NCBI GenBank assembly: GCA_024137785.1
Contig: JAHRHZ010000282.1
Span: forward strand, 124,001-188,000
Length of the DNA: 64,000 nt
Direction of reading: 5' to 3'
DNA from: Ginglymostoma cirratum
Taxonomy: Eukaryota
The notes beneath the pieces are model-generated. The model saw nothing but the letters and a program-made list of their open reading frames with translations. It ran no database searches and was not told the origin of the DNA. Positions 1-64,000 of the stretch are shown piece by piece. A program made the position numbers and the translations under genes. Position 1 is the stretch's first letter; each line of letters starts with the position of its first letter.

Positions 1-1319
1 AAACATACAGAAGAATTGAAGGTCTTCCATTATTGTTATTCTAGGCGATGGGGTAAAAGCAAAGATGGCTTCGTTCGTGGATGACCCCGAGCCACCAATC
101 TTTCTGTTAAACGCCAATCGCACTGACCAATTGCACGACAGAAGCTGATGATCTCAAAGCTTGCACGATCCCCTAAAACAGGGTGTCATTGTGTTAAAGC
201 TTCAGATTGATGCTTCCGGAATGTAAACTGTTCTCTATAAGTTTTACTTTTCCAAAATAAAGACTCGGACATTCGATGTGAAGACCTGGGAATAATTTGA
301 TCAGACCAACTGCAGAAATACCCATGTCACCGGAGCTGTTTCTCTTCAAGTCTTTCGGTATCTTATCTGTTCACAAGTTTCCTGAAGCTGAGATGAGGTT
401 TCAATTCCTGTCGTGTAGTAACGAGAAACCTTTCAATGCCTCAGATCAGTTACTGTCACTGAGAACACCAGAGTCAATGCCCCAATCTCTAAAAGAACGG
501 GAAGGTGCCATGACCATCTCGGCTGTGTCGAACCACTTAGCCACCATTCTCCTCTGGTGTTGATTCATAAAGAGTTTCTAAAGTTCATAAAGATAGGGCT
601 GGGTTTTCTGTTCTGTTCCCTTCACACTTTTCCACTTGCCAAATGACAATAAGGCCCTACAGTCTTTCCACAATTTTCAGCTTTGCATCAGGTCTAGAGG
701 TGAGGAAATTCAGTTTTATGGAGCGTTTCCCAAGGCCGGGATTGTTTTGAAACAATAAAGAAATTGCTGGAGAAACTCAGCTTCAGTGGAGAGAGAAACA
801 GGGCTAATGTTTCCAATACCGTATGATTTTCATTGAGAAGTAGCGTTTCCTATATGTGAACAAATGAAGCATTCCGAGAAAATGTGGTTGTGTAAGCGGG
901 AACTTATCTCAAAAACTGCAACGGCAGGTAACACAATCACAAGGATTCGAACCTATACTAGAAATAAATTCAAACTACTTTCCGCGTGGCTTGCCTTGAC
1001 CAATCAGTCAAGAGTACCACGCTGTGTGTGCAGCAAATATTTTTCTTGGAATGATTTTGGCATGGGAGGCGAGGATTAGACTTATCCTATCCACGTCACA
1101 ACTTTGAAATTTTAATTGAGCTATACATATTGATAATAAATAGATTGGACGTGAAGAGCAAATTTACATGAACAGAGAGATGAATAATCGGGGCGTTGGG
1201 TCGAGAAAGACCTTGCATTTATAAAACGAGTTTCATCGCTACCTGAATCAAAAACTGCTCGCAGCTAAGAAAGTACTTATGAAGCAGATTCATATTTAAA
1301 CACCCACAAAAAACAACAT

Positions 1320-1945
1320 CTTTCTCCTCGCAGACTTGCTCTGACCTGCTGAGTTTTCCCAACATTTTATGTTTGGGAATTAGTGAGAGAAATGTCTGGT
1401 TAGTTCGCCATTGTCCTGCAGGCTTGACATGGATTTCCAGAGCCTGAGAGTTACAAAGTTTGCATTAACAATGACTGTTCCCAGTTTGATCACACGTGGA
1501 AACTTATGTTTAAATTGTTCTGCAGAAATTATCACCTACTGGTAAATTTACTGAACTTGTCTGCAGGCCCCCCCCTAAAGGCTCTCAGGACAGTGGTTCA
1601 AATTCCAAAGGGAAAACAAACACTGGGAATGTCATTGCAGGACAGTCGCATCTGAGAGAGACAATTCGCATACTTCATGTTTCGAATCTGGAGTACTCAG
1701 TTTTTCTTCGTGTTAACACTCCAGATTTAAAAGTTGTAAGGATTTGACACACAATTAACATATTCTAATTGGAAAAATACTGTATCACTGTTCTAGATAT
1801 GCGGAGAAAACTCACTTATTTGCCCCACCAGAGACTCCAGTGAGATCGTTTGTTCTGTGTTGAATTATACCCAGGACATTATAGGACCAGTAGTCTAATC
1901 ACAGATTAAGAATTGGGCTTTAAGACAGAAATGTAGAGAAAGTTT
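1320..1945. repeat. Unclassified ~620-bp sequence with an inverted homolog at 47340-47960
   Basis: Colinear reverse-complement matches along the length, e.g. gtttgggaattag / ctaattcccaaac, tgtttaaattgttctg / cagaacaatttaaaca, acatattcta / tagaatatgt. Confidence 0.75.
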
Positions 1946-2488
1946 TTTCATTTCTTTCTTCAGGATAGTGAACTTTTCGAGATCTTGTCTGCAGTGAGCT
2001 GTAAATTTTAAGTAGCTAAGTATATTCAAGATGAGACAGACAGAGCATCAATTGGTGTGGAAATCAAGGGTGATGGGAAAAAGGCAGGAAAGTTGAATTG
2101 ATGATTCTGAGATCAGACTTGATCTCATTGAATGGTGGAGTAGAATCGATGGGCTAACTATTTTTCTTCTGCTCCTGAGTATTAATGCCTTGTAGACACA
2201 CTCACTGCAGGACAAGCAAACTGTGACCTGCACCTTTCACCTCCATTCTTGTGCAACCGATCGAGATCAATCCCAGGATTTGATATTACGCAATCCAACG
2301 GTGCCTAATATTTATTTCCCATCGTTGTATGGCCCTGGCGTGAACTGACTTGGTTTCTCAAACCAATTCAGTGGGTACTTGAGAGTTAATAAAATTGTTT
2401 GAGTTTGGACACATATACTGGCCAAAACAGATTGGCCAGAATCGATAACAGATTTCCTTTGTTAAGCACTCAGGAAACACACAGGATT

Positions 2489-2580
2489 CACACACAAATA
2501 TGCACGCACGCGCGCGCGTGCCCACACACACATAAACACACACAAACACACACACACACACGTGCGCGCGCGCATGCACG
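2489..2580. repeat. (CA)n/(CG)n microsatellite
   Basis: Seen directly. Confidence 0.9.
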
Positions 2581-3188
2581 TAACATATTTAAATGCCAAT
2601 AGTTTATTGTGCACTATTTCAGAGAACGTGGTTGAATTTCAGCTTTTCATTCAAATTCTGCTCGTTTTGTAGGATTGGAACAGATGTCCTAAAAGCATTA
2701 GCTGGGTCTCCGGGTTGCTAATTCAGCACAGTTACCTGCTCCCCCGAACCATATGTGAAATGAAAGCAATAAACACAAGGGCACTTATCAAAAAAAAGAG
2801 AAAAAATGAATTGGTCTGACGCATGAAAGCAGGAAATAATGAGTAATGTGTCTGAGATTCGTGAAGACAGAACTTGACCTCAGCACAGCGCCTGCCATCA
2901 GCAGCTCCACATGATGGAGACGAAACACTTTGATTCGTGGGTAAAGGGTGTAAAGCCAGCCAGCTTTTCAACCACAAGGAGGGTGGAATCGTCCTTCTTG
3001 TCAATATTACAAATGGAAATCAGGCAGCAATTAAATCATCTGTTCGATCAGTGAAGCGCAAGAAAGGTGATTGTTCTAATTTACTTGTTCCTTTGGATAC
3101 TCTCACAAGAAACAAATGAGGGAAGCTTTGAAAGTGGCACAGAGCAAAGGCATAGAGTTTGTGTAATTCCATCAGTTTCTGAAACACA

Positions 3189-3258
3189 ATGCACGGTGCA
3201 GCAAATGTGCACAGTTTTGCCATTTTGTATCCCATTCTCGCTGTTGTTGGTGTCTCTG
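3189..3258 (+). pseudogene. GPR139-like GPCR first coding exon
   Basis: ATG..G|gtaagt reads MHGAANVHSFAILYPILAVVGVS(G), like the N-terminus/TM1 start of elasmobranch GPR139-like receptors. Exon and ~130 bp upstream are homologous to 54703-54870 (minus). Confidence 0.6.
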
Positions 3259-4166
3259 GTAAGTCACGATGTTAAACAAGTTATTTACTATTTTCTAAAT
3301 GTTATCTGATTTTGTCTCGTCCTCTACATTTTTATTTCAAATATTTATTGCTGCATGAATTGCACTTGTTTCAAACTATACCAGACATAATGTGATAATT
3401 AAATTGTGTAAAGCGTAGCAATTGTGTTTGTATTATGCGGTAAAGCATGCTATTATTTAATTTGCAATATTCCACTTTTACAGAAATAGCTTTTAGTCGA
3501 TTTGTGAAATATGTCTGCCAATGTTTGGCGTTGCCTGAATCATTAATAATTGGTATTATTAAGCATTAGGTTTTACTATAATAATGTAAAGTGCATTCTA
3601 CCCTAGTTAGTGTTGTTCGAAGTAATAATGAATCAAAGTGCCGTGAAGTGCGTGACTTACAAGTGTATCTGAAAATGGACGATTACATTTATTTAATAAA
3701 TTGTAACATGCAATATATTTGGTCGTTACACTCATGGATACTCCGACTTCAGGAACGACTTAATTGTTACAGTATCTTACTGTATAGTGATTACCCACTT
3801 TACAGTCCCACTGTTAATGTGGTCATGTGCACTTACATTTGTTTTAATCGTTAGTGGGATGTGAAAGTCGTTTCCACAGTGAATATATGCTGCTCATGCA
3901 GAGTTCTGATGGACTCTGAATGTAATTATTGATTACAACACAGAGTGAAGGATAAAGAGAGAATTCTGAATTGGCCATTTCTCAAATTAAGTTGGGCGAT
4001 GATGAAGTTCTTAAAAATTGGGATAACTTTTTGAGCTACCTTCCAGAGGAAAATCGAAATCATCTGAAAGAGTTATTATCATTTGCTCTGTAAATACTTA
4101 ATACCATGACTGACATGCTTACACAATCCCGAACTATATCATGGCTCACTCAAGAAGCAACCAGAA

Positions 4167-4465
4167 ATCATAGAAACCGGACACTGTGGGAACAGGCCAT
4201 TTAACCCAACAAGTCCACACTGCCCCTCCGAAGAACATGCCACCCAGACGTATTCCCCTAATCTCACCCAAACACCCTTGGATACCAGGAGCAATTTAGC
4301 ATGGTCAATGGACCTACGCTACACACCTTTGGATTGTGGGAAGAAACCGGAGAAAACCCAAGCATACAGGGTGAAAATGTGGAAAGTCCACACAGGTAGC
4401 TGCCCAAGGCTGGAATGGAACCTGGGCCCCTGGTGTTGTGAGACAGCCATGCTAGCCACTGAGGT
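4167..4465 (-). mobile_element. tRNA-derived V-SINE (HE1-like)
   Basis: tRNA-like head plus V-domain core (ggtttcttcccacaatccaaagg...ccatgctaaattg on minus). Confidence 0.75.
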
Positions 4466-6321
4466 ACTAGGCCGTCCCATTCAACTTGCGTTTTTTCAAG
4501 AGTCACGTGCCTTTAAATATTCAATGTTTTGGCTTCAATAATATTTGGAGCGATATTTTACCGAAGACACATGGGTCTCTGTGACAAACAAAGTAACTCC
4601 TCATCTCTATCTGATTTTGAAGTTGATAAAAGATAGTTCAGCCTTTGGTGGTAATGTGATTAAATGTCAAGGGGACACTGTCAGTTCCTCCCTTTCTGGC
4701 AATCACTATTGCCTGGAATGTCTGTGATGTAAATGTAAGTTGGCAATGATTGCCCAAAAGTTTGTCCAGACCAGTTTTTAATTCAATAATTCATGTTTCA
4801 CTCATAAATCGAACTGAGATGATCCAATTACTGATCTTATTAAGTGAAATCATGCTACTATATGACATTTTGATAACATTCATAGATTTAATGCTGATAA
4901 GGTTGCCTGTGAATGATCTGAATTTACTTAAAGCCATATTTCCCTTTGAGCATACATCAGAGCCTTTAACATTTTACAAGAAGTCAACAGACTCTTCATT
5001 TCCTCACCGTAAATTACAAATTGTACGTCAGGTTCTGTTGGAGACAAATAATGGGACCACTTTTCGGAAACCCAATTTGACAGATAGATCACATTGCGTA
5101 ATGTATTTCAATGATATGGTTTTAGCCGATAGTTTTTGGAAGACAGTAGAAAACGTTGTCACGGCGCTGGGTAAGGGAACACCACTTTTGGCTATTTTGA
5201 GATGTGAGTTTAACAAAAATGCTTCTTGATTTTGTTTTCAATCAGCGAAAATATAATCGTTAATTGAAAAAGGTGAAAAGTTGTCATTTATTTCTGATTC
5301 TGATCTATCGTAAATTAGATTCATGTTTATTTTCGAGAGATTGTAAGGATTGTAAGGATGCACCTAGTGCCTCCAAAATTCAGCTGAACCAAACTTGCTT
5401 CTGTCCACACACCTTAGATTATAGCATTTCTCTCTAATACATCAACTCTTTTAGGCAGGAATTCGCCCAGGCCAGTGTCACTTCAGCCACTTGTAACACA
5501 GAAATGTTAAAACTATGTGATTGGAGTCATGTAAAGACATAGTTATCAAGTCTGATATAAATCAATCTCACAGACATTCACACTTCGAATTTAAAAGAGA
5601 AGCAGGCAAATTGTGTCTCACAGTTTAGGTCTAAAGTAAACAGAAAAGACGAAAAAAAAATCGGAAGAATCATACTCGTTCTGTTGTTAAAGAGCAGGAG
5701 GAGGCAATTGGACTGAGGTCATAATGCTAACCTAGGGTCACCAGTCAATGAAATGGTTCTGAAACCTGCTCTGATTCTTTTCATTCATTTTATCCTACCA
5801 TCGCTAACATGATCACCATATATTGACTCCACATGTGGATGTGGTAGCACCTTCTAAAACTGCTGCAGTCCATGTGGTCCGATGGAGAAGAACTAGCAAA
5901 CACCAGCAGAAGACTTTATCGGATCAATATGGTTGTGCGTGCCATTTCCGTTTCCAGTGCCTTGATTTGTGCTACGTCATCCAGCTAGTAGTCACAGCTT
6001 TTATTTGCCTCAGCAGGGATTTGGTACAATGAGTGAGTTGTTTCACCTCTTTCAGAATTTGCAACTTTGCTGGTGGAGTCACTGGAGTCATATACCGGCT
6101 AAGTATGGACAAATGCAACACATTAGGTTTTTTGACAGTTTTTTCATTGTCACCATTGGATGAAAATTTGATCCCAGATTTAAGAAGTGGATTGAGTTTG
6201 CACATTCTGCAGTTGAAGGAATCGAAACTCCGTTTACAAACATTATTCTGGGTTCATGGATTTCCAGTCCAGGAAAATTACGACAAAGCAATCATGTCAC
6301 CAACGATTGCGTGATTTATCC

Positions 6322-6459
6322 NNNNNNNNNNNNNNNNNNNNNNNNNNNNNNNNNNNNNNNNNNNNNNNNNNNNNNNNNNNNNNNNNNNNNNNNNNNNNNN
6401 NNNNNNNNNNNNNNNNNNNNNNNNNNNNNNNNNNNNNNNNNNNNNNNNNNNNNNNNNNN
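6322..6459. other. Assembly gap (138 N)
   Basis: Run of N. Confidence 1.
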
Positions 6460-7304
6460 ATTCACTGGCAACAAGTGTGAGTCACTGGGCAACATTCAGC
6501 AGCAAGAACATAAGGTGATTCTCTAATAGTAACCCTCAGACATTGGTTAACGATCAAAACCAGGATTGTAAGTTGATTTCACCAACTAATCCAGTATTAC
6601 TGGACAATGTTAAAGACAAGGAGTCTTGTCTGTTTCAGCCATTCCATATGAGGTTTAATGGGTAAATATTAGAAGCAGGACTTGTGTCCCTATCCCATAA
6701 TAAATACAGAGTCACTGAGAAATTACCAGGGGAAATTGAAATTATTACACTGTCTTATTTCTCCTAATTAACCCGGAAGTGACAGATAATGATGGGGAGC
6801 AGGATTTGGATTGGTTTCTCATGAATACTCCACAGTCAATTCATTCTGTAAAAAAAGCCTGCTTGATTCCCTGATAATCAATTAATAATGATCAGATGCT
6901 TTTACTGAGTTGATTTCATATCACAGCCACCCAGCCTATTCTGAACTGTTTAACTGAGTTCATTCCAACTTCTTATACTACTGCTCAACTCGCTTGATGC
7001 TGATTGTTTCTGAAACTTTCAATTCTGTTCTACTGTACGCTGTAAGCAGATTACCCATTTTGCTTCATTACCTGAAGTGCTATTACTTCTGTGCTATTTC
7101 ATGCTCATACTATTTTGTATTAAGGGGTAGGTTTTGTTGAAAGGTGCATTATTTTAACAGGAAAAAATGTTGTGAAAGTTGAAATTATTTTAGTCCTTCG
7201 CTTGCCACATTAATGCATCGATAATATTAACAAATACACAATCAAGCTGGTAAGTTTGCTTCGAAGCTAACTTAAATTTTGTTTTTACTTGCATTTCTTT
7301 GCAG

Positions 7305-8010
7305 TTAACTTACTGACTATTTTGGCATCGTTTCGTTAAAAAAGCATTCTATCCAAATGCAGCATCCAATACCTTTGGGCTGTGGCTGCAGGGGATCTAC
7401 AGTTATAGTTCTTGATCTAATGTGGAGACATATTCCCAACGTTTCCGCATCACTGTTTCTTTCCCTGTATTCTGTCCGTGTGTGCAATATCCATGTTGTC
7501 CTGGTTTACATAGTCACTTATTGTTCTGTCTTGTTCACTGTCGCTTTCACTTTTGATATATTTGTGGTCATTTTTTGTCAAAAGCTGAACTGTAAATCAT
7601 GCACTATGAAAACAGCAGTTGTGCTTCTAGTTACAGTGACTGTATTGAACTGCATCAAACTCATTTTCTGGTATTTTGTGTTAATGTATGAGGATTGGTT
7701 GGAAAACATTCCTTGGTTTTGTGGTGGAATAATTGATATTCTTGAACCTCCTATTTCAGGTTCAATAGTTTCCTTCATCACATTCTAAGTCCTGTGATTC
7801 CATTTGTCCTCATTCTCTTGTTCAATTCTTTAACTATTATACATAATTTGGTGACAAGCAGAGCCCACAAGGAACTGCAAAGTCAGAGCAGGGAGGGCAT
7901 TGCCAGCAATCCAGAGTTGGAAATCCGAAGGAAATCTATTATTATCCTATTTGTCATCTCAGGGAATTTCATCCTGTTATGGACAGCTTCTGCCACATTG
8001 ATTGCCCCAT
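7305..8010 (+). pseudogene. GPR139-like class A GPCR pseudogene, main exon, 3'-truncated
   Basis: Acceptor ttctttgcag|; VNLLTIL..., VCNIHVVLVYIVTYCSVLFTVAFTFDIFVVIFCQKL (TM3/DRY region), IPFVLILLFNSLT, RRKSIIILFVISGNFILLW; stops and frameshifts. Confidence 0.8.
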
Positions 8011-9169
8011 TGTATCAATATAAATGTACATTGTCAGCTGTTGACAAGTATAACTGAAACAACCGCTAAAACAATTTGGAAATAATAATATTAGTATTAT
8101 TGTCATTAATAATAATTGTAACAACATCAACGACGACAACAACAATGACCTGAGTCGCCTGCAATGTTGTTTGCTATGCACCTTCCCGTACGACACAGTG
8201 GTGGTGACATTGTTAATTGTGGGCCTCATAGCAGTTTTAACATCAAAACTTTTGAAGTGTGGTTCCAGTCGTGGCACACGAATTGTGGTAAATATCGAGC
8301 ACAAAACGAGCACCAAATGAATAGTAATTTGATAATATCTCGATAAATCATGAGTTAAGATATTCAAGAGGAGAGTAAGTTCCATGAGTTTAGCATCTCC
8401 TTTGAAAAGTGACATAGAAATCGACACTGAAGCAACAAATGCTTGAGATTACAGCGAGTAAGACAGCATCGACAGAGAGGGAAGAAGCTAACGCTTTAGT
8501 ACGCATGACACTTCATCAGAGCTGAAGTGAAGTCTGGACGGGGGCATCATTAATGTTACAGTTTGAGGAGTTGGAAGTGGGGGGTGAAGAATGCTTCAGA
8601 GAAAGGAAGTGGATAGTTCAGATTAAGCGGTTGGTATGTGGGAATGGCAGAAGAATGGATTGTCTAACTGATAGACTTGAAGGGGAAGACAGTCACACTG
8701 GAGTGGGAGGAGGGGAGAGAGGACGTAGCAACAGAGAATGTAACAATTGAAACTAAAAGAAAGGGAAGAAATGGGAGAATGTAACAAGTAAAACCAATTT
8801 AAATGGGAGTTAGTTCATAATTTGAAGGCGTTGAACTCAATATTATGTCCAGAAGCCTGTAAATTGCATAATCTGAAGATGTGATCATAGTGGGAATATG
8901 ATGATCGTTCTTCTGGAGACTGAAAACTACAGTTTGAAACATTTTTCCGCCGCATTCTGTGATTATATCGGTGAGTAAGAGTATGCCCGAAACTCAGATT
9001 TGACAGTGAGTGAGTGAAAGCATGCTAGTGTGTGAAAAAAATTTGTGAGTGACAGAGTGTATGGGTGTATGAGAAATACTGGAAATGAGAGAGTTTATAA
9101 TGAATATCATGCTTTTGACAGAGTGATTGTGCATGTGAGTGAGATTTTGAATATGAGAGAATGCATGAG

Positions 9170-9427
9170 TTTGACCGAGAAAGGAAAAAGAAATAAAGAG
9201 TGAAAGAAAGAGAAGAAGAACGAAAGGAATAAATGAAGGAAGAGAGGAAGAAAGAAAGAGAGAAAGAACAAACGTGAGAAAGAAAGGAAGAGAGGAGAAA
9301 GAAATTTAAAGGGAGAGAAAGAAAGAGAAAGAAAGACAGCAAGAGAGAAAGAGGGAAAGACGGAAAGAAAGAGAGAAAGAAAGAAAGAGAGAGAAAGAAA
9401 GAGAGAAAGACGTAAAGAAAGAAATAA
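9170..9427. repeat. GA-rich polypurine low-complexity tract
   Basis: Seen directly; source of spurious ORF 9025-9450. Confidence 0.9.
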
Positions 9428-12400
9428 GTAATAACCTCATCTTCCGACATTTAAAACGCCATCTTTATCTCGCCAATGCCAGCCCAGTCATGCTCCAAAT
9501 ACCTCTCACATCTCAATGTCCCTTTAATTATTTTCTGTTCTGCATTCCTGATTTTGAATTCAATCCCAGTGCCATTAATGCATTTAACTGCTAGAGCCTG
9601 AGTCTTTTGAGATTAGTTTCTCAATGACATTCCTTCTTTGTTTCGGACGTTACTTATAATCTAATTTCTGCCTCAAGGATGTTTTCATTTATGGATTTAA
9701 CATTATGGATTTGTGCATCTTCATGCGGAAGCTATGTTTGCTTAAACTCCTGTAAGAATTTCAGCACTCGTGTTACAGCTGGCACAACTCTCTCTACTAA
9801 TGTGGAAACTGGAGATTGCCAAATAAGGTTGACATTACCATGGGAGCCTCCCGTTCCACTAATGACTGAACATATGGCTATCCAAAACGAACAAATGCAT
9901 TGGGACAAGACGACATGCCCAGTAGACTTAACATCTACCAACTGCAATTCCCTCCTTTAAAGGTTTCGATTCTTAATTCCAAAGCCTGCATTAATAATAA
10001 GGAATCTCAACTGGATCTCACTATATGATAACTAATACTTCATTCCAAACTTGGTGCTACAGATTCGTGCAATAAACAGGAAGATTTTTACCTTAAATTG
10101 CAGCTAACGTAGTGATTGAGCTCTCATAATCCATTTTCTACACTGTGATAAGACCATGGGACAAACTGCAAGCTGCTACGTTATGATATGCTATTACTTT
10201 CCATAATGATAATAATAATAAAAAACGGCAGCTTGCTACTTTAGGGTAAAACCTAATGTCCAAAAAATAACATTGACTTCACTAGGCCACACACGAAGTT
10301 CCATGTTTCAGCCATACAATAAACAGCATTTTCAGAAATATATCATAATAAATTGGAATACACGCTTAAGTAATGGACTATAGCTTATCATTACGAAGTT
10401 CACTATTATCCAAGGCACATATATAGGTAATTGGTTACCATCCCTTATGTTCAGACAGCGATGGATGTCAGAAAAATGCATCCAGATGCTGAAAGGGGAG
10501 ATAAATCACTTCCAGAGTTTCATGCCACTATGAATAACTTATCTGAGATCTATTCCTTCCTAGGAATGCTAATAATTATGAGAATCGGATAGCAGACGAC
10601 ATAAAGGGGAAGAATAGCTTGTCCATGCATTGCCTTTCAGAAATGAAACTACTTCCAAAAGTTGTGCAGCTCGGCTCTGCCAAATATTCATGTTGTCCCT
10701 CATTTATTCCTAGTGAGACGGACAATGGAATTTCAAATTGCCGTTAAATTACAATCTATCGAACGAACAGGTTGAATCACGGTTCTATGCCTTTCTGTTT
10801 CAATATTGAAAGGAGAATGATGTTACTATACTTGTAGCTGGACTGCTGTCTGTCTCCCTCTCACCATAAACCACGTCTTTAAGTCAATAACAAGTGTAAC
10901 TGCTTTTTCTAGATGCAGAGATTAGATAATATCACGAACCTAAATCAGTCCATTCCCATCTCTTCCATGTTCTAAATTGTAGTATGTTCACGATTATGCA
11001 AGGCACATACATATATTGGTAATGCGTTAGATTCCCTTACGTTTAGACAGCTTTGTAACTTTAGTTTATTCGGAATTATTTTAATATTTCAGCATTAACG
11101 TCACCTAAGTATTTCAATAGATTTAAATCATATCTATTCGAAATCATGATTCACCACGTAGTAGGGTATTCAAAATGAAGAGCATCGAAAGCAAATTCTG
11201 TACCAAGGGGAACTGCAGATCTGTTTTTGTTTCTGCTAAACAATACATGCAGGAAGGTGCAGCAAATGGTTGAGTCTGCGTAATAATATTAGATTGAATT
11301 ATAGTTTACAAATGCCTGACGCAGTGTAAAGAGTGTTTTTATTACATGGCGTCATATATGATGCATGGTTTAGATCTGTAGCATCAAGTGCACGAGTAAT
11401 GGAGACAAGATTAATGGAAGGTCGAACGTTGCAAGCTCTCGGGTGGTATTAACAGTAGATGACCGCTTGCAGCAAAAACTCAAAAAGTGCATAGTGCAAT
11501 ATGAAAACAAATATGGTGAACTGTGGAGATTCGCAAAGTGCCTACTCAAATCAAAAACACAAGCTTATGCGATTAGAGACGTAATGGAACCCAATGCTTT
11601 ACCCTTAGGTAATCATGAAAAATAATCAGAAGGCATGTTTAGAGTAGTCCATCAGTAAAACAGACATGCTCATGGTAATACAGAATGGTACATCATACAG
11701 TTTGGAAGCAGCTGAGAATGATCCTAATGGAATATACAAAGGCACTTTATCAAACTGAGTATTCACACCAGCACAATCTATTGCAATATAAACAGAGAAA
11801 GGAACTGGAGTAACATAATCAAAAGTAGGGTTGAGTGAAACAAAAATCGAGGCAAAGCCATTTGAAATAGGAACAATGACATTGTTTCGTGCAACACGAC
11901 CAGACTGTGTTTGGTTTCCTGGGTACTGTAATTAAGCGCTAAAAAATACGAATGTGTGGAGTAATATGAACAAAAAGATGAGTTACTGAAGAAGTAATTG
12001 AGATAGTCACTTGTTTCAGAGAGTATGTAGTGTAATAATCGCTGCTGTACTTAACAAGAAGCCAAGAGCTCTTGGTCAACTGGCAGTTGTCCCAACTGTG
12101 AGCCCGGACAGCCTGGTTCAAGTATTCCCTATTCCTGTAGTGTGTAGCAATCTGTGAACACGTAGAGGTATTTAATAATTGGTCACTTGCTAATGCAATG
12201 ATGGTTGGTGCCGAATGAAACACTTAGAGATTATCACAAAAGTCAGAAATTTTGTAGAGGCACTAAACCAAGTGGAAGCTAATGCCATTATCAACAAGAT
12301 CTGAATGACAACTGCAGCACAGAAGAAGGCAATTTATCCATTCCAGCTCTACTCATCAGCAATGTGCATAATATGAAACCCCTGTATCAGGGAACGTTGG

Positions 12401-14650
12401 AATGTTTCGATATATAGAACAATAATAAAATATCGACAATTTCAAAGCAAAAAAAAATCACCCTGACCATCGCTGACTGTGAAAATAGCCATCAAACCTA
12501 ATTAAATGTACCAGTATTGCTTTAATTCCATTTCCTTTTGCAATAAACATGAAGTTTCAAGGTTTACGGTGCACGTCCCTTTGCTGAGCGGGTTAAAGGC
12601 TGATGTCTCTGCTCTCATTTCAGCCGTCGAGTTCCAGACCATATATAGGGTCCACCTTAAAAACATTCTCTTCTTTCCTTGAAATGTTTTATCGAAAACT
12701 TTTAAAACGATGCACCTGTTTCACTAACGTCTCAAGTAAGGGAATACAAATTTTCAGTCTACTCTATCTCCGCCACTTATAAACTTTATTCCTTGAATCT
12801 TTATTTCTTGAACAATTAATCCATGTCGATACCGGTAATTTAATCTTGAGCATTAGTTCCTATAACAAGAGCAGGAGATTTCGAATATTTCCTGAGGAAA
12901 AGTAGCAACTAATTATTACAAAATAATCAATAAAACTTAGACTTGCCGAAACAATTCCTACACTTACCGTGAGCCAAAATTGTGGAACTCTCTTTTCACC
13001 AGAATTGTAGGTATTCTTACTCCTGAGGTCTGCAGTGGCTGAAGTAGGTTGTTCGTCCACTGCCTCGTCCACAGCAATTAGTGATTGACAAAAATTGCAG
13101 GCCTCGCAAATGATTCGCGCACCCATGAATGAATAAAAAAGTAACATGCTTGTTCTTCAGAGTTGACTGGAAGTAAGCTTTTAGGTGGAATGTCCTGCGT
13201 GCTTCTGTTTCTGACGTTCGCATCTTCCAAACTAAAACTTCCTTCTCTGTGTGAAAAAATGAGATCAGTAACAATGCAGACTGATCTGAAGAGTGAATGC
13301 AAACTGACCCACGTTCCACTGGTGCATACGGAATGAAGAGCAGATTTCATAGAAATATTTTAAATAATGCATGGGTTCAAAGATGCGATTGTGGAAAATC
13401 TTTATTTTGTCGATGATTGCAGAAAAAAGAACTATCAATTCACGAGTTCAATAACATAACAGATAGAGAAAGAAATTAAATTATTTTTTAAGAGGACCCA
13501 TTTAGAACATAGAGCTCATTGATAAATAGAGAGCATGAAACTGGTGGATTTGATGCAGTTATCAGAAGCAGGAATATTACAGGAGGGAGAAAGGAAAAGA
13601 AGAGAAAGGTGCTTTGGTGGAAAGGGTTTATTGTTGTGAGAGGGGTGAAAGGGTAGTGTCGAGTACAAATGTCTGGCATTCTCCAATTGACGGCCCATTA
13701 ACCCTGACCTGTGCATTTTACATAATGTAAAACTCAGCGGTTCGGGGAACATGCGGCCGAATCAAGCAATTGGTTGTACGAAATTTAAGTTGTCATGATA
13801 CAGCAGATGCACTTCCCAGTGAGTAACAGTAAAACCACAGCAGAATATACACAAACTGAAACTAACTGAAAATTCCGACTAGTAGGGCAAGTTCTCACGA
13901 TGGCAATAAATCTCAAACAAGTCACAATAGGGGCAGCAATAAAATCAGAAAAACAATATCACCTTGTAAATTCAAATTAAGGCGAAGTTGAAAAATCAAT
14001 TCCCTTGATGGAACAATATCGGTTCCATGATGCATTAAAGTGGCAAACCGAAATGGTTAATTTTTGACGGCTGAAGCTCAGCTCAATCGAATCTATTGTT
14101 TTTACTAGACCTCCGTGCGAGCAGCGAGAAGCACTTCTTAGATACTTTGGCATAAAATCTTCTTTGATAGTATTTGTACAACTGCAACTAGACTGGGGTT
14201 TATTCTTACACAAGAAAACTGAAATAAAAATTTAAAATCAAATATTCATGCATCTGTCACATTTTCAATATTCCTTATATCTGAAGCTTTAATACAAATA
14301 GTCTCACGACTCTCGCTGCTTTCCCAGGGCTCCATAAATTTGCTCAGCCCGTATATTTGTGTGGTTAAATTTTCCAAGTGCTCATTGTAACTGCTTTCTC
14401 CTTCCACTCCCTGTGTAAACAAAGAACTTAACATCTGTCTCGTGGACCAATTTCCCAGTAATAGTGTTCAAAATTTCAGTAAGTCATAATTGAAGTTAAT
14501 TTTCACAAAATACCAAAAGTATTTATTGAAAGAAAACACGTTTTCGTTTGATATATAATAGATTACCAAACAGTTAGTACCATTTGTATCGTGCACATCG
14601 GGTTCCCAAATTTCCCACATCCCACATCTACAAACCACTGCACACAGTTT

Positions 14651-14993
14651 TTTTTTCTTACTGCTGTCTCTGCTCTCTGCATTGCCGTATCTGTAATCCT
14701 CACTCCGTGAAGGTTTTTGTAAGGCTGTTTCAATGATTTTTATTATGGCGTCGTAATCTCCATTGTGTTCATGTTTTTATACAACTTTGTCCATGCCCTG
14801 TATAATTTTGTCGGCAATTCCAATTCTGTTCAGGTTTTTGTACAGCTCTCTTCGTGCTCTGTATTACTGTGTCGTAATCGCCAATTTGTTCATGTGTTTT
14901 TGCAGCTGTCTCCATGCTCTGTATCATTTTGTCTGCAATTCCCATTCTGTTCAGGTTTTTTGTACTGCTCTGTCCGTGCTCTCGATCACTGTG
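14651..14993 (-). repeat. Tandem array of about six ~60-62-bp units derived from a 23-RSS
   Basis: Nonamer-like blocks end at 14659, 14720, 14780, 14841, 14901, 14963; each is followed by a related 23-bp spacer and a heptamer position; linkers alternate, giving a ~121-bp higher-order period. Confidence 0.8.
14955..14993 (-). promoter_or_regulatory. 23-RSS of supporting Vdelta
   Basis: CACAGTG (14993-14987), 23-bp spacer, ACAAAAAAC (14963-14955). Confidence 0.95.
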
Positions 14994-15303
14994 TCTGCTG
15001 CGCGCCGACCCAGTGCGCAGTAATACACCGCAGAGTCACTCAGTTGTAATGTGGAGATCTTTAGTCGACTGATTTTTGCCGAGGAGTCAATAGCAGCAGA
15101 AATTCTGCCTCCAGCTGCATGTTCTTTATTCTGCTCTCCTGATGTGTAACTCTGAAGCAGGTATTTCAGACCGTCTCCTGGGGACTGACGGTACCAGTAA
15201 ACGGTGTACTGACAGAATCCTGAATATTCACAACTTAAAGTAACAGTCTCACCGGTAACAGAGGTTTGTACAGCTGGACTGCGGGACACCAGGGACGGGG
15301 AAT
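14994..15303 (-). CDS. NAR-TCR supporting TCR delta V segment (leaderless, extra CDR1 Cys), open frame
   Basis: Acceptor ttccacag|AT TCC; DSPSLVSRSPAVQTSVTGETVTLSCEYSGFCQYTVYWYRQSPGDGLKYLLQ...LKISTLQLSDSAVYYCALGRRAA; canonical C, WYRQ, YYC; no leader exon or donor seen in the ~300 bp upstream; phase matches the J donor at 20513. Confidence 0.92.
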
Positions 15304-16259
15304 CTGTGGAATTAAAAAAAAGGTTTTTTCGCACTGACTATGACAGAAACTTGGCAATCAGCTAAACACTTCTGATACTAAGATACTTTTCTTAATTTGA
15401 CTCTGTGTTGGGATTGTCTTTCTCATAATTAACGAAATAATGTTGAAATTTTGCAATTTCTGGTTGTTGACATTGCGTTGTCATGATTTGGCTGAAAGGC
15501 CAGAATGGGTTAGGAGAGTTCAGAATCTGGACTAACACTCAAGCCGTTGTTGGAAACGCACTAGAACAGGGAATGATCCATGAGACCAGGCAAATGTAAC
15601 AGAATCGGAAAACAAACTTGTGCTTTTTCTAAGTATTTGCACCTGCACTACGGACAGTGTGGTAACCAGATGTGCTGTCTGCTTCCATCCATTGTATTAA
15701 AGTCTTCTTGTGTATTTCTGGTGAAATGTGCATCTGGGAAAATATTTTAATCGGTTATTATCCTCCTCACGAAGAAGATCAGTTTCCAGAATTGTTTGAC
15801 AGACGAAAACCTCTGCTGTGGTACATCACTAAGATCCAACAAATCGTCGTAAAACTCATCCACAGTAATTGACCTGGATGGGCGGTATGTATTTGCACGT
15901 CAGAGTATCAGGGAATAGAGTCATTCAGCCTGGCGTGCACATGCTGCCTGTCTGAATGAGGAATTCATTGACGACCACTTCCTACTCTCTACCAGCAGCC
16001 TTACACATTCTTCATTCTAAAGTAATTATCCAATTTCCTCTTGAACACCTTGATCAAGTTTGCCTTTCCATGCTAAACTGTTATGATCTGGAAATACATG
16101 CGAGATCATAACCATTCACCTTGAAATTCATTTTCCTGAAGTCACCATTATCAGTTCTGTTCATGAGTACGTTTTTGTTCCTGAACTTTCCACCAATGGC
16201 AGCAGTTTCACTTTATCTGCTCTGTTCAGACTCCTCATGGTTTTGAATACCATCATCAG

Positions 16260-16790
16260 GTAGAAAGGATGTGAACTCTTTGGAGCAGGTATACAAACAG
16301 TTTACCAAGATGTTGCCTCGTATGGGTGATTTTAGCTATGAAGAAAGTTTGGCTGGGTTGGGTTTGTTTTCATTGGAACATAGAAGGTTAAGGTACGAAT
16401 TCACAGACGATTTTTTATGATGATGAAGAGCATGGATAGAGTGGAAAGTATGTGGCTTTTTCCCAGGGTAGAGGTATCAGTTACTAGGAGTCACAAGTTG
16501 ATGGTCTCGGGGTTTGGGGGGCGTGGGCGGTGGGTGGTGTATTTAAAAAAGATATGCGTGGCAAGTTTTTCGCTCAAAAGGTGGAGAATACCTGGATTGC
16601 GCTGCCAGAGGAGATGGTGAAAGCAGACGCAATAGCAGAATTGAAGAAGCACCTGAACAAATACATGAATAGGAAGGGAATAAAGGGATACAAATCCTGT
16701 GTGTGAAGACAGTTTTAGTATGGAAGGGTAAAATGTCTAGGCACAGGCTTAGAAGGCCTAAGGGGCCGTTCCTTTGCAGCATTATTCTTT
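16260..16790 (+). mobile_element. CR1-type LINE 3' fragment, degenerate
   Basis: Typical CR1 ORF2 C-terminal coding remnants (tttagctatgaagaaag...ttttcattggaacatagaagg) and 3' tail. Confidence 0.65.
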
Positions 16791-18236
16791 GTGCTGAGTC
16801 CATTCTTTTTCTCAAACTTCCATTCTTGAAGAAAAATAATCCCAACGTCTTCAATTCATCTCTCTCTCTCCGATCTCTCTGGACCGTAAGATCATTCTTG
16901 TGGATTCTGCATGCTCTTTCGTTTCTTCACTTTCAACCCAAAGGGCGTTGTGCAGAACCTGACAAAATATTCTCGCTGGCGTCAAAGCATGTTCGACAGA
17001 TTTACACAATTTCTTTGAATTTTGCCATCAATGTCCCTCTTAATAAAACTTACGAAACTGTATACGTTATTTTGTAACCTCTCATGACGCTTATACTGTA
17101 CTGGAGCTCCAGGCTACCTTTGCAACTATGTGTCTTTTCATAAATCGGGGAGGCAATCTTGGTCGATTTCACTTTCCTGAGTATCTTTGAAGTATTTTCG
17201 TTTCAAAATCTATATCTGTCACTTTGTGATATTTATTTGTTATTTTCCATCTTGTGAATTGGTCCCGAAGCCTTGCAATTAGCGTTTGGGCTCAGCCAGT
17301 GCAATTTACACTGTGGTTTCACCGCCACTGAGAACTAGGTTCTCAGGGTGTCTGACAATTTCAAGTCCGTTGGTGGATTGATGAACTGTTATCCTTGTTT
17401 TCTGGCAAAGTGTTCTCTGAGATTTGCATCTTTTGGAATCTGCAGATCAGGTACAGCTCATTGCGTGGAATTGTCTACGCCTGTTCTTGTACTCTGCAAA
17501 TGCCTTCTCCATCCTGAATTGCAACCAACACTTTTATACCTCATTCCTGTTTCCTTCTATTCCCTTCCACTTTCCCTTCTCTATTTTGAAACGATTCCAT
17601 CACCAAATTGAGGAATTTGGCCCAAACACTGCACATGTTAGGCAGCTCCATATTCTGATCTGTTTGTGGACAAATGCATTCCTCCGAATATTTCTATCTG
17701 CTGTGTCGGCGCTGACATGCATTGTACAGCACTTTATTCCAGAGCGACATATGGAGGAAGACATGTCATCACATGGATTTCATTCGGCCTTTAGCCCAAG
17801 GTCAAGAATTTCTATGGAACCTCTTCATACTGCCCGACTTTCGAGAGGAGACGCAGGCTGTTAAACTTTCTAAATTATGTTTAATTCTGCTCAACTTTTT
17901 ATTCAGTGGGATAAAAAAAAATCAAAGCTGATGGTGCAAAAGTATATAAATACTGAATAAGAGAGGCCATACCTCCCTTAAATAGGGCCATAAAATTGAG
18001 GAATATCAGGGCTGCTGATCTTCACATTATGTTCCGTGGTCTTTCCAAATGCATTGACCTCCTTCATATTCAAACATCTAGCAAAACGTGTGGGACACTC
18101 ATTAGATCCCTGAAGAGCTGCACACACTTTAATTAAGTCAATCTATTTTTTTTTCTAAGTTATGATTAATGTAATACAAACCAGTGTACTACTATATATA
18201 TCTATGGCCCGACACCGATCAGTTGATCTTCGACAT

Positions 18237-19190
18237 CATAGAGTCTTAGAGATGTACAGCATGGAAGCAGATTCTTTGGTCCAACTCGTCCATTCCGACT
18301 AGGTGTCCTAAATTAATCAGTTACTATTTGACAGCATTTGGCCCATATTCCTCTCAACTCTACCTGTTCATATAGCCGTCTTGATGCTTTTTAAATGTTG
18401 TAATTGTACCAGGCTTCACCACTTCCTCTGGCAATTCATTCCTGACATGCATAAACCTGTGGGTGAAAAATTTGCCCCTGAGGTCCTTTCTAAATCTTTC
18501 CTCTCTCACTTTCGACCTATGCCTTCTAGTTTCAGACTCCCTTACCCCAGGGATAAGACTTTGACTATTTACCCTACCTATGCCCCGCTTGACTTTGTAA
18601 AGTTCTGTACGGTAGCCCTTCAACATCAGATGATCCGTGGAAATTAGTTTCAGCCGATTCAGCCTCTCTTTATACTCCAAACTCTCAACCCTGGCAACAT
18701 CCTTGTAAGTCTTTTCTGAACCCTTTTACATTTCACGACATCTTTCCTACAGCAGTGAGAGCATAACTGAATGCAGTATTCCAAAAGTGACCTAACCAAC
18801 ATCATGTACAGCTGCAACGTGACCTCTCAACTGCCGTACTTAATGCACCGACCAATGAAGGCAAACATATCAAACGCCTTCTTCACTGCACTGTCTACTT
18901 CCGACTACGATTTCAAAGAAACATGAACCTGCACTCCAAGTTCTCTTTGTTCAGCCGGACTCCTCAGGTCTTTACAATTAAGTGATAAACCTGCTCTGAT
19001 TTGCCATACTAAAATGCTGAACGTCACTTTTATCTATGTTAAACTCCACCTTCCGTTCCTTGATCCATCGAACCGTGGGATCACGGTCCCGTTGTGTTCT
19101 GAGGTAACCTTTTTCGTTGTCCACTACATTACCAATTTTGGTGTCACCTGCATTTTACTCCCCAGACCTGCTGTGTTCACATTCAATATA
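18237..19190 (-). mobile_element. CR1-type LINE 3' fragment inside the NAR J to supporting V intron
   Basis: YKERLNRLKL...ETRRHRSKVREERFRKDLRGKFFTHRFMHVRNELPEEVV is a typical CR1 ORF2 C-terminus. Confidence 0.8.
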
Positions 19191-20512
19191 TATATATGTG
19201 TAAAACAAGCTGAAAGGAAACCTTCCATCTCGACCCTTTGACCTGAATATCTGAGCAGCTTGTTGTGAAAGGAAGAACTAAAACAAAACACAAGATATTT
19301 GCAAATGACTCATGTTCAAGGTTATTTCGCGTCTGTAGTTGCACAATTGCATAATTGGTCTGTTCGGACAAACAATGGATAAATATGTCTCCTGTTTACA
19401 TGACTCTCAGATGAATGAGCTTAGAGCTCTGACAGTCTTGTTCAAAAAGGCATGAAATCGAACACACTGGAAGACTGGAAAAGAAACATATAAAAAAGGC
19501 ACATCGGAGACGCCTACAGTGACAAATCCAGCAGCATCTTGAAACTAACCATCACAAAGCGGAGACCCTGAATTCGAAACTCAGAGAAGACTAAGACTTG
19601 TTGGACTGAAACTAGCCAGTTCATCACACAGGGGCAGGGATCTAGATTATAGTCAAACCGTTGGGTATTGTGTTGTCTGTACGCTTTCTAGCAATTAAAG
19701 AGTTAAACAAAAAAAAAAGCGTAGTTGTATGAGTTTCTAATTTGGCTGTTTGAGCTTTGTGACAAACTTCGAGATCCCAGCAGAAGAAAGGTCAACACCA
19801 TTATCTCGAGCATTAATATTCACTATGGGTCGTGTGTCTGCAGTCGCACATTTCGGTCGAAAGGAGGGAAGAAAGGAAATGATTGCTTATATTAAAGCAA
19901 TTGAAAGAAATGCTAGGAAAATAAAACTAAATTCAGTCACTGACTGCCCCAAAATGAAATTTCACCAGGATTACAACCATTATCTCCGAAGCCCAATTGT
20001 CATTTCCTAGACTTTGTGTCCCTCCAGATCTCATATAAATTACTGCAGAGCAAAAATGCATTTCCTGGTGCCTCATTGCCATTGATAGGATCTGACAGAG
20101 ATCCTTTGCACAGAAGTGAACTCTTTGATTCCGCTCCTTTTTTCACAGGAAAGTCCAACTCAACTCGTGTGAGTGGGAGTTAGAAGTTTTTTTAACCTGA
20201 GTCAATTTAAAACAATTAAAATTGAATGACCGTGAGAGACTGGGATGCTGGTTTTATCATCTGATGTCCCCTTTAGACCAAGGATATACCAGATCGGGTC
20301 AACTCAACCTATTCTGTCTTGACTCCGGTTTCACTCCCAGACCTGACTAATGCTACTAATTCTGCTCTCAAATCTAAAATTGCAATTAAAGCTTTCCTTT
20401 GAAAACTTTGCTTTGATGAACTTGTGTTGAAGAACGACAGACCAAAGGAATACCATGACAGTACCCAGTTTCCTGGGCAGTGTCGAATACATTGGGGTTT
20501 GGAGTCACTTAC

Positions 20513-20565
20513 CGGCTGTGACAGTCACCTCTGTCCCGGACCCATCCACAGTGTCATAGTGTAAC
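20513..20565 (-). CDS. NAR-TCR J segment
   Basis: LHYDTVDGSGTEVTVTA with NAR-type DGxGT motif; phase-1 donor GCCG|gtaagt; RSS on its 5' side. Confidence 0.92.
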
Positions 20566-20604
20566 CACAGTGACACCATTCTCAGACACACCAACGCAAA
20601 AACT
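20566..20604 (+). promoter_or_regulatory. 23-RSS of NAR-TCR J
   Basis: CACAGTG 20566-20572, 23-bp spacer, GCAAAAACT 20596-20604. Confidence 0.9.
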
Positions 20605-20942
20605 ACTGGCACTCCAATCTCCTGGGCGAAAATCACTAGTCGGCTCTGCTTGATTATCGAGGAGATTTGAATCACTATACTCGATTCCAAATTTGACATA
20701 ACACATCATTTCAAGCTGTTCTTGGGGAAACTCTAAAATCTTCACGACACGATCGAAGAAGACGAACAGGGGATGACCTCTTTGTAGAAATTGGGAACAA
20801 TGTTAAAGAACTGTAATAGAAGTCAGAAAATTGAATAAAATTAAACAAGGACACGGATATCTACCAATACACGATTGGGTACGGGTCCACAGAATCTGCA
20901 TTTTAGTTGTACATGATATACGATCAGCTCTCATTCACTGTG

Positions 20943-20958
20943 AATTCCCATAAATTCA
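20943..20958 (-). CDS. NAR-TCR D segment (16 bp, TGAATTTATGGGAATT)
   Basis: Flanked by two perfect opposed heptamers (20936-20942, 20959-20965). V-facing 12-RSS has nonamer ACCAAATCT (20978-20986); J-facing nonamer is weak. Lies roughly midway between V and J. Confidence 0.85.
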
Positions 20959-21300
20959 CACAGTGTTTCCACTCAGTACCAAATCTCCTAATATTACTCA
21001 GATATGGAATCTTTGCTTAAACAGCGGCTCCAGTTGCCAGCTTCTGAACTGGATTCCTTCCAGTATCTGTGACTCCTGATTGGGATCAGTTATTCCCAAC
21101 ATTGCTGCACTGACAACGATCCCACAAAAGACACCACCATCAGGCCACTCAGCATTTACGATACTGAAGATAATAACAGCGACATTCCAGTTCGAATATA
21201 AGCAGAACCGTGGAGCAGGCATTGAGAGGTGAAAGTGTGGGGTGTTCAGGGCAGATGGACTATGGATTTTCACATGTTTCTGTGTTAATTTACAGAGAGA

Positions 21301-21339
21301 GCTTTTTTGTGTCACGGGAAGCTGAGCCCCATCATTGTG
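21301..21339 (-). promoter_or_regulatory. 22/23-RSS of NAR-TCR V
   Basis: CACAATG (21339-21333) plus ACAAAAAAG (22-bp spacer) or CAAAAAAGC (23-bp spacer). Confidence 0.85.
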
Positions 21340-21801
21340 TCTCATAGCTGTACTCTGCGTTACAATAATAGGTGGCGGTGTCTTCAACTTTCACATCCCG
21401 AATTTCCAGCGAAAATGTCTTTTCTGCTTTATTTATCCTCACATCAAACCTCTCCCCTGCCGAGATCCGCTCCCGCTCTGATCCTGTCTGGCTTTGTTTG
21501 AAGAAACCCCCTCCAGTTAAAGGCCGACGGAAGAAGCCACCATAGAAAACACAGTCGATGATGAGAGACTGGCACTCTTTCGTGGCTACCGCTGGCGGCG
21601 TCTGTACCACTGACTGACTGAAAGATCCTGAAAATTAAAGAAAGGTACATTAATGGGCTTTAAGTTACCTGGACCAGCCACAACGCCTGCTTTTTTAATG
21701 GAAAGGGGGAGCTTTATGCAAAATGCCCACAACGTTATGTTGCTTGATTCGTACTTACGGTGTAAATAGGCACACAGTATGAAGATCAGAACAAGTCCCA
21801 T
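21340..21801 (-). CDS. NAR-TCR V segment (IgNAR-like V); leader exon 21801-21759, V exon 21627-21340, open frame
   Basis: MGLVLIFILCAYLH|RSFSQSVVQTPPAVATKECQSLIIDCVFYGGFFRRPLTGGGFFKQSQTGSERERISAGERFDVRINKAEKTFSLEIRDVKVEDTATYYCNAEYSYE; lacks the CDR2 region as IgNAR V does; extra FR1 Cys; GT-AG phase-1 intron. Confidence 0.92.
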
Positions 21802-21828
21802 TTTGCTATTGTCTGGTGCAACACATGA

Positions 21829-21981
21829 TTTATATGAACCGGGAGCTGGAAGCTGCTTTCGGACAGGGTCTCAGAGCTGGACTGAAATACAGCAGAATTA
21901 TTGCGTTCATTTGCAAAGGGCACTGTCCTTTATCCGATGTGAAATCCCCTCCTACATTAGTCTGACGTACAGGGGGCGGGA
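21829..21981 (-). promoter_or_regulatory. Putative NAR-TCR V promoter
   Basis: TATAAA (21834-21829), octamer-like TTGCAAAT (21916-21909, 1 mismatch), CRE-like TGACGT at ~21963, GC box at ~21972. Confidence 0.45.
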
Positions 21982-24900
21982 TTGGAACCTGTTCTGTGAA
22001 TAGAAGCTTCCGTTCTCCATGCACTCAGAGGGATGAGCTAGGATTCCATTACTTCCAAGAAGTCATTAATATTCCTCTGAACTTGTTGCCACGATTTTGG
22101 TTCAACCTTCAATCGGGAGAGGGCACCTCAGACTCAATCAACCAGAACCATTGCAACCTCTGAAAGTCATGTTAAAATGTGAGATAGCCCAGTCGAATTG
22201 TCAATACCCTGGAGCAGAGCATACAGACACCTTCGAATCTTCCTGTCGTCTCTTATGAAGTTAACAGCACATGTCAGCGCCTCAAGTCTGCTCGGCCATT
22301 CAAAACTAATCGGACTCCTTCACATTCGCCTTTCCTCCAAAGTCTACTCGTGTTTTTTTTTTGAAGGATCAGGAATGTATCTCACTCTGCTTTAAAATAT
22401 CTAACTCTCTGCTTATAACACCTTTTGAGAAACAGAGTTCCGATGACTCACTACCCTCTGTGAGAAAAGAAATGGTCTTATCTCTGTCTTAAATGTTCGA
22501 CTGCTCATCATCAAGTTGGGATTCTGAGTTCAAGGCTCACCAACAAGAGAGAACATTCTTTCCATGTACATCGAATCAAAACCCCTGAAAGTCTTATATG
22601 TGTCAGTCAAATAGAGTCTTCCTCTTCTAGCCTTAAACTTGAGGTTCCTCAAGCCTCAAGTGTCCATTCTGACCTCACAAGTCTACCCTCCATTCGAGGC
22701 CTTAATTCAGTAGAATTTCGAAGACCTGCTTTCAAAACATTCACGTTCTTCTTAAATAACGTGTGTAGTACTGTACATAGAACGCCAAATGTGCTCACAC
22801 ACCGCTCCCACCAAAAAAGAAAAACTGCATGACTGAAGCATATAATCCCTACTTTTATATAAATGTTTGGTAACAACAGAAGTGGAGAAACTGTTCCCAC
22901 TCATAAAAAGTTTGAGAGCCACACGCCACAGGTATAAGATATTTTGCAAACGAAGAAAATGTGAGATAAATGTGATAAATGCTTTTCACCCAAAGTGTCG
23001 TCCGGTTTTGGGGTGAACAGCCGAAAAGGAGCTGGAGGCTGGCTTCATTCAGGAGGGCATTGAGCTATTAGACATTGAACAAATGTGCAGGTTATGTGCA
23101 GTAGTTTCATGAAATTGACACCAAGCTGCTGAATGGCCTCCTCCTGCAGAGTAACAAATTGCGAATCTATGATTCTGTGAATTCTATTAGTGATAAATGA
23201 GAATGTTCTATTAAAATTCCTAATTATTTCCTGCATGTCGTTATTAACCTACCATGCTTCATTGGCTGCGACATCCTTCTGCATATCACAGCTCTACAAT
23301 CCTTAGCCTTTTAGATAATGTACTTTTTTTAAATTCTTCGTGCCACCTCTGCCAATTTCAAACATTTACACATGATGCTCTATCTTCCAGATCTTTCCAC
23401 ACTTACTGAACCTACCTATATTCCTCTTGCCCACTGTCTTGCTCTTCATTAACTTACCCTGCTTCCTCCTCTTGTCGGTCACTTACGTCGAATGTTTTGT
23501 CCACATTGATGTCTCACAGACAGTTACCTCACAGGCCTGGATTTCAGTAACCTGGAGTACATTCTTCTGGAGAAGATAAACATGCTCCAATTACTCAGTT
23601 GCTGTAACAATGCCTTCATCTAAGTTTTTGCCAGATCAAATTATGAGGAGCTGTTTCAGAATGGCTCACTGTGTGGAACTTTCCCTCTATAATCAGAAAG
23701 CCATCGTTCAATCTATGATATGCCAAAGATTTGAAAACCACACTCGTAAATCTTCTTTCATCGTTTGCTCCTTTATCCACTAGGACTCTTATTATCCAGG
23801 AATGTTAGTGTAAGCACTGAAAGGAAGGTATTTAATAAAATAGGGACTTACTTTTTAAAAATTCGGATTTTTGTTGTTAACTCTACTGCCTGAATAGAAT
23901 ATGGATAATCATTAAACAGCAGCTTTTGAATGAACAGTTTACTCGAAATAGAATACGTGACATTGCAAAAGAACCAAATGAGTATTTGTTAAACTGTTAA
24001 CCTTTAAAAGGCCGATAGCATATTTCCTCATCGATAACACAGAAGTACAGACTTTTTGGGCGGATTGTAAGAAGATAGAGTCTGCCTTTCAGATGTTCTA
24101 ACTTCACAGATATGCACAGATAATCAGAGCGTCGGGTCATTCCAGAAAATATGGATCATTACGTCTAGTTTCTGACAATCCGGAGACAAGAAGATCTCGG
24201 CCTGACAATTCGATTTAGATCCATGTATTGAATTTTATTGGTAAGATAGGCAGTGAATATTTGTTCCTTATTCTCTTGAAAAAAAAACACGAAATAAGCA
24301 CACTCATGTGTAAACAACGACGGAGCAATGAGACGACAGTCCAAAAGACTACTTTGCAATCTTCTGACAATATTCACGTTATGGCTCCTTCAGACGTTCC
24401 CATAAGAACGCCAGAGCATTGCCAGTACACTACGAAGTTGCACGTGCACTGGGGGAACGTCTTGAAAGGCAGCCAGGTGCTTCCAGGGAGAATAAAGATT
24501 GACTGCTCATCGTGAGGCATTTTTGTCCAAATGGAGAAGCAGTTCTCATCAATCATTCATCTCAGTTGCAGATTTTGATGAGCATTTCCAGCATTATGTT
24601 GCTGTTGTTAATGGTGTTGTTTTAGTTTGCGATTGGAACGTTTGTTAGTCCAGTCTTACACATGTGCCATTCAATTGATTTCTCATCTGTGAAAGTGATC
24701 TCCTCAGTAATGCTAATGAGAAAATTGTGTTGTACTTTTCCTATCTGCACGGAGACCTGTATAATAGTTATGGGATTATGTTGGTATTTTTGAACGAGTC
24801 ACGGTTCTCTTCTCACTTAATCTGGCAAGAAATTTCTCATTCACTGTTTCTCTTTGTCGTTCTCTCTCGATCTCTTTCTATCTTTTCCGCCCTTTCTTTC

Positions 24901-25624
24901 TGCTTTAACTAATTTAGTATTGTGCTCCGTGTTTCTAGTTTTATCAGTATCAGCTTGCTTCCTTCTGGTGGTGGCAGTATCTTTGTCATGAACATCGCTG
25001 CAATATTAGGCTGGATTGTGGAATTTATTTTCCATTCAGTTTTCTATCCATGAAATGGAAGCAATTTCGTTTTGCCTTATCTGGTAGAACTATTAAGCCT
25101 GGTTAATTTTTAAAAAAATCTTTTATTGATTTCAGGGCCCTCCTTGCAAATTGGTGGGAATGAAACATTGTATACAGAAAAGATTGCATGCTTTTATATG
25201 ATCAAAGTCAAACACAAAAAAACATAAATTTTGTAATTTAAAATGCACATGATTTAATCAACGAATACAATTTCGCACTAAGTTGCTCATGGATGTGCAA
25301 GAGGAACGATTTCAGAAACCATTCATAATTTCCCAAACTCAATATTTTAATTGTTATTCTCTGAGCATTTCGCGATTTGGATATCAATCTTTCTAATAGC
25401 AACTAATTTTGCAGCAGTTTGTCAGATGAGGCAGCTTTGGTTTCTCAAAAAGACATGATCCGTTTTCTTTAAATTTTCCGGATTTCATTTGGATTATTTC
25501 CTTGTATCTCAGCATGAATATTTTGCCATAGCATTTTGTCAATGTGACTACTATCATATCTTGGTCTCCTTTATTTCCGGTCGTTGATGTAGATTTCAAT
25601 GAATTTTGGTCTCTGTTGTGTGTC

Positions 25625-25950
25625 ATTGTATTAGTTTGTATCCTTATTCCCTACAGTGCGGACAGAGGTCATTCGAGACATTGAGTGTGTTTCTACCCTC
25701 CGAAGAACCACGTGCCCTACTTCTGTAAACCGACATTCATCATTGTTAACCAACCCAGCCTAAACATCCCTTGACCCTATCAGACAGTTTAGCATGACCA
25801 ATTAATCTGACCTATGGGAGGAAAACGGAGCACCCAGAAGAAACCCACACATACTCAATGAGAATGTACAAACTCGATACAGGCAGTCATCTAAGGCTGA
25901 AATCAAAGTTGGGTCCCTGGTCATATGAAGCAATAGCACTTGCCACTGTG
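25625..25950 (-). mobile_element. Degenerate V-SINE (HE1-like)
   Basis: gggaggaaaacggagcacccagaagaaacccac core, similar to the copy at 44933-45246. Confidence 0.65.
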
Positions 25951-26144
25951 CAAATGGACCCCTGAGATGAACATTTCGCGCGTAGAAATAACTGTAAGGA
26001 TGTTAATCGATAATTTCTAACTCAAGCTCACTTCTCAAATGTATCAAATTGCTTCAAAATCCTGTAGAACAATTCTCATATTTATAAGTCTCAGATTCTT
26101 TCTTTTCTGCTTTCCAGATATCTGTATGTATGTTTGTACGACAG

Positions 26145-27045
26145 CTCACCTGACAGTGATTGTTATCCTTTCCAGAAGAAAACGTGATCTTTCTCGTCTC
26201 GACATTTATTGCCTGGTGTCTATGGCAGTGGTCGATCTGCTCATGGTAAATGCTGTATTCCGAAACCAGATTGCTGGAATTTGCTTCCCATCAAATTTGT
26301 TGTTCATTACTCCAGTATGCACTCTCCGTGATGCTATAATCTACACTGCTGTTGATTGTTCAGTATACTTAACGGTTGCTTTCACCATTGATCGACTTAT
26401 GGCCATTTGTTGTCAGATGGTGAACTTCTGCATGGGATGGAAAGTGGCACTGCTTATTGGATTCGTCACAACACTCAGATGCATAAAAATGCCTTTATTT
26501 TTCAAATTAATTAACCTATCAACATAATTAATAATGTACCCCGGCTCTGCAAAATAAAATTAATATTTTATACGTCAGGTACTTGGGCAGAATATGACTG
26601 GATTCGCAGTATTTTGACCATTTGTCTCCCATTCATTCTGATTTTAATGCTCAACGCTCTCACTGTCAGATATATTGTACTGGCGGATAAAGCCCGCAGA
26701 AGACGCCAAACTCAGACTATTAGAGAAAATCAGAGAGGCCTGGAAATGGAAAAGCGCAAAACGTCCATGGTTTTCCTCTTTGCCATCTCAGGCAGCTTCA
26801 TTCTGTTATATTCTTTATTTTTCATAGAAACATTCCATGCCCAAATTACGAACGTACCTTATTTCTCAGATTTCAACTTAAGTCAGACAGAGTTCATTTA
26901 ACAGGAAAGTGGGTACTTGCTTCAGTTTATGAGTTCCTGCATCAACCCTTTTAATTATGTTCGGACCCAGAGTGAAATAAGAGCTGAGTCAAAGAATGGG
27001 TTGAAATATCCACTGGGACTCCTTATGAGATTGTGTAAGCATTGA
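26145..27045 (+). pseudogene. GPR139-like GPCR pseudogene, near-complete main exon
   Basis: acag|AHLTVIVILSRRKRDLSR...LVSMAVVDLL...TPVC...DCSVYLTVAFTIDRLMAICCQ...CLPFILILMLNALTVRYI...EMEKRKTSMVFLFAISGSFILL...SSCINP; frameshifts and stops. Confidence 0.85.
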
Positions 27046-29814
27046 AATTAATAAAATCTGACATAAATCGAAGTTAAATTGCAACTTTAATCTTATTGAC
27101 CAAAACAAATCAGTTATTCCTTTCCAAGTCGCATGTCTCTTCGAACCTTACCCAATCGGCAAATTTACGAATGTTAAAAGTATTTCGTTTTTGAATCAGC
27201 ACAATTCTTGCCCGTACTGGAACTGGTCTGTGCATTCCACAAATACTAAAGGACGCAAAGTTGAGGTGCAGTAATCACTAATGATTCTTGCAAACATGAG
27301 TGTTTGCGTTTCATTGTTGTTTCTGGTCCATCCAAGAGGGCAGTTCAGAGTTAACCACATTGCAATGGTTTTGGTGTCATGTGTATTCCAGACCAGGTAG
27401 TGAACCAAATGTCTTTTTTTCCGATAATGAATAATTGTTTCATGGTTTTCAATAGACCCTGGACTCCAGATTATTTTTTACTGAATTAAAATTCCACCAC
27501 CTGTCATGGAGAATTCGATCCCGGATTAATAGTCTGGCGATAATACTACTATGTTGTTGCCTCTTTCATTGTTCATTGGATGTGTGCATTATTGGCATAC
27601 CCAGCAACTTTTGCCCATGCAGTTTGGAGATCTTTGTATTTCTAACGTGGAATGACGTCTCTATTGTCCATGGATGGATGTGCAGTCTCTCTTGAAGATT
27701 CTGCACGTGTTCGTTTCTCCCACTATGTCTACAGTTCCTAGCAACTTGCTTGTGATTATAGATCTACGACATCAGCCTGTTGATGAACACTGTTCAGTCC
27801 TCACACATTACCCTCTGCTGGGGGAGAGACGTCACTGCACAAACAGTGGAAGGAAATTATTCAGAATTCGGTCAGAAGGAAGGCAGCAGCACACAGCACC
27901 ATCCAAACTGACAGCAGTGTCAACTCACACACGGACAGTGTGATAATGGTAGAGGTGGCGCAGCAGGCAGCGCATCGGTTTCATAAACTGAAGGCCTTGA
28001 GTTTAATCCTTAAAGAATGTAAGCTTGAGAGCTTGTGGCTTTTAGTGGCAGCACCTGCGGAAAGAAAGTAGAGTTAATATTGCGGGTCCAGAGACCTTTC
28101 CTCAGAACACATTTTACTGGAAGTCATAGAAAACATTGTAACATATCTGTTAAAGCTTGAATCAATTCCAAACACTTCTGGAAATGCTCCACGTTGTGAA
28201 TGAAAGATGATAACTATCAGCAAACAAATAGAAGGCAGCCATATGGATAGCCACTCTCGCTAGGCCCCACATCAATTTAAAACTTTGCATTTTGCCGTAA
28301 GTTATTCTTTCTCTGTGTTACGGTATTCATTCTGAAATTTATCTGTCACAATGTGTTTGTAACTCTGAATTCTACACTTAACCGTGTCAAAGATAACGTT
28401 TCCCTCCTCTTTCTGTATCTCTGCACTCAGCTCACAACATTTATTCAAAACAGAAGGAGATAGAAAGGGAAACTATAGGCCAGTCAGATTAATTGGGAGA
28501 AAATCTAGGCTATTGCAATTTATTTAATAGCAGAACATTAGAAATGCATAACACAATAAAGCAGTCAGCATGTTTTCATCCGGGTGGTTGGGGGGTGCGG
28601 TGTGGTGGGGAATTCATGAGTGACAATTTATCAGAATTCGAGGTGGAAGTAGGATAAATAAAAGGAAATGAGATGATGTAACATATTTGCATTTCCAGAC
28701 GATGTTTGATAAGGTTCCACACTTTTCTCCGCTTAATGAAACAAAGATGTACCGCCTTGCAGGTAGTATATAAACGTGCATAGAGGACTGATTAACTAAC
28801 AACCAAATACTTGCTGATGCCATCACCAAATAAAGGAGTCAGTGGGTATGGAAAGGAACCATCGAAAATCAAAATGTAACCCCTCAGAAAGAGAAGCCAA
28901 GGAGAGTCCAAAACAATACGACCTTTCCAAATCTGCCTTTTGTGCAGAAATGTCTATTCATAAGCAGATTGTCGCACTGTGTCATTTAATTACAAGAGCA
29001 AGCAACAGGGAGAGAAGTGTTGACACTTTAATTTATTCAACGTACAGTCAAAGTATCTGTCATTACTCACAGAGATGCACACACAAGCACAGAAGCATAC
29101 CTATATTCATGCAGACATGTACAGATGAATTGAAAGAGGATCTTTGAAAAAGTAAATTTCAATGCATTCGCTCGTCGTGTAAACTGTAAAGGGATGTTTA
29201 TTGGGATTAAGTCAGATTGGAATGTCTGGTTGCTGCGGACTAATTTGACCGAAGGATCTGTTTCCATGCTGGCCAACTCTGTAACTTTATAAAGGAGGGG
29301 TACAGCTAATCTCAGAAACTAAAAAGGGGATTTCACGTGGTCGCAGAGGCATAACTGAGGTGTGAAATGAATACTTTGTATCTATCTTTACAAAAGTGGA
29401 GATTTCTGTCTCGGCCATGGTGATAGAAGAGGAAGTGCTGTCACCAGAAGTATTCAAAATTAAGAAGGATTAAGTCCTGGATAGACTCTTGACACTTAAA
29501 TTTAGCAAGGCACTGTGTTCGGATAAGATACACTCAACGTCTTTGAAGGAAATGAGGATAGAAATTGCGGGGGGGTTGGGCATAGTTGCTTAGTCTTCCA
29601 TGGTTTCGAAGACATGCCAGAAAACTCAACATGTTAACTTCGTTCCTTCCTTTTTACATGGTGCCAGACCTCGTCAGTTTCTGTAATATGTACTATTTTT
29701 ATTTTCTGAATAATAGCTTCTCTTATCGGCGTGAGAGCGCCCTCTGGTGGACACAGACTGGAATTCACTGCATGTGTTCTTCTCCAGGGTTCTGCACAGC
29801 TCTGCACATTTGTG

Positions 29815-30240
29815 GGCTTCATGGCACAGAGATGTGCGGTGTTTTAGGACAGAACTGCAGCGATATTGAAATCAACCGGTTTGTTTGCTTCGGGTAAGTT
29901 AACAGAGCACCTTTCTGGTACAACTGGAGTCTTCTGTTCACTCCCTGTGCTATGTATTTTCAGTTATTATTTCAGAGCTTCCCAGTGATACCGGATGTAC
30001 CAGAAGAGGGTTTGAGTGGAGTAGGTTGTCGAAGAACGGCAGTTCAGATTAGTGTTTTATTGCTCCGAATAAGTTGATCTTTTGAGATAGAATTTTTGCA
30101 ATTCGGTCCTCAAACACATATACAAAATGTTTCAAATGAGGAGCAATAATTGCAACGCCTAGAATGTGCAATCACTATTTGAAAACATGCTCACCAGGCA
30201 ACAAGACAATTATCAGCGGTGAGGACCAAAAGGAGCACAT
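29815..30240 (-). pseudogene. TCR alpha/delta V pseudogene (leader 30240-30195)
   Basis: Leader MCSFWSSPLIIVLLP|gtgag; NLNCRSSTTYSTQTLFWYIRYHWEALK**LKIHSTG...VDFNIAAVLS*NTAHLCAMKP; degenerate RSS. Confidence 0.75.
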
Positions 30241-31431
30241 GGTTTCTTGTTTGCAGGTGACCAGAAAAATACCACAATTTTGGCCCTCCTCGTTCTGATA
30301 TTAAAGTGTAAAGTAAATCATGATCTGACTTCGCTGACTGAGAAGATTGGGATCTTCCCTGAGTATCAGTTTGCTGCTCTGTCAGCGTTGATGGCAACTA
30401 CACAACAATTAATAGCAGCTATTTACATTTTTCTGATTATTTCTCTGACTTTCTCATCATTGCTTTGTCTCTTCTCTTCTCCTCAATCTCGTTTGCTCTG
30501 GCGAAACTAGCTATGCTTGAAATAGAAGTCTAGCTGCAGTAACATCCGTGGCAATGAAGACTGGATAAATAATCGTGGGAGTAAACAAAGTGCTTGACAA
30601 AGTTGAACAAACGCGATTCAGAGTCCACCAGCAGATGGTGACAAAACCATTTAGAGATTTCTCTTGAACATCAGATTGAAAGTTGATCCATTAACGTTAT
30701 TTAGATTTATATAACCCCTATGAAACAATAATGATCAAAAGTCATAGCGATGGCACCCTAAAATTAAACTAGTCATGCATGGAATGAGAATATCAGGCAG
30801 ATGTTAGTTAAAGATAAAGCACCGAAAGGATTTATGAATTCTGAGACAAAGATTGAGAAAAAAAAGCAAGTAATGATGTAAGATAATAATTTCAGTTGGA
30901 AAATGTGCAATAACAAATCTTCATGGAATTTTTAATCCAGTGCTGCAAGGTGAGAGTGAAGGGCGAGAGAGAGATACAGAGAGAGGGAGAGAGGGTGGGA
31001 GACGAATGGACACAGACAGTCAAGGGAGTCCCTTTATTTTCTGGATTGAAGAGGCTTATGTTTTGAGACAGCCAATCCCTGACTGTGACAGTAAATGACT
31101 CCTGGTGATAACATACTTTAATAATCTGTTGTTGAAAATATCGCCTAACAGTGTTTCTCAATGAGGGGAATGTAAAGCCCTCCTCTTTGGTCCTCCATCG
31201 CCATCATTGAAAGCCCTGGTATCGTCAACAAATCCTGGTTTGGAATCAACAGACTGAATGATTTCTGTTCTGTCCCCCTTCATCCTCATGAACAAAAATT
31301 CTCGCAATTTCTTTTTGCAATTTAGAGCTCGAATTTTCTTGACATTGTGTGTTAATTATTCTGATCAGTCGCCTTGTTTTACCTATTCTTCAATAACTTG
31401 TGATGTTTGAATATGGTTTCTTTTGTTACAG

Positions 31432-31712
31432 CGGTTCAGTGTGTTGATCAGAGCCCACAGGATTACTGGATGCTGTCTCTGAAAGGGTGCGGGCTGAACT
31501 GCATTGTAACATGTCCAATGGTACTGCGATACGATAGATTGGTACAAAGAAACACTGTCAGGAGCTCCAACATTTATTGACTCCGTATACAACGGCAATC
31601 AAACTACAGGACTCAACACACTGTTCTGTGACCGAGTGAAGAAGTCCAACATCATTTCTATAGATGCCAATGTGGCACAGGAGGCCAGAAGATATTATTG
31701 TGTGAAGGCATG
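31432..31712 (+). pseudogene. Frameshifted antigen-receptor V pseudogene, opposite orientation
   Basis: ttacag|VQCVDQSP...AELHCNMSNG...TIDWYKETLSGAPTFI...QEARRYYCVKA; followed by CAAAGTG, 21 bp, ACAACATCT. Confidence 0.65.
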
Positions 31713-34700
31713 CAAAGTGACAAAGTGCAGGTTCGATTGTACAACATCTGTGTGGTACAATGTCTCTGCTGTCCCATTAAGTGTGTTCCAAAAGATACAC
31801 TTTACAAATAACAGTGAGACTAACAAGAGCTGATTTTTGATGCTTAAACTAACATCTGGATTAACCTACAAAATGTGACAACTGTTACTGCAGATATTGG
31901 ATGTTGTGGTGCCACCTTACCCTGGAACGTAAAAGGTGGACATATTTGCTGACAATTATAAAATACTTATTTTGTGAGTCTTCAGGTTTTGAATCAGTTC
32001 AATTCCTTATCCAGAAAGACATGGAAAACATTCACGCATGGCCTAATATTTTCACGTCACACAAGTGCCAGGTTGTGAATGTCTTCAACACGAAGGGATA
32101 TAACCATCATTCCCGACTGTCAATCACGTTGTCATCATTGAAACACCACTATCAAAGTCCTGAGGACTTCTATTCACCAGACACTGGACCAGTCATATAA
32201 ATGCTGTGGATGCTAGAGTAGACGGGAAAGAAAGAATTCCACAGGGAATAACTCACCTCTGGACTCCCAAAGAAATATATTCCAACTCAAACACAGGCAT
32301 CGCGAGGATTTGAATTAAAGTGCAATTGCTTATTAGACTTGTGGTTTAGCCAGCTAAGCCATCAAGCAGCCGATCCGGTCGCCTTGATATACCTATTTCC
32401 TTAGCCTCCTGTTCGCAAGAACTGTTTCTTTTTTCTGTTCCAAGGTTGTTCAGTGAGAATTTCAACAAGCTCCTATTTTTGCAAAAACGGACGGTTCACA
32501 GCTGAACAGTCTCCACCGAAAGCGCTCGGAAAGGGAAAATTTCCTCTTGAATTCTTTTAAAGTGATATTTTCATCTTTCAAACTAACGGGATGAAGAGGT
32601 TGCATTGATCATCTTGGTGCCCATTAAGCGCATGAACACAAACAGACGGAATCCCGCAAGAAGAAACTGGCGATTGTGGTTAATTGATCAGGAGTGATGT
32701 GCGATGTAGTGTAAATAATGGACAATAAAATTTGACTAAATAACACCTCCACTGCGCATTACTCAACAGCGAAACACTCACGTCCTGCCTCACATTTCCA
32801 AGTCATTTTGCCTTTCACTTCATTTTATTTCCTTGCTGCTCCTCTGAATTCGTTCCCGACAGATTGCATGTTCCCGATTAGAAATTACAACTTTTAAAAT
32901 CTGATTCCTGTGATATGGACGTCGCTCACTGAGATAGGGTTTATTGCCCATTCCGAATTACTCAGGGATTGAGATGATGAGCTACCTCTTCAACATTTGA
33001 ACACTATCACACGTAGGTGCAGCCTGATGCCATTACCGATGGACTTCCAGTATTTAGACCTAGTGACTACGGTGGTATAGCGATATATTTCCAACACAGA
33101 GTGGTGAGTTGCTTGAAGGGTGCCATGCGTGTAATAGTTTTCCCAAGCATCTGTCGCCATTGTCCTTCTAAGTGGAAGCAACTTCTCACTGGAGTGAATC
33201 TGGCAGATTCAGGACATATGTTCTATCTGTAATCAGGAATTCATTTGCATCTGGAAAATTCACACAAGAGAAAAAAACGACAGGCAACAATTAGCGGCAT
33301 CACAATCTATTATGACATAACTATTTAAATGAGATTTCATATTTTGTTTCAGCTCTATCCCGTGTGTCCGAGAATTTCCTGGAAATCCTGTTCACATTTA
33401 AATCCATGTTTCTCTCGTTACATTCATTGTGCTTTTTCCTGCCTCCTCCTCGAATTCACTCACTGTTTGTTCAGTTGCTTCTCTTCAGTTCTCGGTCTCC
33501 ATGGTTCCATCCTGCTGTATATGTTTCTCTCACTGGATTGGTCATCTAAGTCCTTTTCCATTTTATTCTAATTAATCTCCCTGTCTTTTCACACATTTAC
33601 ACTGTTTCCTTTCCTACTGTTTGTCTCCCGTTAATTCCATCAGCTTTTTGTCTGCTGAATCACCATTCACCTTTCTCCCTGTTCGCAGCCTGGACCTCCT
33701 GAGATCTCACCTCAGATAAAAACAAATATTTACCCGCTTTGTCCATCAGATGGCGCGCTGATCCATTTTATTTATTCGAAGCATGGAAATACTATTGTAT
33801 GTCTTTATCATTGCATTGCAGAATTTAACACGATTTACACTTTTAGAAGGAAACGTCAGTTAATAATGAGCAGCCAGCGCAAAGAATTTATGTATTTCCG
33901 ACCTCAGATGCATCAACAGGCCCTACAAACTTGACTCAGGGCATCTGTTTCAAAACTCAAGTACGGTCTTCACTTATTTACAGAGTTTGTCTACAGACAG
34001 GAAGAAAATCATGAACCTAATATGTTCAGTTCGAGCGGATACACGGAATGTGCTTCCCACTGCACTGTAACGCCATTTAAATCGAGTGAGTGGTCAACGA
34101 CTGACTCGCATCCAATTAATGACCCAATCACTGCGAGAGGAGATGAAGCCCCTCTCTGGCTGGCAGTGGAATTGACCTCAGTACGATCAGAAGTGAAGTG
34201 TTCAAACGGTGTCCCACCAGTACTTCACTGGGTAATAGAGTGGCTTTCTTTTCTTGGAGAGGTTAAATGAGAAATCTGTCTCCAGGGCGGGTGACATGAG
34301 AACGTGTGAACACTTTGGATTAATCCAAAGGCAAGGGTGTTAATGTTCCTTCGCGTGAAAATCATCCTTTCGATTGTAAACCCGATTCATTCCCATTAAA
34401 TCAATTCTTCAGTAGTAAGAAAGAACAGCCCGTACTGGAGACCTCGAACAAAGTTAGAAATTGCTGGAGGCAAACTCAGCAGGTCTTGCAACATCTGTGC
34501 AAAGAGAGTTAAAGTTTCGAGTCAAGATATCCTTTACCAGAACACAACACTGGACTCGAAACTTTTACTGTCTTTTTTTCTATCTCCCCAGTAATATTCC
34601 TCATCCGCCATAATCACAAATAGAAAAATGCAATGATTGAAATTGCACCTTCAACACTTTTTATTTTACGTGATATTTTCTGTAGGGAAGTGTTTGCTTT

Positions 34701-35400
34701 AAAAACACATTTATTCTACTTTGTAGGAACTGTTTGTAGAGGGTCTTCACTCTCTCATTCGAAGCAAATGCATCCAAAGGAGACAACATCAATTGAAATC
34801 TCGTAAAGTAACTATTGTGTGTTATGATGAACGATTTAGTTATTATGAATATCAACACGTGATTCTGTTCTCACAGAATAGGTCCCACAGTTTATCGCTT
34901 CACATCAGCTGTTCATGAACTGCTATTGCTATCTAACATGTAAGTCATTCCCAACTTCATTCATATAATAGGAGGCACTTAACTTATTGAAATGAATCGC
35001 TGAGTTTAAACTATTATAATCGAATTGTTCAGCTTCATCCCGCATTATCTTCACTGTAGAGAATCCAGAGGATACGGCACAGATATGTTAATGGAAATTT
35101 TCGGTCGGGATACAAACAAAATATGAGCTACTGCATTTCTGTTCCTTCACCTAGCTCCCAGACTGAAATTTTTGAGGGGAAAACATTCTGTTTAATTCCT
35201 GTACTCTCACTGTTACCTCTCTGATGTCAAACACTGGAGAAGAAACGAGCAGTGAGCTGTTGGATGTCACTTGCCCACGGTGTCAACAACGCACCAATCA
35301 GCAGAGACGACGGATGTTACTCGAAATTAACTCAATTCTCGACATTAACAATTTCAACTTCTGTTTCCATTGTCCAAATCCGCATTAACCTCCTACAAGC

Positions 35401-35872
35401 ATGTCTGTTACTTTATATTCATTCTTCACATTTGGAGCTCTCATAACGGGTGACTCATTTGAAAATCCAAACCCTGTTCCATATGCAGTTATCAATGATA
35501 TCGTTTTAAATGTGTGTTCTCCCTATTTCGTAAACGTTCAGTTGCCAGATGACATTAAGTACTATAGCATGATGATAACAGAATGAGGTTTTGTGCTTTT
35601 AAATTTCTGCAAGTGTTTGTGGTGCAGAATCTGTCTCCCAGGTTTCAGAGATGAGGTTTGAAAAAAAAAGTACAGTGACCATTAGTTACAGTCATTCGAT
35701 CACAGTCCCTGCAAATTCTTTCGTAATTCATCGTCAGTATCGGGACAAGATCGCGACATTCTTGATCTACATTTCTAACTATGGAGCTGTTATCAGGGCT
35801 AAGGGCGTGGAGCCTCGATTTTCTCTTAATATTGACCGTGTGAGAAGTGAGGGGATATACATTGATTACTAG
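35401..35872 (+). pseudogene. 3'-truncated TCR V pseudogene (leader 35401-35449), same family as 38124-38631
   Basis: MSVTLYSFFTFGALIT|gt; AESVSQ...VTISYSHSITVPANSFVIHRQYRDKIATFLIYISNYGAVIRAKGVEPRFS...RSEG; acceptor mutated; no YYC or RSS. Confidence 0.75.
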
Positions 35873-36929
35873 GATGTAACAAACACACTGTAACTGGACA
35901 ATGTCTCTACATGACTGCTGCCATCACTTGTGAATAAACGAGCGAGTTCTCAGACTGAAATTAAATCCAACAGTGGTTAATTCGTAGGAAGAACACAAGG
36001 CAGTTATTAAATCAACCATCTAACGCATGCTGTATTACCTGTTTCTGCTGTTCATTGGTATTTTTCCCTGTCTGTTTTAATGCTGCTAGCTCAGAGTGAC
36101 AAGAGAAAATCTTTCCCTCTTTTATGCCATGTAGAACTCACAACTCTGCAAACTCAGAACGACGAGTCCTTGGGAGTGAGAAAGCAATCTCTCAATCTCA
36201 GTTCAACAGCTGTATTTCTTTCTCTGAAGCTACTTATGTCAGGCCATGAAAAGGCCAGCTCTTTGTTAGGCCAGTTTTAGATCAAGCTATCCATCAGGTC
36301 AGTTCGAACTCAAGATTTCTGTCAGATAACTTCGAGCAAAAGGTTGTTTATCAGTTCACATAGAGATCATGTTGTTTCTACATTCAGTGAGTGATCAAAT
36401 TATCTCTTCTGTCAGTTTATGACAACCTGTTTGTTTTTATCTTTTTTCTTTAATAAAAAGAGTGCACCATTAATGTTCCTCTTCTCTGTCATCAACAGAG
36501 ACTTGTGGTTGTCGATGTGATCAGACCATGAGACCGAGATCATCCTATTGCATGTTTACAGGAAGTGACTTCAAATCAAATGCAACCAATCCTGTCAGGT
36601 TTTTCTTTTCCGATGTTCTGCAGATTTTTTGGGGCGCAGAAATATCACTTTTATCCAGGGGCAAAAGCGACGTGGCTTTCCTTTCTCTCTCTTGTGTGGG
36701 TGACTTCCATTGTTGGTAAGGTTGAAACGTTAAAAAAGGGGGTTTAATCGCTGTGGGTATAAATTAGTGAAACAGAGTCCACATATTAGACAACTGTCCG
36801 AGCCAGATTAAAGCACGCTTGGGTTAATGCCTGCACGTTTTTAAAATCTCTTCCTTACCTGATGAATGAAGCCAAAGTTCGCAGTCAGAAGGTACGTAGG
36901 TGGTCCTGCTGTAATGAAGGTGTTTTTGC

Positions 36930-37037
36930 TTAGCTCCCGTCTTCTGAAACAGTTCAGTCAAGTAGTACAGACTTACCATCTCGCAGCTATTATCACCTGA
37001 CTCTGCGGTCTATCACTGTGCAATGAGTCTCACATTC
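36930..37037 (+). pseudogene. 3' fragment of a TCR V segment
   Basis: NSSVK*YRLTISQLLSPDSAVYHCAMS followed by degenerate heptamer CACATTC. Confidence 0.65.
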
Positions 37038-38123
37038 ATGAGGATGCGCAAAAACCTCGTACAGGTTTCTGGGTCACAGCTGCTGCCTGAAGAGGCCTGC
37101 TTGCAGCAGCGGGTCACACACTGAACCTTCAGTACATTCCTAGGCGGGAAGATCCCGAGGACAATCGACAACATCAGCATTTAAAATTGTTCACAGCAAA
37201 TGCGGATTCTGATTGTTGCGTTGACTATGGGAGGATTGAATTTGTTCCTGTTCGTTTTGAGACTCACAGAAAAGTTTCCACTCACTTTCATTGACAATAC
37301 TAATTCTGCAGCTGGCCTGACACTAACCATTTCTGTGTATCACTGTTTTGGACAGAAATGGAACAAATAATTTTCGATGTGAAATTCCAGGATTATGGAC
37401 AGCAGCCCACTACTTGAGGAAATCCTTAATACTTGCTGTGACATGATCGAAGATCTCCCAATATTAAATATGCACATATTAATGACTAAGACTCCATAAT
37501 GTAACGAGGGAAAAAGAGTGTATTTTCAGGATATGACGAGAACATAATGAGCAGCGATATTAATGGTAACAATCTGGAAGGGCCATCTGGGAATTTTTTT
37601 GGAATACTTGGTCAGATAACTCATTTTATATAAAAGCCCAATTGAAAAAATATCATGCTATCGCATATTAGAATTGCTTTTGGAAATATGAATTCACTGG
37701 ATAAGGCTGCAAGTGAACAAAAAGTATGTGCTTTTCTTTGTACCATCCCATAGTGCTGTCCTGTTGCAGTTAAATATCCATTAACGGCTGGAAAACAAAT
37801 TCAGTTTAGATATTTTGGCAAGCTATCCTGCTCTAACGCTTTCATTTATAACATGGCATAAATTACTTAATCTCATGCTTGTATCATGTTCAGAATGTAT
37901 TCGTTTTAATTGGAACAGGAAACCCTTTCCAACCACTGCACCTATCACTCCCTGGTCGCGAATATTTGGATATATTTCAATTCAATGCAGTTCAAGAAAG
38001 CGTTTAGAAATGTCTTGGTTTCTCTGCAGTTCCCACAGTTCTTGCCCCCTACCATATCCTGTTGAACTTGTTCCATTTCAACAATGATTTTGCACGAGGC
38101 TCCCTCTGTTTCCTGTCACTGTG

Positions 38124-38631
38124 TCTCTCAGCACACAGTAATACACAGCACTGTCAGACAGTCGTAGGTCACCAATGGTGAAATTCCCCTCACTTTTCGA
38201 AGTGTCCGGAGCTGCAGAAAATCTATTTCACAAGCCATCAGATCTGAGAACATTTCCAGATTGAAGGATGTAGATCAATAGTGTCGGTGATTTACCCAGG
38301 TCTTGCCGGTACAAATTAAAGGAATATGAAGTAGCTATTTTGATCGAATAGCTAAAGTTAATGTTCACCGACTGTCCTTCAAGCTGTTTTGCTGTAGCTG
38401 GTCCCTGTGAAATCGAATCTGCACAATTCACTTCTACGGAAATTTAAACAGAAAATAAAACTGAGTCTGAAATTACCGTCTTGTTCAATAATGTCATCAA
38501 GATAAGAGAACATTTTGCAGGTGAGGTCACTACGTAAGTATAATGTACAAGGCAACGTTTTGCGTCTTGGTCAACTTACCAGTGAAGAGAACTGCAGCTG
38601 TGGTTAATGCATAAAATGTAACAGCTGACAT
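38124..38631 (-). pseudogene. TCR alpha/delta V with a single in-frame stop (leader 38631-38580, V exon 38433-38124)
   Basis: MSAVTFYALTTAAVLFT|EVNCADSISQGP...SVNINFSYS...NLYRQDLGKSPTLLIYI...DGL*NRFSA...GNFTIGDLRLSDSAVYYCVLR; 23-RSS CACAGTG (38123-38117) / GCAAAATCA (38093-38085); TGA at 38230-38228. Confidence 0.88.
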
Positions 38632-38834
38632 GTTTTTAGAACGGACAGTGGATTTGAACAGAGGTAACTGAAGTTAAATTGCTTCAGCTGAAAGCTGACA
38701 GGGTGTTTCCACAGAGGGAGCTGAAGCTGAGTTGTTTCAGCTGATGTTGAGTCATATCTAACAACACTGCTGATTGGTTTATTTCTGGTGGTCACTCAGA
38801 GACACCCAATCTGCTCACAACTTATTTGTTCTCT

Positions 38835-40186
38835 AGAGATAGTAGCAACTGCAGATGCTGGAGAATCTGAGATAACAAGGTGTAGAGCTGGATGAACACA
38901 GCAGGTCAAGTAGCATCAGAGAAGCAGGAAGGCTGATATTTCGGGCCTGGACACTTCTTCAGAAATGGGGGAGGGGAAGAGGGTTCTGAAATAAATAGGG
39001 AGAGGGGGGAGGCAGATAGACGATGGATAGAGGAGAAGATAGGTGGAGAGGAGGCAGACAAGTCAAAGAGGCGGGGATTGAACCATTAAAGGTGATTGTA
39101 GGTGGGGAAGTAGGGAGGAGATAGGTCAGTCCAGGGAGGACGGACAGGTCAAGGGGGCGGTATGAGTTTAGTAGCGAGGAGATAGGGGTGCAGCTTGAGG
39201 TGGGAGAAGGGGATAGGTGGGAGGAAGGGCAGGTTAGGGAGGCGGGGACGAGCTGGGTTGCTTTTGGGATGCGGTAGAGGGAGGGGTGATTTTGAATCTT
39301 GTGAAGTCCACATTGATACCATTGGGCTGCAGGATTGCCAAGCGGAATATGAGTTGCTGTTCCTGCAACCTTCGTGTAGCATCGCTGTGGCACTGTAGGA
39401 GGCCCAGGAAGGACATGTCGTCTGCGGAATGGGAGGGGTAGTTGAAATGGTTGGCGACTGGGAGGTGCAGTTGTTTAGTGCGAACCGAGCGTAGGTGTTC
39501 TGGAAAGCAGTCCCCAAGCCTCCGCTTGGTTTCCCCTATGTAGAGGAGGACACAACTGGAGCAGAAGATGCAGTATACCACATTAGCAGATGTGCAGGTG
39601 AACATCTGTTTGATGTGGAAAGTCTTCTTGGAGCCTGGGATGGGGGTGAGGGGGGAGGTGCCACAACGATGCTAAACGAAGGTTGCCGGAACAGCAAGTC
39701 ATATTCTGCTTGGGAAACCTGCAGCCCAATGGTATCAATGTGGAATTTACAAGCTTCAAAATCTCCCCTCCCTCTACTGCATCCCAAAACCAGCCCAGGT
39801 CGTTCCCACCCGACTAACCTGTACTTCCTCCCACCTATCCCCTCCTCCCACCTCAAGACCCACCCCCATCTCCTACCTCCTAACATGATCCCGCCCCCTT
39901 GACCTGTCCGTCCTCCTGGACTGACCTATCTACTTCCTACCTCCCCACCTGCACTCACCTTTACTGGCTCCATCCCCGCCTCTTTGACCTGGCTGTCTCC
40001 TCTCCATCTATCTTCGCCTTTATCCATGTTCTGTCTGCCTCCCCCTCTCTCCCTATTTATTTTAGAACCCCATTCCCCTCCCCCATTTCTGAAGAAGGGT
40101 CTCGGCCCGAAACATCAGCCTTCCTGCTCCTCTGATACTGCTTGGCCTGCTGTGTTCATTCAGCACTACACCAATTTGTTCTCCAG
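38835..40186. mobile_element. Penelope-like element fragment forming an inverted repeat (GIY-YIG endonuclease end)
   Basis: Minus ORF CTSANVVYCIFCSSCVLLYIGETKRRLGDCFPEHLRSV; arms ~38870-39393 and ~39658-40180 are reverse complements. Confidence 0.85.
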
Positions 40187-40894
40187 TCGGTTACGTCAGA
40201 GATATGTACGCAAGAACACAAAACTGGAGCTGGGGGAAGCCACTTGACCCTTCAAACCTGCCGCTGTATTCAATGAAATCATTGATGATATGCATCACAT
40301 TCAACTTCCTGCATCATTCACAAATCCCCCTATAGATACGTTATTCTCGATCCATGTGAAGTAAAGTGAAGAACAGTGGAAGGGTTTCCCTGGTATACAA
40401 ACTTATAAATTCAGCTTTGGCTCGTTAACAGGGTTGATCTCTGATTAGTTTCAGTGAGGGATAACACTGAATGATGTTGTATCTGTGCCAGAGTCTTCTA
40501 TGAAAATATCTGCCCGGTGATTATGAACAATACTCACAGTGAGAATATTTCATTTAGAATGAGACATATTCGAAACCCAGGAATGAAATTCTTTTGACAA
40601 TCTAGTCTGTGCACATTTGTGGCCAGGTCATTGAGTAAATTCAAGACCGAGATTGATATTTGTGGATATTAAAAACATCAAAAGCTGAGAAGGGAAAGTG
40701 GGAATATAGCGTTGAGGTAGAGGATCAGTCAAATTATATCGCGGAGCAGACACGAAAGAACGAATACCCTACTTCTATCTGTTTTTGATGATGGAACCAA
40801 TGAACAATATACATCACACACCTGATTCAAGGAAAGGAGGTGAGAGTGTTCTGCGGATTTTTGCAAAGTTGGATTATGCCTCTAGATCTGTGTG

Positions 40895-41172
40895 GAGCTG
40901 AACGCACAGTGATCAATGGCAGAGTCAGATACAAGAGCACAGTTGACTTTTACAGGAACCGTTTTCTCTTCTTCAGCCAAATAAGTAGAAAACCGATTTG
41001 GGAAGTGAGGAGACTTATCAACCCGTTCCTACTTGAATTTCCTCAGTAAATATGTCAGAGCTTTCCTGGTACACTCGACGTATCAGAAGGAAATTGGTAC
41101 ACTGTATTTTGCCGTTTAACTGCGATTTGATACATCCGTTTGTCTTTTCTGAACGACTCCTTCAGGCGAGTC
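40895..41172 (-). pseudogene. TCR V pseudogene
   Basis: RKALTYLLRKFK*...FPNRFSTYLAEEEKTVPVKVNCALVSDSAIDHCAFS; RSS CACACAG, 23 bp, GCAAAAATC (40894-40856). Confidence 0.75.
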
Positions 41173-42389
41173 CTGCTAAAACGAATCTTGACCAATTTGA
41201 TTTTGTAATAAATAAGTAGAATATGTCAAAGTTATGCGAACAAATGTAACCAGTGAGACGCAGAATGATAGTTTTGATTAAGTCTCACTGAATAGCACAA
41301 CCGTTATTATCAGTAAAGAAGCCAGGGAGTGCATTTTATCTGGTTCAGTCATAAACAGCACACTTCTAAAATGTATTGACGCTTCTGGTATTTTACCAGC
41401 GACTGAACTCAGATCAGAGACAGTCTTTATTTCCACAGAAATTTAATGCAGATTCTTTATGCTGTGACTGGCTGATGTCTCCAATCTGAGGTCAGCTGTC
41501 GAGCAATCAACGTTTCTTGAGGACTGTCTTCGATCTTTGCAGTTCTTTGCGGGCTTATCTGCTTTTGGGGTTCCTTCTCCATGGTTCATCTCTCTTTTAC
41601 TTCGAACTCAGTGCCTCTATCTCTAGATAGGGGAATATTTCTGTCTAGTTTACATGAAAACGGAAAACAAAATCACAATTAGATTCTCCACTATTAATCA
41701 ACCATCAAAGGAATGTGCACTGATAATATTTATCCCTGCCAGAGTATCAAGGTTAAAATAATAATTCATTCAATTTCGTCCTGTATTGCTGTGGGATGGT
41801 GATGGTGATGGTGTTGGTGTTGGTTGTGGTGGTGCTTACGAAGGTGGAATGGTGTAGGGACTGGTAGAAGCAGTCTAAACAAAATTATTAGCTTTTGCTT
41901 TCTCTCATACTTCCTTCCTCACTCCACCCTTTAATTTCACAAAGATCCCTCTTGCTTTTCTCCATACCTCCGGTAGGTGTGCTCCAGGTAGAGAGAGCTG
42001 ACAGATGACTGAATGAGCTGACATTGGGAGGAGAGAGGGACTTGATTATCAGGCGTGAGGGGCTTTAAACTATGTCCTGGGAGCCATAGTTTCTTTTGCC
42101 ACGTGAACATACCAAGAGATATGTGTTAGAGGTTTTTATTTGTCTGTGTGTGTGAGAGAGAGAATGTGAGGCTATTCTTAGAATCTCAATACCAGTTTTG
42201 TTTCTTTAGGTTCACTCCCTTCCCTTAAACAGACAGGCTGAACAAAACCCTATTGGATCAGGGACTGTCCTTCATGGGAGAGAAGGAGAATGAGAAACCA
42301 TCAAGTGAGCTGAGTCCCACTGCAATGTCGAATTTTAACTCTTTATTCACTCCATGCCTTTACGTAACTCCTGTTTGTCTCTAACCGAC

Positions 42390-43085
42390 GTTCTCCCTTT
42401 TCTCTCTGTCTAACTCCCTATTCTCTCTTGTGCCATCCCCTTTTCTCTCTTTCTTTGTGTCTTGGCCTCTTTCTCTCATTGTGTCTCCTACTGTCTTTCT
42501 TTCGTCCTTTCTCTCTCTCTCACTGGCAGCCACTCCTTTTCTCTCTCTCCCTTGCTCTCCTTCTTTCTGTGCTTGTGTCTATCACTGGCTGCCTCTGCTT
42601 TAGCCCCTTTTGCATATCGTTTCTCTCCCTGTCCCTCTCTCTTTTTGTCCCTCTCTCTCTGCGTACCTGTCTCTCTTTACACCCATCTGCCTCTTTGTCT
42701 CTCTTTTTTCTTTCCATCTGTCTTTATTTCTCCCTGTCTTTTCTGCCCGTTTCCTGTCTTTATTCTATCTGTTTTCACCTCTGCCCTTTCACCCGTCCCT
42801 TCTCCCTCCTGTCCTTTTCCACTCTGCCCTTTCCACCCTGCCCTTCCTTCCCTGCTCCTTTTTTCCCATCGGACCTTTTGACCTCTCTACCTTTCACCCC
42901 TCTTCCATTTTTCCCTCCTGGCCATTTTGGTCCCCGTTGCCCTTTTCCCCTTCTGCTCTCTTCTGCCTCTCTGTGCATCCTCCATCTGTTCTTTCCCCTG
43001 CCCATTTCCTCCCTGCCATTTTGCTCTACTCTGCACTTGTTTCCGCTCTGTAATTTTTTCCTTTGGTTCCCTTTTCTGCCCCCGC
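42390..43085. repeat. CT-rich polypyrimidine low-complexity tract
   Basis: Seen directly; explains the overlapping low-complexity ORFs. Confidence 0.9.
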
Positions 43086-43403
43086 CCAATTGTGCATCGC
43101 TCCCCAATTTGCAGACTCCAAATTTTGCAGCCCTATGAAATAGTAATGTAATAGTTTGGGACATCATGAAAGATGTGAAACAAATAATTTGGTTTTCATT
43201 CGCTAGCCTGACTGTATTCGTTTATTTCAATACTATATTCATAATGATAAAGCTATGCATTCAAGTGAAAAGTGTTGGATATCACTGCGAATTCGGGAAC
43301 CATTTCAGATCTCGCCCTGATATATTGTTCGCCTGACGACTGTCACATTCAGTGTCGCTCTGATAGTTTCTGTACAGAGTCCGCCCAGTTCTGACTCGCA
43401 GTG

Positions 43404-43707
43404 GGTCTCAGAGTGCAGGAATACAATGCGGAGTCTATCAGTTCTGTCTTAAGTACAATCACCAGGATAGTACGATTCACATGACCAAACACCGAATACA
43501 GCCGGTCTCCTGGAAATCTCTATGTGTTCCCAACATATATGCTTCTCTGTAGCAGATACTCCACGGATCCTCTGGGGTTCTGACGGTACCAGAACAAATA
43601 AGGATGATTGTCTTCTGTGGTGTAATGACATCACTATTGGATATCGTCTCTCTCATTCACTTTGATATTAGCTGTTGTCTGTGAGACGGAATCTCCTCGA
43701 AACTGTC
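43404..43707 (-). pseudogene. TCR alpha/delta V pseudogene
   Basis: QFRGDSVSQTTANIKVNERDDIQ**CHYTTEDNHPYLFWYRQNPRGSVEYLLQR...ELIDSALYSCTLRP; RSS CACTGCG, 23 bp, ACAGAAACT (43403-43365). Confidence 0.85.
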
Positions 43708-44056
43708 CTGTAAGAGTCAGCAATAACAGTAAATTGCATAAAACACGTATGCTTATCGCCCACAATTGGCTCGTCACCGAGAACAATGGCCTGTTAAGTA
43801 TGGCAATGAAACTAAACGTGGATGCATCTGATGTAACTCAACGGCTGTGAAGGGAAAAGGCTTTGATAGATTAAATAAAGAGTTCTTTAATATACAGGCC
43901 ACGCCTTCTAAAGAGGTCATTTCCCTCTTCATCTCCTGCGATTTGAAGGAAAATCTGCACAGTCCGGTGGTTTTAAAACTTGCCTCTCCGTTAAATCATC
44001 ACAATGTCCTCCTTCCTGCTTTTATTCCCAGCTTAACTAATCCACTGTTTTCACTC

Positions 44057-44320
44057 ATAGAACATAGAACATTACAGCGCAGTACAGGCCCTACGGCCCT
44101 CGATGTTGCGCCGACCCGTGAAACCCATCTGAAGCCCATCTAACCTACGGTATTCCATTATCATCCATATGTTCATCCAAAGACCATTTAAATGCCCTTA
44201 AAGTTGTCGAGTCTACAACTGTTGCAGGCAAGGCATTCCATGCCCTCACTACTCTCTGAGTAAAGAACCAACCTCTGACATCTGTCCTATATCTATCACT
44301 CCTCAATTTATCGCCCCTCG
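44057..44320 (-). mobile_element. CR1-type LINE 3' end
   Basis: catagaacatagaac tail repeat followed by typical CR1 3' sequence. Confidence 0.7.
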
Positions 44321-44636
44321 TGAATGTTCGCTAACTTTGCCCACATAGTGCTAGGTGTCGGACCAAGTCTGGGTCCAGATGATTATTTCAATTCGGGGAG
44401 AGTGCATTTTCCCCTCTACATTAATTGAACTGCTCATTTAAATGGAATCCCCGCAAACAGCCGAAGGACAGAATTCCAGGAGGTGCGAACTTGCCCATTG
44501 GAAAACCTGCTGCTGTAAAGGATAAAAACAGAACTCTCGGCGACATGCTTACAAAGAGATCACGGTGAATGTGAGAAGAGCTGACAGAAGCTGGAAATGT
44601 TTTCGTTCAGAGTTATGAAAAGATTCGGAAAATTTT

Positions 44637-44665
44637 CTGAAGAAGGGTCTAGACCCGAAACGTCA
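44637..44665 (+). ncRNA. Minimal hammerhead ribozyme motif in a Penelope-derived short repeat
   Basis: CTGAAGA-A-GGGTC-TA-GACCC-GAAA-CGTC-A: catalytic core, perfect stem II, GUC cleavage triplet. Confidence 0.6.
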
Positions 44666-44932
44666 GCTTTCCTGCTCCTCTGATGCTGCTTGGCCTGCTG
44701 CATTCAACCAGCTCTTCACCTTGTTGTCTCAGTTTCTCCAGAATCTGCAGTTCCTACTATCTCTACATAAATAAATACTCTAGCAAGTTTTCAATGATTG
44801 AAAGTGTAGAAATGAATTTTTTTTGCGACATTGTAAATGTAACTCCTGTCTCATTATCAGATGCACTGCAGCGTGCCAAGAAGATGGCTCACCACCATAA
44901 TATCACAGACGGATGCCAGCGGCGCCAATAAT

Positions 44933-45246
44933 TATAGAATCCCTACAGTGTGGAAACAGGCCCGTCGGCCCAACAAATCTACACCGAACCTCAGAGCAAC
45001 CCACCCAGACCCACACCCCCAACAAGCCACCTAACCTATACCCTGCTGAACCCTACGGGCAATTTAGCATGGCCAATCCACCTAACCTGCACATCTTTGG
45101 ACTGTGGGAGGAAACCGGAGCACCTGGAGGAAACCCACGCAGAGAATGTGCAAACTCCACACAGACAGACACCTGAGGTTGGAATTGAAGCCGGGTCCCT
45201 AGCTCTGGGAGGCAGCAATGCTAACCACTGAGCCACCGTGCCACCA
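44933..45246 (-). mobile_element. V-SINE (HE1-like), near full length
   Basis: GGTGGCACGGTGGCTCAGTGGTTAGCATTGCTGCC tRNA head plus V-domain. Confidence 0.85.
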
Positions 45247-46007
45247 AGAGGGCAACAGTTTTTTTTTAAAAGAAAATAAAAGACATTGTGATAAAGTTTC
45301 CGTCAAAGTCTGAACGGGAATGGTGAGAGAGCAGACACACATGAACAAGACATCCAAATCCTGACCGAAGAGAACGTACTATGGCCAAGTTTACAAATGA
45401 CAGAAAAATAAGTGGCAAGGCAAGTAGTGAGGATGACTCAAAGAATATACAAGAAGATGATATAGACTGTTTAATTTACGATGACTATAGCATTCTCTGG
45501 TGGAATCTCCAGGCAATGTGCACCACAAATAATTATTTATGGGTGAGACAATATCAGTAAATGAGTTTTCAGGAATCATTATTGAGACGATTAAATTGTT
45601 TAACTATGATGGAAATATGAACAATGTTGAGGAAAAGTCTTCATATTTTCTTCATGTTTCATTTATTTATGATTTAAACAGAGCTTTAATTTCTATGCAT
45701 CACAATCGTAGGTTTTCACTTTCATGCATTTCTCCTTCAATAGTCTTTCATCATTCTGCTCTGTGAATGTAGTATTAGTGCATTTCTCAGCTTTCTGTTT
45801 CTTTCTTAAATGTTGCTCGTTTGCAAATATACCGTTCCTTCATCTCCATTCGCATCTCCAATTTTATTCACTTCTGACCATCTTTAAATTTTGATGCTCT
45901 ATACTTTCTGTTGTATTTTACCCTCATTCCCCACAAAACAGGTTTTAAAGTCCTGAATTAGTAACACTGTTATGTCAAAATTAACATAACATAACTGCCA
46001 GTCTGCA

Positions 46008-46046
46008 GGTTTTTGTGTGGACTCTCCATTTATTGGTGACACTGTG
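46008..46046 (-). promoter_or_regulatory. Consensus 23-RSS
   Basis: CACAGTG, 23 bp, ACAAAAACC (both perfect). Confidence 0.95.
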
Positions 46047-46384
46047 CCCTCACTGGCACAAATGTAGATTGCAGTGTCATTAATCCTGGTCTCTCTCACA
46101 GTCAGTGTACTGGTTTTGTAGTCTCCACTGATTGAAGCGGTTACCCTCGTAGGCTGCTCGGCTTCTCTTCTGGCCATCACTAGATGCTCGGGTGGCTGAT
46201 TTGGGAGCTGTCTGTACCAACGCACTGTGGTAAATGTAGTAGCAGTAGTGGAGCAGTTCATGGACACCATTCCCATTTCACTAACAACCATCCACGGAGG
46301 AAGTTGCATCACTTTGACTTCTCCAGTCACGTCTACGGAGATGAGAGTGGAGAACAGCAAGAGAACTCCGCAAATTCGGAACAT
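46047..46384 (-). CDS. Intact TCR V segment with leader and V in one exon
   Basis: MFRICGVLLLFSTLISVDVTGEVKVMQLPPWMVVSEMGMVSMNCSTTATTFTTVRWYRQLPNQPPEHLVMARREAEQPTRVTASISGDYKTSTLTVRETRINDTAIYICASEG; uninterrupted ORF up to a perfect RSS. Confidence 0.9.
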
Positions 46385-46635
46385 TATCAGATTGCAAGAA
46401 AGTCAGCGAAAACAATTGCTGGCCGAGATCAGTTGAGAAACTGGATGTAAATAATCAATTTATAAGAATGAACATCTAGAACATCACTCTGTTCACTTCT
46501 AACTACTTGTTGAAGTTAGAGAAGAAGCTATGGCCCGGTGTGTGTTTTCATAATAAGCGTTTCACACTGACAACTGTTTTAATCTGTCTAGAAGGTCATT
46601 CCTACTCTGGCTCTCACTTTCAATATTTACCGCAG

Positions 46636-46935
46636 ATTCACACTACACTCTAGTGGTGTGTACAAGTAATTGCAAGGTGCAATATTCTCATCGCAGGTTG
46701 CAGTTCACAGGTTACTGCTCAATGTTGTCCTTCCTGGTACAAAAGTATGAACAGGTGAGGCTTTGCATTTCTACTTCATTTCCATCATCCAATTATTTCA
46801 GGATACTATCTGTCCGTTTTGTAACCAAAGCTTTATGCCACACTGTAACCACTCTCCTTAAAAAGAGTACTGTTCCCACATTAATCCTGAAATATCGATT
46901 CGTACTTTGGAACTGTGTACTTCTTCAGATGTGAC
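46636..46935 (+). pseudogene. Possible highly degenerate V relic
   Basis: Acceptor ccgcag|AT TCA; QFTGYC..WYK..FLLH pattern only with frameshifts; no RSS seen. Confidence 0.25.
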
Positions 46936-47238
46936 ATGAATAACTATTTACGTATGTGCAACATTTCCACAAGAAGACCAAACTTGACAGCTCATCACAG
47001 TACATCTTTCTACTGGGATCTATCTGAAACCATTTGCTTTCTCTCCGTATCTCTCTCTCTCTCTTTTACACAAACCCACCCACTCAGACACATCTTCAGA
47101 GATATCTTCAACTCAACTTTTCTCTCTATTCCCCACTACATTGTTTCCGTTATTGCATATTAATCATCTTGAATATGGTTATCTATTCAGCTTTTACAGC
47201 TCACTGTGGTAAATATCCCGACAGATGCACGATGCTGA

Positions 47239-47263
47239 AGAGAGAGAGAAAGAGAGAGAAACA

Positions 47264-47294
<31 letters not shown>

Positions 47295-47332
47295 GAGAAG
47301 AAGAAGAAGAAGAAGAAGAAGAAGAAGAAGAG
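47239..47332. repeat. (GA)n/(GATA)n/(GAA)n compound microsatellite
   Basis: Seen directly. Confidence 0.9.
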
Positions 47333-49450
47333 ATAAATAAACTTTCTGTACAGTTCAGCCTTAAAGGAAAACCCTTAGTTTGTGATTACATCCCGTCGTC
47401 CCAGACTGTCCTGAGTATAATGGCAGAACAAATCATCTACAGTTAACCGTGAACACACTGAACTCTCAGGTGGGGCGAAGAAATGAGTTTTTGTCCCATG
47501 CACAGAACAGCAAATCTCATTAGAATATGTGAATTGTGGATCAAATCCTTTGAGCTTTTAAACTTGGAGTGTTAATGCTTAGGAAAACTGAGTGCATCCC
47601 TTTCTGCACGTGAAGTATCTGAATTGTCTCTCTTGGTTACGACTGTGCTGCAGCAAAGTTCGCTGTGGTCTTACTTTGGAACTTGAAACGTTGTCCCAAG
47701 AGTTTTCTTGGGGGCCTCCACACGACGACAGGGAATTTACTGGTAGGTTTTAATTTCCCAGAACAATTTAAACACAGAGAACCATGTGGGACAAAACTGG
47801 GAAAAGTCATGGTTAAGACAAACGTTCTAACCACTTCACTCTGAAATCAATGTCAATTCCCCAGGACAGTGGTGAATTGACCAGGCATCTCTCACTCTAA
47901 TTCCCAAACAGAAAATTCTGGGAAAACTCTGTATGTCGGAGCAAGTTTGTGGAGAGAGACATATTGCTATTTGTGGGTGCTTAATCCGAATCTGCTTGGA
48001 AAGTACTCTATTGGCTCTGAGGGGTTTTGGATTCAGGTGGTGATAAAAGCGCTATTAAAATACAAGGACATTTTTTTCCTCGATTCAGCCCTGAATATTT
48101 ATCTCTCTGCTCATGGAAATACTGCTGTAGGGAGAAATAGCAAAGAGGGGTCTTAAATCCCTTGTTCCTTAGCCTAATAGATCTATATTCAGAGCTGCAT
48201 TACCACAAATATGGAAGAGGCCAGAGACAATCACGAATCTGGTTTTTACCTGTGCCCAGGTGCAGTCGTAATAACAGCTCAGGTTGAAAAAAATCAATAA
48301 CGCTTTCAATTCCGCAGCAGAATACGACTTTTCATAACCTTCGTGTTACAATAATTATATGTATTAGTGATATCATTGTTAACAAAATCCAGACACTTCC
48401 ATCATCTGTGACTGGGATGCTTCTGACAGCTTTACTTCTTCCGTGACGTTTTCCAGCTTCACTGCATTATTTACCAATTGCCTAAATTGTGGCCTTTTCT
48501 TTTTTAAAAATCTTGGAACTCTTCCAAATTAGATACGAATTTCAGTATGGCAGCTTAAGAAAGTTTTTTTTAACCAATTATTACCGAGCATTTAAAATCA
48601 ACTCTAATGTAAAGTTACTGTGAGGCAGCTGACAAATTGAGAACAATCCCTCTCTTACTTCAACCTAAGAGATCAATTAACGGTCCTTCTGACCTGTAAC
48701 TGAGGTTTACGACACTTTTTATTTACATGCTATGAGTGGATTCAAAACTAAAGTTTCATTTTCAACTAACTATTCACTGTTTCAAAACTAAACACGTTCC
48801 TTTACTAATTATCTTTTTAACATAAAAACATGCGTCCGAATACCACTGATAAGAGTGAAATTCAACCACTTTACAACTTTACTAAGCCATTAAATGAAAC
48901 CTGTGTAGACTCCAAAAACAACTAGGGGACAACCACATCTTATTTCTTTATTTTGTAACCTGTCCTTGTCTCTTTTTCCTTGATCTCGGGACGTAAGAAA
49001 TTATTAGACTATCTACATGTGCACTTAAATTTCATTTGTTTATCGTTCTGCAGTCGTGACCTCTCTTTCTATAACTTTCTCCTGCCCTATCCTGTGCCAA
49101 TGGTTTTTATTTTCGAAGTCGTGTTTACATCTTTTATTATTTTATGTTTCCTAATAATGCATTGGGACTCTTTATTGGCGACAAACATTTTGCTCAAGGG
49201 ATGCAGCCAGACCTTTCACAGCACTTTCCTGTTTGACTTTCTAATTCTACACTGGCCTAACCAGTTCAGAATACTACAGGATCAGACTTTTCTTTCTACT
49301 TCTTACTAAAGAAGGAACTTGTGTCTGTGACTAAGCTCTGCCATACAAAAAAATTGCCTCTATTATGTGTTTAGAACTGCCTATTTACAGAAACCAGATT
49401 CAATTCCCTAATGTTTCTTCGATGGAGAATCTCATCTTATCCTCTCTCTC

Positions 49451-49481
<31 letters not shown>

Positions 49482-50124
49482 GGAGACCACAAGTCTAGCT
49501 GTGAACATCTGTTGTATGTACCTGTCAGACATTTTCGGCCGAAGTGTGTTCACTAAAAAAGACCCCAAGCGGCCATGTTGTCAACTTGGTCATAGGCCGC
49601 TTCAACACGTGGAAATGGGAATCGGAAACAAAACTTGAAACTGTTGGAAAAATTCAGACGGTTTGGTAGCGTTGAGGACAGAAGACAGAGTGAAACGCTC
49701 AGCAGGTCTGACAGCATATGTGAACAAAAGTCAGAGCTAATGTTCGGGTCCAGAGACCCTTCCTCAGAACACACTGGACACAAAACTTTAACTCCGATTT
49801 TTCTTCACAGATATTGCCAGACTTGCTGAGCTTTACCAGCAACTTCTGTTTTCGCTCCTGATTTATAGCATCTCCATCTCTTTCAGTTTTTACATTGAGA
49901 TCAGGACGTGAAACGTCAGACCACGCAAGGGTACAGACCAAGTGCTGGAAATAAGTATTCGAATAGATGATATTTTATGATAAGCAATGATACAGTAGAC
50001 CGAAGTGTCCCTTTTCATGCTGTAAGAACTCCATCACCGGGAGAAGCGTATGTGTGACAATGAACACGAATGAAACATCAAAAACAGTGCCATGATAAAA
50101 AGGCACAACTGCTAATTATGACTT

Positions 50125-50187
50125 CTGCGGTGGTCTCATGGGTTGAGATTAGGTGCTTGTGACCCAGGTTCGATTCCCAGTCAGGGA
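50125..50187 (+). pseudogene. tRNA-Glu-like relic (internal deletion)
   Basis: ggtggtct...ccaggttcgattcccagtcagggaa matches the tRNA-Glu T-arm and acceptor end. Confidence 0.45.
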
Positions 50188-51607
50188 ATGGGAGATTCTG
50201 CGACTTTCTCATGCTGACAGCATTTTAAAGACTGATTTTAAGAAGCAAGGAATCAGCAGTGGAACCATCAAAAAATTCTCATCATTCCAAATAATTTTCA
50301 TATTGATGTAAAGCAAATAACGATGGATTTCGAAAATCTGCAAAAGAAAACAGAATTTTCCGGGGAAACTCAGCAGGCCAAGCAGTGTCTGTGGACAGAG
50401 AAACAGAGTGAACGTTTTGTGCCCACATTTTGTGAAGCTTCTTCAGAACTAGGTTAGTTATACAGCTGCAACTTGAAATGTTGGGGTAAAATTTCAGGCT
50501 TACTTGCCGAATTAGCATATTTATCTCATTAAATTACAACAGTCAACTCTATAACTTTAAAAATTAATCAGCTCTAAATGCTCCTTACATTGCACTGAGG
50601 TGGCGAAGGGCTGTGCTTAAATGGTTGTCTTTTACTTTCTCTGGGATAGTTATGGTGCAAGTCGGATGGGAAATTATTCCTTCCAACGTCGACTCGTCTC
50701 TTTTCATTGTCTTTGTATGGCCGCCTCCCTCTTACCAGAAACCAAAACAGAAATTTCTGGAAAAGCTCCGAGCTCTGGCAGCATCTGTGGAGACAAATCG
50801 GAGTTAATGTTTTGGGTCGGTTGTCCCTTCCCCAGAACTGTTGGTAGCTACGAAAAAAAAAGTTTCTGTATGCTGAAGAGGATAAAGAGTAAATGAAAGG
50901 TGGAAATAGCGCCCAAAGAAAGAGAACAACAGCTGGACAGACAAAGGAATAGATAACTATCAACCAGGGAGAGTGAATAGCTACTAATAGGGGCAATTAC
51001 TGGCTAACAATGGGTGGTGTGCAACAGTTGATTCCGTGATATCAAGGCCTGGTGTGTGGTGGTAGTGTGTGGGAGCAAGACCCTGACCAGAGTCTTGTGT
51101 AGGTCTAGTTTGGTATAATTTCTAATCCATCATCAAGACAGTTCCAACACAATTACAGAATTTACAATGACATATTTACTGGTGGTGTAAAATTAATGAA
51201 CATTCACAGCAAAGAAAGAGGATGATCGGCTCGTCTTCTCTGTGCCTTTACCACAACGTTCCCCGATCACTCTGCAGTTTATCCTGTCTCTCCTCGTTAT
51301 ACTCAACAAACTGGGAATGAAGGAGTAGCAACAAGAAACGGGGAGAAGAAAAAGTCATTGTGGAACAGAGGAAAAAAACTCCGGGTTCAAGTGAGTGTTA
51401 CAGTTCATAAAGTAACAAGAAACAAAAGCCACAGATGGAGGACTAACCCAGGCTACAGGAATGGGAGCAGTCGAATAATTACAGGTTTAGTTCAAACATA
51501 GGCTGAGTGGCCCGTTTCCACACTGTAGGGATTCTAAAGGCGACAGGTAGTTGGCTGATTGTGCTACAAGTTATCTCAGCTGTGTTAATAAAGAAAAGGG
51601 GGTAGTG

Positions 51608-51895
51608 GGCACGGTGGCAGCGTGGCGCAGTGGTTAGCACTGCTGTCTCACGGCGCCAGGGGCCTGAGTTCAATTCCAGCCTTGGCTGACTGTCTGTGTG
51701 GGTTTCTTCCAGGTGCTCCGGTTTCCTCCTACAGTCCAAAAATGAGCAGTGTAGGTGGATTGGCCGTGCAAAGTTGTCTGTATTGTTCAAGGAATGTTTA
51801 GGTTTGGTGGGTTAGACTTGGGGAAAGGGATTCTTTTCAGAGGGACAGCGTGGGCATGTTGGGCTGAATGACCTGTTCCCACACTGTAGGGATGT
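51608..51895 (+). mobile_element. V-SINE (HE1-like)
   Basis: gtggcgcagtggttagcactgctgtctcac head plus gggtttcttccaggtgctccggtttcctcc core. Confidence 0.8.
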
Positions 51896-53039
51896 TAAAG
51901 GCTACAGGAAGCACGTTCAGCCAATATTTGTATCCTCCCAAATCACCAGTTTAGATCAACAAATGTAATTTGTGAGAAGATTAGTGAGGACCTCTTGATT
52001 ACTATACACGAGTATTTAACCAAGTAAGCTGTAGCATTGTATTTCTGCCCATCCCTCTGTCCATTTCCTTAACTGCTCGATCACAGCAACTCGGTGTATT
52101 TTTGGTTGACGTTGCTCATTGAGAATGTCAATCGCCTTTCGCTTTTGCAAAAACAGAGAATTCACAGGTGAGCATTGTTCACTTGAAAACGCAGAGAATT
52201 GGAGAATCTCCTTTTGCATCGGTTTAAAACAGATATTTTCATCTGCTGAACTAACTGGATAAAGGCTTTGGCTTCACCCTCTTGGAGTCTATTAATTGCA
52301 TTAGTACACACAGAGGGAACCTCACAAGAGGAAGAGGGTCATTGTGAATAATTGATCATGAGTGACACGTGGGCCAGTGTAAGTAGTGGACAGTAAAATC
52401 TGACACATTAGCAACTACACTGAGCCTTGCATCATCAGTTACACACTCACTTCCTGCTTCATGCCTCGCAGCTTTCATTGCTTTTCAATTGTCTTCCTTA
52501 CCAATTGCAGGTCTCTAATCAGAAATGGCATCGTTTATAAACTGATTCTTGGGATATAGGCGTGTCTTACATGGACAGGAGTTATTGTCCATCCCTAATT
52601 ACCACAGAGATGGAGGTGATGAGCTACTTTCTTGAACACTTGAACTCTTTGGTACGTATGTACAACCATGATGCCGTTAGGGGGTGATTTCCAGTATTTA
52701 GATCCAGCAACACTGAAGGAAAAGCGATACATTTCCAACTGAGAATGGAGGGGGACTTGAGGGTGGCAGTTTTACCAAATATCTACTGCCATTGTCCCTC
52801 TCGGTATTACCAAACTCTCACAGAACTGATTCTGTCAGATTCAGCGTTTGTGGCTTTTTTGTAACCAGGAATTTCTTTTCGTTCTGATAATTCAGAGAAA
52901 AGAATGAAATCTCCATTTCCTGACTAGCAAGTGTGCACATACATACGTGACTCAAGCTCTGAATCATACCCAGTGGAACACAGTGATGCTGAAAGGGACT
53001 CATGCGACCTGACATGTACATGGTCTTGTGCCATAATTG

Positions 53040-54760
53040 AAATAAAAACCGAAAGCATGGACGAGCACACTGTTTCTGGACAGTGGACAGGCATTGTTTC
53101 TGAAGTAGATGCTACCAATTTGGTTAAGGACACAGCCATCCGTGAAGACAAGGAAGTTAGCCGTAGCGATTTCCACTAGCTAAAATGTTTTGCAAAGGGA
53201 GAGTCCAGATTATCTTTGTCACAGGACCACGATCGCCAACAAACTTGGCAGTAAAGACAGTGGCGATAGATATGTTAATGAATAAATTTCAAACACTAAT
53301 GAATTACCCCACCTTCGCTCCGCATCCCCGTCCATCCTTTTACTACCCTGATTCCATTTATTCCAAAACTGTTGGTTTTCCGTCAACATTCAGCGCTGAG
53401 TTATACATTTGTAAATACAGCAATCAGTCCAGTCAGTCCCAATACAAACTCTATTCTCTGTCCACTGAAATCAACCTGTGTCAATCTATCAATCTTAATT
53501 TGACGTAAAATGTATTTATTTCTTTTCCAAGTCCTTATTAATAACATCAACATCAGCGATACATTTGTTTCCTGTCCGGCAAAACCGGATTTTTATAATC
53601 TCACCCTTTACATTTTCAATTACCTCCATAGTCTCTCTCCTTCCACCCCAAAAGTCTCAATTTACGTGCAATTCTGCACCCTCCTCAATTCTTCCAATTA
53701 ATCAACCTATCAGTGGCGATTATACCTTCAGCTTCCTGTGGAAGCCTTCCTCAATGCCACCCCTCATTAGTTATGTTTGTCTTTAGTTTTTCATGTTACA
53801 CTTTACAATCTAACTTCTTTTTCATGTCGTGTGGACTTCTCAGGCTGTGCAGCATTTACTACCTTATCCCTTACCGCCTACCTAATAAATGGATTTCTAG
53901 GCTTTTTCAAATGGCAGTTAGTCACCAATCAGACTTCTGCTTCTCTGAATTCAAATGTTGACCAGAGCAGGTAGGCACAACAACATTTGTTGCCTGAAGG
54001 ACATTAGTGAACAAAATGAATATGTATGACAATCAATAATGGTTACATTGTCGCCATTAGAAAAGTTTACGCTTTAGTACAACTTTTTTTTATTAAATTC
54101 AAACGTGGTCAAACAACTTTTAATGATGACAATAAGACCCATAATAAATTAAAATCTCAATTTCGTATAACTGCACAGACAATATCTAAGATGACATCAA
54201 TAATGGGACTGCAATTTGTACTAGTTTGCAATCATTGCATTCTTCCAGTGTTACAGTGAAAATTACTGTGAGCACTGAATGTATATTTATGTTGCAATTC
54301 ATCTAATATAAAAATTGTGTTCTAATAATACACTTTCGATACTGTATTTTATTACACTGGAATTTTACTTTGTTAACGATAGTCGAATTTAATATTTGTG
54401 CAAAGCCATGTGTTCCAATTTATATTTCAACCATTTAATAAATGGCATTTCGATAAACATGGACCCGAATAAATTACTTAATATCTTGCATTGTTTCACA
54501 ATGAAATTGCAATGTCTATTTTATATTTTGCCATACGATGGTATATATAATGCATTTACACATAATGCAGCCAAGTGCTGGCCCTTAATATTCAAACAGT
54601 ACTGAAAATTACACGACAAAACAGCCTGGCTCAAAAGGTAAAATATGATGTTTCTGCTGATCTATAAAATAAATGATAACTTATTGGGGATCCAAGACTT
54701 ACCAGGAGTAGAAGTCCCAGCGAGAATTGAATGACAAACGGCAAAGAATGGCTCATGCAT
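53040..54760 (-). pseudogene. GPR139-like pseudogene 5' fragment (exon 1 54760-54703; exon 2 remnant ~53248-53040)
   Basis: MHEPFFAVCHSILAGTSTP|gtaagt; SLLAIVVL*QR*SGLSLCKTF*LVEIATANFLVFTDGCVLNQIGSIYFRN aligns with the TM1-TM2 region of the 26-kb copy. Confidence 0.7.
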
Positions 54761-57420
54761 CGTCTTTCAGAAGCTAAAGAAGTTCCTTAATCTATAGATA
54801 TTATGTCTGCGACACATTCAAAACGTCCACCATGGATTTTGAAATAGAGTCTCCAAAGGGAAAATTTGTAGTTATATTTCACAAATATGACATGAAATTT
54901 CATGTCAGACTAGTTAGTGCATTATTTTTATTGGAAAGAGTTTTAGTATTTCGTGCTTTAATAGAGCCAAAAATGAGCAATGGATTCAGAACAAAACTCT
55001 TTCAATTCATTCTGATCTAACATGGGACAGCGATACATTTCCAACTCAGAATGGAGGGGGCTTTGAGGGTGGCAGTTTTACCATGTATCTACTACCATTG
55101 TCCCTCTCAGTATTAGAATAAGACACTATGTCTCAACGGAAGCCAGTACCTCTGGCAATTGAATATCATCATTGTACTATGATGAAATGAGTGCAATTGT
55201 GTCTGCAAACTGTGGCAACGCCAAATGCAATGTCGTCAGTGACAGTTCGAGTGTAAAATTATGATAGGCATGCATCAGTGCAGTGATAATTAAGACAGGA
55301 TCAAGTGCTACATGAACTCAGACTTGTGGTGAGTCACATGTTTACCAAAAGGAGCATCGGCATAATCCAGTCAATGAAACTGAAGTTGGATTTCATGTGA
55401 CATGAAGTGAGATACGATCATGTCAAGTCATAACTGAGTATGACTTAGAGCAGTTCAACATGAACACAGAGCAATTCAATGGAAAAGATTGGTAGTCCAA
55501 TGCGGTGATAACTGGGACAGGACCAAGGACAGTAGAACTGCATAATAGAAAACAATATAAGGGAAACCGAAAAGACCCTTTATGGAGTCGAACGGAGTTC
55601 AAATACTTGGACAAGTATTTTTGAAATCTTTTTGGATCTTGTTAAACTTGAACTGAATATCCTTTATTGTCACATGCATCCAATAAAGAATACAGTGAAA
55701 AGTGAGCACAGTTGCTCAGACATCAGCGCCATTCACAGAATTAAAAATAATCTTAAAGAGAGTGCAACATTTCCTTCTGCACTGCTGCTGCCAGAGCCCC
55801 ACCTTGTGCTTCCCAGCTGATGCCAATGCCACAGAGAGTGTCCTGCTCCGGGTTTCCCAATCTATGCCATCGTGCCGAGAACGTGTCCCGCTTCAGGCTT
55901 CCGAGATCAAACCATGCCGCTGAGAGAATGTCGCACTCCGGGTTTTCTAACCCACACCACACCGCCATCAGGACCTACTCCATGTGGAAGCGACAGCTCC
56001 GCTCCAAGCTTCACAGGCTGACAGACCATCTCTTCATCCACGCTGTCTCTGAGAACTTCTCTATTGCTTCGGAGCCATCAAATCTGCCTCATTCCGAACA
56101 TCTCCCTTTTTGAGTTAGGTTTCGGGAGAAAAAAAGGATAGAAGCAAGAGCAATGAAGTGCAGTTTGGCGGCAAAATCAGGAAAGACAATAATGGCAGCC
56201 CTGAGATTGTAGAGAAAGGAGTGAAAACAGAAAGAAGGGAAGGTCGGAGGGTAGAAGAAAGGGAAGAAATTGATGTATGAATAAATGTCAACAAGAACAC
56301 TGACACAATCGGAGGCACAAATCATGGTTCTTCTTATCCAACCTCTCATGCATTCAGTATCAGCAACACGGGTCTGTCTGAGCTGGAGAGAACGCATAAC
56401 ATGGCTGTGTGTAAAAAGTAAAAACTATAACATTATGATTCCAATTAGTAAGACAGAGCGTTACATTTATGCTGCAATTCTGATCGAAGAGAAACAACAT
56501 GATAAAACTCTGTTTGTTTTCCCTATTTTTGCATACTTCTAAACTGTGTTTTCTCACTGAAGCCAAGATGAGATTTGAATTCCTGATGTGCAGAAACGAT
56601 AATCTTTTAATATCTCAGATCAGTTAATATACCCAAGAACATCAGCCTCTTAAAGAAGGGGAAATTTCCTTGACTGCCTCTGCTCAGTCAGAGACTTCGC
56701 TTTTCATTCTCCTTTGATTCCTCTTCCCAAAAAGTTTTCAAAGAATCAAAAAACTGGACACTGGGATTTTGTTGTTTTTTCATGTCTATTCCCAATAGAT
56801 GCAGTCATTGGGTCGGTGAGTTTTAGTGAATGAAAATTGTGCACGAGCAGCTTGTGCGACTACTTCAACTCTATTTTTTTCATTCCCCAGCTTAGTGCAA
56901 CGGCTCTGATTATCTGAAAAAGTCGCTTGTGTTCTACCTAAAGCCGTTTCTCATTGGAAAAAAAAATTCTGATTTTGGTGAGCTGACATGAGGAAGTAGC
57001 ACAAATCGTGTGTATAATCCTAGTTGCAAACTGCCCTGCGAGCTGAACTGGCTGGGATTCGGCTCTTCATTGTTGTTGTCTGGGTACTTGTCGGGAAGGG
57101 AAGTTTATGTGGATTTGTTAATGGTTAACATTTATTAATGGCTAGCATTTCTCGTGTTTAGAAAACGAAACATTAGTTTTAGGCATTCAACCCATCAACC
57201 CCTCCTAAGAATCTTATGTGTTTCAATAAGGAGTACGGTTATTGTAGTCCTGCAGCCAGTATTTAGGAGTACATAAGTACTCCGATGCAGGCCAATATGA
57301 GATTTGGTCCTGACCCTGCGTGATGCTTTCAATTCTGGCCGAGCTGTTCTGTTTTTGCTGTTATCATGGTAAATAATTCCTGGTCATTTTAATCGTTCGT
57401 ACAAGAGCAAAAATCCCTCC

Positions 57421-57494
57421 TTCCCTGACTGGGAATCCAACCCGTGTTGCAGCAGTGAAATTGTCGAATCCTAACCATTCACCCGAACCAAGGA
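57421..57494 (-). pseudogene. tRNA-Glu(TTC)-like pseudogene
   Basis: TCCTTGGT...TGGTTAGGATTCGACAATTTCACTGCTGCAACACGGGTTGGATTCCCAGTCAGGGAA; colinear with tRNA-Glu but B box and stems mutated. Confidence 0.6.
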
Positions 57495-59392
57495 AAATGC
57501 AGGGAAACATACAATTTTTCTTAATGATGTAGCTTTTAACTTCATTTTACTCAAATTATTTTCACTGGAGATAGGTTGTTCCTCCAAACCTATCGAGTTA
57601 CCGAGATTTTACAGAACGGAGAGAATCCCTTCTCTCCATGATATCAGTGCTGGTCCTCAAACGTCCATTCATTCTAATTAGAGTTTCCAGCACTTGGCCC
57701 ATAACCCTTTGTGCTCTGACATTTCATGTACCCATCCAAGTAGTTTTTCAATGTGTTGAGGTTATGGTGGAATGAAACTTTCGTCCTTGAAGATGGTCCT
57801 AAAAGCCTGAACTGTTTCTCCGAGCTGTTGCTCACTTTCCCTAATGTGTGGCTCAGCGTCAGGCGTTGTTGCGGGATATCCCTGGAAATTTCCTAGAGGC
57901 TGTATCACAGAAATGTCATTGTCTTTGCATGAGACACGCAGAAAGGTATAAAATGTTCTCGTGCATCTTTTCAATTTTATATTTTTCTCCCTGGCGTTTT
58001 AATCACCAACGACACACAAATGGGACTGAAGTTTGATATTATTGAATTGTGTTCAAAGTCACCTCGGGAGTTGAACATCATTTTAATCCACCGATGGAAA
58101 CACAGAGGCAGATTCCCCGAGAGTAACAGAGGCTTCATGAGAGACCAATCCCCAGAAAGCAAGGATTTCGCCCTTATGGCTCATTATTGTTCTCGTCAGA
58201 CTTCAGATTTCCTTTATGGTGACTATTCACCGGAAATAAATGAATTCAGGTTCTTGGGGAGCTTTCATGATGATTATAGACAGCTATTTCTGCAGGGAAC
58301 CTGTTCAAGTCAGAAAACATCAGTAATACAGTCCGTAGCATTTGAGCCCGCGCTGGGAGGCACATCACCTTACGCATCCAATCATGTTTGTTGCCTGCAG
58401 ACGTAATTTGGGCTTCCTGAGCCGCCCACATTGCCTGAACTTACTTGGAAAAGATTTAGCAGTGCCTGACACTAGAGGGCAGCAAGATGATGGATTATCG
58501 AGAAAAAGCAGCCCGGAAGCAACAGTGCAGAGTCAAAGTTTCAGATTATTGAATTTCCAGCAACATTTAAATACCAATCATACTGAAATATAAAACTGGA
58601 AGAATCAGCAGTGAGTGCGTAATTGGAGTGGCTCAATGCCTAGCCTCTTGTTTTCTTTCATCCTCGTTGTGGACCTTCTACATGACCATCTCTCTCTCTC
58701 TCTCTCCGTATCTATTTATCTATCTATTTCCCCTGGGACATGGATGAAGGGGCAGATCAGACTCGTTCAGACAGGCTGAATATATTCCCGCATGACCCAG
58801 AGACATTCGATATTTGTGTGATTACAGCTTCTTCATAGGGCATTGACAGTGTTTTGGGGAGAGGATGAGCTACCCCAGACCTAGATCTCCTGTGTTCCCT
58901 CATAGAGGAGAGTGGGAGCCCGTGAAAGGCGTTTCTTCAGTAGGTGCGGGTGGAGAGAGTTTGGGTTGGTATGAATGACCCTTGTTGTGCAATGGTAGTA
59001 TCCCTATCTCTTGGCTAGAAGGCTCAGCGTTATGAAATTACTGAACAGGCTAATTAGAAACATGGAAATACAGGAAAGAGGAATATCAGTAGACTGTTCG
59101 GTCCATAGAGCCTACTCAACCATTTAATATGTTCATGGCTGATCATTCAACTCCACATACTATTCCTGCGCTCCCCCCATATCTTTGATCCTCTTAGATC
59201 TCTGAACTTTGTCTACCTCCTTCCTGAAAATATTCTGTGTTTTGACCTCAAACACTTTCTGTTACAATGAATTCCACAGGTTGTCCGTCCTGTGGGTGAA
59301 GAATCTCCTACTCATTTCAGTTGTAAGCGGCCAAGGTATATCCTTAGACTGTGATCCCTGAATGTTGACTCCCATCATCGAGAACGCATAAT

Positions 59393-59880
59393 TACACACA
59401 CACACACACACACTCTCTCTCTGTCTCCCTCACAGGCACACATGGACATGTGTGCATGTGCACGCGCATACGCACAAGCACACAAATATGCACACACACT
59501 CACACAGACACACAAACACACACATGCTTACATAAACACACAGGTATGCTCACATGCGCACAAATGAAAACGCAAATATGTTCTCTCATACACACGCATG
59601 CTGACAAAGAAGCACACATGTGCTCTTTCACACATAGTGGTCTGCTCACAAACACAAACAAAGCAACAAATATGCTCACAGATGTACAGATACACTCTTA
59701 TAAACACAGGCACACAAACACGCAAAAATTCTCACACATTTTGAAAACCTCATTTGCATAAACACAGATACGTTCATATACACACACAAACATGCTGTTT
59801 CTCTCACACACGCTTGCACAGACACAGATATGCTTTCACCCACACTGACATTTTGACACACTCAGTGACATGATCACACA
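59393..59880. repeat. Degenerate CA-rich simple repeat
   Basis: Seen directly. Confidence 0.85.
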
Positions 59881-60034
59881 GAGTTAAGAGCAAAATCAGA
59901 TGCACAGAGAAATATAAATACATATACAGGTTTATGAACCTGCTCTACGTATAGTGAGAATGATGATGGAGCAATTTAACGAGTAATGTCTGGGACCATT
60001 GCCTGCATGAAGAAAGAAATAAAACGTTTTCTAT

Positions 60035-60290
60035 ATGAATAATGAACAAGAGTTTGATTCAAGGACCATAATTTCAAAACTTGCTGGTGACACTAAAATT
60101 GGCGATATTGTAAAGATGGAAGAGACTTGGAGTATACCTTACGAGGATACAGACAGTCTGGTGAAATGTACAGACACACGAAAGGTGAAGTGCAATACTT
60201 TCAACGGTAAAATTATAGTTTTTGGGTGTAGACTTAGGAGAGACGATTTAATCTAAATGATCCAACGTTAAACCGTCTACAGGTAAAGAA
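60035..60290 (+). mobile_element. CR1 reverse-transcriptase fragment
   Basis: ISKLAGDTKIGDIV resembles the CR1 SKFADDTKIG motif. Confidence 0.6.
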
Positions 60291-61349
60291 AAGGGTTCTG
60301 TTTAACATCTATTACTTAATATATCTGTTTGCTTATGTATGTCTGCGGGTCTCCATTGCTGTGGATTTTGTTCCTGCCACTTACTCGAGACAACTCACCA
60401 TTATGGTACTGCGTTTCCCATACTCGTGAGATTCGATATGTCATTGATCACCCTTTTGGTAACTCAGTATTGTATGTAATGTATGACTTGGTGCGCTTGA
60501 TAATATCAGACTGCTGCTTGCAGGTCAGCTTTAAAAATTATGGCACAAGCCCTCAAACTTCAGTGAGAAGGACGTTGCAGGGCCAAAAGGGCTGTGTGGC
60601 TCACTGACATTTCTTTTGAACAATCCAATGCCACTTGGCTTCTTCAGCTAGTCGATTGATTAGGTAATATTGAGTAAACATATTGCTGTGTATCCGGATT
60701 CTCAATTTGAAAAGACCAAATGAAAACAGCACGCTTAGCTAAAGCAAAGATTATACCAAATGAGACTACCAGATAACAGATAGCACTTTTAAGGGCCATT
60801 TACAGATGTTACTTTTTCATTCCATTTTCGTTCTCTTTATTCTATTTTTGAATTACTTTGCTTTTCAAATTCGTTCTTGCGATGTGGCCAACGCCCTGGA
60901 TGCCCTGATAACAATCAAAAGTCAAAAACATTGTTTTGGTTTTGGAGTCATTGGAAGGCCTGGCCATTAAAGTGCAAAGATTTCCTTCCCTAAAGGACAC
61001 AAGTGAACCAGATGTTTTTCTTTAATAACAAGAAAAAGTGCTTAAGCGGTTACAATTCGGCTAAATTTTGTTATTTGCGGAATTCAAATTTGACCGCCTG
61101 CCACTTAAACCTCCCTTCCCAGAATATTTTCAACCCAGTGGCATGATCATTACGTCTTCGACCTATCCTAAATTGCACAAGGTGAAATTCAAGCGGTGTA
61201 CCAAACAAATTTTCCTGTGAGATTGAATAGATAATTGAGTCAAAGTTCCACCGTGACACATTTATATCATTTCCTGGCATGTCAATTACATCTGAACATA
61301 CCCTTATGTTGTAATGTTTACTCACATTTTACCCACCTACACACCTCAC

Positions 61350-63440
61350 GAAACAATAACAAGATAACAAGGTATGGGGCTGAATGAACACAGCAGGCCA
61401 AGCAGCATCATAGGAGCAGGAAAGCTTGACGTTTCGGGCCGAGACCCTTCATCAGAAATGGGGGAGGGGAAGAGGGTTCTGAAATAAATAGGGAGAGGGG
61501 GGAGGCGGATAGAGGAGAGGATAGGTGGAGAGGAGGCAGACAAGTCGAAGAGGCGGGGATGGAGCCAGTAAAGGTGAGTGTAGGTGGGGGTGGAGGGAGG
61601 AGATAGGTCAGTCCAAGGAAGACGGACAGGTCAAGGGGGCGGGATGATGTTAGTAGATAGGGGATGGGGGTGGAGCTTGAGGTGGGAGGAGGGGATAGGT
61701 GAGAGGAAAAACAGGTTAAGGAGGTGGAGATGAACTGGGCTGGTTTTGGGATGTGGTTGGGGGAGGGGAGATTTTGAAGCTTGTGAAATCCACATTGATA
61801 CCATTGGGCTGCAGGGTTCCCAGGCTGAATATGATTTGCTGTTCCTGCAGCCTTCGGGTGGCATCACTATGGCATTGCAGGAGCCCCGGGATGGACATGT
61901 CGTCTGAGGAATGGGAGGGGGAGTTGAAATGGTTCGCGACTGGGAGGTGCAGTTGTTTGTTGCGAACTGAGCGCAGGTGTTCTGCAAAGCGGTCCCCAAG
62001 CCTCCGCTTGGTTTCCCCGATGTCGAGGAAGCCACAACGGGTACAGCGGATGCAGTATACCACATTGGCAGATGTGCAGGTGAACATCTGCCTGATGTGA
62101 AAGTCTTCTTGGGGCCTGGGTTTGGAGTGAGGGAGGAGGTGTGGGGGCAGGTATAGCACTTCCTGCGGTTGCAGGGGAAAGTGCTGGGTGTGGTGGGGCT
62201 GGAGGGGAGTGTGGAGCGGACAAGGGAGTCGCGGAGGGAGTGGTCACTCCGGAAGGCAGATAAGGGTGGGGAGGGAAAAATGTCTTTGGTGGTGGGATCA
62301 GATTGCAGATGGCGGAAGTGTCGGAGGATGATGCGTTGGATCCGGAGGTTGGTGGGATGGTACGTGAGGATGAGTGGGATTCTTTTTTGGTTATTATTGC
62401 GGGTACGGGGCGTGAGGGATGAGTTACGGGAAATGCGGGAAACATGGTCGAGGGCGTTCTCGACCACTGTTGGGGGAAGTTGCGGTCCTTGAAGAATGAG
62501 GACATCTGAGATGTACAGGAGTGGAATGTCTCATCCTGGGAGCAGATGCGGCGGAGGCAAAGGAATTGAGAATAGGGGATGGCATTTTTGCAGGAAGGTG
62601 GGTGGGCAAAGGTGTATTCCAGGTAGCTGTGGGAGTCAGTGGGCTTGAAATGGACATCGGTTTCTAGGTGGTTACCCGAGATGGAGACAGAGAGGTCCAG
62701 GAGGGAGAGAGAAGTGTTGGAGATGGTCCAGGTGAACTTCAGGTTTGGGTGGAAGGTGTTGGTGAAGTGGATGAACTGTTCGAGCTCCTCGTGGGAGCAC
62801 GAGGCGGCGCCGATGCAGTCATCAATGTAACGGAGGAAGAGGTGGGGTTTAGGGCCAGTGTCGGTACGGAAGAGGGATTGTTCCACGTAACCTACAAAGA
62901 GGCAGACATAGTTTGGGCCCATGCGGGTACCCATGGCCACCCCCTTTGTCTGTAGGAAGTGGGAGGAATTGAAAGAGAAATTGTTGAGAGTGAAGACGAG
63001 TTTGGCTAAGTGGATGAGGGTGTCGGTGGAGGGGGATTGATCAGTTCTGCGGGACAGGAAGAAGCGGAGGGCCTTTAGGCCATCTGCATGGGGAATACAG
63101 GCATATAGGGACTGGACGTCCATGGTAAAAATGAAGTGTTGGGGACTGGGGAATTGGAAGTTCTGGAGGAGGTGGAGGGCGTGGGTGGTGTCACGGACGT
63201 AGGTAGGGAGTTCCTGGACCAAGGGGGTGAAAATGGAGTCTAGGTAGGTGGAGATGAGTTCGGTGGGGCAGAAGCAGGCGGAGATAATGGGTCGACCAGG
63301 GCATTCAGGTTTGTGGATTTTGGGAAGGAGATAGAAGCTGGCAGTGCGGGGTTGGGGAACGATGAGGTTGGAGGCGGTGGGTGGGAGGTCACCTGAGGTG
63401 ATGAGGTTGTGGATGGTTTGGTGCTCGGGGGTGGGTATTT
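61350..63440 (-). mobile_element. Penelope-like retroelement, 5'-truncated, RT plus GIY-YIG endonuclease, frameshifted
   Basis: FYLLPKIHKPECPGRPIIS, TMDVQSLY, QTKGVAMGT, LRYIDD; then VVYCIRCTRCGFLDIGETKRRLGDRFAEH. Confidence 0.92.
61427..61455 (-). ncRNA. Minimal hammerhead ribozyme motif at the Penelope 3' end
   Basis: CTGATGA-AGGG-TCTCGG-CCC-GAAA-CGTC-A on minus strand. Confidence 0.65.
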
Positions 63441-64000
63441 TTCGGTGATGCTCATGAAATGGGGACCTGCAATTGCGCAAATTCATGACAGAATTTTACA
63501 TTTTACACAATGTTACCTGTCCTTCAGAAAATACCACTTGCACTGAGTCATACCTTGGGTTGTGCTGAAGTGGTAGAACGTGTTGTTCACTGCCATAGAA
63601 CAGAGGCAGAGTTTTACCAGTCACCATGCCAAAGTCTGATATTTGAAAGAATTGGTTAGATAGATACACACCTTGACATTTTACCCAAAAGTTGGCCTTA
63701 TGATGTATTTATTGAACTCCAGTTTGAATTTTACTGGTCAATTCCGGCTTCCAGTACGACAGCAGATTCGATAACAAGTTTAATTTATTTTAAAACAAAG
63801 GAATTTCCATTTCAATCAATATTCTATTTCGACAAAAGGTTTAAAAAAAAACTATTTCTGCAGTGTGTGAAAGAGTTCTGGAAAAGTAATACCGATCCAG
63901 ACCTTGAAAACGAACTTCTCATGTTGTTCTTGCATGAGGAACCTTCGAAATCATTCAGTCTAAATCAAAGAAAGTATATCTCTCATAATGCCACACTCCT

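What the first reader, a model, noticed from the sequence alone, without database searches (positions are those of the whole stretch)
14955..21801. Complete, apparently functional NAR-TCR cassette (double-V T-cell receptor delta chain)
Seen: L, IgNAR-like V, D, J and a leaderless TCR V in the same orientation, all frames open. The J donor (phase 1) splices in frame across a 5.2-kb intron to give ...EVTVTA-D-SPSLV.... Established: sharks make NAR-TCR chains in which an antibody-like NAR V, built by its own VDJ event, sits on a supporting Vdelta that rearranges to Ddelta/Jdelta. Inference: this copy is expressible. The class of system is known; this copy may be unannotated.
Basis: partly seen in the sequence, partly recalled or inferred. 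Interest (0 to 1): 0.8.

Follow-up and report, generated by a model that had tools for sequence, protein, structure and literature searches.

The report
Expressed shark NAR-TCR double-V cassette
This is an intact germline copy of the known cartilaginous-fish NAR-TCR gene unit, an antibody-like V-D-J set spliced onto a leaderless T-cell-receptor delta V, and public RNA contigs show the predicted splice, so it is real but ordinary for this locus.

Summary

- **Parts found:** a leader exon, an IgNAR-like V exon with an RSS, one D, one J ending in a phase-1 splice donor, a 5,209-bp intron, and a leaderless V exon with a 23-RSS.
- **Diagnostic residues:** the N-terminal V has a Cys in the a-b loop and no Trp. 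Its best solved-structure matches are VNARs. The second V starts at a splice acceptor and has a CDR1 Cys.
- **Expression:** contigs from two public runs, in two studies, carry the exact joint 20513|15303 (GT..AG). In one run a contig leaves the germline 8 nt inside J. Another leaves it 3 nt before the Vdelta heptamer. This points to somatic rearrangement and expression of this copy.

The system has been known since 2006, and the scan's first readers noted three more cassettes nearby in the same genome, so novelty is low.

**Minor oddities:**
- J carries a 23-spacer RSS, which is the IgH-like layout.
- The D 3' RSS has a perfect heptamer but no recognisable nonamer.
- The Vdelta RSS heads a 246-bp tandem array of RSS-like units.

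I could not determine the species or whether this copy is annotated.

The parts
21802..21930 (-). Putative promoter: TATAAAT at 21834-21828 and a 7/8 octamer-like TTGCAAAT at 21916-21909
   Evidence: Read from the sequence. Consensus resemblance only; not tested.
21759..21801 (-). Leader exon (MGLVLIFILCAYLH + 1 nt, phase 1), donor C|GTAAGT
   Evidence: hydrophobic 9/10, donor ACC|GTAAGT.
21628..21758 (-). Leader intron, 131 nt, GT..AG
21340..21627 (-). NAR-type V exon. Cys18 (21574-21572) in the a-b loop, canonical Cys25 and Cys88, no Trp (GGFFKQ in place of WYRK).
   Evidence: Pfam V-set E=5.4e-08. Best PDB matches are VNARs, E=9e-14 to 1e-11, nearly full length. Relatives P0001 and P0002 share KECQSL and FFKQ/FFRQ.
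21302..21339 (-). V RSS: CACAATG, 22-nt spacer, ACAAAAAAG
20959..20986 (-). D 5' RSS: AGATTTGGT, 12-nt spacer, CACTGTG
20943..20958 (-). Single D segment, TGAATTTATGGGAATT (frames *IYGN / EFMGI / NLWE)
   Evidence: No other heptamer pair lies between V and J.
20915..20942 (-). D 3' RSS: perfect heptamer CACAGTG (20942-20936); the nonamer is not recognisable at a 12 or 22-24 spacer (4/9 at best)
20566..20604 (-). J RSS: AGTTTTTGC, 23-nt spacer, CACTGTG
   Evidence: 2 mismatches to consensus.
20513..20565 (-). J segment (...LHYDTVDGSGTEVTVTA + 1 nt), donor G|GTAAGT, phase 1
   Evidence: The donor is used in RNA contigs.
15304..20512 (-). J-to-Vdelta intron, 5,209 nt, GT..AG. It contains interspersed repeats at about 16170-16770 and 18170-18970.
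   Evidence: Joint 15303|20513 'skips 5209, CT..AC' in X1 and X2. Repeat bins reach depths of up to 13,797.
14994..15303 (-). Leaderless supporting V (TCR alpha/delta type). Canonical Cys24 and Cys95, Trp36, extra CDR1 Cys30 (15214-15212).
   Evidence: V-set E=1.2e-18. No in-phase leader within 700 nt upstream. Relatives P0003 and P0004 (Callorhinchus milii) keep YSGIC/YSGFC. Exact-match RNA contigs (records 1, 9, 11).
14955..14993 (-). Supporting-V RSS: CACAGTG, 23-nt spacer, ACAAAAAAC
   Evidence: 1 mismatch.
14750..14995 (-). Tandem array of RSS-like units headed by the true RSS. Unit 3 is CACAGTA-23-ACAAAAACC at 14871-14833.
   Evidence: TRF: period 61, 4.1 copies, 73% matches; period 121, 2.0 copies, 84%..

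Best explanation
This is a germline, unrearranged NAR-TCR cassette inside a TCR alpha/delta V-gene region of a cartilaginous fish.

Proposed mechanism:
1. In developing T cells, RAG joins the NAR V (22/23-RSS) to the single D (12-RSS), and the D to the J (23-RSS).
2. In a separate event, RAG joins the downstream leaderless V (23-RSS) to TCR-delta D/J segments outside this window.
3. One transcript starts upstream of the leader. Splicing joins leader to NAR V, then the NAR J donor (20513) to the acceptor of the supporting V (15303), giving the split codon Asp. The delta J is then spliced to C-delta.
4. The product is a three-domain delta chain, NAR V - Vdelta - Cdelta. The a-b loop Cys of the NAR V probably bonds to the CDR1 Cys of the supporting V.

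Shown here: the anatomy, the diagnostic residues, the J-to-V splice in RNA-type contigs, and contigs that leave the germline inside J and at the end of the supporting V.

Inferred: the order of the joins, the partner D/J/C-delta, the disulfide, and antigen binding by an unpaired NAR V.
For: - Anatomy and open frames.
- Both exons are V-set.
- The NAR V is closest to VNAR structures, E=9e-14, with a nearly gapless alignment over residues 4-95. Camelid VHH and human VH score about 31 bits against 50-54 for VNARs.
- The a-b loop Cys is present, the exon has no Trp, the support V has a CDR1 Cys and no usable leader. This matches the definition given in PMC1845163.
- RSSs are enriched 7 against 1.06 expected and sit at the coding ends.
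- The spliced joint 15303|20513, with GT..AG on the coding strand, is in contigs of X2 (depth 6.4, 45 nt on the J side, 70 nt on the V side) and X1 (depth 33). These come from two studies.
- X2 record 11 is 449 nt long, but only 70+45 nt lie on the stretch laid. It therefore departs from the germline 8 nt into J.
- X2 record 9 matches 15263-14997 without a mismatch, then runs 63 nt off the germline 3 nt before the heptamer.
- Other TCR-type V segments lie on the same strand in the window.
- The doubly rearranging NAR-TCR model is described in the literature.
Against: - The tool only guesses that X1 and X2 are RNA.
- I could not see the letters of the off-germline parts of the contigs. So I did not show that they carry this cassette's NAR V, a delta D/J or C-delta.
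- The NAR V and leader were outside the 6,000 letters laid, so the L-V splice and V-D join were not observed.
- A polyA RNA-seq run (X6, tissue unknown, 24% read) had no reads on the exons.
- The D 3' RSS has no recognisable nonamer, which may lower D-J joining efficiency.
- No C-delta lies in the window.
Confidence: 0.9

Rival explanations
1. The cassette looks intact, but this copy is rarely or never used productively. On this reading the RNA contigs are mostly sterile germline or non-productive transcripts, because the D 3' RSS is defective.
For: - The D 3' RSS nonamer scores 4/9 at best.
- X1 holds the unrearranged J with its RSS and upstream DNA (record 7, 20513-20752), as well as parts of the intron, so germline transcripts exist.
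- X6 shows no exon reads.
Against: - X2 record 11 leaves the germline 8 nt inside J, and record 9 leaves it 3 nt before the V heptamer. Both are typical of processed coding joints.
- All frames and diagnostic cysteines are intact.
- A perfect heptamer is the main requirement for RAG cleavage (established knowledge).
Confidence: 0.08
2. It is an IgNAR (antibody) cluster, or a remnant of one, that happens to lie next to an ordinary TCR V gene.
For: The V is closest to VNAR structures. The J has a 23-RSS, as Ig heavy-chain J segments do.
Against: - There is only one D, where IgNAR has three.
- No constant exons follow the J.
- The J donor is spliced to the leaderless V.
- The V lacks the Trp that VNARs keep in the aligned position (alignments).
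- The V has the a-b loop Cys typical of NAR-TcR V.
Confidence: 0.01
3. These are two independent V segments: the NAR V-D-J rearranges or splices on its own, and the second V is a conventional Vdelta whose leader was missed.
For: A hydrophobic ORF (MSFTTICWILVMY...) starts at 15859, upstream of the second V.
Against: That ORF's only GT sites are poor donors and are out of phase with the V exon. The V exon starts exactly at an AG acceptor that RNA contigs join to the J.
Confidence: 0.01

Closest known systems
NAR-TcR of nurse shark (Criscitiello, Saltis & Flajnik 2006, PNAS 103:5036; cited; the paper itself was not held)
   Same: An IgNAR-related V with its own leader, D and J sits upstream of a dedicated leaderless supporting TcR-delta V. 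There are two separate V(D)J events. The paired extra cysteines (a-b loop and CDR1) are present. The NAR V has no Trp in the WYRK position.
   Different: No difference of kind was found. I could not compare RSS spacers, D number or intron size with the published cassettes. Here the J-V intron is 5.2 kb and enlarged by repeats, J has a 23-RSS, the D 3' nonamer is degenerate, and the support-V RSS is tandemly repeated.
Elephant shark (Callorhinchus milii) NAR-TcR V and associated TcR-delta V (PMC1845163)
   Same: The diagnostic residues are the same. The C. milii protein P0004 is 54% identical to the supporting V, keeps YSGFC, and shows no leader.
   Different: At only 54% identity, the window is not from C. 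milii.
IgNAR V domains (VNAR), e.g. PDB 8hgi_C, 1ves_A, 2z8w_C
   Same: These are the best sequence matches. The short V without a CDR2 region aligns almost without gaps.
   Different: IgNAR clusters have three D segments and IgNAR constant exons, and they keep the framework Trp. Here there is one D, no Trp, an extra a-b loop Cys, and splicing to a TCR V.
TCR-mu of marsupials and monotremes (PMC3457774)
   Same: A three-domain TCR chain with an antibody-like, probably unpaired, N-terminal V on a supporting V.
   Different: It is convergent. TCR-mu uses VH-related V domains, has its own locus, and is found only in mammals.

Membership tests
NAR-TCR cassette (NAR-TcR V + supporting TcR-delta V) | The N-terminal V has its own leader exon | tested here: met
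   Leader 21801-21759, 9/10 hydrophobic, GTAAGT donor, in phase with the V exon.
NAR-TCR cassette (NAR-TcR V + supporting TcR-delta V) | The N-terminal V is related to IgNAR V | tested here: met
   Seven of the eight best PDB matches are VNARs, E=9e-14 to 3e-12, nearly full length. No tree was built.
NAR-TCR cassette (NAR-TcR V + supporting TcR-delta V) | Cys in the a-b loop of the NAR V (PMC1845163) | tested here: met
   Cys18 in ATKECQSLIIDC, 21574-21572. It is conserved in P0001 and P0002.
NAR-TCR cassette (NAR-TcR V + supporting TcR-delta V) | No canonical Trp of the WYRK motif (PMC1845163) | tested here: met
   The V exon has no Trp at all. GGFFKQ aligns to the W-containing stretch of VNARs.
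NAR-TCR cassette (NAR-TcR V + supporting TcR-delta V) | Own D and J with RSSs between the NAR V and the supporting V | tested here: met
   V 22-RSS, D 5' 12-RSS, D 3' heptamer, J 23-RSS. Caveat: the D 3' nonamer is not recognisable.
NAR-TCR cassette (NAR-TcR V + supporting TcR-delta V) | The NAR J is spliced in frame to the supporting V exon | tested here: met
   Joint 15303|20513 with GT..AG in contigs of X1 and X2. The phase-1 split codon is G|AT.
NAR-TCR cassette (NAR-TcR V + supporting TcR-delta V) | The supporting V lacks a leader | tested here: met
   The exon starts at AG|A (15303). No in-phase leader lies within 700 nt upstream.
NAR-TCR cassette (NAR-TcR V + supporting TcR-delta V) | Conserved Cys in CDR1 of the supporting V | tested here: met
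   Cys30 in CEYSGFCQY. The same Cys is in P0003 and in C. milii P0004.
NAR-TCR cassette (NAR-TcR V + supporting TcR-delta V) | The supporting V rearranges to TCR-delta D/J and is expressed with C-delta | tested here: inconclusive
   A 23-RSS is present. X2 record 9 leaves the germline 3 nt before the heptamer. The off-germline letters were not shown, and no D/J/C-delta lies in the window.
NAR-TCR cassette (NAR-TcR V + supporting TcR-delta V) | Lies in the TCR alpha/delta locus | tested here: inconclusive
   One intact TCR-type V and several pseudogene V segments lie on the same strand in the window. No constant gene was seen. The first readers noted three further cassettes nearby.
IgNAR cluster | Three D segments between V and J | tested here: not met
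   Only one heptamer-flanked D lies between 21339 and 20566.
IgNAR cluster | J spliced to IgNAR constant exons | tested here: not met
   The J is spliced to a V exon 5.2 kb downstream.

The most novel reading that the evidence does not exclude
The RSS architecture of this cassette may be functional rather than incidental. It combines an IgH-like V23/12-D/23-J layout, a nonamer-less D 3' RSS, and a 4-unit tandem array of RSS-like sequences behind the supporting V. It could, for example, order or throttle the two V(D)J events, or supply back-up or decoy RSSs so that the supporting V stays available until the NAR VDJ is made.
Probability: 0.07. Interest if true: 0.5.

Novelty: already known. Interest (0 to 1): 0.3.

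Why it matters
NAR-TCR is the oldest known example of an antibody-type single V domain mounted on a T-cell receptor. It also bears on the shared origin of the Ig and TCR loci.

A cleanly delimited, expressed germline copy with exact exon, RSS and splice coordinates is useful in three ways:
- for annotating this genome's TCR alpha/delta locus;
- for repertoire mapping;
- for choosing natural VNAR-like scaffolds.

It does not change what is known about the system.

Tried and rejected
- **Word-index protein searches.** The two V exons, searched separately, gave only 2 and 3 relatives, none named as NAR-TCR. They confirmed the conserved cysteines but gave neither species nor annotation.
- **The look-up of encoding contigs.** It was closed, so the contigs of P0001 and P0003 could not be read.
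- **Metagenome scan with the supporting V.** It returned 54 loci of generic V genes at 28-50% identity, plus one 18-residue fragment at 89%. These are host DNA of unknown vertebrates, and some may be human. I did not open, compare or use them.
- **Key papers.** The 2006 PNAS paper and Ott et al. 2021 are not held, so published RSS layouts could not be compared.
- **Runs X6 and X7.** X6 (polyA RNA) laid reads only on the intronic repeats, and X7 laid none. With the tissue unknown, this is no test.
- **Tree.** I did not build a tree of IgNAR V, NAR-TCR V and Vdelta. No IgNAR or NAR-TCR sequences were available as stored proteins. I left out the large representative search because the PDB match and the diagnostic residues had already settled the family.
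- **Joined model.** Each exon was handled apart.
- **Rejected readings.** I rejected an IgNAR cluster, two independent V genes, and a second J heptamer (20553-20547) as the functional RSS. That heptamer has no nonamer, and the X2 contig keeps germline J sequence upstream of it.
Full report
**Observation**

- **Leader.** The leader exon runs 21801-21759 (MGLVLIFILCAYLH plus one base) and ends at C|GTAAGT. A 131-nt intron then ends in TTTTCAG|.
- **NAR-type V exon.** It runs 21627-21340 and is an open frame of 95 codons. It scores as a V-set domain, E=5.4e-08.
- **V RSS.** The exon is followed directly by CACAATG, a 22-nt spacer and ACAAAAAAG, at 21339-21302.
- **D.** A single 16-nt D (20958-20943) has a 5' RSS with a 12-nt spacer (20986-20959) and a perfect 3' heptamer (20942-20936). 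No other heptamer-flanked segment lies between V and J.
- **J.** The J (20565-20513...DGSGTEVTVTA) is preceded by AGTTTTTGC, a 23-nt spacer and CACTGTG (20604-20566). It ends at G|GTAAGT in phase 1.
- **Second V exon.** After 5,209 nt, a second V exon starts directly behind ...TTCCACAG| at 15303 and runs to 14994, V-set E=1.2e-18.
- **Its RSS.** It is followed by CACAGTG, a 23-nt spacer and ACAAAAAAC, at 14993-14955.

This is not chance. Matches to a 23-spacer RSS number 7 in the window against 1.06 expected, and 0 of 100 shuffles reach 7. They sit at the ends of V exons and in front of the J.

**What it is**

The features that define a NAR-TcR V and its supporting TcR-delta V are listed in PMC1845163, which summarises Criscitiello et al. 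2006.

For the NAR V they are a typical leader, a Cys in the a-b loop, and no Trp of the WYRK motif. For the supporting V they are no leader and a conserved Cys in CDR1. All are met here:

- Cys18 lies in ATKECQSLIIDC.
- The whole first V exon has no Trp; GGFFKQ stands where VNARs have W.
- Cys30 lies in CEYSGFCQY of the second V.
- No in-phase leader lies within 700 nt upstream of the second V. The one hydrophobic ORF there has only poor, out-of-phase GT sites.

Seven of the eight best matches of the first V among solved structures are shark VNARs (E=9e-14 to 3e-12), aligned over almost its whole length with very few gaps. Camelid VHH and human VH domains score far lower and match mainly the C-terminal half.

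The few relatives in the protein collection keep the same cysteines. P0001 and P0002 have KECQSL and FFKQ/FFRQ. P0003 and the Callorhinchus milii protein P0004 have YSGIC/YSGFC.

The rest of the window fits a TCR alpha/delta V region. On the same strand it holds an intact V with a perfect 23-RSS at 46384-46008 and several V pseudogenes.

**Expression**

I laid four public runs of the same organism on 14970-20969.

- **The splice.** Contigs of two runs from two different studies carry a joint from 15303 to 20513 that skips 5,209 nt. Its ends are CT..AC on the + strand, which is GT..AG on the coding strand. X2 shows it at depth 6.4 and X1 at depth 33.
- **Rearrangement at J.** X2 record 11 is 449 nt long, yet only 70 nt (Vdelta) plus 45 nt (J) lie on the stretch. 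It therefore leaves the germline 8 nt inside the J coding sequence, upstream of which the stretch would have matched an unrearranged copy.
- **Rearrangement at Vdelta.** X2 record 9 matches 15263-14997 without a single difference. It then runs 63 nt off the germline, 3 nt before the heptamer.

Both departures are what processed V(D)J coding joints look like, and the exact match ties them to this copy.

X1 also holds the unrearranged J with its RSS (record 7) and parts of the intron, so germline or nascent transcripts are present too.

Limits of this evidence:
- The tool only guesses that X1 and X2 are RNA. A GT..AG intron removal is itself the argument, as are depths of 6-33 in runs of 110-900 million letters.
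- I could not see the off-germline letters.
- The NAR V and leader lay outside the 6,000 letters allowed.
- A polyA run (X6, tissue unknown) had reads only on the intronic repeats, which is no test.

**Mechanism**

Shown:
- the anatomy;
- the diagnostic residues;
- the J-to-V splice;
- departures from the germline at the J and Vdelta coding ends.

Inferred from established knowledge:
- RAG assembles the NAR V-D-J.
- RAG separately joins the supporting V to delta D/J segments outside the window.
- One transcript is spliced leader-V, J-Vdelta and Jdelta-Cdelta.
- The chain carries an unpaired antibody-like V on a Vdelta-Cdelta stalk, probably fixed by a disulfide between the two extra cysteines.

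1. *RSS layout.* The J has a 23-spacer RSS. The NAR part therefore has the Ig-heavy-chain layout (V 23, D 12/12, J 23). It does not have the TCR-delta layout (V 23, D 12/23, J 12). Both layouts are stated from established knowledge. This layout requires a 12-RSS on the 3' side of D, yet no nonamer is recognisable there at any spacer, 4/9 at best.
2. *Tandem RSS array.* The RSS of the supporting V is the first unit of a 246-bp tandem array of RSS-like units at 14750-14995. TRF reports it at period 61 (4.1 copies) and period 121 (2.0 copies). One unit is a near-perfect second RSS at 14871-14833. No other V in the window has this. I have no explanation for it.
3. *Large intron.* The J-V intron is enlarged by interspersed repeats at 16170-16770 and 18170-18970, seen as very high depths. 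That would explain why this cassette spans 6.8 kb while the neighbouring ones noted by the scan span about 4.4 kb.
4. *Small points.* One D frame has a stop. The J motif is D-G-S-G, without an aromatic residue.

**Comparison and novelty**

This is the NAR-TCR system itself. It was described in nurse shark in 2006, found in elephant shark in 2007, and mapped as 'NARTCR V' in several cartilaginous-fish assemblies in 2025 (PMC12227049).

The scan's first readers noted three more cassettes in the same genome. They lie 24 kb before the window, and 38 kb and 88 kb beyond it. I did not check those.

The rivals are excluded as follows:
- **IgNAR cluster.** There is one D, no constant exons follow the J, and the J is spliced to a V.
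- **Two independent V genes.** The splice excludes this, as does the lack of any leader for the second V.
- **TCR-mu.** It is convergent, not related.

I rate the finding as already known in kind. It is not C. milii, since identity to P0004 is only 54%.

- Each exon was translated and searched apart.
- The 54 metagenome loci are generic V genes of unknown vertebrate hosts, and some may be human. I did not open or compare them.
- The large representative search was not run, because the family was already settled.

Noticed in passing
window 14750-14995 (-): The supporting V's RSS heads a tandem array of about four RSS-like 61-bp units, including a near-perfect second RSS, CACAGTA-23-ACAAAAACC, at 14871-14833. 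It is the only such array in the window, and I cannot explain it.
   Followed up: partly
window 20915-20942 and 20566-20604 (-): The D 3' RSS has a perfect heptamer but no recognisable nonamer. The J has a 23-spacer RSS. This is an IgH-like layout, not a TCR-delta-like one.
   Followed up: partly
window 46008-46384 (-): An intact V gene whose leader and V form one ORF with no leader intron. Its CDR2 region is short, and it has a perfect RSS, CACAGTG-23-ACAAAAACC (46046-46008).
   Followed up: partly
window 38129-38461 (-), 43409-43630 (-), 40900-41082 (-), 36948-37025 (+): TCR-type V pseudogenes or fragments with internal stops. The first keeps an RSS-like site at 38123-38085.
   Followed up: no
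window 26039-26901 (+) and 7357-8057 (+): Two pairs of ORFs in different frames. The 26-kb pair gives weak rhodopsin-type 7TM matches (7tm_1 E=1.5e-05 and 0.0035, below the Pfam cut-off); the 7-kb pair matched no Pfam family. They are probably broken or very divergent GPCR genes lying among the V segments.
   Followed up: partly
window 61631-63486 (-) and 38959-39902 (both strands): A retroelement with a weak reverse-transcriptase match (RVT_1 E=9.8e-05). Related fragments share the same C-terminal peptide motifs. It is a dispersed repeat family, and I did not determine its type.
   Followed up: partly
window 16170-16770 and 18170-18970: Interspersed repeats inside the J-Vdelta intron, with summed contig depths of up to 13,797 in the public runs. 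The 106-aa ORF at 18360-18680 (-) has no Pfam match.
   Followed up: partly
window 15152-15263: A second X2 contig (record 10) differs from the supporting V at 5 of 112 positions. Of the four listed, three are synonymous, and the CDR1 Cys codon stays Cys. It could be a close paralogue, an allele or somatic mutation.
   Followed up: no
window 6322-6459; 9178-9424: An assembly gap of 138 N, which I left untouched, and an AGAA microsatellite of about 62 copies.
   Followed up: no
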